Positions 1 through 60,000 of a stretch of DNA of 60,000 nucleotides are shown here, in pieces (position 1 is the stretch's first letter; every line of letters starts with the position of its first letter). Origin of the DNA: Malacoraja senta (taxonomy: Eukaryota); the NCBI GenBank assembly GCA_038087875.1, contig CM075989.1:9922001-9982000 (forward strand). The letters run 5' to 3'. The notes beneath the pieces were generated by a model. It searched no databases, was not told the origin of the DNA, and worked only from the letters and a program-made list of their open reading frames with translations. Position numbers and translations under genes: made by a program.

Positions 1-69
1 AAGAAGGGTTTTGGCCCAAAACGTTACCTATTTCCTTCGCTCCATAGATGCTGCTGCACCCGCTGAGTC

Positions 70-230
70 CTTAAGAATTTTGTAAGTTTCTATAAGATCC
101 CCCCTCAATCTTCTATATTCCAGCGAGTACAAGCCGAGTCTATCCAGTCTTTCTTCATATGAAAGTCCTGCCATCCCAGGAATCAGTCTGGTGAACCTTC
201 TCTGTACTCCCTCTATGGCAAGAATGTCTA
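70..230 (-). mobile_element. CR1 LINE fragment (ORF2 C-terminal region)
   Basis: Same sequence as the other CR1 3' copies in the window (…ctataagatccccctc…). Confidence 0.8.
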
Positions 231-636
231 TCGTATAGTATCGTGTGTGTAGGTAGGAACTGCAGATGCTGGTTTAAACTGAAGATAGTCAAAAAAAGCT
301 GGAGTAACTCAACAGGTCAGACAGAATCTCTGGACAAAAGGAAAATATTACGTTTTGGGTTGGGTCTGAAATAGGTTCCTGCACACCTTTGGAATGTGGA
401 AGGAAACAAGAGCACCTGGAGAAAACCCATGCGATCAAAGGGTAAAAGAGCAAACTCTATTCAGACAGCACCCGTATTCAGGATCAATTCCGAGTCTCTG
501 GCACTGTTAGGCAGTAACTTTATGGCCAATGTACTGCCCCATAGTCTTGAACTTAATTAAAACATACAGTAGCTGTAAAGGGGGACATAGCGTCACTTGG
601 AGATTTAAAACTGAAAATGGATATTTTCATTTTTTT

Positions 637-1085
637 AGAAACATAGAAACATAGAAAATAGGTGCAGGAGGAGGCCATTCGGCCCTTTGAGCCAGCACCT
701 CCATTCATTGTGATCATGGCTGATCGTCCCCTATCAATAACCCGTGCCTGCCTTCTCCCCATATCCCTTGACTCCACTAGCCCCTAGAGCTCTATCTAAC
801 TCTCTCTTAAATCCATCCAGTGATTTGGCCTCCACTGCCCTCTGTGGCAGGGAATTCCATAAATTCACAACTCTCTGGGTGAAAACAAATTTCTCACCTC
901 AGTCTTAAATGACCTCCCCTGTATTCTAAGACTGTGACCCTTGGTTCTGGACTCGCCCAACATTGGGAACATTTTTCCTGCATCTAGCTTGTCCAGTCCT
1001 TTTATAATTTTATATGTTTCTATAAGATCCCCCTCATCCTTCTAAACTCCAGTGAATACAAGTCTAGTCTTTTCAATCTTTCCTT
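637..1085 (-). mobile_element. CR1 LINE 3' end
   Basis: Encodes RLDLYSLEFRRMRG and ends in an 8-mer tandem tail (ATAGAAAC)n. Confidence 0.9.
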
Positions 1086-1136
1086 AGTAACCAAAGTTAT
1101 GCACGTATAATTTTTTGTGTGTTGGAAAACAAAATA

Positions 1137-1365
1137 TAGTGGCACAGCTGGTAGACTTGCTGCCTCACACGCCAGAGATCTGTGTTCGATCCTGTCCTCG
1201 GGCACTGTCTGTGTTGAATTTGCACATTCTCCCTGCTAGCGTGTGGGTTTCCTCCCACATCCCAAAGACGCATTGGCTTTGTAGGTTAACTTGTCTCTGT
1301 AAAATTGCCCCTAATGTGTAGGGAGTGAGTGAGGAAATTGGGATATCAGAACTTGTGTGAATGGG
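1137..1365 (+). mobile_element. tRNA-derived SINE (V-SINE-like)
   Basis: A-box (tggcacagctgg) and B-box (gttcgatcc), followed by tttgcacattctccc. Related pieces occur at about 380-540, 42450-42620, 49930-50100 and 58180-58270. Confidence 0.8.
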
Positions 1366-1366
1366 T

Positions 1367-1815
1367 AGACAAAAATGCTAGAGAAACTCAGCGGGTAAGG
1401 CAGCATCTATGGAGCAAAGGAATAGAGGACATTTCGGGTCGAGACCCTTCTTTAGATTGATGTCGGGGGGGGGGGGGGTTGACACGAAAAATAAAGGAAG
1501 AGGCGGAGACAGTAGGCTGTGGGAGAGCTGGGAATGGGAGGGGAAGGAGGGAGAAAGCAAGGACTACCTGAAATTAGAGAAGCCAATGTTCATACCACTG
1601 GGGTGTAAACTACCCAAGCAAATATGAGGTGCTGCTCCTCCAATATGCAGTGGGCCTCACTCTGGCCATGGAGGAGGCCCAGGACAGAAAGGTCGGATTC
1701 AGAATGGGAAGGGGAGTTGAAGTATTGAGCCACCGGGAGATCAGGTTGGTTATTGCGAACTGAGTTGAGGTGTTGTGCGAAGCGATCGCCAAGCCTGCGC
1801 CTGGTCTCACCGAGG
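1367..1815 (-). mobile_element. Penelope-like element 3' fragment (GIY-YIG endonuclease end plus terminal repeat)
   Basis: Translates GETRRRLGDRFAQHL…PVAQYFNSPSH…LEEQHLIF. Confidence 0.88.
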
Positions 1816-2181
1816 TTGATCATACGCTGAATAATCCAACCACATTTTTGTTTGGAAGTGGAAAGAAATAATAGAAATTGCATTCATTGCAATGTGTAAA
1901 AAGAGTTGAGATACTGTATTATAATTTTGCTGCACGTCATTGTGGTATATATCATGTCTTGATTGGTGCATATGTTTAGTTTGTGACTTTATTTGAAGCA
2001 GAAATAATATGTGAATGCTTCATTGAGCATAATTCCGACTGGTAACTATGCACTTTGTCCGAGCACATTATCGCACGCGTTATGCAAGCTGTCTTAAATG
2101 ACCACCTAAACTGTCATTTGGCAACTTAAAAAGCTGCCAAGGTTGCCCGGCTGACAAGAGAAAAAAAAAGTGAGAGCCCTG
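1816..2181. mobile_element. Probable hAT-type DNA transposon end
   Basis: Ends in gagccctg with a subterminal ggttgcccggc motif that is shared with 59130-59200. Classification is tentative. Confidence 0.4.
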
Positions 2182-2335
2182 CAAGGTGTATAATATTTTT
2201 GACATTGTCATAGGCCTTTCTTACATATGCTGTCACAACGCACTGTAGTCGCTAAACAACCCCTTCAGTAATTTTCCTTGCCCTCCATTTCAGAATAATA
2301 GTGTTTTAAGCCAATAACTCGACACTAGCACTAGC

Positions 2336-2337
2336 AA

Positions 2338-2372
<35 letters not shown>
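2336..2372 (+). repeat. (AATA)n microsatellite
   Basis: Read directly from the sequence. Confidence 0.95.
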
Positions 2373-3197
2373 GCGCAGCTTTCCAGCCCCTTATCTCATT
2401 GGCCACGCTCTGCTGCAAATCGGTGTCAATGTGGTGGACCATCTTCCTCTAGTCGTGGGGGTGGGGGATTGGGAGGGGCCTCACAAGTGGAACAGCTTAG
2501 GGCCTCTCTTCATCTAAATCTGGCCCTGTCTACAATCAATTCCACTGTCTTAAGAGCATTGATGCGATGGCACCAGGAAGCCAGCTGTGACACTTAACAA
2601 TTATAAGTTAATACCAATACCAAGGATGTCAAAGACAATGGTGAAAATGGTTACCTGTTCAGTTACCTGAACAATTATCAAATTTCAAATTGTGAAGAGG
2701 TGGGTCTGGGAAAAACACAGAGGATGGAGGATTAAACTTTTTTTCACCTAAGTAATTGAGGTAGGGATCACAGCATCATTGGATGTTAAAGTAGATGAAT
2801 ATTTCAAACAGGAAGGATATGGGGAAAAAGGGTTTATGAAAGTTCTAGATCGTTTGAGGAAAGATTCAATAAACCTCTTCCTTACATTTAGGTACACAAT
2901 TTGATTATAACATCCAGATAATCAAAAACATACCAATTGGTTACAGACTGCTGATGCAATAATTTGGTGAAATATTTAGGTGGAAGGGCAGCAAAGGGTA
3001 ATGTCTCATGAAAACAGCTTTCCTTTGGGTTTTAGGTTGAGGTGCAAATTTAAAATCAGTAACACACATGTATTTTTGTTGCAGTAATCTTTGAAAAATA
3101 ATTAGATATTGTCACAAGGTAAATATTTCATTCCCAACTGCTGTGCATAAATACCCTGGCCCCGCTACGTTAGATATTGAAATCATAGTGCATGTAC

Positions 3198-3389
3198 CTG
3201 CATCCATTTGCTCTTCAGCCATACAGTAGGACCAACTTTCTTAAATTCCGTTAGAGTTTGCTGATAACATGGGAGGTGAGTGACATCAAAATATGCAGTA
3301 CCTCGTCCACCAAACTCAATGTCCACTTTGAAGAGCCAACGTTTAATTTCCAGATTTTCAATAATAAGCTGAATAAGGACTTCACGCAT
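3198..3389 (-). CDS. IQCH: IQCH coding exon 14 (MREVLIQLIIENLEIKRWLFK...KWMQ); gene continues beyond the window start
   Basis: ttttctcag| acceptor, CAG|gtacat donor, 192 nt. RWLFKxDxEFxGxGTA motif. Confidence 0.95.
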
Positions 3390-3787
3390 CTGAGAAAAAT
3401 AGAATGTTCTCATCATAAGGTGCATTTTAAGTTATTAAATTCCTATTTATGACCAATATTTTAATCAACAGATTTGAATGGGTCAGAAACAACATTTTAT
3501 CTCAGGTTGTGGTTATTCACCAAATGTAATAAACTTCCTCATTACCTTGTATTTGAAGATAACCTGTATCATATATATCGATAACAAATATATTCATTGT
3601 GTACCTGCCATCTTCCATTGTCTTTAGCAAGCTCATTCACAATTCTGCTGTCCGTTTTCTAACTTGTGCCTAGTCTAGCTGCTTGTGATCTATCATGATT
3701 CCATAGACTTCTTAAGTCACCTCTTACTAGCCATTTAGCTGAATGGCACTATCATTGCTGCAAGATGTGAAGCGACCGGGGTGACGT

Positions 3788-4087
3788 GGGGGGGGGAGGA
3801 GAGAGAGAGAGAGGGGGGGGGGAGGGGGAGGGGGAGGGGGGAGAGGGAGAGGGAGAGGGAGAGGGAGAGGGAGAGGGGGGAGGAGGGAGAGGGGGGAGGA
3901 GGGAGAGGGGGGAGGAGGGAGAGGGGAGGATGGAGAGGGGGGGAGGATGGAGAGGGGGGAGGATGGGAGGAGGGGAGGATGGGGAGGGGAGGGGGAGGGG
4001 GAGGGGGAGGGGGAGGGGGAGGGGGAGGGGGAGGGGGAGGGGGAGGGGGAGGGGGAGGGGGAGGGGGAGGGGGATATATGCGGGCCG

Positions 4088-4181
<94 letters not shown>
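3788..4181 (+). repeat. Polypurine tract: (GGGAGA)n, (GGGGGA)n and a long (GA)n
   Basis: Read directly from the sequence. Explains the cluster of low-complexity ORFs at 3727-4283. Confidence 0.97.
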
Positions 4182-4186
<5 letters not shown>

Positions 4187-4252
4187 CATAGATAGACTTT
4201 GCCACTGTTAAGCATGAAAGCAGTGAGGCTTGGGTGAGGGCCAGAAAACTAA

Positions 4253-4814
4253 TGGCCCTGTCGCACGATGCAAGTCCACCCACGAGTGATCCCGAGTTTA
4301 AAACTAATCAAACTCGTGGTAATCACGTAGAATTAACGTAACGGGAACGTCGGAACTCGTAACGCCAACGGCAGGTACTCGGGAAACTTGTTAACTCGTG
4401 AAAATCTTTCAACATGATGAAAGATTTCCACGAGTCAAATTTACTCTTGAAGTAAAAATTTAAAACTTTTAAACTCATTGTAAGAACGTAGTAGCCCGTG
4501 AGTTTACCGTAGTGACTCGTGAGTCTACCGTGGGCACTCTTTAACTCAGCAGGACAGGCAGCATCTCTGGAGAGAAGGAATGGGTGACGGGATGACGGTT
4601 CCAAAATTCTGCTGCGTCTTTGTGTTACTCCAGCACTGTGTGTTCACTTTTTGTCAACCAGCATTTGCCCTTTCTTGTGTATGACATTATTTGTATCCGT
4701 GGCAGTTGATTGTCCGACGTTCCCGCTACGTTAATTCTACGTGATTACCACGAGTTTGATTTGTTTTAAACTCGGGCTCACTCATGGGTGGACTCGCACC
4801 GTGAGACAGGGGTT
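4253..4814. mobile_element. PIF/Harbinger-type MITE with about 100-bp terminal inverted repeats
   Basis: 4253-4352 is the reverse complement of 4715-4814 (ggccctgtcgcacg… / …cgtgagacagggg). Flanked by TAA and TCA. A Penelope-derived module sits inside at about 4541-4680. Confidence 0.85.
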
Positions 4815-6179
4815 TCAGGAGAACATGTAATGTACACAAAATGAAATCAACACTTTTGAAGAAGTCTGAAACTTGTCCATGTTGATAGCAGCAACTACTG
4901 GTTCCCACAATTTGGAAATTTCAGTGCACCCAAAAATATTATCTGAAAGAACTACAGAGAAATGATGCCAGGAAATGACAAGAAGAACATTTATTACAGG
5001 AAAAGCAGGAAAGTTGGTGGCAAATAAATGAATCAAAAATAAAAAGTAATAGTAAGAAATTTAAAATTGAGATGTTGACAGGCTGAGAACTAATATAGGA
5101 ATTAAAATGGGTGACAAATATGAGTTTAACTAAAAGAACCAGCAGCGAGTGGAAGAGACAGACTTTTTTTTTTGCCTGAACAAATCATTGAATACTCAAA
5201 AATGATATTTCAAAGTAATGACTATAAATAAATGTTTGGACCTATTATAAATTATAATTTGCCATTACAAATACATCTAATATACTCAGATTGGTTGCAA
5301 TGTAAAATTGACAAAAGATGCTTTATTCAAAAGGACAGCATGAAGAAATTCTTCATTCTCTAACTCCAGACGGTAACAATTAATATTACTCCAATATGTT
5401 TTTCTCGTTCAACCAACATCTTTTTGAATTAATCCCAGAGGAAGAGTACATATGTGAATATTCAGAAATTTCCAGTAAACCCATTCAGTGATATAATTTT
5501 GGAGAAGATGCTTGCCACATTTAAACATAAATGTAGTGAGGCCTGGGGGGGGGGGGGGGGGGGGGGGGGGGGAAGACCAGTCACCTTATTTGTTTTACAA
5601 AAAAAGTAACATGGAAAATATAGAATAGTTGTTCATCTTCATTTTTCTCTGTTCAAGAATGCGTAGCTGCAGGGATATATTGACCAAACTCTGCAATCAA
5701 AATGTGCTTAAACACACAAAACAAAGATTTACTCTGTAGGATGACTGTCTAAATATTGGCCTGTATGCTGAAACTGGACAAGCAAGTCTATTGCTGTGAT
5801 TTCTCGTCATGAAAATGATCCTCTTTCTTGGTAAACTAATTTATACTAGATCCTCTGGAGATTAAAAGGAAGCTTCGATGATGGAGAATGCATTTGAAAA
5901 AATTGATAATATGGGGAAAAAAACATAGCACTTCAGTCAGGTCCAAATGAAAGGATCCAATCAAAACATTTAACCTTTCCTTCACTTCCAGATATTGATT
6001 GACTAGTGATTCCAAACTCCTGTATTTTCTGCTCTTATTTCCCAGGAAGGTCTTTCTCCACAGATACACTTATACCAGAAGTACCAGTTATAGCTGCAAA
6101 GCAAAATGTAATGTTGTGGCCCTTATTATTGACTTTCACTCATTTATGAATCTCAATCCCAGTGTTGACAGAAAAATAC

Positions 6180-7300
6180 ACTATAATCACATCTAAATTG
6201 CAAATTCCTGCAAGGAAACGTGCTGTAAAAAGGGGAGCATTTGCTCGGGATGGAAGAGAAAGATTACAGAGAGTCACAAAGAAAATGTCCCTCAGAATGC
6301 TGAAATGGAAGGGGTGGGGAAAATGTGTCAGGTGGAGGAATCATATTGGAGATAGGGAAAGTTATGGATGATACCGTTCTCAAATGTTGAGGATAGTGGA
6401 TACTTACCAAGGTCAAAGGGAACCTTCTCATGGCTCTCGGTGGGAAGAGAAACACTGTGGGAGATCAAGGAGTTATGGTTGAAAGCCTTCATAATCATGG
6501 TAGAGGGAATACTAGGGGGAAGAAGGAAAACATCTCAAAGGGGCATTAGCATGGAAAAACATTGGAGCAGAGACTGTGGATGAAGGGAATGGAGTTCTAA
6601 CAGGAAACAGAATGGAAATGTAGTCAAGAATGCTGGGAGTTGGTGGACTTAAAATGGATAATGGCAGCTAAACTATCTCTGGATGGAGATGAACATGTCA
6701 AGAAACAGAAGAAAAGTCAGATATTGACCATGTGAATGTAAAAGCAGAAATATGCAGCAAAAGTAATGAGATGTTTAAGTTGTACAATAATGCAGAAAAC
6801 TGTGTTAATATAGTCATCAATGGAAGTAGATAAATGTGGAGGAATACGACTGAAATAAGGATTAGTCCATGTCTTCTAGGCATACCTTGGGCCTATGAGA
6901 TTTGCCATAGCTTCACCTTGTAAAAATAAATTCAGCAAAGCGCTGAAGACTGGTTCAGCATCTCTTCAATGAAGATATGAACGGCCCTCAGACCATCCTG
7001 GTGGTGGTGGTGGTGGTGGTGGTGGTGGTGGGGGGGGGGGGGGGTGGAGGTAATGGATGGAGAAAATGAGTTGGTAGGTGAAACTGAACATCTCAGAGCA
7101 GTTGACAGACAATGTAGTTTGGTCGCGGTTGAACTGTTGGATCCACGTAGCACTGTAATACAATAGAACTTTATAATAGCAACATGCACTCTTAAAAAAC
7201 AGGTGCCAGTGACCGTTGACTTTCATCCAGGGATTGGCAGTGTGCAACCTCTAGACTTTTACTCCAGGTGAGGGCTATCCTCCACATTGAAACAGAAACC
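6180..7300 (-). mobile_element. Old, degenerate Penelope-like reverse transcriptase fragment
   Basis: Remnants resembling AMGxxMGP (about 6890-6912) and KPTxSHxxLDY (about 6615-6660). Interrupted by a (GGT)n/poly-G run at 6999-7045. Confidence 0.6.
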
Positions 7301-7762
7301 CCTCTTTATAATTCCCATACTCTGACTCAAGAATGTGTGGATTACTAAAATTGTTTTTTTTTTTCACAATGAGTAATGGGGCAACACAAAAAAGAGTGTT
7401 GAGGATCTAACACATTGGCAATTGAAATAGCATGGCCTGACAAATACAATTCAAGGCCCTTGGGGAGCAGAATAATGTGTTCAAAGTAAATTGCTTGCTG
7501 AGGCAGGATGAGGTGAAATTCTCCATATCAGCACAGACATTGTGGACTGAAGGTCCTGTTCCTCTGTTATATTGTACTATACTATCTGGTAACTTTGACC
7601 TACTGCTGATGGTGAGTCAGTGAGCCAACAATATTCCCAAAAAGTTAGCATGTAAAAATGACATGAACTATGCATTCAAAACATGTTCACAAAGTAACAT
7701 AAAAACATGTAGGATATGATGAAATGCATTGAATGTAATGCAAGAATATAATGGTAACATAC

Positions 7763-8035
7763 CTGCTGACGTCTGTAAACATCATATTCTCCAGGTGGCA
7801 TTGGCACAGATGCACTTGTAAAAATTCTTTTACTTCCAGACTTGGTACTGTACAAATGGGCCACTTCCGGCTCTGGGCCCAGGATTGGTACATTTAGCAT
7901 ATCTGCAACAGCTAAGTCATCCTGGTGAAGCAGTCCACCAACGATGTATGCAGGCTTGCCTTCAATAAGATTTTTTATTCGCTTTATTGCCTGGGGACTG
8001 TATTTCAGATGAGTGGCCAGGCACAAGTGGTGGGT
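7763..8035 (-). CDS. IQCH: IQCH coding exon 13 ([24 protein letters not shown]...[12 protein letters not shown])
   Basis: ttcacag| acceptor, CAG|gtatgt donor, 273 nt. Contains [12 protein letters not shown]. Confidence 0.97.
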
Positions 8036-9489
8036 CTGTGAATAGTGACATTACTCTTGTTAGATTGTATCCTTTTCTACTCCCAAGGCCTAATTTATTA
8101 TGCTGTACACAACAAATACATTATTAATAGTAGACTAGGTTGTGACCAGAGCTATAGTTTAGCAGTTTAAATTGATAAAAGCCACCAGTGTGGAGACTCA
8201 CAACGGTTCCATAATCCTTCACATTTTTAGTGCATCGTAAATGGGTTCCTTGGGAATTCAACTAATTACTACACATCTGTATTTATTTGATCCACGTGGA
8301 ATTACCCTTCTGTCGCATGAAAAGATGCTGGCAGCCTTCAATAACAGTGATTTATCTAAAAGACAGTTGTGGCACAGTTTAAGACTAAAGCTTGGAAAAA
8401 ATCAATACAAATAACTAACAAAAAATGCATCAGCCGGATTGCAGTGACATTAAAAAAACACACACACACACATACATACACCCACCTACTGGTTACCTGT
8501 CTGTAACATATTTCTGTTCATAATAAGTGCTGTGCCATGCACCATTAATTAATCTTTTCAATAAATTCTCCCAAATATTTTGTGAGGAGATTGTGCATAA
8601 TATTTGTTAAAGAGAAAATGGCTGCTTGTTCGATGGTTGCAGGTAAGGGTGCCTGATCTGATGCTACAGGGAGCATTTAATTTCAGTTTAAATTCTAAAT
8701 TCATGTTGTGTTAGCCAAGCAACATTTGATGAATTACAAATTACTCAGCATTCCAGCATCAGTGAGAAGAGAAGGCTTCATAAAAACCTCAGGTAGAGTT
8801 TCCAGCTCTTAATTTGTAATGCGTATCACTGTTTGGCAAAGAGTTTGTGTGAGCACAAGCTGGGGCCCAAACGTGATTCCCTCTCCAGCTCAACAGCTTA
8901 TTAACATTCATTGTCTCAGACCACACATGAAGAACCATCATTTAGAGCAAGACACTGATTGTTCATCAACTGTTACAAAACAGTGAAAATGAACAAAGCA
9001 AATGGGTCAAACCAAGGTCCTGCTGGTCTGCATGGTTTAATACTATAGCCAGCAGTGCCTTTACCTACCCAATCTACAAGGGAAATAAACATAAAATACG
9101 TGCAACAAACTCATTTGTGCTAATTTCGCTGTAATTACATAGTGCTGGTGACATACATTGTGAATTAAAAACGAAGGGACAGACTCTGTGAGCATACCAG
9201 GACAACATCATATTATCAAAGGAAAGGGAGTACCACAGCAAGCCACCAAGAAAGTGGGAGACTCTGCCGCTGACTGTCAAATTATAGGCCATTAACCTCT
9301 GGAGATTGCTGACTGGGGGGGGGCAGAGATTGCAGGTGGAAGTCAGAGGAGGGACAGGGGAAAATAAAACACTGCTCAATACAACTAAGAGCCACAAATA
9401 ATTTTCAGCTGTTCTGACTTTGCACCTAAAACAATAAGTTTTATTTTTTCTTTATCTTCTAGAGTTTCTATAACTTTGTGTTTTTCCCA

Positions 9490-10252
9490 TGAGGGGCACC
9501 ACACTATTGGCAGCCTCGCCAACAGTCTGTCTGTTTTTTCGTCTTTTTTGTTATTTTTAGTGTTTGAAAGTTTGTGTAAATGTTCTCTGGTTTGTTTTAT
9601 GTGGGGGTAGGGGATCGGAGGAAACTTTTTTTCAATCTCTTACTCTGCCGGAGATGCGATTGTTTTCCGGGTCGTTCTCCAGTCGCTCTGCGGCCTAACA
9701 TCATGGAGCTGGAGGCCTTGCTCGGGACTGACTTTGAGCCCCCCCCCCCCCCCGCGGGACGCAGACTTACCATCGGAGCCGATCCCTGGCCTGGGTTCGC
9801 TCCAACAGCGGCCTGCTGACTTTACCATCGAGAGCTCGCAGTCTCGGGTAGAGACAGTCGGGTCGGGAGCTCCAACGACGCAGAAGATTCGACAAGCCCC
9901 GACTCGGGGTCCGATCACCGGCGCGGATGGAGCTGAGATCCCCCCTGGTGCGAGAGCTTGATCGCCCTGGCGAGGAGGGCCTGACCACCGGCTACCGGAG
10001 TAAGATTAGCCTGGCAATGGAAGGCTCGAGGCTCTGCACCGCGGGAGAACAAAGAAGGGAAGAGATTTAACTTTTTTTCGCCTTCCATCACATTGAGGAA
10101 TGTGGAGTAGTCACTGTGGTGGATGTTTATGTTAAAATGTATTTTGTGTGTTCTGTTTATTTGTATGACTGACTTGGCAAATGAAATTCCTCATATGTTG
10201 CAAAACATACTTGGCTAATAAAGTATAATTGTATTGTATTATATTGTATTGT
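9490..10252 (+). mobile_element. Unclassified GC-rich retroposon with AATAAA and (ATTGT)n tail
   Basis: Tandem-repeat tail after AATAAA. The same 3' end recurs in reverse orientation at about 59870-60000. Confidence 0.65.
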
Positions 10253-10909
10253 AAAGGATATCTAAAGTGATAATTAAAATGATTTTGTACCCTTTCTGGG
10301 ACTTTTAATTTGCACTTTGTAATGTCATGTTCAGCAAGGGGAGGGTAAGTCTTAGGGCAGGACATGGTTTTAATCAACCTGGAGTCCTGCGAGTTGCAAA
10401 TGGTCACATGTCCCAGTCTCAAGCAACCCCTACATCAATTTGTAGGTCACAAAATGAATAGGTCTACACATTTATAAACTCTTATCTTCCTGTGGGGAGA
10501 TCACCGCCTGCAGGTTCACCTCCGTCATACACTATCCTGACTTGGAAGTATATTGATGGTCCTTCAAGGTTCCCATCTCTAAATTGTTTAACTCCCTATC
10601 CAACTTCAATTTGGAAGCACAGTCTCAAAATGGTTCAAGCAATTAGCGATAGGCAATAAATGCTGGCCTTGTTAATAAACATGGAGGAAGTAGATAATTA
10701 ATAAATAAATGGAAAAGACAATTCTGTGGATGCAATGTTGAACATAATAAGCCCATCAAACCTGTTCCTCCATTCAATAGATCGCAGTTGATGTGCTTAA
10801 TTTCACTTCATAATCTTTATTTCTTTTCTCATTTTTCTTCCACATACCTTGACATTCACCTCCCCCATTCCCTATCATAAAATAGTTTACAGTTACTGGA
10901 GAAACATAC

Positions 10910-11085
10910 AGGAAAATATCTTGTTGCCTCTGGTGTGATGACCTTGAGACGATTTGTCATGTCCACCGTTGCCTCAGGTTTTCCTGATTTGACACTTTCT
11001 TGTAGCCCAAGCAGTTTCATGTAGTACTGGGTCACATCCTCACCAATCCACAGGGGGCAAATATAGATAACATCTACATTGTCAT
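10910..11085 (-). CDS. IQCH: IQCH coding exon 12 (DDNVDVIYICP...KVITPEATRYFP)
   Basis: tttctttctag| acceptor, |gtatgt donor, 176 nt, phase 1-0. Confidence 0.96.
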
Positions 11086-12763
11086 CTAGAAAGAAAGAAA
11101 AATATATACCACAGACTGTTTTCATGTGGAACAAATCGATTATCAATCATTCTTCACCACACAAAAAAACAAAACCTACTTTATAAATCACAATGAAGTT
11201 CCCTACAGTTTTGAGGCAGGTTCCAATGGGTTTAAATAGTTTCTTGACTGAGCTTCCTAGGAACAGTTGCTCGCTGTGAGATAAGAAAAAAAAGTTTCAC
11301 TTCCATAGGCTGCAGAAGAGTTGGGTTGTATTTAATATTTTGGGTGGTAAATAGCTTCTAATACTGTGCACAGTTAACATGAGGTATCTTCTATGGTTAC
11401 CTTTAGCCTGCCTTAGGTTGACTTACACTAACACTATCCCACACACTAAGGGACACGTTCTCCATCTCCTTCTTCTACTCCATCCCTTCATTGTTTGTGT
11501 CTGGGCCCACCATAGTGGTGTCATCTCCAAACTTGCAGATGGTGTTGGAGCCAAATTTGACTGTAGTCATGAGTGTATGGAGAGTATAGTAGAGGACTGA
11601 GAACACATCCTTGCAGGGCACTGGTGTTGGGAATTGCAGTTAAATTTGATTTGTTGTAAGATGGTCACAATTAAGGAGTTTGAGATATTCTGCCACGCCC
11701 GCTTTTCCTAGATGCCAACGTTGAAATTATGAATTTGCAGCTGAGGTTCCTCCCTGCTGAGTTTTGAAACTTCAGCAGGGATACCACCTCAGTGTTATAG
11801 TTGTATGTTTAACGTATTGACTGTCCAGAGTGGCAGCAAAATTGTTGTGAAGTGGAGTCAGAAGTGCTGAAATAGAGTACAAAGTTGTGACCAAAGATAT
11901 CCTCAACGTCTTCCTTCGAGCTACCGCATCTTTGTCCTTGAAAAGCTCACCTCAGTTTTTGTCTCTTAATGGAGTCAGGTATAGTCTCATCATTGTTTTC
12001 TCAAGAGCAATATGTGATGATCTCATCAGCAACAGCCAGATAATGAGTTTGAGATAATCAAATAATGAACAACTGGAAAATAGGGCATACCCCCTATATT
12101 GTTGCATCCCTACCATGCCACAAATAGGGGCACTGTAGCATCAGGAGGGGTAGTTACACTCTTACATCTTTGCATAAATGAGTTCAATTACAAAAATGGA
12201 CATAAGAATTCATAATAAAATTGTTCCCATTGGTTGAAAGGTTGAGAATCAAAGGATACATATATTATCAAAACGCTATGGAAAATTGTTCTTTGTACTG
12301 CAAGTATTTATGATCTAGGATTTACTGCCTTAAAGGGTAGTAGCAGTCAATTATATTGTGGTTTTCAAAATGGAATTGAATAACTACTTGAAGAGAAAAA
12401 GAGAATGTCCAGGGCTATGGGAAACAAGCTTGTGAATGATATTAACTGGGTAGCTCTTACAAACACACAGCATAGATTCCATTCATCTCCTTTAGTGCTG
12501 TAGTGATTTCATGGTTTTACATAAAATTGTGCAGAATAAAAGAGATTACCTACACACCTCCAGTTTTTGTCAACCCTCTAATCTTGCTTCAGTTGATTCC
12601 ATATTTGGTTTCAACTTCCTTCATACACTACCATGCAAAATTATTTATGTGTACGTATCAAGACCTGGTTTATGCTCAAAGAAAAATACATAGTAAACTT
12701 CCGAGTCTAGAAATGCTCGATCTGTGGGCCCCTTGCTTCATTTGATGGAAGCCAGGCTTATTT

Positions 12764-13150
12764 TAGAAACATAGAAACATAGAAACATAGAAAATAGGTG
12801 CAGGAGGAGGCCATTCGGCCCTTCGAGCCAGCACCGCCATTCATTGTGATCATGGCTGATCGTCCCGTATCAATAACCCGTGCCTGCCTTCTCCCCATAT
12901 CCCTTGACTCCACTAGCCCCAAGAGCTCTATCTAACTCTCTCTTAAATCCATCCAGTGATTTGGCCTCCAGTGCCCTCTGTGGCAGGGAATTCCATAAAT
13001 TCACAACTCTCTGGGTGAAAAAGTTTTTTCTCACCTCAGTCATAAATGACCTCCCCTTTATTCTAAGACTGTGGCCCCTGGTTCTAGACTCGCCCCACAT
13101 TGGGAACATTTTTTCCTGCATCTAGCTTGTCCAATCATTTTATAATTTAT
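12764..13150 (-). mobile_element. CR1 LINE 3' end
   Basis: Encodes SRTRGHSLRI…FFTQRVVNLWNSLPQ, with an (ATAGAAAC)n tail. Confidence 0.92.
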
Positions 13151-14953
13151 GATAGCAAAATATTATGATAGCAGTCAGTTTTATTTATTAGAACAGGATA
13201 CACTACCTCTACTTATATTAAATAAATTACACATTATTTAACCCCAATGAAAGCCACTTAATTTAAAAATTAGACAACACATTTAGACATGAGATTAATC
13301 ATTAGATTAGAAGCCGAAACTGTCAGAAAGGTGTTTGAAATAATTACTTTTCCTTTGGAACTGCTTTCCTTGAGAAATCTTGCTATCAAGAGGTTAATTC
13401 TTAACTTCCCCTTTCAAGCTTCATCCTCTGCTTCTGCAGCCTCCTCAATTCAAGTGACAGGTTAATCTGTTGCAGGAACTTTATTTCCAATCCATCACTC
13501 CGTTGCGATTCTCTCCTCGCATTTGTTATTGTTATCAGCAGCACTAATCTCATTCCTATTCATACTAGTGTGTATTTTTTTGAAAATGAAAATCCTCACA
13601 TGGAAAGTGTATCTTTAAAAAAAAAAAAGTAATTTAATTCCGAGGGACAACATCCCAAGTCCAACTATACTTAAAAAAAAATCTCTTTTGGTGCTTTTAC
13701 ACGGTTAATGCAGGTCACTGCAATCGGCACATAATGAAAAGGACCGAGTTTTGAACCAGGGAATCAATTTGTGCATTGTGGTTGTTTGAAGACAAATTCA
13801 TTTTCTACTAACAGCTCTGGAATGAGATTTATTTTTCACTTTAAAACCTGAACAATTTTACATTCCGAATTGTTAGTGCAAAAGGTATTTTTGGAAGAAA
13901 TTAAAAATCACAGGCTTCTGTTGCTTTGCCATCTTTAACTTATAATGTCATTTCACGCCACTTAATATTAGCTGGATGGCTTTTGGTATGTTTCAAGTCA
14001 AATTTGCCAGTTTTGCAGAAATAGAAGTGCTATCAGCTTCACATGATGAAGGGCATACTTTTAATTCTTCAAGGAAATCAATGGACTGCCACCCAAACAT
14101 TAATCATTGCATGCAGGCTCGATCAGACTGAGCTCCTGCCCAAATGCAACACATGTACATACTTTACAGCAGCAATCACTGGTAAATAATCAAAGTAAGG
14201 ATCGTATATTGGCTTTTCTCATTCCATCCCCCCCGGGATTGAAGCCAATCCTGCTGCCTGGTGGAGATCTTTGCAGAGATTAGACCTACTTTATTCTGGC
14301 TATGTTTCTCTCATCTTAGGGCAGGGGAAGTCGTCAGTGAAAATCATATCGCTGCGTCACCCAAAGTTATTTCCAAACACCACCTAGTGGGCGGTTAAAT
14401 CAGAGATTTAAGAATTGGGCTGCCTGCCTCTATTCTGTATTGAGTATACAGGAGTCAAAAGAAGACGAAGAAGAAAAAGAACAGACGACAAGTGGGAGGT
14501 AAATGCGCATGTAAATGCATAAAATCGTTGAAAGAGGCATATGCTCTGTGTATGCAGCATGAAACACTCTGCTGATGTTTATTAATAAAAATTACATGTT
14601 AAATAGTAAAACCCAAATATCTCAGATTTGATTAGATTATTTCCATATACACCAGGGTGTAATGAAATTCCTTGTTCACGTGAAGATTAGAGTAAACAGT
14701 ATACACACAGTCATGATAATACAATAAATATTACAGTATGGAGACCACTTGGCCTGTGACACTTGCTACACCCATTTCGGGTAAGAAGACTATCCAGAGA
14801 AAAGAAAGGAAAGCAAAAGGAAAGAGAAAAAAAAATAATTATAAATTAAAATGAATAACTTCAATTTACATCCTCTGGATATCTTAAAGCTAATCAAATA
14901 TTTTCATCATTAATGCAATGCAGGAAATGAGGTGGCATCTTCCATTTATATAG

Positions 14954-16050
14954 ACAAAAATGCTGGAGAAACTCAGCGGGTGAGGCAGCATCTATGGAGC
15001 GAAGGAAATGGGCGACGTTTCAGGTCGAGATCCTTCTTCAGACTGATGTGAGGGTGGGGGGGCGGGAAGAAGAAAGGACGGGGAGGAGACAGTAGGCTGA
15101 GGGAGAGCTGGGAAGGGGAGGAGAAAGCAGGGACTACCTGAAATTGGAGAAGTCAATTTTCATACCGCTGGGGTGTAAAGACTGGAAAGACTGCTTGGCT
15201 CCGTGAATGGAGTCAAGGGGGGAGGTAAAGCAACAAGTGTGGCATTTCCTGAAGTTGCAAGGGAAAGTGTCAGGAGTGGGGGTGGTTTGGGTGGGAAGGG
15301 ACGAATTGACCAGGGAGTTACGGAGGGAGCGGTCTCTGCGGAAAGCAGACAGGAGAGGAGATGGGAAGATGTGGCCAGTGGTGGGATCCCGTTGGAGGTG
15401 GCGAAAATGTCGGAGGATTATTTGTTGTATGTGACCATCGGAGATGTCCTCATTCTTCAGGGAACGGGGGTTCCCCTCTTCTACTATAGATGAGGCTCTC
15501 ACCAGGGTCTCTTCTATACCCCGTAACTCTGCTCTCAATCCCCATCCCCCCACTCATAACGAGGGCAGAGTCCCCCTTGTCCTCACCTTCCACCTTACCA
15601 GCCATCACATACAACAAATAATCCTCCGACATTTTCGCCATCTCCCACCACTGGCCACATCTTCCCATCTCCTCCCCTGCACCTGCACCTCCTCCAACCT
15701 CATCTATTGCATCCGCTGCTCTAGGTGTCAGCTGCCCTACATCGGTGAGACCAAGCGTAGGCTTGGCGATCGCTTCGCCCAACACCTCCGCTCGGTTCGC
15801 ATATAACCAACCTGACCTCCCGGTGGCTCAGCACTGCAACTCCCCCTCCCATTTCGAATCCAACTTTTCTGTCCTGGGCCTCCTCCATGGCCAGAGTGAG
15901 GCCCACCATAAATTGGAGGAGCAGCACCTCATATTTCGCTTGGGCAATTTACACCCCAGCAGTATGAACATTGACCTCATATTTCAGGTAGTCCCAGCTT
16001 TCTCCTCTCCTTCAGCCCACTGTCTTCACCACCTGCAGTTCCTTCTTAAA
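14954..16050. mobile_element. Penelope-like insertion with inverted halves and an 18-bp target-site duplication
   Basis: Minus-strand half at about 14954-15432 and plus-strand half at about 15436-16050 (NLIYCIRC…YIGETKRRLGDRF, GIY-YIG). Flanked by catcttccatttatatag at 14936-14953 and 16051-16068. Confidence 0.9.
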
Positions 16051-17084
16051 CATCTTCCATTTATATAGTGCCTTTGAGATGGCAAAAATTGTCCCAGGGC
16101 TCTTCATAGCAGATTTACCCAACTAAACAAGAACATCGTTGAACCACATAGCAAATGTTCAGTCAAAGATTGACCAAATATTTGGTCAAACAGGTGGATG
16201 TTAAGTAACATTTTAAAGGACGAAGAAAAGGTGGTGAGGCAGAGAGGTTCTAGGATAGAAACCGGATCTTATGCCAGTACATTTAAAATTAAGGGTTTAA
16301 CAAAATACATGCAGTAAGAATTTAGGGTAGTTGATTAAGAGAGAGGAACAGGCAAGACCAGGAACGAGATCTGAAGACAGGAAGAAAGAGATAGTGAGGG
16401 AGCGAAAGCATGGCGGTGATGGTAAAGTCGGGTTTTGCATGAGTTAGGATTCAGCAGCTGTTTAGATAGCCTAAATTACAGAAAGGTGACTGGTCAAAGA
16501 GTTTTAGAATAAGCATGGTTGAGGGTTTCCCCAGCACAGTTGTGCTAAGATGGAATCTGGCGGTGTTATGGCGGCAAAGGAGTTTGATAATGATAAAAAG
16601 AATGAAAAATAGTCAGTCCTAGTGATGACATGTTTATCTAGGAGAGCATGGAAACTGTAGAGAGACAAAGTTTGTGATGTTGGCCACAGGCAATGGCTTT
16701 GATCTTTCCGTTATTTCATTGAAGGAAGTTTGTGATCACTGGATATCAAAGAAGCATTCTCAAAATTTAGAGATAGTGGACAAGTGACGTGGTCATGAAA
16801 TAACACTGAATATTATCAGTCTGCATGTTAAAATTTATCCTATGTTTTCAGATACTGCTGTCAGTTACCAGCAATTGTGTATGGGAAATGAGAGGAGCCC
16901 TCCAAGCATATATTCTTGGAAGTTACCAGAGTTTAACAATACTGGTATGAGAACAGAATTTGATATTGGTGACTACCTGTCTACAAGTAGATTCATGTAA
17001 GAAATGCTTGTCCTTCTTACACAGAAGGGAGTTCTGGCAATGAGCAGAGTATGACACTTGGTCTCATGTTAAATGTTTTTATCA

Positions 17085-19623
17085 CATCTAAAATTCTAAT
17101 TTACCAATGTTCTATAGATTCTGGATCAGTTCCTTTGGATTGGAGGGTAGCTAATGTTATCCCACTTTTCAAGAAAGGAGGGAGAGAGAAAGCAGGGAAT
17201 TATAGACCAGTTAGCCTGACATCGGTGGTGGGGAAAATGCTGGAGTCGATTATCAAAGATGTAATAGCGGCGCATTTGGATAGCAGCAGCAGGATCGGTC
17301 CAAGTCAGCATGGATTTATGAAGGGTTCAAGTTACATTTATTGTCACATGCACCAATTGGTACAGTGAGATTCGAGTAACCATACAGCCGTAAGAATTAA
17401 AAAAAGAACACAATACACGATAGAGTTTAATATAAACATCCCCACACAGCGGAAGGCAATAAAGGCAGGGAAGGAAGGCAATAAAGTTCAGTCATCTTCC
17501 TCATTGTTCACCCGTAGTTGATGCTTGACAAATCATGCTTGACAAATCTTCTGGAATATTTTGAGGATGTAACAAGTAAAATGGACAAGTGAGAGCCAGT
17601 GGATGTAGTGTACCTGGACTTTCAGAAAGCCTTTGATAAGGTCCCACACAGGTGATTAGTGGGCAAATTAAAGTACATGGTATTGGGGTTAGGTTATTGA
17701 CATGGATATAAAATTGGTTAGCAGACAGGAAACAAAGAGTAAGGATTAACGGGTCACTTTCAGAATGGCAGGCAGTGACTAGTGGGGTACTGCAATGCTC
17801 GGTGCTGGGACTGCAGCTATTTACAATATATATTAATGATTTAGATGAAGGAATTAAAAGTAACATTAGCAAATTTGCAGATGACACAAAGCTGGGTGGC
17901 AGTGTGAACTGTGAAGAGGATGGTATGAGGATGCAGAGTAACTTGGACAGGTTGGGTAAGTGGGCAAATGCATAGCAGATGCAGTATAATGTGGATAAAC
18001 GTGAGGTTATTCACTTTGCAGGCAAAAATGGGAAGGCAGATTATTATCTGAATAGTGTCAGGTTAGGAAAAGGGGAAGTACCACGAGACCTGGGTGTCCT
18101 TGTTATCAGTCACTGAAAGTAAGCATACAGGTACAGCAGGCAGTGAAGAAAGCTAATGGCATGTTGGCCTTCATAACGAGAGGAGTTGAGTATAGGAGCA
18201 AAGTGGTCCTTCTGCAGTTGTACAGGGCCCATGTGAGACCACACCTGGAGTATTGTGTGCAGTTTTGGTCTTCTAATTTGAGGAAGGGCATTCTTGCTAT
18301 TGAGGGAGTGCAGCGTAGGTTCACGAGGTTAATTCCCGGGATGGCGGGACTGTCATGATGAAAGAATGGAGCGACTGGGCTTGTATTCACTCGAATTTAG
18401 AAGGATGAGAGGGAATCTTATAGAAACATAAAATTATTAAGGGATTGGACCGGGTAGATGCAGGAATTTTTCCCCCGATGTTGGGGGAGTCCAGAACCAG
18501 CGACCACAGTTTAAGAATAGGGGGGAGGCCATTTAGAACTGAGACTAGACTAAGTGGGACCCGTTGGGTACCTGTCACAGGGGAGGCCTGATCCCGCATG
18601 CAACCCCTTCCCCCAACGCAATATTGCACCACTCACCCATAGCCTCCAACTGCGCAGGTGCGGCTCATTTCCCCTCATCCCCAGCACTCTCTCCACCCTC
18701 CTCTTCACCCTCCCTCTTCTTTCCCCTCTCCTCCTCCCCTCCCCTCACCTCTCACTCCCTCTCCCCTACCCTCACTCCCGCCATAACTCCTCTCCCCTCC
18801 CCATCTATCCCTCTATCCCCACCCCTCAACTCCCCATCTCCCCACTATCCCTCCTCAAGTCCTCCACTCCCCCTCCTGTCCCTCTATTCCCCCTCCTCCC
18901 ACACTCTCCCTCCTCCCTCTTCTTACCTCCTACCCTCCCCAATCCCTCCCTCACCTCTCCCCTACCCTCAGTCACTCCCTCCCTCCCTCCATAACTCCCC
19001 AGGATCTCGAGGTTGCCTTGACCGGAGGCCGCGCTGACCGGAAGCTGCGCCGGGCAGAGGCAGGCGCCGACAGTGACTGACAACGGATGCAGCCAATCAG
19101 TGCAGTGATAGTGCAGGAAGGGGCGTCGCCGTCCCGGCGGTGACTGACAGGAGAGGAGACTAATCTGCGCGTGCGCAGTTTTTAATGATTTTTAAACCTT
19201 AATAACTTAAAATATGCCACCGATCGGAAAAAAACTTGTTGCACTTGTAGCACAGGAGAATGGGGAGTAAGGTGGCGAAAGTAGTGTTATCGTGTACTGT
19301 TTTTATGCAAATGTAAAAACAATGCAAACCGGAAGATAACAAGATGAGAGTTTTAGTTATATAATAGATAGATAGATGAGGAAAAACTTTTTCACACAGA
19401 GAGTGGTGAAATTGTGGAATTCTCTGCCTCAGGAGGCAGTGGAGGCCGATTCACTGGATGCATTCAAAAGAGAGTTAGATAGAGCTCTTAGGGCTAGCGG
19501 AATCAAGGGGTATGGGGAGAAGGCTACTGATTGTGGATGATCAGCCATGATCACATTGAATGGCAGTGCTGGGTCGAAGGGCCGAATGGCCTACTCCTGC
19601 ATCTATTGTCTATGCATCTATGT
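17085..19623 (+). mobile_element. Decayed CR1 LINE (RT domain to 3' end) with two nested insertions
   Basis: DWRVANVIPLFKKG, NYRPVSLTS, KFADDTKL and VRPHLEYCVQFW, with stops and frameshifts. Interrupted at about 17326-17525 and at 18545-19376. Confidence 0.93.
18545..19376 (-). mobile_element. Non-autonomous Helitron
   Basis: On the minus strand it has 5'-TC…CTAG-3' ends and a subterminal hairpin ACCC-AAC-GGGT. Inserted between A and T with no duplication; removing it restores the CR1 sequence gaactgaga|tgaggaaaaac. Confidence 0.88.
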
Positions 19624-20239
19624 AAATTAACTAAATTAATTTCATACTAGAAAGATTATCATGGTTATATCTGCAGGTGTGCGGAATGGCGTGCCACATA
19701 CCAATTCAGAAACACACAAACAAAGTGAAAGAGTCCATTAAGAACATTTCTCTATAGTCTCTGCCTTCTGCCAATTTTCCACATTAACTACATTATTGTA
19801 GAGTTTACAACAATATTTAACACAATCATAATCACATGACGATACAACTACTTGCACGTGCGTGAAGTATCAACTGAAGTGGGATAAAAAAAAATGTTTA
19901 ACTGCTCTGAACACAAAATTTACAGGATCTGCACCCAAAATGTTAACCTGTTTTTAGTCTCAGATGTTGATGGATTTTCTGTCCGTTTCTTATCGTTATG
20001 CTGTATCTATTTCCAGATTTCAGCAATTTTTCAACCCTTGGGAAAGTTGAAGTTTACAGTTAACAGATCTCTTTGCTGTGACATTAACAAAGCATATCAA
20101 AGTGCAGACAACAACACTGCTTAGTCGGAGGAAGGCCCAGGGAGTGGGGGAGTCACAGTAGTAATGTTACCTTGTCCTTGAGCGTACCAGTAATTAGTCA
20201 AAACTACCTTTATGAACACTGGGCAATGACTGCACTCAC

Positions 20240-20323
20240 CCTTGATCTCACATAACCTTCCCATCTGTAGATTCTGCTGAGTATCTATATCAGGCACTGT
20301 AGATCGCAGCCATCGAGCATACC
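20240..20323 (-). CDS. IQCH: IQCH coding exon 11 (GYARWLRSTVPDIDTQQNLQMGRLCEIK)
   Basis: tttcctag| acceptor, |gtgagt donor, 84 nt, phase 1-1. QQNxQxGRLC motif. Confidence 0.96.
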
Positions 20324-21023
20324 CTAGGAAATAAAAAAAACTGGCATAAAAATAGGCAATGATGTTTGTTCAATCTAAACACTCTTTATTCCCCGAATTA
20401 ATAAAAAGTAATTAATTTGCTGGGCTTCTGCTAATTTACTCAAAGCAGCAGATTATTTAAACACAGAGCCCACTATTCAGCTTCTTAATTATTTAGCACG
20501 GCACAGCATTCCTTTTGTCAGCATTAGAACCCCCTTGCCTTAAGTGCAAATAAAGATTCCCATCTGACAGTAATTAGAACTAAATAATTCCAGACAATGT
20601 AGCTTATCATTTTGACTGCACATTTGATTAAGCCCAACATATAGCAAGATTCCCCATTTATTGATTTAACACGACAACAAGCGTGAGCCCAGACTCTCGT
20701 ATCATTAAAGACAGATAGAAAGCATTATCTGCTATTTCAGCATAGCCCTTCAGCTTCCATTTCATACAAATGAAAGTGAATTACAGCAAATCACCTCTCA
20801 TCCGAACAGGGCTGGCGTAATGACTTTATTTGCTTAATCCTGAAATTAAATGCTGTTTTGAGCAAGGCCGTGTGTTATTACTCTCATCATCTGAAGAACA
20901 TCTTCCTACCGAGACCAATTTGAAACAAAACAAGGGGGCTTCCTGAACTCAATCAAGGACCTGTAATGTGGTGGGTAATAGAGGTTGTGGATGAATCTGC
21001 AGGCAAAAAAAAAAGTGCAATAC

Positions 21024-21090
21024 CTAATGATGGGATGTGGATAATAGTTCTCCTGGAGGCCTTGATGCAATTCCAGTTGGCTGCCAGATG
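21024..21090 (-). CDS. IQCH: IQCH coding exon 10 ([22 protein letters not shown])
   Basis: ttcctag| acceptor, |gtattg donor, 67 nt, phase 0-1. Near-identical to the recalled human peptide. Confidence 0.96.
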
Positions 21091-21742
21091 CTAGGAATCA
21101 AGAAGAGCATTGATCAGTGACAGAAGCTGTAATAGATTCATCAAGTTAAACTTCAGCTGCTCCACTTTAGTCAGTCAGACCAAGCCAGGCATAAATTATA
21201 TTAATTGATTTAATTACATACTTAAAACATCTTCCCCAATTAATTTAATTAGCACTACATGATGCACTAGTAGTATTCCAAGCAGAGAGATTGTAGAGTG
21301 TGCTTTGCTTAATTAATGGAATATGAATTAAAAAGAAACTAAACATAAGTGAAGTAAGCATTAATTAACACACTTGTCTGCAAAAAGTAAATACAGTACT
21401 ATAAAGTACTGAGTGTGCTGTAGTTGGAGAATGAGCATTTTAAACAAATTCAGAATGCTGTTTGTTGACTGCAGGTGGGAAACTTTTAAGATTGATTTTC
21501 CCGACGGTGTAAATGTACGGAGCAAAAGTGGTGAAAAGGCAGAGTCATTCATTCTTTCAGGCAAAAAAAAAAAAAATCTGTGACAGACTTTGCAGCCTCA
21601 ACGGCTGCATCTCTGATGATGGATGAAATATGATTCACAGACAAGAGCATAGAAAGGCAATGTGGGAACAGCTTTACAGGAGCACTCAGGCAGAGATATT
21701 TGCAGAGTGAGGGCTGGCAGAACAGCTGGCAGCTCCACACAC

Positions 21743-22294
21743 CTTGGCCCTGCTGCGAAAATTCTCCAGGTGTCTCTGACGTGACTGCTTTAGGGTCTTC
21801 TTCACCCGGGACATTTGAGCATGCATGAGCCAGGAGATGGCAATAACACCTGCTGCCCACTTCTGGCGAAGAGATGCGAGGTACTTGGTCCTGGCTTGGT
21901 ACTGCCTCCAGATAGCTTGGATTTTTGTGGCTGCTATTACCATGCCATCTGGCCCCTTGTACTGCTGGCCTGGACGCATGACAATGTCTTCCACCAAGTC
22001 TTTATTTTTCAATGCAGGAAGCAGTTGCTCCCAGGTGGGGTGTGAATCAAGATCAAAGATAACTGAAATCTTTGCCAACTTCTCGCCTTCTACTATGGCA
22101 ACTGGCACATCATATTTTCTTAGCTTCATCGCAAGATATTCCAAGAAGGTAGAGATGTGTTTCCAGTATAACTGGTACCGTTGTTTGAAAGCCTGGAAGT
22201 CTGGAGCCGTGTAATCTATTGTGCCGTTGAAAATGGTAACGTAGTAAGCTCGTGGAAATTTCAGAGGTTGATGAAGCGGCACCACTTGAAACTC
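21743..22294 (-). CDS. IQCH: IQCH coding exon 9 with the IQ motif IQAIWRQYQAR (21890-21922)
   Basis: cttacag| acceptor, AAG|gtgtgt donor, 552 nt. Contains APDFxAFK, PGQxYKG, KWAAGVIAISWL and SRQRHLENFRxRAK. Confidence 0.97.
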
Positions 22295-24246
22295 CTGTAA
22301 GAAGAAATGTTGCAATCACTTCCAGATATGAACTCTGTGGTGGAATTATCACCAAAGTAAACTATTACTATCATATACCATAAACCCGTCAAATTTTTCA
22401 TTGATTAATTGAATCTGTTCACCATCACACAGATAGTTTGTAACCAAATCAGCTTAAAAAAAATTAAACAATTTAAAGTAAAGTTGGTTATAGACGAATG
22501 GTGCTAATTTGTGCATTGAACATAAAACAGTGCAACAAAAGAACGGGCCCTTCTGCCCACAATGTCTATGCCAAACAGGATGCCCAGACCATCATTTATC
22601 TATCTGCACATATCACTCCATTCCCTGCATATCCATGTGCATATCCATATGTCTTTTAATGTATCAACTTAAACCCGCCACCCACCAGCACAAACAAGAC
22701 ACCCACCACCCACTCTGTAAAACACTTGTCCCAGATAGCTACTTTTAACCTTTCCCCTCTCACAATCCACAAAAAGACGTGAATGGCAGATCCATGTCCC
22801 CACATCAATTATCTGCTTTTCTGGTCATGTGTCAGGATTTCGAGTTGGACAAAATCGCACTTGAATTATTGTATTACTGCAGATTCCCTTTATGTTTTAA
22901 TTTGTGTTTATTCCCTTTTCTCGGTGAACACAAGTAGGTAATGCCCCTTCTGTAATAAGTACTATTTGTGTCCATCTTGTTCAGGGTGTTGGTGTAGGTT
23001 ACAAAAGAAGAAACATTATTTTACTTGATGGACTTGGGAAAGATTAAGTGATTGCGTGAAGAAAGAGAGACAAGAAGATGACAGATTGAAATGTATGACA
23101 AACAATGTCCTCTAAGTCTCTGGTTTCAAATCTGGGTCAATCTGGGCTGTAAGTTATCTCCCTGTTGTGTGCAAAGAGAAAGCTAGGTAAGATGCTACGA
23201 CGAGATTTAGACTCCAGAGGCTGAGATAAAAATAAAGAACTCAGGAAATGCTTAGAAGATCAGTTAGCATGTATGGAGAGAAAGAAAGAATAAACATTCT
23301 AGACTGATGACCTCTACTTTTTTTCTCTGCACACAATGCCTGACCTGCTGAGTATTTCAAGCATTCTGCTTTTATTCCAGATTTCCAGCATCTGCAGGTT
23401 TTTGAATCCAGAGGTTAAATGATTTACTCTTTTAATGCAATTCTTTAAAGAAACATTAAACTGCCCACCATTGGGAGATCACAATGGCTGCGGTGAGAAA
23501 TTGACACTGATGCAATAAGATTATTTTACAATGGACTGGATTGGAGTGAGCTTTGTTCTATGATCCATGAAGTTGCTGTATCAAAATGCTTTTTTTTAAG
23601 ACCAGTGACAAATTGGATGAAATTCACTATTTACTGATGAATAGAAATTTCCCTTTCTTCCCTGCTGTTAATGACTTGCTAGCAAAATTGCAATTTCAAA
23701 CTTACACATTTCAAAGTCAAACATTGGCATTCATGAGTCATCGGTTAAAAAAGATAACAGACCTTTTCTCATTAATGGATTCTACCAAAGCAAACAATTG
23801 TTCCAATTCCTCATCACTGCAATCTTTCACCTTGATAAGCACAATGAATATCAGCAGTATACTTGCATTTATAAATATATTTGGGAATCGCAAAATTATA
23901 GTGGAAAAGATAAACCATATCCATCATTTGCCACTTTGAATGTGATCCTGATATCAAGATTTTTTTTCATTAAAAATTAATATACAGTGGTTTATCAGAA
24001 AGGCATTAAAATTATACAAAATGACATCATAGAAAATGCAACTTTACCCAAATATACTGGTAGAATAAACCCCCAATAGTTGGTAGCCAAGCAATTGGGC
24101 TTCTCCCTGGATTTCCTCGTTTTGACCCGGGTGCGTGCTATTATTGATTACGTACATCAAGCCTCTGCCAATTGTACTCCCTTCCACTCTAATATCCATC
24201 ACTCTTCCCGCAATACACTTTTCAGTGTATAATTCATATTATATAG

Positions 24247-24710
24247 CAGTCTAGAGAAGGGTCTTGACCCGAAACATCACCTATTCCTTTTCTCCAGAGA
24301 TGCTGTCTGACCCACTGAGTTACTCCAGCTTTTTGTGTCTATCTTTGATTTAAGCCAGCATTTGCAGTTCTTTCTTACAAAAAATTCTGCAAACATTGAT
24401 TGCCTTTTTTAAATCCGTTTACTTTCGATAAGTGGGATTGTAGAATGTCGATCAGGCATGAACAATGAATAGAATAGCAGGAAACTGCAGATGCTGATTT
24501 ATTCCAAAGATAGACACAAAAACCTGGACTAACCTGGAGTAACTCACTGGGTCAGGCAGCATCTCTGGAATAAAAGATATGGCGAAGTTTCGGGATTTGG
24601 GTCGGGAGCTTTGTTCAGTCCCGAGTCAAAACCCGAAATGTCACCTATCCATTTTCCCCAGAGATGCTGCCTGACTTGCTGAGTTACTTCAGCATTTTGT
24701 GTCTATCTAT
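24247..24710. mobile_element. Cluster of three Penelope-derived short modules (+, -, +)
   Basis: The agagatgctg…gagttactccagc…tgtgtctatc unit is present in alternating orientation. Confidence 0.8.
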
Positions 24711-25980
24711 GAACAAGAATGGTTCCCAACCAAGTCACCATGAAGTACAAAGAAACTCCGCTTTCTACATGGCCGCTGAGCTGTTTGCAAATGCAATTCT
24801 GGATTCATGCCTTTCTTTTCTATTCATATGAGGAAACCAATGCACATCTTCACTTAGTGTTTGATGTAAAATTAAGAAATCACTGTCTGGAAGATAGGAA
24901 GAGGCTCAGGCCATTTAGCATCTTTAGTGTGTTCCATTAGTATCATACAGTCAGACAGCACAGAAACAGGTCCTTCACTCATAATGTTTACCAGCATTTG
25001 GTCCATAGACTGCTCTTCGACAAAGCTGCAGTGTTTGCAAATGCTATCTACACAGCATCAGTAACGATGTGAATTTCAACTTTTTAAGCAGTATTTAGTT
25101 AGAATTTATTCCCAAATTAATTGCATTGTGAAGGCCATGTCAGCATATTCTGCAGAAGAACAAGTCTTTTTGACAGTACTAATCCTATTTTTAAAAAATG
25201 CTGAAGATGCTAAGCCTTGTTAAATGATGTGTAACTGTATTTTTGATGCCATACTGTGCTAATTACTGTTGTGCAACCTCTCTGTTCCTGAAAAAAATTA
25301 ATTATGCAAATCATTGTATCACAATAATGGTTTAAAAGTGCTATGATTTTAAATTGTTTTACGGTAAATGATAGTTCACCTTCTTAATTCCATGACCCAA
25401 TCGTTATTTTAACTTCAGAAAACTACTAAGAAATAAATTATAATCTGTGTTTTTACTTCATGGTTAGTCGTTTCAAATTCTTCAACTGGGCTTACCAACT
25501 TTATGACTAAGGATACCAAAGATTCAAAGTCACTTATGAAATATAAATGCTGTGCATCTTACTAAATTCTTGTGGTATGATTTTCTTGAGATAATGAGTG
25601 CTGTTCCTTTGCTACAAAATATGAGGCAACAAGAACAATATTTTAAAAATATTTATATGAGAAGAATAATTGATTGATTTGTGCGTATAGTGACATTGAG
25701 AAAGTATTTGCCCTTCTTTCAGGATATTTAATTTGCAGCGGCAAAATCCCAATAAGCACCTTGGTCTAATAAAAACGGAAGATGCAGGGATACTCAGCAA
25801 GTCGGGCAACACTTGTTGAGATAGAAACAGAGTTAACATTTCAGGTCGATAACCATTCCGCATCCTGATAAATATCCGCAGCACTTTCAGATTTTTAGCA
25901 TTTGCAGCATTTGATTTTTTTACCTTTTCAGTAACTTGATTTTATGACTCATGAAGAATTATTTGGGAAAGTTTTGTATT

Positions 25981-26049
25981 AAATTTGTCTACTGATTTTG
26001 GAGACAAGTTTAATGAAATTGTCTACTGATTTTGGAGACAAGTTTAATG
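25981..26049 (+). repeat. Tandem duplication of about 34 bp
   Basis: aaatt(t)gtctactgattttggagacaagtttaatg occurs twice. Confidence 0.95.
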
Positions 26050-27214
26050 TTGGTGAATGGCACAAGCCTTGTTAGGTTAGTTTCTCCATGTTCTGCAATT
26101 AAAATGGTTGAATGACAATGTCACAACCAATGCTAATATTACTCTGAGAGTTGCCTTGAGGAAGATGGGGCAGTGACTACCTGTGGCAAATCAAGCTCCT
26201 GTGTGATATTTCATCTAACCTCTGGTGAATACACTATCTGAAAAGACAGGAGAAGCAGATTCACTAAAACTTGAAAACAATTGGATAAATACATGAAAGG
26301 AAGCAATTACAAAAAATGGGTAAACCAAGAAGTGGGATTCAATAAATTCAGCAAAAGGGGTGAATAACTTACTTTTGTTCACCGTCCTCAGATTTTGTGG
26401 TGCAAAAATAGATTACACAGTGCATGCACTATACCATGACAAAAATGTAACCACAAATAAATTATGGTAGTAAAGTCATAATTGATAACATGACAGCTAT
26501 TGGCTTTCCAACTTCCCGTAATTTTGAATTGTTATATTCCAGGAATCACCATTCAATTGTAGAATTTGCATTAAGTAATTTGAAAGTGCTCTCTAAACAT
26601 ACCAAATTCTGAAATCATGCTTCCTTAATGTGCTTTCAATCACCCATCCCATCAACCCCCCACTTGTATCTTTCTTGTAAACGTTTCTAAAAACCTTCCT
26701 ACTTATTGATTTACAGTAAACTTTCTCCACAGTGTAAAGTATATAGTAAAAAAAATGTTTAAGGTTTCAAATGCAATGATTAAATCTAGCTCATAGGTCT
26801 AAGGTTTGTTTGACTATGTTTTTTTAGCTTTAGAGCAAAGTTTTATAAGAAGGGAGGGCAGAAATAATGATGTTGATATAATTACATATCTTTTCCTTTA
26901 AATAATATTAACCATTTTACTGTTTTACTCATGGTTACTATATGCTAGAGAGCAGGAAACTGAAGCATCAACTCCTTCAATTAGTAATTAATTTTTAAAC
27001 ATCACTCACAGTATGCTTTGTAAAGTACAAGGAAAACCCATTAAACCCATTAGTCAGCAATTCACTAGTTAATATGATGATATATTTCACATGAGAAAGC
27101 CTTCTATGTCGATGGAAGACACTTCTCCCTTGCACTACTTCAGTTAAGGATCACTTTGACAATAAGAACACCTATGTCAGGATGACCACAGTTTAGCCTT
27201 TAACGCTATAATAC

Positions 27215-28990
27215 CGAATAAACTAATCTCTCCAAGCCTGGATCATGGCCCTGGGGGCTTCTGGATTTCCTGACTGGCAGACATCAGTTAATTAATATTG
27301 GTCAGAACATTTCCTCCACCCTGACCTCAACACTGATGCTCTTCAGAGTTGTGTACTCTGCCCCCTGCTCTACTCCCTGTGCACCCATGATTGTACATCA
27401 ATCTTTAAGTTCACCGATGATACCGCAGTTGTTGGTGGGATCAATGACAATGATGAGACAATGTACAGGAAAGAGATTGGCAACTGTGTCATAGTTGTAG
27501 AACAATAACCTGGCCCTTAACTCCAGCAAATGATCGAGTTGGCTGTCGACCTGAGAAAGTGGGGGTGGGGGGGTTGGATGAGGCAGGGTGGTGAACACAA
27601 CCCTGCCCTCATCAATGGAGCTGCTGTAGAGATGATCAACAGCTTCAGGTTCCTTGGCATCTGTATCACCAGCAACCTAACCTAGTTCCCTTCACATTGA
27701 TGTGATGATCAATAATGCACATCAGCGTATTTACTGTCTTAGATGTCTGAGATACATAGATACATAGATACATAGAAAATAGGTGCAGGAGTAGGCCATT
27801 CGGCCCTTCGAGCCTGCACCGCCATTCAATATGATCATGGCTGATCATCCAACTCAGTATCCCGTACCTGCCTTCTCTCCATACCCCCTGATCCCTTTAG
27901 CCACAAGGGCCACATCTAACTCCCTCTTAAATATAGCCAATGAACTGGCCTCAACTACCCTCTGTGGCAGAGAGTTCCAGAGATTCACCACTCTCTGTGT
28001 GAAAAAGTTTTTCCTCATCTCGGTCTTAAAGGATTTCCCCCTTATCCTTAAGCTGTGACCCCTTGTCCTGGACTTCCCCAACATCGGGAACAATCTTCCT
28101 GCATCTAGCCTGTCCAACCCCACAAGAATTTTGTACGTTTCTATAAGATCCCCTCTCAATCTCCTAAATTCTAGCGAGTATAAGCCAAGTCTATCCAGTC
28201 TTTCTTCATATGAAATGCCTATGAGCAGGCACGGAAATCACTCTCAAAACATGGGGAGGACACAATTTCTTGACACACGCGAGGCTTCGGCCATGGGCCC
28301 TGTGGATGGTAACATCGGGAGCTGACCTAGTTGGTGACCGACTCCGAACTCCAGCAACAGCAGCTTCGTCCGCCCCGAATCGTTGGGCTTCAATCGACCC
28401 GTTCGCGGGAGCTTCAACATCGGGAGCCTCGATCGCCTCGACGAAGCAATTTGACCGCGGGGCGGTGGAAGATCCCACGACCGGCCGCACTGGGCGATGA
28501 AAAGCCCCGCGAACGGGCCGATTCAGGATCCACCAGGACGTCTCCCTCCTCCAATCAACGCGCTCTATCCTCAGTACCACCCCCGTACGTCCGCCTCTGA
28601 CTGACACCTCCTTCCTCCAATGATCGCGCTGAATCATCATGGTCCCCCCCCCCCCCCCCCACTGCCTGCTGACCGACGTCTCTCTCGCCTGTCCCCCCCC
28701 GGGATTTCCACCCCGGCCTATGAGGATTTTCTTGAACTTCCTCAAATGCATTTGTAAAGTGTTCTGACAGGATGCATCTAAGCTTTGAAAGGTCATTTCT
28801 GTGCTCCTGGCTTCAACCTGCAAAGAGTGGTGCACATACCCCAGTACATCGCAGGCTTGCCACTTCCTCCCATCCAGTCTATCTTCATAATGCATTGCAT
28901 CAGGAAGATTGGAAGTATTGTCAAGGATGACTGCCACCTGGGCCATTCCCTTTTCTCTCTTCTACCTTCTGGGAAAATATATAGGAGCAC
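27215..28990 (+). mobile_element. Degenerate Rex1/Babar-type LINE interrupted by a minus-strand CR1 3' end (about 27750-28213) and a GC-rich insert (about 28260-28740)
   Basis: Remnants of QxCVLxPLLYSLxTHD and KFxDDT at 27340-27425, and LQRVV…GHSLFSLLPSGK at 28815-28980. The CR1 ORF reads MRGDLIETYKI. Confidence 0.75.
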
Positions 28991-29879
28991 ACAACATAAA
29001 ATAGTTTTGTCTTCCTCTGATTCTTACATCAGTTCACACTTTATTCATCCTCTCAAGACCTTGGCAAAATAGACCAGCAACAGAGCACTAGAGGGAGTAA
29101 ATTTTGAGGCAATAATATTAATGAATCAAGTGAACGATTAAATGTTGTGTTCCATACATTGATCTGTGTAGCATTATGCATTGTTCTCAGCACTAACCAT
29201 CATATGATAAACTTTTTTTTTTGAAGTGTCGAAAATGTTTGACCATTACTGTAATGAATTGTGCCAGACATTTAACAGTCACAAACAACCCTTGCACATG
29301 AATCAACCTTCACATCAGATGCATATCAAATCATTGGCAGGAAATTAATCTATGTTGATCTAGTAATAGTTGTCACAGGGCACTGCTGGAGGAACCAGCT
29401 TTTAGTAATGTGGTATTGATACTTTGGACTGGATTCAACTTGGGTAATCTGAAATGCCTACCTTCTCATCTTTCACTACACTTTCTTCACTATTCACCGA
29501 GGTAGCAATTGATCTCATCCCCTGATTCCCTCCATTCTCTGACCCCCAGATTCAATATGGTTTGATCAGTCTCCAACTACTCACCCAATTAAATCCTGGA
29601 TCCAGCATTGATCCATGGCATGCAAAAGAAAATGAGCATTGACTATAGTTGCAGCAGCAAACCAATGATCCTGAAGAGCAACTTTTGGGGTATACATCGA
29701 TTTCTAGGCTGATCTGACTTATAGTCAATGATTTGATCTAAATGCTACAGAAAACTGTAATAATATTGGTAAGGAACATTCACGTGTATGACTATAATTC
29801 AATCTCAGGGTTCTCATGATTGCACTTGTACTGAAATACATCAGTTGCTTATGTCAGATGTTGTCATCACAGTATTACT

Positions 29880-29975
29880 GAGTCTGAAGAAGGATATCGA
29901 CCCAAAACTTTGCCTATTTCCTTCGCTCCATAGATGCTGCCTACCCGTTGAGTTTCTCCAGCATTTTTGTCTACC
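29880..29975 (+). mobile_element. 96-bp Penelope-derived module with a 12-bp target-site duplication
   Basis: Flanked by cacagtattact at 29868-29879 and 29976-29987. Confidence 0.85.
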
Positions 29976-30648
29976 CACAGTATTACTCTACATGGATTGA
30001 CCACACAATGCTTTCCTCCAATCCCATTTCATCTCCCTGACTGTTATTACTGAAACGTCCCCCAAGGAAGGTAATTCACTCAAGGTCAACAAATTATTTT
30101 AAAGAAAAACTTGGGGCTTTATATGATGGGAAGAGAAATTGTAATTTACATGGTGCTGCAACATTTTCATGATAGTGGAGCGTGATAGGAAGCAAAGAAG
30201 TCCATAAGAAGTGGTCAAAAATTATAGATGATCTCTATAATTGGATTGGTTTACGTAGGCTGAAAGGCTTTTCCTTGTTCACATTCCTGTATTCGAATGA
30301 TCTAATTGAGGACTATGGCAAGTAAACAGGATCCCAGGGGAAATTACAAAAACTATGTGTTATGTTTGCATGAACTGACAATCTTTTTGTCACAGTCACC
30401 CACTTCTGCTCAGTAATGCAATTTTATTCACAAAGGCGAACAATTTCTTTCACCCGATTAATCAAAACCATTTTCTTAAGTTTCAATCAATGTTAACCCA
30501 ATATCCTGCAAAGCAATCTTTACAGTAGACAGGAAGGCTCATTGTAAGGATCCCTACCCTAGGATTTTGAAGTACAATGTGGTGTCTTGATTGTGATCAA
30601 CACTGCAAAGACACTTTTAAACTATATTATTATTCTACCTTTTCATAC

Positions 30649-30863
30649 CTTTGGCTCATGAAAGTCGTATGGGACTATTTCTTTATCAAGCAGACGTTGA
30701 GCTGCATTGTAGTCCTTCATTGACGATGTGGTCATGACAGAAGGTGCAGGAGTAACAGTGCCCCTGTTGAGTGGTGGTTTGGAAACCACCCTGTCTAGAG
30801 GTTTTGATTCTTCAGGACCGGACTCACTAATCACTATGTAGTATGATTTTTGAGGATAAGAAC
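30649..30863 (-). CDS. IQCH: IQCH coding exon 8, divergent linker (SYPQKSYYIVISESGPEESKPLDR...YDFHEPK)
   Basis: tttccag| acceptor, AAG|gtatga donor, 215 nt, open frame. Phase 1-0 exactly bridges exon 7 and exon 9. Confidence 0.8.
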
Positions 30864-31095
30864 CTGGAAACCAGTAACAGCAATTTCATTTTAGAAGATT
30901 TTATATTATTTATACTGATTACAAACAATAATTTAAAAGTTAAAAACATTATGGGAAATGTTCTGATCATAAGCGGGACCTTGTTTCAGCCAGACAGTTA
31001 TAAAATAGTGCATGTGATTCTGTAACATTTCACTAAGGTTAGGATTTTAATAAGTGTCATTTGGGTTCCAATAATAGCATTACACTATTTCACTA

Positions 31096-31118
31096 TCATA
31101 TAACTATTAATAAGTCTG

Positions 31119-31189
<71 letters not shown>

Positions 31190-31321
31190 TGTGTCTGTGT
31201 CTGTGTCTGTGTCTGTGTCTGTGTCTGTGTCTGTGTCTGTGTCTGTGTCTGTGTCTGTGTCTGTGTCTGTGTCTGTGTCTGTGTCTGTGTCCGTCCGTCC
31301 GTCCGTCCGTCTGTCTGTCTC

Positions 31322-31354
<33 letters not shown>

Positions 31355-31832
31355 GTGTGTCTCTGTCTGTCTGTCTGTCTGTCTGTCTTTTTTTGAAATG
31401 CACTCGATGAAACGAAGCGCTAACGGTAAAACGTTAGCATATTCCGGTAGAGATTTATCCCGTGAAATCAAACATTGCATTATTTCTCGTTATTTATGAA
31501 AATGTTCAAAAATCTCTAAAAACTGGGGGGAAAAACAACTGTCTTTCACCTATTCCCTGTGCTTAGCCCTGCTCGCAACATTGTTGCTATCCAAGTACAC
31601 TGAGAACTGCTAGCTAGCAAGTGCAAATGCATTTATTTTTGAAGATGCTATTGGGATTTTTTTTCCAACTCTAGTGCTGCGGAAGGCTCATGAGCTATGA
31701 TCTTTGCTGAGGAGTGCTCAAATCTTACCTTCGGCAATGGGTTGAGTTGGAGGACCACGCCTCCCGTGGGGGCTACGGGTAGTGGACGGGTGCATTGGGG
31801 GAGCAGACCCAACGGGTCTGCACTTGGTCTAG
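31096..31832 (+). mobile_element. Non-autonomous Helitron with an expanded (GT)n/(GTGTCT)n/(GTCC)n/(GTCT)n tract
   Basis: 3' hairpin GCAGACCC-AAC-GGGTCTGC followed by acttggtCTAG|T. The 5' end A|TCATATAACT is approximate. Microsatellite at 31133-31387. Confidence 0.8.
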
Positions 31833-32139
31833 TGTTAATATAATTTTGAGGTTTGCAAATTTTATTTATATTATAAAACTTCAGACACATATATCGAGCT
31901 GAAGTAAGGCCCTTGAATTTTAAATCTTGAAAACTTACGCTAATGGTGGTATCATGTGCATTGTTAATTTTAATTGCTCCACTATTTAGAGGTCATACGT
32001 AGCTGCGTTGGCACTAAACTATAATTCCTTCCCTAAATCTTTCTAGATTTCTATGTCTATCTCCTCCTCACCTCTCTTGGTCCACCCACAATGTATGTGG
32101 CTCAAGGTCAAACATCGATTGATAATATCCATGTCATGC

Positions 32140-32392
32140 CTTGCAACATTTTGTTCTCTCTTGGCATTCCTGATAGCCTTACGGATCATACTTGGCCTTC
32201 TTGTACAAAATGGGGCGTCCCTCTTGTCCAAGCATCGGATCAGGATTTTAGCAGAGAGTCAATCTCCCTGTTTATCTGGTTTCTGGTTAGGATTGACCCT
32301 AATTATCTTTCACAGAACGCAGTCGTCAATCTTCTTGATTAGTCGGGTGACAACTGCATTTAATTTAGTACCACTGGCAGTCTGCTCCATGC
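32140..32392 (-). mobile_element. Degenerate Rex1/Babar-type LINE fragment
   Basis: Minus frame reads IKKIDDCV*KIIRVNPNQKP…IRKAIRNAKR with stops. Confidence 0.7.
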
Positions 32393-33413
32393 AGGTTGCC
32401 AATGGTATTTACCTGTAAAACAGTGTCTACATTTGCAAAAAGTAATTGTTCATGAAGCTGTTTGCCAGAAATCCTGTAACTACAGGAAAAAGTACTTTTA
32501 ATAGTTCATGAAAATAACATGACTTCAGATTCTAATTATTGAGACTCTTTTTTCCTCGGAGAGTTGTTTAAGGGGAAGGTTGAAAGAGTAAACATTCTCA
32601 ATCCTTACCCTGTGGTACAATGACTCAGGTTAGCATTGCCACCAGCCACACTGAAACCAAAGCCCAAAGGAATACAGTGCACCAGTAAACTAGTCTTTTT
32701 TTTAACACCACTACCCAATTAATTTTTAATGTATAGCCTAAACAGAATAGTTACAAAGACCTATTGGATGATGATTTATACCCTGCTTGTGACACTGACC
32801 TTAACTCTTCCATGACTTTCCCTCTCATGAGCCAGGTTACTTATAGGACATGCATCATATTTTGCAGTTCCTCATAATGTAGCCACTGTTTACTGCTGCA
32901 AAATTCTACATCATACCAATGAATTGTGCACCACATATCATCTATATTCCTGCATTTCTTTACATTCTTTCTATGCCTAACAACTAATCTCAATAAAATA
33001 ATTTTCTTTTTAATAAGAAGAATGATTTCAACAAAGACAGTTTCCTTTCAATACTTTGCTTGTGGTCTCTAAGTGCGTGAGTCCAGACAGTGAATCTTGA
33101 CAGTTCAACACAGCTGGATATTAAAAATCAGGGAAACAGTTTTCTTCCATCGTACATGTATACATACATACACATTTACACATATGTACATAAAATCACT
33201 TAGGGGAGGGAATTTAGAAATGGTCAGGAGTAATCCAGAGGCCCCAAAGTTAACATTATGGTCTCAAATGTTTTTGTGAACAAGAGCAATTAACTCTGCA
33301 TCAACTCAAATGGCACCTCGGACTTTAAAAATTGTGCACTGGTTCTAGTTCTACACCATACATTTTTTAGTTTCTTTAGATGAAAAAACAAAGATTATTT
33401 ATTATTTTTTTAC

Positions 33414-33551
33414 CATATATTTCCGGAGGTGGCTTTTTGTATTTCTCTTGGCAGTCATGCATAATTGCCAGTTTGTGTTGGATAGGAGATGGGTCAAGGG
33501 TCAACTCAGATCCTTGAGGAATGAGACCACGTTCAGTCAAACTAAGGATAC
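33414..33551 (-). CDS. IQCH: IQCH coding exon 7 (GILSLTERGLIPQGSELTLDPSPIQHKLAIMHDCQEKYKKPPPEIY)
   Basis: cccttctag| acceptor, |gtaaaa donor, 138 nt, phase 1-1. GILSxxERGLIP is a conserved IQCH motif. Confidence 0.95.
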
Positions 33552-34337
33552 CTAGAAGGGAAGAAAATATTATTAAAGATAAGTGCGAATATTGCAGGAT
33601 GACTCTATTAGAAAACAGTATGTTGTAGATGTAGTGAATTGGATGGCACTGTGAAGTAGATTCTGGGCCTCACCTCCTTAATATAGGTACAGGTCAATCC
33701 AGATTGATTGGCCTGAATTTGATCATGGCCTGTTCAAGATGCTAAGGTGTCATTAAAATGATTCCACCAGTAGCTGGTAAAAGGCCTGCTACTCTTTCAC
33801 CACACGTCCAATTAATGAGGAATGGGGGCCAGGCTTTTGTGGCAGGGGGAAGAGGATCAAAACATAAAAGACAGCATTCTTCAATGCTTAACAGATCATC
33901 ACAAAATAATGGTTCTTCAAAAGTGCAATAAAAAAGCTTATAAAATCATATTACGTAGGTATCCTAAGTTTCCTCATTGTATTTAGGCCAACTTTTCAGA
34001 AGATCATAAATTACTCAATCTTGGTTTAGAAAGCACAAGCTCAGAAACTGATGCCAAGTACACATTATAAGGATGGGTTTTTGAGCCATAATGTGAGGGG
34101 ACTGGGGCAGAATTAGGACAGCAAATGTGCCAGCTTGGAAGAGGGCATAATTATGTTTGAGCCCTGCTCTAGAGGACTCAATTGTTGCTATTGCATATCA
34201 AACTACTAAAGAAGGCTGAATGAACCACACTAAGAATTGCTAGGTCCACTGAACTGTCTGCTGGTGGATGTGCACCAATGACAGAGTCCTCCAGCTCCAC
34301 CTCAGACCTGACCATAACATCCTGCAACATTGCTCAC

Positions 34338-34458
34338 CTTTTTTTGCATCTTTTTCAGACACAAATGGAGGAAGGAGAGATGGATCTTGACGGTGGGCTG
34401 GAGGCAAAACAGTGATTGGGGAAATTGTCGTGCCTTTAGCAAGTTTTTGTGAAGGTAT
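34338..34458 (-). CDS. IQCH: IQCH coding exon 6 (IPSQKLAKGTTISPITVLPPAHRQDPSLLPPFVSEKDAKK)
   Basis: tttcccacag| acceptor, |gtgagc donor, 121 nt, phase 0-1. KLxKG..TVLP..H..DP..DAxKG pattern as in IQCH. Confidence 0.93.
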
Positions 34459-37400
34459 CTGTGGGAAAGAAAGTATGAATTATTAATTTTTCCATTTTAT
34501 GAGATAGTAACTAAACTTTTTAAATGAAATTTCATGTGAATATTACACACTAATCAGCCAAAAATAATTAGCTTATTTGGTAGGTTTTCTATTTGTAATT
34601 GCTACTAATGTGAAAATACACGTAATATTTTTAGTTTCTTCAGTTCAACTCTGGCCATTCCAATAATGTGATATGCACCCCATCAGAATGATAACTATGT
34701 ACATGATAGCTTTATATTAATGAAGCTCAGACATATCCAAGAATCACCCATCTACACTATTGCTCCTTAGCATCTTTCTGTTTACGGTCTACCTGTTTAG
34801 AAGATAATGAGAGAGCCATAATTTATTTTGCTGTTGCTTTCTTCTTGGTACACAGTACAAATAAGGTAAGGAAGGGTGTGTTATTATGAGGTGCAGTTAT
34901 ATTAGCACGCACATGGAAAATGTAATGGTATGAAAATAGAATGATCGGTCTTATCGGTTCAGCTTTCTTTTCATTTAATTGAACGTGGCAACCACTGATT
35001 TAAAATATTTCATTTAACAGGTACAGAAAAATGAACCACTCTGTAATAATCCTTTGCAGTACAAGAGGATATAGTTATCCAGTTCTGTGGGTATGACATT
35101 GGAGATGACAATGCATATTATAAAAAGATTACCAGTAAACATCAAGACACATGTACCTAATTAAACTTTTTGAGTAGAGGCTGTACCCCATCCTCTATTT
35201 CAAGCACTTTTAACACCATACATATCTTAGAAATGTTGCTCAGGATTTTGAATGAAAAGTATTATTTTGAAATATAGTGACTCGTAATATGCAAGAAAAA
35301 TGAGCAATCACAGCAAATCTGTAAAATAAATGATTGCTGCATATGTCTGCCACTTTTTTCTCTGGGGACTGTAACAAAAATTAAACACCGAGTAAGAAAT
35401 AACAATGCTTCAAAATAGAGGACAATACCATAGGGGACAAATGTGGAAACTAGAATTAAAATCAGCAAACAATTACCATTTCATTACTCATTTGCAGGAA
35501 TTGTGACTGGCTTGATGATGTGGCATAAATTGTCGACAGAATATTCTTGATGCAGAACTTTATTGAAATTTCAGGTGCTGTTGTGTGAGAATTTAAAAAA
35601 AAAGCAGAGATAGCATAAAGCGAATGAGAGTGAAAAATAAAAAAAAGAAGATATGTGCTGGCTGATATTGTTGAAAATGTCAGTTCCAGGCAGAAGTCCA
35701 GCTTGCACCAGTCAGAAAGTATGGACCTATCTTATTGTAATTCATAGCTGGACCTCTGTCGTGCCCACAGACAGCTGTAAACCAACAGCCCATAGCATCC
35801 CAATCAGGCACCATGATACCGAAGAATGCTGAAACATACTAGAACACTATTACTGCATCCATGCAGCACGTTTCTTTTGCACCCTGCGTGGCTGAATGAC
35901 AGACTTGTCTTATATTCCAGATGACAAGCGCTGGATAAAAACTTAAACAAATGGTGACCTTTAGAAAGATTAATTTGTTTACCAACAAATGTTCTTCTGT
36001 CATAAAAGATGGGGTGACCTTCACTTCCCAATGCCTGGTTGAGAGTATACTGATTGTAGTCATCTGTTCCTTAGCTCTGTCTTGGCAACTATCTCCAATT
36101 TTTGTTATGACACTGTATTAATTTGTGTATTTCTTGTAAAGATTTTCTGAATGCAATTGTTGAATTACTGTAGTGCAACCAAAATCTAATGGATTAGACA
36201 TATGCCAAGTCTCATAGAAGATAAATAATCTATAAATATTGACTGCAATTTTTTTATTATGAAATACCAAAAATTAAAATGAATAGAGCTAAGATATATT
36301 TATGTACCATGGCTACTGGTAAATAATAATACAAGCTTTTGTATTTGGGCATATATTAATAGTGCTCTTCAGATGGTGATTTTACTTTTCAATACCATTT
36401 TCATCCCTTCATTTTAAATGCATACTAAGACTTTTAGTACAAGCATCTCAAAAAAATCTAAATATATTCTGGAGAGTTAGAGTGAAATTGCTGAATAATG
36501 TCTGCTTATAGACCAATCAAATGTTTTTAATGGAGTTTAAATAGTCAAAGAACAAGGGAAATTGCAGCTCTACAAATCACAACTTTTAAATGTGATAAAA
36601 AGGAACTGCAAACACCAGTTCCTAACCAAAGGTAGACACAAAATCTTTCCCAACCTTTAAAGTTGCTCTTTAAGATAAGGGTGTGTGTGAAAAATAAATA
36701 ATTCTTAAGTGAACAGACTTCAATCATCCTGTTGTTAAATTAGCAAAATTATTTAACCAATTTGGCCACTTCAAACAATTTATCAGTTCTGATCGAACCA
36801 CTCACATTACAATAACTACTGAATAGGATATAAACAGTGCAGAAGTCAAACAAGAGGTAACAATACCAGGATAAAAACTCTCACTGTTCCAGTTTTGTTA
36901 AGCTTCCCTAACAAAGTATTTTTTTACTGCACGTTATTGCTTGCACCAATCTCTGAGGCTGCTTAACAATTGTCTGCCTACTAATGTTATGGTTTGTTTT
37001 ATGCAGAGCACCACTAGCCAAGCTTCAGATAATATTGTACATTGGGGAACATTTTCCTTTCTTTCCTCAAAGAGTGCATAATTATATTTTTGGTGGTGTT
37101 TAATATTCAAAATTGTGCATGTCCTGATTTTACTGTGACTGAATTTACGCAACATGAATTTGCTAATGGGAACAACAAGAAAAAAGTATCAATTACGATA
37201 TACCTGTAATAATCTCATTTCACATTTCTCAAGCAGCTGATGAGCTACTTATCTAGTATAAAAGTTAAAAACCCAGTTAGTCTGGCTGTGCATTAATAAT
37301 ATTCATTCACAAAAAATATTTACAAATGATTACACAAAATATTTCCTAAATTGGGTTTAATAATTTAGACATACACTTCGGTCATGTTGTTTTGCTTACA

Positions 37401-38989
37401 TGACAACTGAAATCTGAATCAGCCTTTTAAATATTGTCAGGCTGCAATAAAGTGAGATCTTGTTTCAGATGAGCACAATTGTGCCTTAACATTGAGATAA
37501 AAGACCAAAGTAGAAACAAATGTCTTTGAAGGTTTTCGTAGTTTTAGTTAGACATTAACATTTTTTAATGAAAAAAAGAAATGGATGACGGTTTCAAATT
37601 CAGGCTGTACAAATTCAGGCTGTTTTACTTTGGAAGTGAAGCATATGCTGTGGAATATTTAAGTTTTAGTACTTACAGACAAAACTTTACAGCTATATAT
37701 CCACAGTGAACACTTTTTCAAAGGATGTAGAGAAAAGGAAGAATTAATAAAATTATTAGGATGCAAAGAAAACATTCCTAAAACTGAAATATTCAGTGGT
37801 ATCAACGGCTGCTGTTATTTTAAGCCACAAGGCACAGCAGGAGGGAACACATTGTACGGATACAGGTACCTACAAATAGTAAGCCTTTCAATGGTATAGT
37901 GACCATAATAGGAAAAGATTTTCCCTGAAGTCACAGCATCAATGTACTCACCAGGTCTTTTCTTCTAACCACAGAAAAAAACCCAAGCGTTGAGAAATTC
38001 TATTGCACTGTAATTGACACCCTTGGTGGTGTATCATTAACTGTTTCAATTTTGGATGAGGTGTTGAACATTTTAGGAACCACAAAAAGTTAATGTTGAA
38101 GCATGCTCAATTGAAAGGGGGGATAGATGGGCTGGTAGCAGGCGTTACACCATGGACTGGCACCTGGAGCCAGTTATGTAACCTCAGTAGATCTCAGTGG
38201 GGGGTGTTCCATTTGTGGCCTTTGTTTATGGGAAGGAAGGGATCAGAAGGAAGATCAGGTGTGGAGCTGGGTTCAGAACAAAAGAAGAGGGTGGAGTGGG
38301 GTGGGGTGGGGATGATGGTACTTTTTGGTAGGGCGAAGTTAGAAGGTGTTTTCGACATAAAATGTATTGGATCCCAAACTCAATTCTACTAATATGCAGT
38401 AAAGAATAATGATGGCCACGACCCACAAATTTGCTTAATCTGCCCCTCAACATTCCACTGTATGAGAAATTTCTGTTTCAGGTATATGAAGAATGGTTTC
38501 AACCAACATGCAACTGATGCAGATATCAGATTAAGAGTACAAGGATGAAGAAGAACCAGTTGGATTTCCAGGGTGCCGTGATTCGAAACAGAAATGGCCC
38601 CAAATGCAACCACTCGAGGTAAAAAAAATTTTTTTTTAAAACATATGGCACTGATAAAAAAAAGACCTGTTTTATACAAGTGAACTTCTAGGCCAAGTTG
38701 CCCGCAGTGTGTGCAGCACACAAAAGATTAAAACAGCTGTAACCATTAACATCTGTTTTCTATCAGTAGTGTAGGGACAGAAACCTGACAATATACAAAA
38801 AGTGACATGAATGTGGAAACACTGGAGACAGCAGCAATCACTGCTGATGGAAATGTTTGTTGAAGACAAATGATGGATGAAATTGATTAGTAAGACTGGA
38901 TGTTACAATCCCTAAGGTTCTTCTGCCAAAGGATGTTACAGTCCAGACCACAACTGACACCCGGTATTCTTGGGGGTGACCACTAGGTG

Positions 38990-39740
38990 ATTTTGCTACC
39001 AATCAGACACATCTTCAGTTGTGTACCTCAACGTCACTGGGTGTTTCGGCCTTTTATCACAAGACACCCTCGGTCGAGGCAGGCCCACCGCAGGGTGACC
39101 AGCCCTTGGTGTGTGTTTTATGGTTAGCCTCTAGATGGTCACGTGGCAGCCCAGACAGCATCTTTTCTCTTCAGCCACAGCCAGTGACTGCTCCATTCTG
39201 CTTTTTTCCTTCCACTTTCCTCTCTACCGCAGACTGTGGCTGGTTGGGCTCTGGACTCGTGTCCGTTGGTGGGACAGTACTTGGTTGAGCTTCGCCTGGG
39301 GTGCTGATACCCTGTGGACTGTGGTGGTTAACCTGCCACTGGGCTTCACTTGACTGATTTGACCTACTTCTTAGAAAGTAATGGTCAATGCGAGGCCCCA
39401 CACCAAGCTCTCCCAGGCACTTTTCCCTGCCCTGGTGGATCTTGAGACCCTTCTCTGATGTTATCTTTTCCCAGCCACAGATGCAGCTTCGTAGTTTATG
39501 TCCTGCCGGGGCTGCCGCTCTGTCAATTGCTGTGCTAGTTGTCTTATTCATAGTCGATTCCTTCCGTAGCAATATAAGGGTGGATCCAAAATCCTAATTA
39601 GCGATGGATCCTGCTGGCATTAGGAGCTAGCCCATGCCAGCCCCGGTGGGGTCTATTCCCTCTGGACAGCAGTCTCTCCAGGCTGTCACTAGGTCTTTCC
39701 CTGGTTGTCAGCTGCCCTTTCGCAGCGGTCACTGGTTTGA
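38990..39740 (-). mobile_element. Internally deleted HERO-type (R2 superfamily) non-LTR retrotransposon
   Basis: N-terminal zinc finger CICG…GLKIHQGREKC is joined near 39202 to a C-terminal peptide in another frame, AEWSSHWLWLKRKDAVWAAT* (stop at 39139-39141). Both UTRs are retained. Boundaries are approximate. Confidence 0.75.
39005..39069 (-). ncRNA. Candidate non-circularly permuted hammerhead ribozyme
   Basis: GGGUGUC^UUGUG…AGGCC-GAAA-CACCC…CACAA-CUGAAGA-UGUGUCU. All core nucleotides are present, with stem III 6 bp, stem I 5 bp and an imperfect stem II. Confidence 0.7.
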
Positions 39741-42700
39741 TTTTTGTTATAGCTGCCCCTTCTCAATCATCAGAAGATGTTGTGGTTTGAGCATTCTTCA
39801 TCAAAGAATACTAATATTCTTGGAACTTCTGTTTGTTCCCTTGGCTTCATATTCATGAATTAGGGATAGATTTGCAATTTTCTAATGATCAGGAAATACC
39901 AGCAGAGAGTACTTCACAGATATTCCCATACATACTTAGTTTCCTCATCAAAAATGTAATACTCAGTTACGAACATCTTTAAAAACAGAATCCATCATCA
40001 AAGAATCCGAGACTTTATGAAGCTCACTGTTTCACATTTAGGTGGGTTTATATCACTGGAGCTTGCCTCAGCAGGGGCAACATATGCAGAAACAAAGTAG
40101 CTGAGAATGTGTGAAGTCAGCAACAATTAAATGTCACCATGAAGAACTACAAAAGTCACTAAAAGCAATGCCTCAGAAAGTTCCAGGACCTTAACAGCAG
40201 AAGGGAAGAGCACTTCTGGAACTGATCAATGTCAGTGATAAAACAAGTAAAGGCAACTCAGCAACTCCTCACCACCCTGACTTATGGAATTATAGGGTCT
40301 CCGAAAAACTGCTACCAATATGAAGCAGTATATATACACAAGTACACAACAATTAACTCGGTAGGTATAGGGACTAAAATTGAGTTGCACATACATTTGG
40401 ATAAATAGCAGATACATAATGTCAATGATGTTCTACCCTTCACAGAAGTTTGCAATCTAGTTTAAATGCTACTGGTGGTAAATACTGAACCATATTTGCA
40501 AATGGTTTGGCAAAACAAGAAATCAATTATATTTCAATTGTAACAAGATTCACATCATAACCTACATATTGGCAACTAAATGGACTCTGGAAGCAGAGAC
40601 TTTGGGGCTTATTTGAACAAAGGTGTTGAATGCCCAATGTCAAATTAGCCAACCAAGTTAGTAGAAAGGTAAACTGGATGGTGGATAATGGGTACCTAAT
40701 ATGTTATATGTTTTAATAACCCTATTCCAGAACTATTCATATTGCAAACCTGACAAACTTTGGCAGGTTAGTGGACATAGCTCAGTTATAGTAAAGCCAA
40801 CAGAACGTAAACACTGTCACATATTTGGGGTGTTCGTCTATTAATGTTTGTTGTGCCAATCTCTGTCTCGATGATAGTTCATTTATACAGTGTTGTTAGT
40901 CTTTTATCTTATGTGCAAGCACTCCCTTCCTTTATACAGTATTATATATCAGGCAGTGATGCTCTGGGACTTAAAACTCTTTACATTAATCACCTTTGTT
41001 AGTATTCTGGTGATGCCCCCTTTCTTTCTGTTGACTAGCACCAATCAGAGCAGCAGTTAAGGATTTATGTTCTATATACATCTTTTTGTAATATACTGTG
41101 TTTGCAATCGCTTCCACTGACCTTTAATAAGTCATTTGTAATCCTCAACATATCCTTAACAAGGCCAATCGCTCATGCCTCCTTGTTAAGTGATAAATCG
41201 ATCAGAGTTAATATGTTAGGGTATTTTACTTCTTTTGACCTTAGCACATACATATTTAAACTATGCCAGCACGTTTTTGCTGAAAACAGCTGGTTGTTGC
41301 AGTTGAGAGGAAAGAAATGCCCTTTTTAATGAGGAAATTTGAAAAAAGGGTAGATGGGGCAATTTCTTCAGTCACTCCAGGGCATTTTTTCTATTGGCAC
41401 AATCCAATACATTTGTACGAAGTTCCTCTGGGTGTATTTTAACATCCACATCAACCCATTTGTATTAAAATGTCAGAGCCTAAGAATCACAAATTAAATA
41501 TCTCATAGAAGTAGCCCCTATCTGACAATATTCACATCCGAATTACATGGAAATACAGTGCAAGAATTTCTCCTCATAATATATTTCTTTTTCAAAGTTC
41601 CAACCTAAAGCAGCCCTAAGAATGCGTATAAAAATAATGCTCATGAAATAAACGCCATATTTCTTCCGCTCTCACCTTAATGTAATTTTTTAGTGGTTGT
41701 GCTTTACACGCTGAGTTATGTAACCTTCAAAACTAAGTTTCAGCCCAATATGACTTTTTGGTGCAGTCGGCCAAATAGAGAAATGTGAAGGTGTAAAGGT
41801 ATTTTAGATTTTCTAATTACTAAAACTCACATACTCTTATTTTACTGTACAATTTTTCATTTATTGAGCTGCATGCATCCAGTTGCCAAAGTTTCATTCA
41901 GTTGCCAAGAATCTGTCAAGTAACAGCCTGAAAACCGAGTGACTTTCATCTGTGTTGCAGATGCCGTCATTAAACTAAAACTTCTCCATGGTTTTGTTGA
42001 AATCAAGCCCAAAAGAATTGGCATATTTTTCTACAATAGAACAGTCAGTGCTTTTATTCCAAAAAAACACTTTCCCCATATATTACAGAATAGAAAAATA
42101 TATTTATCCCCACCCACTAATTCTGTTCAAAGATTCACGTACAATTTTAATGCCGTACACCCCATGTCAGGGTTTTCTCTATAGTTACGCAGGACACAGC
42201 ACACAGAAGAATGTGGCTGCAGAGTTCTGGAAAGGTTAGGAACAGTAGCAGAGAAACAACCAATTTCTATTTTTTGCCATTAGAAAACGTGTCCTACAAT
42301 CTAGACAAAAATGAAAGATTTTTGTGCTTTTCTCAATTTCCCTACAAAACATGCAAAACATGCAATAGTACTGTGAACAATAATAATGAACATATAACCA
42401 GTCCATTCAGTGCTTGATTTGTTTCAAGAACAATATCCTATTTTCCTGCTCTCCCACTTCCCAAAGACACAAGGTTTTGCAGGCCTCTGTAACTTGCCCC
42501 TAGTGTGTAGGGAGTGGATGTGATTGTGGAATAACATAGAACTAGTGTGAATGTGTGATTGATGGTCAGCATGGACTAGGTGGGCAAAAAGGTCTGTTTC
42601 CACGCTGTGTCTCTAAACCAAATATATCCCATGAAACTGTCTTCTCCTTCAAGCACATCCAAATAAGATTTGTCCAATTGAATCTGCACACACTACCCAT

Positions 42701-44230
42701 TCAGACCATGATTTCCAATCACAACTGTGCATTTTGCAAAACTACTTTGTCTTATTCTGCCCTTTGGTCCATGGCAAATCATTTTAAATAGCAATCTTCT
42801 AGTTATGAACCATTCAGCTATTGCAGGCGGTACTTACTTTGTTTTGTGTGATCCCTAATTCTTCTTTGGTCCAATGAATATGTAGGAATAGCATTTAGCC
42901 CTTGGATATGTTTCATCATTCACTGACATGATTGATCTATGGCCTAAACTTAAAAAACAAATCTTTACCTCCTTTCCCTCGTCCAACCAGCTTCCCCAGC
43001 TAATTTAATTGTGATTCCTCATCACTGGATTCATCACCATTTTAGTAAATCACCTCTGCATCATCTCCAAAGCTTACACATTCTTCCTCAAAGCAGATTC
43101 ACATACTGTACACTAGACTGTGGCTATGTTTCCTATAGGTTGGCATATCTTTCTCTTTTGAACTTCAAAGCCTGGTGGCAGGAGGACAGTAATCTGAACT
43201 GCCTATTCCTGCATTATATTACATATTTGTAAAAAGGAATCAAACAAGATACAGGTATACACACGGAGCTGTAATGCTGAGCAAATTGATCTAGCAAGAT
43301 AGTTATTTCCTTAAAACAATCCACCTTCCATAAATACATCTTAATTCACCTGCTGTTAATACAGGTCTTCATATTTATGATTAACTCTAATTATATAAAT
43401 GTGAATGCATTGACAACATTTAAAAGGTTTCACATTTATACTGTGTGAGAGTGTCAGGCAAGACACAGACTAAAATATAAGACTTAGATTTATACTGCAT
43501 CTTATTCTGTTCTCAAAAAATCCTCATAGTACTTCACATATAATAAATTCCATTCAAACTCAATAGCTGTTACTCACACTGTGCAGAACAATAATTTACA
43601 AGTTTGGCTGAAATGATAAATTATTTCATTTTTTTGTGGCATAGACTAAATAAATCTTCAATCATATTTTTTTGTGGAGACGGCATTGAAGTGTTGGACT
43701 AAATAGACTCTTCCTAGATTCAACATATTTCTATGGTCTGAATGGAATTGGTCTGTAGGACATTAGGAGAGCTCACTGCTCAACTTCAACAACAATGCAG
43801 GACCTTTATCACCCTCAATAGCACATTGGACTATGATTTATTTTCCAAGTGCATTGATTTCTAGTGTCCAGACAGAAGCTGGAAAACTGAACACTGACGC
43901 TCAATATAGTATCCGAGCTAGAACTACCCAACTCCGCAAACGTTTAGCAACTTTCACTGCAATGTGTTGGGATCAGCATCATTCAAGGTTTCTGAATCGA
44001 ACATTTGCAGAACATAAATTTCACGCACTAGCTGGTGCTCGTGCTCATTTAGATTGAACATACATTCCTCTGTTACAGAGTTGGTCGTTTTAACAGTTTG
44101 TTCAGTCTTTTAGGAAGTCAAGAGAGAAAAAAACCAGCCTCAGAAATAAACTAATTATAATTCAATAATTGGTATCATCCCATCACAGTCAAATATAAAA
44201 ATCTTACAATAAATGGAATTCTGTACTTAC

Positions 44231-44347
44231 TTCAGGCAATGCGTTTCTAATAATAGGAAACTGAAGCCCATAGTTTTCATAGATAAGACTCCTATTCTTT
44301 GGGTGGGTTGGATCACGCAAAATCTTCACATCCATGGCCATTTTATG
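44231..44347 (-). CDS. IQCH: IQCH coding exon 5 (HKMAMDVKILRDPTHPKNRSLIYENYGLQFPIIRNALPE)
   Basis: tttttaatag| acceptor, consensus |gtaagt donor, 117 nt, open frame, phase 0-0. Confidence 0.85.
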
Positions 44348-44477
44348 CTATTAAAAATACGCGGGATTAGTTTATTGAAATGTACTTATGCATGCTGTTG
44401 CTTTAAATGATCTAATAATAGTATAAAAAGGCAAGTTACAGCAGACTGAGGTTTCTTCATGAGGTTTTCATTCCTTT

Positions 44478-45012
44478 CCTTTTAACTGGAACACGTAAGA
44501 GGGAGCACATAAAGCCTATTCTGGCCTCCCTCCACTGGCTGCCTGTGTACTTTAGAGTTAGTTTTAAGATTCTTTTATTTGTTTTTAAATCTTTAAATGG
44601 TCTCGCCCCGCCTTACCTCTCTGAGCTGCTTCATCCCTACGCTCCTGCTCGGTGCCTCAGGTCAGCTGATCAGCTGCTCCTGGAGGTACCGAGGTCTAAG
44701 CGGAAGCTCAGAGGGGATAGAGCCTTCTCTGTTGTTGCTCCGACATTATGGAACTCTCTACCTTTGAACATTAGACAGGCCACTTCAGTGTCCATTTTCA
44801 AAACTAGCCTTAAAACTCTTTTCTATTCCTTGGCTTTTGACCCTGCATGAGACTTTGCTCCTGTTTTAGTGTTTTTTATTGTTTTTACTGTCTTTTAATG
44901 TTTTGTTGTTTTGTTTTATGTTTGTGATTGGTCATGTACAGCACTTTGTTGCAACGGTGGTTGTTTTTAAAATGCTCTATAAATAAAGTTATTATTATTA
45001 TTATTATTATTA
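44478..45012 (+). mobile_element. L2 LINE 3' end
   Basis: Uninterrupted frame LLTGTRKREHIKPILASLHWLPV…APPYLSELL…RAFSVVAPTLWNSLP…FKTSLKT, then AATAAA and a (TTA)n tail. Confidence 0.92.
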
Positions 45013-47040
45013 CAGAGAATAATTGCAACATTTTTAGTGCTCTTTCCTGACTTCAAATAGATCTACTTGCCCTGTTATATACGGCCACATTTGAAGTTGC
45101 TTAAACTCTACTCAATGCCTAATAAAGGTTTACACAAGAATGGCATGGTATTCCTGATATTGCACTCAGCTACCCAAGCAATACAATCCAATATTCTATT
45201 TGCTTTGGCAATAGTTTCACATTGCCGGTCCTGATCCTTCAGGTATTATTGTACTCTAATTCCCTGTTTATTCACCTCACTCAACAACCTTCATGATATA
45301 AATATGCATGGCATTTACACTACACATGTGCACAATGTATTTCAATGCATTGACATTGAAGGCATCTGTTGATGGTGACCCATTCCACCAGCCTATGTAG
45401 CTTTGTTTGAAATATTTTTTCAATTTGCCAATAGCAGCCACATACATCTTTGTGGTAACTAAAACATACTTGTCCATTGTCTCTCTCCAGAACATTGCTA
45501 AATGTAACAACTTCAATGCCAACCCTTCTGGGATCACACTGGTTACTAATCCTGAGGCATCACTAATACTGTAGTATTGATTGCAACCTCCTATCTGCCT
45601 ATTAATTCCTAATCCAACCCAAAAATGGTCTGCAAATCTTTTGACCTACTCGATGTTATATTGCACCTTGTTAAAATCAAATTTGTCCTCTTCTTTAAAT
45701 AAAATCTTTGAGGCTCTGTTCATTTTCCATACGTTACATTAAAAATCTTAAGTAACCCCTTCACTGTAAAGGTAGAAATACAGTGTATCTAAGGACAACT
45801 TTGAAGAGATGTTGTACCATCCTTGTGGGAGGAGGTATGTAACCTGAAGGTTAACAAAGGCATGGAACTGGGGAAGAGGAAGTATTAACAAAAAGAAAAA
45901 GAAATGAGGCCTATCTGTACACACATATACCTAAACATCTCCACCAGAATGAGCAGCGAATTACAGTACACTAATCTATCACATCCAACCTTCCTTCGAT
46001 GAATGTATAAGGAATCAAATTGTGCCATACATGACTGCACAGACCTGTATTTACAGTACAATAAGGTAGCATGATTACATTTTCACTCCAACCTTGTTTC
46101 AGATGTGTCTTATGAAATAAACTAATAGCTTGAAGGCAAAAATATGACTCGTTTTCTATTCCTGCCAAATGATGTAATTTCGTGCTGGTAAAACAACCTA
46201 AAGCCTTTTAGAGTCTGTGAACACTAACATATGCTAATAAGCTATAAATGACTGGTTCAGATGGGAAATTCAATTTTTCTTATTGCATTTTCAAGTACGT
46301 AAGTAGCTAAAACTGTGCAGTAATATGTAGATGCGTAGGTTTGATGTTTAATACAATTGGGCAAAATCAGTCACTTTAATATAGATTCTGCTCATCCGAG
46401 GTTTCAGAAATATCTTTTAACAGCTTTTTCCATGTAGAAATGAGCAATTAATGTTATTGTTGGTCTTCATAGTGCATAGATATAAATATAATGGTGCTAC
46501 AGCTAAAATTAATGTAAATTGGTTCAGCCTGCATAGAAGGAGTGACTTTGCCTCTTCTGCAAAGCAACATGGTATGTTTAGTTTATTTTCTTCTCATAAA
46601 AATGCCACGGCGCATCAGCAATTCTTCGGTATCTGACCCAATTTACATGGTGGCATTGCTGGGATAATCTATCATGGAAAATCCCACCCAAACTTAATTC
46701 TGCACTCATCCAATATTAACTGCATTGTATCCTACCACCATCTGGGTTTAGATCGACACAAACAAAGAATGAATTTAGAATGATTCTGATTTGATAGAAT
46801 AATGTATGTTTTATTGGGAGCATAGGTGAGACAAAAGGAAAGCAAAATTATCCATGGTTTCTTTCCATTTAGCTTGCTAGGACAATGCATGTGTGCTGAA
46901 CCCTTGAATAAAGTAACTACCTTGGCTAACACAAACATGAAAATGATTTGGAAGAGTATTTCAACATTTCATAAATGGTAAGTGCCTGCAAAAAAATAAT
47001 GCAGGTATTTAATTTTTACTTATGATATGACCATAATTAA

Positions 47041-47250
47041 TAGACAATAGGTGCAATAGACATTCGGCCCTTCGAGCCAGCACCGCCATTCAATGTGATC
47101 ATGGCTGATCATCCCCAATCAGTACCCCGTTCCTGCCCTCTCCCCATATCTCCTGACTCCGCTATTTTTAAGAGCCCTATCTAGCTCTCTCTTGAAAGCA
47201 TCCAGAGAACCTGCCTCCACCGCCTTCTGAGGCAGAGAATTCCACAGAAT
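47041..47250 (-). mobile_element. CR1 LINE 3' end
   Basis: Encodes LWNSLPQKAVEAGSLDAFKRELD. Confidence 0.88.
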
Positions 47251-48039
47251 TCTCAAGTCCATTGTAATTTTTGGGGACACAAGGGACTGCAGATGTTGGA
47301 ATTCTGAGCACAAAACAGACTGCTGGAATGAATCAGCAGATCAGGCAGCATACATGGAGGGAAATGGACAGATGTGTTTCGGTTCTTGACCCCTCTTCAA
47401 ACTGATAGAGTGGATGCGAGATAGCTGGTTAGAAGAGGTGAGGGGAAGGGGTGGGAATGAGCTTGGAGGGTAATTTTAAAAAGGAAAGTGGAATCAGAAG
47501 GAGGGATGGTGGATAGAAGGGGAAAGGGGAGTGTACGGAAAATAATCAATAAATAGGAGTCTGACATACAGTAGGTGTCCTTGTTACCTCGATGGTCCAG
47601 CAATCAGTGTAGGACCAGGGAGAAGGCCCTGCTCCTACCGGACCTGGTGGTCGTGGCAGACTGTCTGGGAGGTTGGAGTTGATATGTGCTATGATCAGCA
47701 TCAAAGCACCTCATGACGGTGGATTGCAGAACCACTAAGTAGTCATTAAGGCATGCTACCTTGGCACTGGGGGTCATCATGGTCTTCTTAAAGCATTGAG
47801 AATCTCAGATTCGAGTAGGGAGAGGTAGATGATGTCCACAAATACTCCACCAGGGTTCGAAGAACATGGCCAAAGATTCCATGTAGACCAGTTGCTTTCA
47901 CTCTCAGGAAAGCTGATCTGACATCTGCAACGTTGACCATAGATAGAGGTTTTACGAAGCAGCTGTGTGAGTAGTCTGACCTTCTGTTTATAAACATATA
48001 TAGAATGTGTTGTGCAAACCATTCTGCACAACTTCACTT

Positions 48040-48300
48040 TGTAGCCCCTTGCTGGGTAGATGACAAGGAAAGGTTGGAGTAGTTTATCTGAAATTGGAGA
48101 ATTCAATGTTACTGCTTTAGGTTGTAGGCTATACAAGCAGAATATGAGGTGTTGTTCTTCCTTTTGTATGTTTCCTCTCTCTGGCAATGGAAGATGCAGA
48201 GAACAGTCAGATCGATATGGGAATAGGAAAGGGTACTGAAGTGGCTTGCAACCAGGAGCTCCAGCTGGCCCTGCGCAAATAGTGATTTTAGAGTCCACTT
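48040..48300 (-). mobile_element. Degenerate Penelope-like 3' fragment
   Basis: Translates KEEQHLIFCL..LQP. Confidence 0.65.
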
Positions 48301-48524
48301 CATTTGAATATCCTGATAAACTGTAGCTGGCTTTTATATTCTGACTAATCAGAGAGTGGTTCAGCTCTTGGTTTATGGAATCTAGTGGAGCACTATTTTC
48401 AAGACCACAGCCATATCTTAACATTTAATCTAAGTAATTTACATCTGTGAATCCTGTTCCTCTTATTTGGTTGAAATAAATGGCCTATGTAAATAATCTG
48501 GGGAGAATGTAAAAATGGGATTAA

Positions 48525-49083
48525 AGGGGCTGTCCCACTTGGGCGACCTAATTGGCAAGTTTAGAAGAGTTTCTCGTAGGTTAAAAAATGACATGTTGAA
48601 TACCTCCTTCGACTATGTAGAAGACCTCCTTCGACCTCCTTTGACTATGTTGAAGACCAGCTTCGACTAGCTACGACTAACTTCGGGAAAATTGGACACC
48701 GAATAGTGGAGAGTGAAGACGACCTCCTTCGATCTCCTTTGACCTCCCTTCGAATATATTGACCTCCCTACGACTACCTACGACTACCCTCGATTGCCTA
48801 CGACTAACATGCCGACCTACTACGACCTACTACGATTAAACCTACGAGTAAAAAAAGTATCGATTTTTTCCATGGCGAGCTTTTTTTACTCGCGGGCATT
48901 TTTTAACATCTTGAAAAAAACGCCTCGACCTAGCTGAGGCCTCGAGTACATGGCGACCACTCTTGAGCATGAAGGAGAGTTACGAAGACCTCCTACGACC
49001 TCGTGTCGACCATGCTACGAATATGAGTCGAGGGCAAACTCGCCAGAACTCGTGGATTAGGTCGCCCAAGTGGGACAGGCCCT
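48525..49083. mobile_element. Intact PIF/Harbinger-type MITE
   Basis: TIRs aggggctgtcccacttgggcgacctaat and attaggtcgcccaagtgggacaggccct. TAA target duplication at 48522-48524 and 49084-49086. Internal cgacctcct/cgacta repeats. Confidence 0.92.
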
Positions 49084-49654
49084 TAATGTAGGGTTAGTGT
49101 AAATGGGTGGCGATGGTCAGCGGGGACTTTAGAACCTGTTTCCGAGCTATAACTCTATTCTTTGCAAATCTTATAAAGCCTGAACAAGTGAGCTCCAGAT
49201 GTACGCTCCTCTGAAGAATAAAGTATCAGCACACTGAGCCATTCTGGTTTATTAAAGTTCGGCAGACTGGGCATTATTGCGCAGACATCTCCGCTCCATT
49301 CTTTCCCAAGCCTCATTTTCATTCCATGTTGCAACATTGGGCATAATATTCTCCTGGAAATCTAAACAAGTTATTGTTCAAAAACATAATAGTTTCACCT
49401 GTTCTGTATTACTGTGCCCCAGAAATATTCCTCACCAATCTACCTGCTCTTACTATTGTCTTGTAGCATTATTCTTGAAACTTTAGAGATTTTTGCATTA
49501 GAATATAGTCATCTCCATCTTTCTCCACCAAATTGTGTATACCTTTTCAGCATTTAAACACAAAAACTGCTATGGCTCTTAAAATGACTCCATCCTGTAA
49601 ATCTATGAGTATTTTTAATACATTTTTATTAAATTTAAACAAAGCATCTGATAC

Positions 49655-49772
49655 CTGAATTCCGGGTGAAGTATGTTGAGGTGCATTTCCCAACCGAGGT
49701 CCTTGATACTTTTTACGCAAAGATGGATAAGACTCATGTTTCTTTATTATTTTGCTATTGGCTGGAATCGTA
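49655..49772 (-). CDS. IQCH: IQCH coding exon 4 (TIPANSKIIKKHESYPSLRKKYQGPRLGNAPQHTSPGIQ)
   Basis: gatttag| acceptor, CAG|gtatca donor, 118 nt, phase 2-0, which fits the exons on both sides. Sequence is divergent. Confidence 0.8.
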
Positions 49773-50561
49773 CTAAATCAAACAAATTAATAAAAACATT
49801 AACTCCTTGGAGGTTTTGGAGACACATTTTTAAAAAAATATAAACAAGCACATTATGTTCAATGGAATTTTTCAAACTGGGAGTTTAATTAGCACAAGGA
49901 ATGATTATATTCTTTGGGTGACACAATGCTTCCTTACAGTGCCAGAGACTCAGGTTTGATCCTAACTACGGGTGCTGTCTCTACGGAGTCTGTATGCTCT
50001 CCCTGTGCCCGCTGGGTGTTCCGGCTTCCTCCTACACTCCAAAGATGTGCAGGTTTGTAGGTTAATTGGCATCTGTAAATCCCTAGTGTATAGGATATAA
50101 CTATTGTACTATTGATAGAGAAAGATAATCTGTCATCAGAATTGGAAAAGTGAGAAAACAAGCATGTTTTAAATTGCAGCAAAGGGAGGATGTTGGAAGA
50201 GAAAGAAGAGTCTGGGGGAGTAGCGAGTTTTTCATTTAAGGTACTGTAAATCTTACAATAGTAACAAAATATCAGATTCAGTTCACAAGGTGGTCCTCTA
50301 CTCTGGCACATGTTCCATTGCTGTCTCTCCTGCACACATGGGAATGGTTGATTTTCATTGTGTGTCAGATGGGGAAACCTACATTTCGATGTCTCTCCGC
50401 AGGGAATTTTAAATATGAGTATTACTTCTAGATATTTTTCCACAATAAAATGTCGGAATTACTTTCAATATGTCCTGGTTCCATAAGACTTAACATTCCA
50501 TCCTTGTGATCAAATAATAACAAATTGAGTTGGCACTTACAATATGCACTATATTACTCAC

Positions 50562-50659
50562 TCGGCTAAACTGTGACCAGCTGGCAAATCTTTGTATTCT
50601 ACAGCAGGAAGGGTCAACACTTGTCTATTGATCGAATTCAAATATTCTGCTGCTTGTCT
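50562..50659 (-). CDS. IQCH: IQCH coding exon 3 (RQAAEYLNSINRQVLTLPAVEYKDLPAGHSLA)
   Basis: ttttattacag| acceptor, |gtgagt donor, 98 nt, phase 0-2. YLNxxNxxVLT motif as in IQCH. Confidence 0.92.
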
Positions 50660-53318
50660 CTGTAATAAAATTTATTCTCATCAGGATATGATGATTGAAC
50701 AACCCTGCACGTGCTTGCATTAGGACAAACACTATTTTGGCTTGAAATGACCACTGAGAGATTTGAATAATTCATGTTGTCAAAAATACCATATGCATAT
50801 TTTCCTTTAATATAAATGCAGAGCTGGAAAAACAATAAGGTGAAGACCCACTTTTCCTTCCAACTTCATAAGTCATCAGTAGAGTGAAACAGGGAAGGGA
50901 TTGATTATGGATTTGTCGGATTTTATTGTTGCCATATTGGATCCTTCAAAAGCTTTGGGGAATTTAAAAAAAGGACAACAATTATGAAAATCTTGCCAAG
51001 AATTTCAATCAAACTTTGTGGGTGCATATATAAGGGTGCACTGGAATTTCTGGGCACATATATGCATTAAAGGCATAGGTTTAGTTTAGGAGGTAGTGCA
51101 TTCCTTTGACCGTTTATTTTGGGCTTTGGTGTGCTTCCGATAAAAGGTTCTAGATTCTCCAGGGCATCCTGAATGTCCTTTCCCAGTTTTCATAGTATCA
51201 AGGATCAAAGGGTCAAATAATTTGGGGAGAATATTACATTTATTTCCCAAGGTGGCTTTGAGGACATCCTTAAATTCTTTCTTCTGTTCACCATGAAGAC
51301 AATGAAGCAATAATTTTAATATTACATTCCTCACTGAAAATGTTTTTAAAGTACAGGTAAAAGTAGCATTGAAGTTGCTGATATTAAAACTCTTAAGAGT
51401 TCTCAATGTAGAATAATAAGGTATCATGCTTCACAAAAACAATAACAATAATAACAGTAACAACTTAATGTGCAATGGGGATCCAAATGATATGACAACT
51501 GACACAATTTCTATGATTATGTTTGCGAGAAAAACATATTTAAACCATAGCATTACTGTATAAATTATAAATTAATTATTATTGTGCATGCATTGCAAGC
51601 AATGAGCAAAAAATATTTATTGTTTGATATTTTTGAAATCTCTCTCTTCTATCCTGCAGGTGCTGACCAAAGCTGACGTATGTTTGCCCAAGAAAACAGC
51701 GTTTTTTCAATGGGGCTCTTATTCTACCGATAGCGCAACCTCTCAGGATTAAACCTGTGAAGCCAATGCAAAAAACACTTGTATTTCAATCTGTTCAAAT
51801 ACATTTACACAATCAATAGCCATGTCATTTGGAACTTTCCTCTGGTTAGAGTCTGGCACAATAATTATAATATACACTTCATTTTCCTACCTTACACTAA
51901 ATATTAGTTTAAAAATGTTTAAACTAATTTAGTTGATAAAGTGGTAACAAATCAAACATTTCAAGAAGATTGATCTTTGGGAAAATAAATAAATGTTACT
52001 TTTGTGGATCAACAATGAACAAAACTATTTTAACAGGATAACATCAGTTTTCAGGTCTGAAATTATGAGACAAATCCCCAGGAAAGTTCATCTTTATCCT
52101 GTGTATATCAAACATCTTTAGGGACCTCTCACATCTTTACACCTGATCCGTTTTCTTACCTGGTTTGTTCATGTCCATTAATGACAAGACTAATTTCTTG
52201 CCACACCAGCAGGGGGAGGTGGTTGTCCCATCTGCTTGTCCCTGGATAAGTTTCCCAACTGAAGGCTTCGTGCGGAACTAATACTTGGCTTCTTGCCGCT
52301 TTTGAAAGGATGCATTGCACTTTTTAAAAAAAACTAATAAAATCATTTTAATACAGTAGGTGCCAAGTCCTGTCTGGAAGTACCTCATTCAAAAGAAAAA
52401 TTAAATTGACAAAAAGGAATGGTTCTACTTATTTATTCTATTTTTCCATTTATTTTCATTTCTCTTTTTCTTTTCCAGCCAACTAATTCTACATATTCAT
52501 AAATGAATACACTACAGAGGGAGGCTGTCAATCCTTAAAGAGTTTGTTAAAAGCGCAATCCAGTTAGTCCTTTCCTTGGTTATTTCCCCAATTCCTGCAA
52601 TTTTCCTTTCCTACAAGTATTCATCAAAATCCCTTATGAAAGCTAATATTCAGCCAGTTTCCACCACCGTATCACACAGCACATTCCATACCCCAACCAC
52701 TCACCATATAAAAAAGTTTTCCTCATGTTGCCTCTGGTTTTTTGCCAATCACCTTAAATTTGTGCACGCTGGTTATCGACCCACCCGCAACTGAAAGCTC
52801 TTTCCTTATTTTGTGAAAACCTTAGTAACCCTAAATGTCTGGATTAAATCTCTTTAACATTCATGCTTTAAGAAGAACAACTTATATTAATTTAGTGGGA
52901 CAGGTAACATCTATGGGAAGAGAAACATAGGTTAATGACCTTTCACTTGAAATGTAAAATCAGTTTCTCTCTCCATATATGCTGTCTGATTTACTTAATA
53001 GTTCTGGCATTTTGTACTTTTAATCCATCATGTGTAGTGATTTGCTTTTGTGTTTTTATTTAATATTCTAGTTGATTTACATTTATCAATTATTGTTTTA
53101 CTATTACTAATATTTAAGGTGGGAGGGGCAAGACTTAATATGAACCTGAGAGGTAACTTTTTTCCACTCAGAGAGTGATGTGTGTATGGAAGTCGCGGCA
53201 GGGACTATAACATCTTGGTTGGCAGGGACGAGTTGGGCCAAAGTGTCTGTTTCTGTGCTGTATGGCTCTACACCTTTATTATTTATTAATCAGTAGATAC
53301 ACATTGAATTCCACTGAC

Positions 53319-53441
53319 CTTCAGCCCAATTTCAGTTCTGTGTATGGCTGTTTCAAGTGACTGAATATCCAATGTCTTTCCATCAGTTTGTATTGTTATT
53401 TGTGAGAGATTCTCCTTCAGTTCCTTAAGATCTTCTTGAAC
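53319..53441 (-). CDS. IQCH: IQCH coding exon 2 (VQEDLKELKENLSQITIQTDGKTLDIQSLETAIHRTEIGLK)
   Basis: tctctttag| acceptor, |gtcagt donor, 123 nt, phase 0-0. TLDIQSLETAI matches recalled IQCH. Confidence 0.95.
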
Positions 53442-54521
53442 CTAAAGAGAAAAAAGAACAAGCAATCATCAAAATAAATATTATTATCTCTTTCCTTATT
53501 TGATGCCCATTTGTCTCCTTTTCATCTCAAGCCTTTGTCACCTACTTCACCCATCATCACCTGTATCCAACTATCACTTGTCAGGTATTGTCCCACTTCC
53601 TTCCCACCTAGCTCTTTTCCAGCTTTCACCCCCCACAATTAATCTGAAGAAAAGAGCCAACTCTAAATGTCATCTATCCATTTCCCCCACGGATATTGTC
53701 TAACCTGCAGAGGTACTCTAGCACTTTAAGTTTTGCTCAAGATTCCAGCATCTGCAGTTCCCTGTATCTAACTTTTATCTCTTAGCTGGACCTCAGATTG
53801 TACTACCCTTACTTCTTGGTCACAATGTTATGAGTTCAAATTCCACTGCAAACCTTGAGCACAGAAACCTAGCCTACTTTTATTGAATGGAGTGTTGTAC
53901 TGACAGAAATGTATTTTTAAACAAAAACTCTACCTGTATTGGCAGATGGATGTAAAAGATTCAATTATAACATTGTTACCAATAGCATTGGAAAAAAGTT
54001 ACCCCTCAGGTTCATATTAAGTCTTGCCCCTCCCACCTTAAATAAGGGGAGAGTCATCCCTGCTCAACAAATGAGATTATTTGATAGTTATTTGATTGAT
54101 GTTTATGGGATCTTAGCTGTGCACAAATTGGCCACATTGTAAGAACAAATTTACTTCAAAATATTCACTTCAAAGTGCTTTGGAATACTTTCAGATTGTG
54201 AAAGGTGTGAAAGGTGCTATAGAAATCCAAGTGTTTAATTCCATATCTTTATTTCAAGAAATACACCTTTTTGGATGGAACAGTATAACAGCATCCAAAC
54301 TTAACTCGTACTCCCTTGAAATGATGTGTTATTCCAGTATGTGCTTTTAAATGTCTAACCAGTTAACTGTTCGCTGAATATTTTTGCTGATGCTTTCGAT
54401 GCTGGTTATATAATTGCAAAATATACAATTTAATGCCACTCTCTCAAATAACAGAATATTTCCTCCAAGATAATGAAACATTATAAAACAGGTAAATGAT
54501 TTTACTGCAAATAATGCAAAG

Positions 54522-54845
54522 GTGGTCATCAACCTCTGCAGGTGCACAGTAGAGAGCATACTGACTGGCTGCATCGTGGCCTGGTTCGGCAACTTGAAAG
54601 TTCAGGAGCGGAAAAGACTGCAGAAAGTTGTGACCACTGCCCAGTCCATCACCGGTTCTGACCTCCCCACCATCGAAGGGATCAATCGCAGTCACTGCCA
54701 ACATCATCAAAGACCCACACCATCCTGGTCACACACTTATTTCACCTTCGCAATCGGGAAGACGGTACAGGAGCCTGAAATCTGTAACATCCAGGTTCAG
54801 GAACAGCTTCTTCCCCACAGCCATCAGACTATTAAACACGACATC
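54522..54845 (+). mobile_element. Rex1/Babar-type LINE 3' coding fragment
   Basis: Translates RCTVESILTGCIVAWFGN…LQKVVTTAQSITG. Confidence 0.85.
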
Positions 54846-54851
54846 AAATAA

Positions 54852-55035
54852 ACAATAGACAATAGACAATAGGTGCAGGAGTAGGCCATTCGGCCCTTCA
54901 AGCCAGCACCGCCATTCAATGTGATCATGGCTGATCATCCACAATCAGTACCCAGTTCCTGCCTTCTCCCCATATCCCCTGACTCCGCTATCTTTAAGAG
55001 CCCATATCTAGCTCTCTCTTAAAAGTATCTAGAGA
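54852..55035 (-). mobile_element. CR1 LINE 3' end
   Basis: (AATAGAC)n tail and the same 3' UTR as the other CR1 copies. Confidence 0.85.
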
Positions 55036-55491
55036 GGGCGAGTGCAAGGCTGAATGGTAGTCAGTGCGAGCTGGGATACAGGTGGGGAGGGCTTGGGAAA
55101 GTTCAGCTAAGAGAGACCAGCCAGATTGTACTGGGACATAGACAGTGGGGTGGGTAGGGCAGGGAGTTGGGAAGGTTCAGCCGAGAGAGACTGGCCAGGT
55201 TATACTGGGATGTAGATTCACGGAATTGCAGATACTGGTTTACAACAAAAAAAAGGCACAAAGTGCTGGAGTAACTAAGCGGGTCATGCGACAAAGTGCT
55301 GGAGAAACACAGCTGATCACTCCAGCATCTTTTGCGTTGTTTTCAGGTTGTGCTAGGACATGGGCAGTGGGGGTTTGGGAAGACATGGCCGAGAGAGACC
55401 AACCAGGTTGTGCAGCGTCTGGTGCAGAGAGAAGCTGGACGGACTGGCGACCACAGGAACCAACCCCAGAGTGCTGAAGATGTACAAGTAC

Positions 55492-55545
55492 CTGGACCAG
55501 GATGTGCCCCACATCGGTGTGGGCTTTAGTAGCGTGTTTAGCCAT
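55492..55545 (-). CDS. IQCH: IQ motif-containing protein H, coding exon 1 (MAKHATKAHTDVGHILVQ)
   Basis: ATG in good Kozak context (caaacATGG), donor CAG|gtactt, phase 0. Resembles the recalled human N-terminus (...DPVGSILIQ). Confidence 0.85.
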
Positions 55546-56066
55546 GTTTGGGGGGTGCAGCCTCCCGCTGCTCTCACCACCTATCCATCTTTACCCTCAG
55601 TCCAGCTGCGTCCCCATAGCAACCGAACACAACCCCTGCCACCGGGCAAAATAGAGGGGGGGGGGGCGATCTCTCACGCTCTCGGTAATCAGCACACATT
55701 TCACACCTGGACCCCACATCCTGCACATGTATTTTATGAACATGAAATATTTAAGCAGAAAACCTCTGCGATTCATTCAAACGTCTCTTGCGTAACGTAC
55801 AAAGTGCCTAAAATATTTGTCCACCCCCAGCAGCAAGAGTGGTGCATTCCTCCCTCAGACTTTGCCTGGAAGGAAATAATGAATGGTGGCGCAAGGACCT
55901 ACAAATGCTGGAAATAAAGACATCGGTTAAAGAGTGTGTTTTAAAAGATTACAGTCATGTTTATTTAAGGTGATGGTTTTGGCTGCGAAACACAAAGACT
56001 GCGTTTGGGGCCGTTGCTAAGCCGGAGCCCAGGCTGACCCGGCGTTGCCAGGGTGAGAGGTCAAAG
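55546..56066. promoter_or_regulatory. Putative bidirectional promoter and 5' UTRs of IQCH and AAGAB
   Basis: 521 bp between divergent ATGs, CpG-enriched near 55980-56230. X-box-like motifs GTTGCTAAG (56013-56021) and GTTGCCAGGGTGAG (56044-56057). Confidence 0.7.
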
Positions 56067-56133
56067 ATGGAGGCTCCGAGCGTCCTGCTGGTGAGCTGCT
56101 GCCCGGCTTTCGTGGAGGAGACGCTGGTGAGAG
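56067..56133 (+). CDS. AAGAB: Alpha- and gamma-adaptin-binding protein p34, coding exon 1 (MEAPSVLLVSCCPAFVEETLVR)
   Basis: aagATGG start, AG|gtaagc donor at phase 1, CpG-rich context. Resembles the recalled AAGAB N-terminus (PCALVTSC...F...LV), and IQCH/AAGAB are known head-to-head neighbours. Exon 2 was not found in the window. Confidence 0.8.
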
Positions 56134-57696
56134 GTAAGCGAGCGACGGGTCGGGGACTGGATCTTGAGTATGTTCCCCGCCTAGTCCGGGTAATTACATT
56201 TAGCGACTACAACAGGCGTCCCCGCGAGCTCCAGGGAACTGGAGGCCTGAAAACATCGGAGGAGGCCATTAGGCCCATCGTGTGTGTCTGTCTGTGCTTT
56301 CTCATGGTAGAGCCATCCCCTATTTTCTCCGGAGGGCTGCAAGTTGTTTAGTAATTGTAACATTATTCATAAATGTTATAGTATCCAGCTTCTATCTGGA
56401 AACCCCCAGCTAATGGCGTATTTTAAAAATATGAGCCAGCGCCAATCAAGGAAATTATTGTATTAGTTTTTTTTCCCCATTTATGAGGCGTTTACGTTGC
56501 TGGCCAAGCCAGCATTTATTGTCCATCCTTAATTGCTCCCTTTTCTGGCTCTTCCACTTTAAAAGCCAGGTAAGAGGTTCCTCCTCTGCCCCACGAGTTA
56601 TTTTCCCCCCAATCCCTTTTGAAGTTTCTGACTTGTATGGTTTCCATCACCCTTACGCACAAAAAGTCAGTACCACTGTCCAGAAAACAGTGCTGGCATC
56701 TGCTCTGTGGCTTTCATACTTCGCTTTAATTCTGAGTCATTGGCCCTTTAAGCAAGCCCTGCAGAGTGTTGCAGAACAGGTGAGATCTTGGAGTATAAGT
56801 GCATTGTTCCTCCAAAGTAGTGAGTCAGGTGAAAACTGCTGAAGAAAGTGTTTGGCTTCCTTGCTTTCATTGAGGAGGGAGGGCCACAGGGCCTGTTTCC
56901 TTGCTGAGTAGCTCCATAACTCTAAGCACTGATGAGAATGGTTTCCTCCTATTCATCCATTGTAAACCAGTCATTGTTATGTACATCTAAATTAAATCTC
57001 ACAATATTTGCCCTAAGAAGAACAAATATATTTTCAGTTTAGCATTTTGGATGAAATCCCTTGTGTTACAATATTCTGGCTATTTTGTTTTTGCTCCTTC
57101 ATCAACCTGGTGACCAGGTTGATGAAGCATTCTAGTTGTGCCCTAACCAGTGCTTCGGAAAGATTCAACATCAACTCTATACTTTTTTAGGTGCTTTACT
57201 AACCACTCTGTTAATGTACCATGGCACTTTCATGGATTTATGCACATTTGCGCTGACGTCCCTCTGCTTTTGCACCAATTTTAAAACTACTATTTAGTCT
57301 ATACTGACATTACTCATTCTTTCTAGAAAACAAATCATTACATTCTGCTAAATGCTAAATTGTGGATCAATCTGCCCTCTTGGGAACATATGCAACTTGT
57401 TTTGTGAAGAAGACCAGTGTTATACCAGTGTTGCCCTGGCTACTATATATCCCTCATCATCATTGAAACAGATGATGACACAGTGATGACTATCTACAAG
57501 TTACTGATCCAGTAACTATAAGTAGGTTGTTTATTAATGTTTAGAGACCTGGACTATTGATCCAGGGACGGGAATTCAAATACAATTAGATCTTCTTCTA
57601 GATCTTTAGATCTTCAACTAAATTAAAAAGCTAATATCAGTAAAAGTGGTCACAAACCATTGGATTGCTGCAACAATAATAATTAGTTTGCTAATT

Positions 57697-58000
57697 AAGT
57701 GGGGAAGATGCTGGAGTCGATTATTAAAGATGTTATAGCAGTGCATATGGAAAGCAGTGACAGGATCGGTCAAAGTCAGCATGGATTTATGAAGGGGAAT
57801 GCTAATCTTTTGGATTTTTTTTGAGGATGTAACAAGTAGAATGGATAAGTGGATGTGGTATATCTGGACTTTCAAAAAGCCTTTGACAAGGTCCCACACA
57901 AAAGATCAGTGTGCAAAATTAGAGCACATGGTATTGGGGGTAGGGTATTAACTTGGATAGAGAACTGGTTGGCAGACAGGAGGCAAAGAGTGGAATTAAC
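57697..58000 (+). mobile_element. CR1 LINE RT fragment
   Basis: SQHGFMKG and YLDFQKAFDKVPH remnants. Confidence 0.85.
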
Positions 58001-59202
58001 GTGTGTGTGTGACATTTTTATATAGTTATATATTCATATATAAATATGCACTGTTTTGTTTTCTCGTTTATAACATTGTTTACAGAGTACTATGTTTACA
58101 TATTCTGTTGTGCTGCTGCAAGTAAGGATTTCATTGTTCTAACTGGGACGTGAGAGAATAAAACACTCTTGACTTACGTCGCTAATGTGCGGGATAGAAC
58201 TAGTGTACGGCTGATCGGTGGTCGGCGTGGACTCGGTGGGCCAAAGGGCCTGTTTCCACGCTGTATCTTTAAATTACACTAAAACCAGAGGGAGTTTAAA
58301 GAAGGGTCTCTACCCGAAATGTCACCCAATTTCTTCTATCCACAGATGCTGGCTGCTCCATGGAGTTCCCCCGCATAATTAAAGCATGGAATAGTCTTCA
58401 TCCTACCATAGTTACCCAACCAGATGCAACTAAATTTAAGGTAGCTCTTTTTTCCCCAAGAACCCTTTTTTGCTTAAGTCCAAGTCAAGAGTCAAGAGAG
58501 TTTTATTGTCATGTGTCCCAGATAGGACAATGAAATTCCTGCTTGCTGCAGCACAACAGAATATGCATACATAATACAGAACAGGAGATAAACGTTTAAT
58601 GTGTCTATATACCATAGACCATATATATACACAATAAATAAACAGATAAAGTGCAATAGGCTGTTATTGTTCAGAGTTTGGTGGTGGACCAATTCCATTT
58701 GGAATATTTTTGGAGGACCAGGAAACCAAGAAGCAAGAGTTACTCCAGGGAGTTACTCCAGCTCCGGGGAGTGATTCTGCGTTGGTTTTCAGCGGTCGCG
58801 GCGAGGCGGCGACCGGACAGCAATGGCAGCCAGATCTCCCACAATGCAAAGGGAGGGAGAAAGTGCCCAGCGGCGACCAGTTTCCGTGGCAGTGCGCATG
58901 TGCAAGGCGGCCGATGATATGCTGGCCGTGGTTATGCACATGTGCAGGGGGAGGATGTACAGGCCGTGGCAGTGTGCAAGTGCAAGGCAGCCGGCCGTGC
59001 CGGTGGATGAGGAGCGGCCGGAGAGCTGAGACCCGGACACGGATGGTAGTCGGAGAGAGATAGAGAGGGGGGCCCGGTCAGAGTTGAACGACAGGTGTCC
59101 CGGGTCCTTGCCAAGCTGGGCAAAATGGCACGGCTTTTAGGTTGCCCGGCGGGACTTTAGGTGGACATTGGCACCCGGGCAACCGTTAATTTTGAGCCAT
59201 GC

Positions 59203-59634
59203 TGAAAGAATGGGTCGGCTGGGCTTGTATTTGCTGGATATTAGAAGGATGAGAGGGGATCTTTGAGAAACATAAAAGTATTAAGGGATTGGACAGGGTA
59301 AATGCAGGAAAAATGTTCCCAATGTTGGGGGAGTTCAGAATCGGGGGTCACAGTTTAAGATTAAGGGGTAGTCCATTTAGGACTGGGATGAGGAAATACT
59401 TTTTCACCCAGAGAGTTGAGAATTTGTGGAATTCTCTGCCACAGAAGGCAGTGGAGGCCAATTCACTGGATGTTTTCAAGAGAGAGTTAGATTTAGCTCT
59501 TGGGGCTAAGCGAATCAAGGGATATGGGGGAAAAAGCAGGAACGGGGTACTGATTTTGGATGATCTGACATGATCATATTGAATGGCGGTGCTGGATTGT
59601 AGGCCCGACTGCACCTATTTTCTATGTTTCTATG
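59203..59634 (+). mobile_element. CR1 LINE 3' end
   Basis: Encodes GHSLRLRG…FFTQRVENLWNSLPQ, with a (TTTCTATG)n tail. Confidence 0.9.
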
Positions 59635-60000
59635 CTACTTTCCTTCTGACTCAAGCCTGACCTCATCTGGCCTCACTGTGCCTGCAAGCCCACTAATGTG
59701 GTTGATATTTTGTTGATTAAGTTACTGGACAAGCAGCCAAAGATCTAGTCCAATGAAGAAGAGACTTTATTTCAAACCCTGCCATGGCAATTGGGTATTT
59801 TAATTTGAGTAATTAAATAAGCCTGGAATTTAAGGGGAAAAAATGGCCCTGATAACATTAATCATAATCGTAATTTATTAGCCAGGTATGTTTTGCAATA
59901 TATGAGGAATTTGGTTTGACATGCAGTCATATCAAAAAAGCAACAAGACACACAACTACAACATTTTTTAACATAAACATCCACCTCAGTGGCTCCTCCA

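What the first reader, a model, noticed from the sequence alone, without database searches (positions are those of the whole stretch)
39005..39069. Hammerhead ribozyme with non-circularly permuted (pseudoknotted) strand order in a retrotransposon 3' UTR, sense to the IQCH pre-mRNA
Seen: the minus strand reads GGGUGUC UUGUG auaaa AGGCC GAAA CACCC agugacguugaggua CACAA CUGAAGA UGUGUCU. GGGUGU (39069-39064) pairs with ACACCC (39044-39039) as stem III, with GUC as the cleavage triplet. UUGUG (39062-39058), just after the triplet, pairs perfectly with CACAA (39023-39019), just before CUGAAGA (39018-39012), as stem I. G(U)GUCU after the core can pair with AGGCC before GAAA as a bulged stem II. Established: CUGANGA, GAAA and NUH joined by three stems define the hammerhead core, and types I-III are circular permutations in which, starting from the GUC strand, the CUGANGA strand precedes the GAAA strand. 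Here GAAA comes first, so the fold must be pseudoknotted and standard descriptors would miss it. I recall that natural non-circular hammerhead permutations have been reported, so the class may be known; I cannot tell whether this family or lineage is. Inference: it processes the element's 3' end, and because it lies on the IQCH sense strand it could cut intron 5 co-transcriptionally.
Basis: partly seen in the sequence, partly recalled or inferred. Interest (0 to 1): 0.9.

Follow-up and report, generated by a model that had tools for sequence, protein, structure and literature searches.

The report
Permuted hammerhead ribozyme in LINE tails
A 75-base RNA fold in the tail of a jumping gene holds every part of a hammerhead self-cutting RNA in a rare scrambled order, and related jumping genes from many animals keep the same fold, so it is very probably real, though cutting has not yet been shown.

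Summary
The motif is in the sequence exactly as described (minus strand, 39069-39005). Its block order (cleavage site, GAAA, CUGANGA) is the 'type SGC' non-circular hammerhead permutation of Eckert et al. 2023. It is not a chance match. It is the consensus of an ~840-nt non-autonomous repeat (more than 1000 candidate copies) derived from an R2-superfamily, HERO-like LINE. Two further LINE families in the same genome, and 34 of 79 related LINE loci from metagenomes, carry the same arrangement just after the RT ORF. All 37 hits are on the sense strand, with none antisense and none in shuffles. Stems I and III covary heavily. A kink-turn-like GA/NNN-GA bend joins it to stem III, and all 7 of its pairs covary. 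Stem II is weak and irregular. No Rfam model detects the motif. No cleavage data could be obtained, because the runs were available only as contigs. The function is inferred: processing of read-through or tandem LINE transcripts. This is a new variant of a known kind, apparently unreported in LINEs.

The parts
38882..39741 (-). Copy of an ~840-nt non-autonomous LINE derivative (family A). It lacks the first ~12 nt of the full form and carries a 23-nt insertion at 38946-38924.
   Evidence: 1333 candidate copies (40 scored), 93-96% identical. Termini were read from 30 loci.
39171..39551 (-). Short ORF, a remnant of the LINE protein's N-terminus with a C2HC zinc knuckle.
   Evidence: 52% identity to residues 58-173 of the 1181-aa RT protein P0002. 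No Pfam hit of its own.
39073..39079 (-). Stem IIIb, 5' strand (CCUCGAC).
   Evidence: pairs with 39032-39026. 7 of 7 pairs show changes on both sides across 23 sequences.
39070..39072 (-). Kink-turn-like non-bulged strand (C, then GA directly 5' of stem IIIa).
   Evidence: signature present in 22 of 33 sequences.
39064..39069 (-). Stem IIIa, 5' strand (GGGUGU), ending in U16.1.
39063..39063 (-). C17. The predicted cleavage is 3' of it, between 39063 and 39062.
   Evidence: Hammerhead rule (Eckert 2023 text). Position 17 is A16 U13 C8 G0 when left free.
39058..39062 (-). Stem I, 5' strand (UUGUG).
   Evidence: covaries with 39023-39019.
39053..39057 (-). Linker from stem I to stem II (AUAAA).
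   Evidence: A-rich in most relatives.
39048..39052 (-). Stem II, 11.x strand (AGGCC, with C11.1 at 39048).
   Evidence: weak support.
39044..39047 (-). GAAA (G12 to A15.1).
   Evidence: invariant in 37 of 37 hits when each position is freed.
39039..39043 (-). Stem IIIa, 3' strand (CACCC).
39033..39038 (-). Kink-turn-like bulged strand (AGU bulge, GA, C).
   Evidence: the GA is invariant in 23 of 23 rows of A3.
39026..39032 (-). Stem IIIb, 3' strand (GUUGAGG).
39019..39023 (-). Stem I, 3' strand (CACAA).
39012..39018 (-). CUGAAGA (C3 to A9).
   Evidence: C3 37 of 38, the other positions 37 of 37, N7 free.
39005..39011 (-). Spacer U (39011), then stem II 10.x strand G[U]GUCU.
   Evidence: the extra U between A9 and G10.1 also occurs in published SGC ribozymes. 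Pairing is supported only within the window's subgroup.

Best explanation
Window 39079-39005 (minus strand) encodes a hammerhead ribozyme of the non-circularly permuted type-SGC order. It is a conserved 3'-UTR module of an R2-superfamily (HERO-like) LINE clade and of its non-autonomous derivatives. Three points are shown. The RNA has the full hammerhead core. Stems I, IIIa and IIIb are kept by compensatory change. The motif always lies on the sense strand, 29-213 nt after the RT ORF. Four points are inferred. The RNA folds as a double pseudoknot in which a kink-turn-like bend in stem III turns helix IIIb back, so that its 3' strand can run straight into the 3' strand of stem I. It self-cleaves after C39063, leaving a 2',3'-cyclic phosphate on the ORF-bearing part and a 5'-OH on a fragment of about 160-180 nt made of the ribozyme and the 3' tail. 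Its use to the element is to cut read-through and head-to-tail (tandem or partial-tandem) transcripts into unit-length RNAs. In that role it defines the 5' end of the downstream unit, as the HDV-like ribozyme does for R2 and hammerheads do for Penelope-like elements and retrozymes. The window's copy still matches the family consensus in all blocks, so it could cut the IQCH-like pre-mRNA in which it lies in sense.
For: Topology and core match the published SGC pattern: III(4-7), UH, I(4-7), 0-8 nt, II, CGAAA, III, 0-15 nt, I, CUGAUGA[U]G. Several validated-family SGC sequences read CUGAAGAUG, as here. Within the same genome, the pattern CGAAACACC-N12-32-CUGAUGAUG gives 380+384 matches, against 0/1 for the reversed control. 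Stem I reads UUGUG/CACAA in family A, UAGUG/CACUA in family B and UGAUG/CAUCA in family C. H17 is C, A, C and N7 is A, U, U. In 79 related LINE loci from metagenomes (31-82% protein identity) there are 37 hits in 34 loci, all on the sense strand, 0 antisense, and 0 in 20 shuffles. By my count per locus, 26 of 38 loci with at least 200 nt after the ORF carry a strict motif, and 3 more carry it with one stem mismatch. Pair counts give stem III 95.3% paired with 5 of 6 pairs changed on both sides, and stem I 93.0% with 6 of 6. The covariation score is 0.630, against 0.199 in shuffles (0 of 500) and 0.10-0.13 when slid. In the leave-one-out test every core base is invariant, N7 is U19 C10 G4 A4, and N17 is never G. 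Stem IIIb was not part of the descriptor. It shows 7 of 7 covarying pairs, and cognate duplexes average -10.7 against -7.05 +/- 0.37 kcal/mol when permuted (0 of 5000). The GA/NNN-GA signature occurs in 22 of 33 sequences. At least 14 of 30 family-A loci have an abutting upstream partial copy.
Against: There is no cleavage evidence. All 24 runs offered were contigs, so no read ends could be seen. Stem II is weak. In the window's register only 52.3% of cells pair. Cognate stem II duplex energies are no better than permuted ones (-3.03 against -2.99; 882 of 2000). Relatives need one to two unpaired bases next to A9 or G12. [quoted passage not shown] Lineages with dead cores have spread: the dominant contig of organism A has C3>U and G12>A, and L076/L077 read UUGACAA. 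Upstream partial copies do not start at the cut site (1 of 27 within 2 nt). A cut would sever the ORF from the 3' tail that an R2-type RT would need. The first 4 bp of stems I and III were forced by my descriptor.
Confidence: 0.75

Rival explanations
1. The fold is a conserved pseudoknot that serves as the reverse transcriptase's recognition site in the 3' UTR, as in R2, and does not cleave. On this view the hammerhead-like core is kept for binding or folding.
For: Stem II is irregular and statistically unsupported. [quoted passage not shown] A cut would separate the ORF from the 3' tail. R2 proteins are reported to bind a pseudoknotted 3' UTR RNA (abstract of PMC12222951 seen in the listing).
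Against: All 11 catalytic-core bases plus U16.1 are invariant, while N7 is free and position 17 avoids only G. That is the specific signature of hammerhead catalysis, not of a generic protein site.
Confidence: 0.17
2. The ribozyme was or is functional for the LINE family, but this copy and most genomic copies are inert passengers. Any effect on the host intron is nil because the RNA misfolds, for example into the block-C hairpin.
For: 16 of 37 family-A copies in the loci examined no longer pass the descriptor. The MFE fold pairs ACACA with UGUGU around CUGAAGA. The z-score of the local fold is only -1.28.
Against: The window copy is identical to the family consensus in all blocks. Only 39072 differs, and it is an unpaired kink position.
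Confidence: 0.06
3. Chance assembly of short motifs in a repeat.
For: Short motifs do assemble by chance: 4 loose-descriptor hits arose in 300 shuffled windows.
Against: The results exclude this.
Confidence: 0.01

Closest known systems
Type-SGC hammerhead ribozymes (HRIMA-1 motif and variants; Eckert, Friedrich, Weinberg & Weinberg, NAR 2023, PMC10085705)
   Same: The block order is the same (S, G, C). The core is the same. Stem I is 5-7 bp. A short A/U-rich linker runs from stem I straight into stem II. C11.1-GAAA is present, and there is an extra base (often U) between A9 and G10.1, down to the string CUGAAGAUG.
   Different: The published ones come from metatranscriptome or metagenome contigs tied to hairpin ribozymes and presumed circular RNA replicons. 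Here the host is a metazoan LINE 3' UTR. The published helix that closes block C and joins stems I and II is absent. In its place stem III is extended by a kink-turn-like bend and helix IIIb. Stem II is less regular. Four typical 11-strand strings of the LINE type are absent from their supplement as held.
Hammerheads of Penelope-like elements and retrozymes (Cervera & de la Pena 2014, 2016, 2020; Lunse et al. 2017; cited, papers not read)
   Same: These are hammerheads carried by retroelements that insert as partial tandems. The ribozyme lies in the repeated terminal part, and the proposed role is processing of multimeric transcripts.
   Different: Those are classical type I or III hammerheads, often minimal and dimeric, in elements with a GIY-YIG endonuclease or without a protein. 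This one is type SGC in an RT plus restriction-like-endonuclease LINE.
HDV-like ribozymes of R2 and other LINEs (Eickbush & Eickbush 2010; Ruminski et al. 2011; cited, not read)
   Same: A self-cleaving ribozyme in an R2-superfamily element that depends on co-transcription. It defines the 5' end and possibly helps translation.
   Different: It belongs to a different ribozyme class and sits at the 5' junction, not in the 3' UTR.
Kink-turn (recalled from the literature of the Lilley and Steitz groups; no paper read here)
   Same: A canonical helix, a 3-nt bulge, then tandem G.A/A.G formed by GA on both strands, then a second helix.
   Different: The resemblance is inferred from sequence only. 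11 of 33 relatives use another kind of bulge. I know of no report of a kink-turn inside a hammerhead stem (recall only; not searched).

Membership tests
Hammerhead ribozyme | Conserved core C3 U4 G5 A6 N7 G8 A9, G12 A13 A14, and A15.1-U16.1, with H (not G) at position 17 | tested here: met
   Window. In relatives every position is invariant when freed (C3 37 of 38, the others 37 of 37), N7 is any base, and N17 is A16 U13 C8 G0.
Hammerhead ribozyme | Stems I and III flank the core and are kept by covariation | tested here: met
   stem I has 6 of 6 and stem III 4-5 of 6 pairs with changes on both sides.
Hammerhead ribozyme | Stem II closes the A9/G12 side with a 10.1-11.1 pair | tested here: inconclusive
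   G10.1-C11.1 is present in 18 of 33 sequences in the window's register. The helix is 52.3% paired. There is no energy signal. Changes are compatible within the window's 8-sequence subgroup.
Hammerhead ribozyme | Site-specific self-cleavage 3' of position 17 | not testable with these tools
   Only contigs were available.
Type-SGC permutation | Order III5'-UH-I5', II-CGAAA-III3', I3'-CUGANGA-II, with a short I-to-II linker | tested here: met
   The window fits the published RNAMotif pattern except that N7 is fixed to U in that pattern and stem II is strict there.
Type-SGC permutation | A helix flanking block C that joins stems I and II (required for cleavage in the published examples) | tested here: not met
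   The sequence 5' of block C is used by stem IIIb. No conserved partner was seen 3' of stem II.
R2-superfamily (restriction-like endonuclease) LINE | A single ORF with an N-terminal zinc finger, RT, and a C-terminal CCHC plus PD..(D/E)xK-like endonuclease | tested here: met
   P0002 has RVT_1 at E 3.4e-23. The zinc knuckle and the C-terminal motifs were read from the translation. The endonuclease was recognised by eye, not by a model.
HERO clade | RT phylogeny groups with HERO references (HERO-1_SP, HERO-1_BF, HEROTn, named in PMC7650587) | not tested
   No HERO reference sequence was at hand. Named relatives are teleost, lamprey, amphioxus and scallop proteins, which fits the clade's known hosts.
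Kink-turn | C helix, 3-nt bulge, tandem sheared G.A pairs, NC helix | tested here: inconclusive
   The sequence signature occurs in 22 of 33 sequences, and the GA is invariant in 23 of 23 rows of A3. There is no structural test.

The most novel reading that the evidence does not exclude
A whole clade of metazoan R2-like (HERO-like) LINEs, found in amphioxus and molluscs as well as vertebrates, depends on a kink-turn-assisted, doubly pseudoknotted type-SGC hammerhead. The ribozyme cuts tandem or read-through transcripts into unit-length RNAs with 5'-OH and 2',3'-cyclic-phosphate ends. These RNAs are ligated into circles and copied by rolling-circle reverse transcription, which would explain the ubiquitous partial-tandem insertions. 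If so, thousands of potentially active, so far invisible ribozymes lie in vertebrate introns.
Probability: 0.25. Interest if true: 0.92.

Novelty: new variant of a known kind. Interest (0 to 1): 0.85.

Why it matters
Non-circularly permuted hammerheads were known only from environmental RNA of unknown hosts. If this motif cleaves, it places them in animal genomes at thousands of copies, inside a LINE clade not previously linked to hammerheads. It would add a kink-turn solution to the topological problem of the permuted fold. It would also give a tractable system, with named hosts, an RT protein and non-autonomous partners, for asking what such ribozymes do in retrotransposition. Finally, it shows that covariance-model surveys (Rfam) miss an abundant ribozyme class, and that sense-oriented copies may cut host pre-mRNAs.

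Tried and rejected
1. RNA evidence. The look-up of sequencing runs offered 24 runs, all as Logan contigs. Laying 4 of them showed presence in other organisms and variant letters but no molecule ends, so it is no evidence for or against cleavage.
2. Stem II. The single-register pair count and the duplex-energy permutation test gave no general support. At least three registers would be needed.
3. If cleaved RNAs were copied to their 5' end, upstream partial copies should start at unit position 680. Of 27 independent starts one is at 678. Clusters lie at 533-547 and at 712-733, the latter at block C. The simple run-off model is therefore rejected, and the cluster is unexplained.
4. Rfam at E up to 10 on 36000-42000 and at E up to 1 on six motif-bearing loci found no ribozyme family.
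5. The search of earlier findings by place, sequence and words returned nothing.
6. Tandem repetition cannot turn S-G-C into a classical type, because its circular permutations are GCS and CSG. A classical fold using a G block from the next copy would need a stem II loop of about 800 nt, so it was rejected.
7. Penelope-like element: rejected, because the autonomous relative has an R2-like ORF and its only Pfam hit was RVT_1 (no GIY-YIG match).
8. Literature searches for a prior report found none. One search found no mention of a LINE-borne permuted hammerhead in PMC13725137. Paywalled papers, Repbase and Dfam could not be searched.
Smaller stretches were fetched instead.

Full report
**Observation.** The blocks are GGGUGU-C (39069-63), UUGUG, AUAAA, AGGCC, GAAA (39047-44), CACCC, 15 nt, CACAA, CUGAAGA (39018-12), U and GUGUCU (to 39005). 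In the terms of Eckert et al. 2023 (PMC10085705; I read sections 7, 13, 15 and 18 and parts of the supplement) the order is block S, block G, block C. That is their 'type SGC' hammerhead, a class validated in vitro for RNAs from metatranscriptomes.

Their RNAMotif pattern is III(4-7), UH, I(4-7), 0-8 nt, II(2-6), CGAAA, III, 0-15 nt, I, CUGAUGA[U]G, II. The window fits it in every length and in the odd extra U between A9 and G10.1. It misses only because N7 is A here, although their own alignments hold CUGAAGAUG, and because stem II needs a bulged U.

A descriptor of this kind finds one hit in the window counting both strands, and 4 hits in 300 shuffled windows. That is rare, but not rare enough on its own for a scan of many windows.

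**What the motif sits in.** The motif lies in an ~840-nt repeat (window 39741-38882, minus strand). The repeat has 1333 candidate copies in the 1.94-Gb genome. The 40 scored copies are 93-96% identical, and the motif is their consensus. In the loci examined, 21 of 37 copies that cover the motif still pass the descriptor, and the window's copy is one of them.

The repeat has a short ORF (39551-39171) with no Pfam hit. That ORF is 52% identical to the N-terminus of a 1181-aa protein encoded by a ~3.95-kb element of the same genome. The larger protein has RVT_1, an N-terminal C2HC knuckle, and a C-terminal CCHC plus PD..ExK-like region read by eye. It is therefore an R2-superfamily LINE.

Its named relatives are teleost, lamprey, amphioxus and scallop proteins. 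This fits the HERO clade, whose reference elements are listed in PMC7650587 (passages seen), but I could not test clade membership. The window's repeat is thus a non-autonomous, internally deleted relative, and the motif lies in its 3' UTR. In the autonomous element the motif begins about 90 nt after the stop codon and about 190 nt before the 3' end.

IQCH-like exons (PF24923 at 7676-8050; an IQ motif at 21686-22315) lie on the minus strand. The motif is therefore sense to that gene. The intron number was not checked.

**Comparative evidence within the genome.** A loose end in a laid contig hinted at a divergent relative with CUGAUGA. A pattern search of the genome for CGAAACACC-N12-32-CUGAUGAUG then gave 380+384 matches, against 0/1 for the reversed control. 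These matches belong to two further LINE families. In the 30 loci fetched (20 of family B, 10 of family C) the three families compare as follows:

| Family | Stem I | H17 | N7 |
|---|---|---|---|
| A (window) | UUGUG/CACAA | C | A |
| B | UAGUG/CACUA | A | U |
| C | UGAUG/CAUCA | C | U |

The stem I differences are compensatory changes at two pairs. The core, the spacer U, G10.1 and C11.1 stay fixed.

**Comparative evidence across distant relatives.** With an alignment of 15 relatives of the protein (A1) I fetched 79 related loci from metagenome contigs, at 31-82% identity. My descriptor required stems I and III of at least 4 bp including G.U, UH, GAAA, CUGANGA, and spacers of at most 16 and 25 nt.

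- It gave 37 hits in 34 loci, all on the sense strand of the ORF, none on the antisense strand, and none in 20 dinucleotide shuffles of all loci.
- By my count per locus from the table, 26 of 38 loci with at least 200 nt after the ORF have a strict motif 29-213 nt downstream.
- Of the 12 without it, three have it with one stem mismatch (L088, L097, L115). One is cut by the contig end (L100). Two have a decayed core, UUGACAA (L076, L077). One is ambiguous (L120). Five have none adjacent.

**Structure counts.** On the 33-sequence alignment A2, one search gave these results:

| Helix | Cells paired | Pairs changed on both sides |
|---|---|---|
| Stem III | 95.3% | 5 of 6 |
| Stem I | 93.0% | 6 of 6 |
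| Stem II (window's register) | 52.3% | 3 of 4 |

The covariation score is 0.630, against 0.199 +/- 0.017 in 500 shuffles (none reach it) and 0.10-0.13 with partners slid. The first four pairs of stems I and III were forced by the descriptor. The outer pairs were not, and they still pair, for example 31 of 32 at columns 4-34 and 26 of 28 at columns 14-59.

In a leave-one-out scan I freed each core position in turn. C3 is C in 37 of 38 hits, and every other core base and U16.1 is kept in 37 of 37. N7 is U19 C10 G4 A4. Position 17 is A16 U13 C8 and never G. These are exactly the freedoms of a catalytic hammerhead.

**A fourth helix and a bend.** In all 33 sequences the 6-8 nt just upstream of stem III pair with it (window CCUCGAC 39079-73 with GUUGAGG 39032-26). 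Cognate duplexes average -10.7 kcal/mol, against -7.05 +/- 0.37 for permuted partners (0 of 5000). On alignment A3 (23 sequences) all 7 pairs show changes on both sides and 81.3% of cells pair, despite some register slips. This helix played no part in selecting the sequences.

Between stems IIIa and IIIb the 5' strand reads N-GA and the 3' strand reads NNN-GA-N in 22 of 33 sequences. The 3'-strand GA is invariant in 23 of 23 rows of A3. This is the sequence signature of a kink-turn; that rule is recalled, not tested here. The other 11 sequences mostly have a 4-7-nt bulge on the 5' strand instead.

The 3' strand of IIIb is 0-3 nt from the 3' strand of stem I. A sharp bend in stem III is therefore what would let the permuted chain close. 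The nested part of the fold (IIIb plus IIIa) is also the MFE structure (z = -1.28, unremarkable).

**Weak points.**
- Stem II is short and irregular. In the window's subgroup of 8 sequences it is G-C, a bulged or mismatched base, G-C, U.G or U-A, and C-G or U.G, with compatible changes. Other relatives need other registers, with one or two unpaired bases beside A9 or G12, and an energy permutation test shows nothing.
- Dead-core lineages have spread.
- No cleavage could be observed, because all runs were contigs.
- No Rfam family matches.

**Function (inferred).** Family-A insertions often carry an abutting, 5'-truncated upstream copy of the 3' part. At least 14 of 30 loci do, and 5 more have remnants of at most 55 nt. 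The autonomous family occurs as head-to-tail pairs about 3955 nt apart. About half of the upstream pieces (14 of 27 starts) include the whole ribozyme.

I therefore favour a role in cutting read-through or tandem transcripts, which would give the downstream unit a defined 5'-OH end. This is analogous to the HDV-like ribozyme of R2 and to the hammerheads of Penelope-like elements and retrozymes (known from the literature cited; those papers were not read). Recent work links such cuts to cap-independent translation (abstract and passages of PMC13725137).

Against a simple version of this role, upstream pieces do not begin at the cut site (1 of 27). In a single copy, moreover, the cut would remove the 158-190-nt tail. 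A role as an RT-binding pseudoknot that does not cleave remains possible (about 0.17).

**Novelty.** 'Type-SGC' occurs in only one paper of the library. Searches combining hammerhead with HERO, non-LTR, UTR and pseudoknot found no report of it in LINEs. A November 2026 introduction from a ribozyme laboratory lists no such case. Four typical LINE-type strings are absent from Eckert's supplement as held. Paywalled papers, Repbase and Dfam could not be searched.

I rate this a new variant of a known kind. The core and the permutation are the same. The host is new (a metazoan LINE clade), and so is the peripheral architecture.

Noticed in passing
window 39741-39600 (minus); L073 5860-5690 (minus); L076 and L097 after their 3' ends: The 5' UTR of these LINEs is strongly conserved between families and distant relatives. 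It holds repeated CCAGUGAC..GCUG.GAAAG.GCAGCUGAC-like units that look like stacked hairpins. Rfam gives nothing. It may be a second structured RNA, for 5' processing or translation.
   Followed up: partly
window 39024-39007 (minus): The MFE fold pairs ACACA with UGUGU around CUGAAGA. This hairpin would sequester the 3' strand of stem I and the stem II strand, so it may be an inactive alternative conformer. Families B and C can form a similar one.
   Followed up: no
window 39018 and 39047; coded run X1: In another organism the dominant high-depth contig of the related repeat has C3>U and G12>A together. G12 lies in a CpG, and several copies in this genome also read CCAAAAC. A dead-core subfamily has therefore amplified.
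   Followed up: partly
family A loci L001-L030 and L154-L168: The start points of the upstream partial copies cluster at unit positions 533-547 (6 of 27) and 712-733 (9 of 27). The second cluster coincides with block C at the 3' edge of the ribozyme fold, as if reverse transcription often stalled or switched there.
   Followed up: partly
window 38946-38924 (minus): The window's copy has a private 23-nt insertion in the 3' tail that partly repeats the following tail sequence (TGTAACATCC). It could serve as a tag for locus-specific RNA mapping.
   Followed up: no
window 7676-8050 and 21686-22315 (minus); 16991-17368 (plus): There are IQCH-like ATP-grasp and IQ-motif exons on the minus strand, and an unrelated RVT_1 fragment on the plus strand.
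   Followed up: partly
L148 (motif at 25 and 3758), L142, L093: Several ~4-kb metagenome contigs carry the motif at both ends or twice, about one unit apart. The relatives are therefore also tandem, or were assembled as terminally redundant units.
   Followed up: no
L079 3790-3800: The stem IIIb/kink region of this relative happens to contain a second CUGACGA string. Naive motif scans can pick the wrong core there.
   Followed up: no
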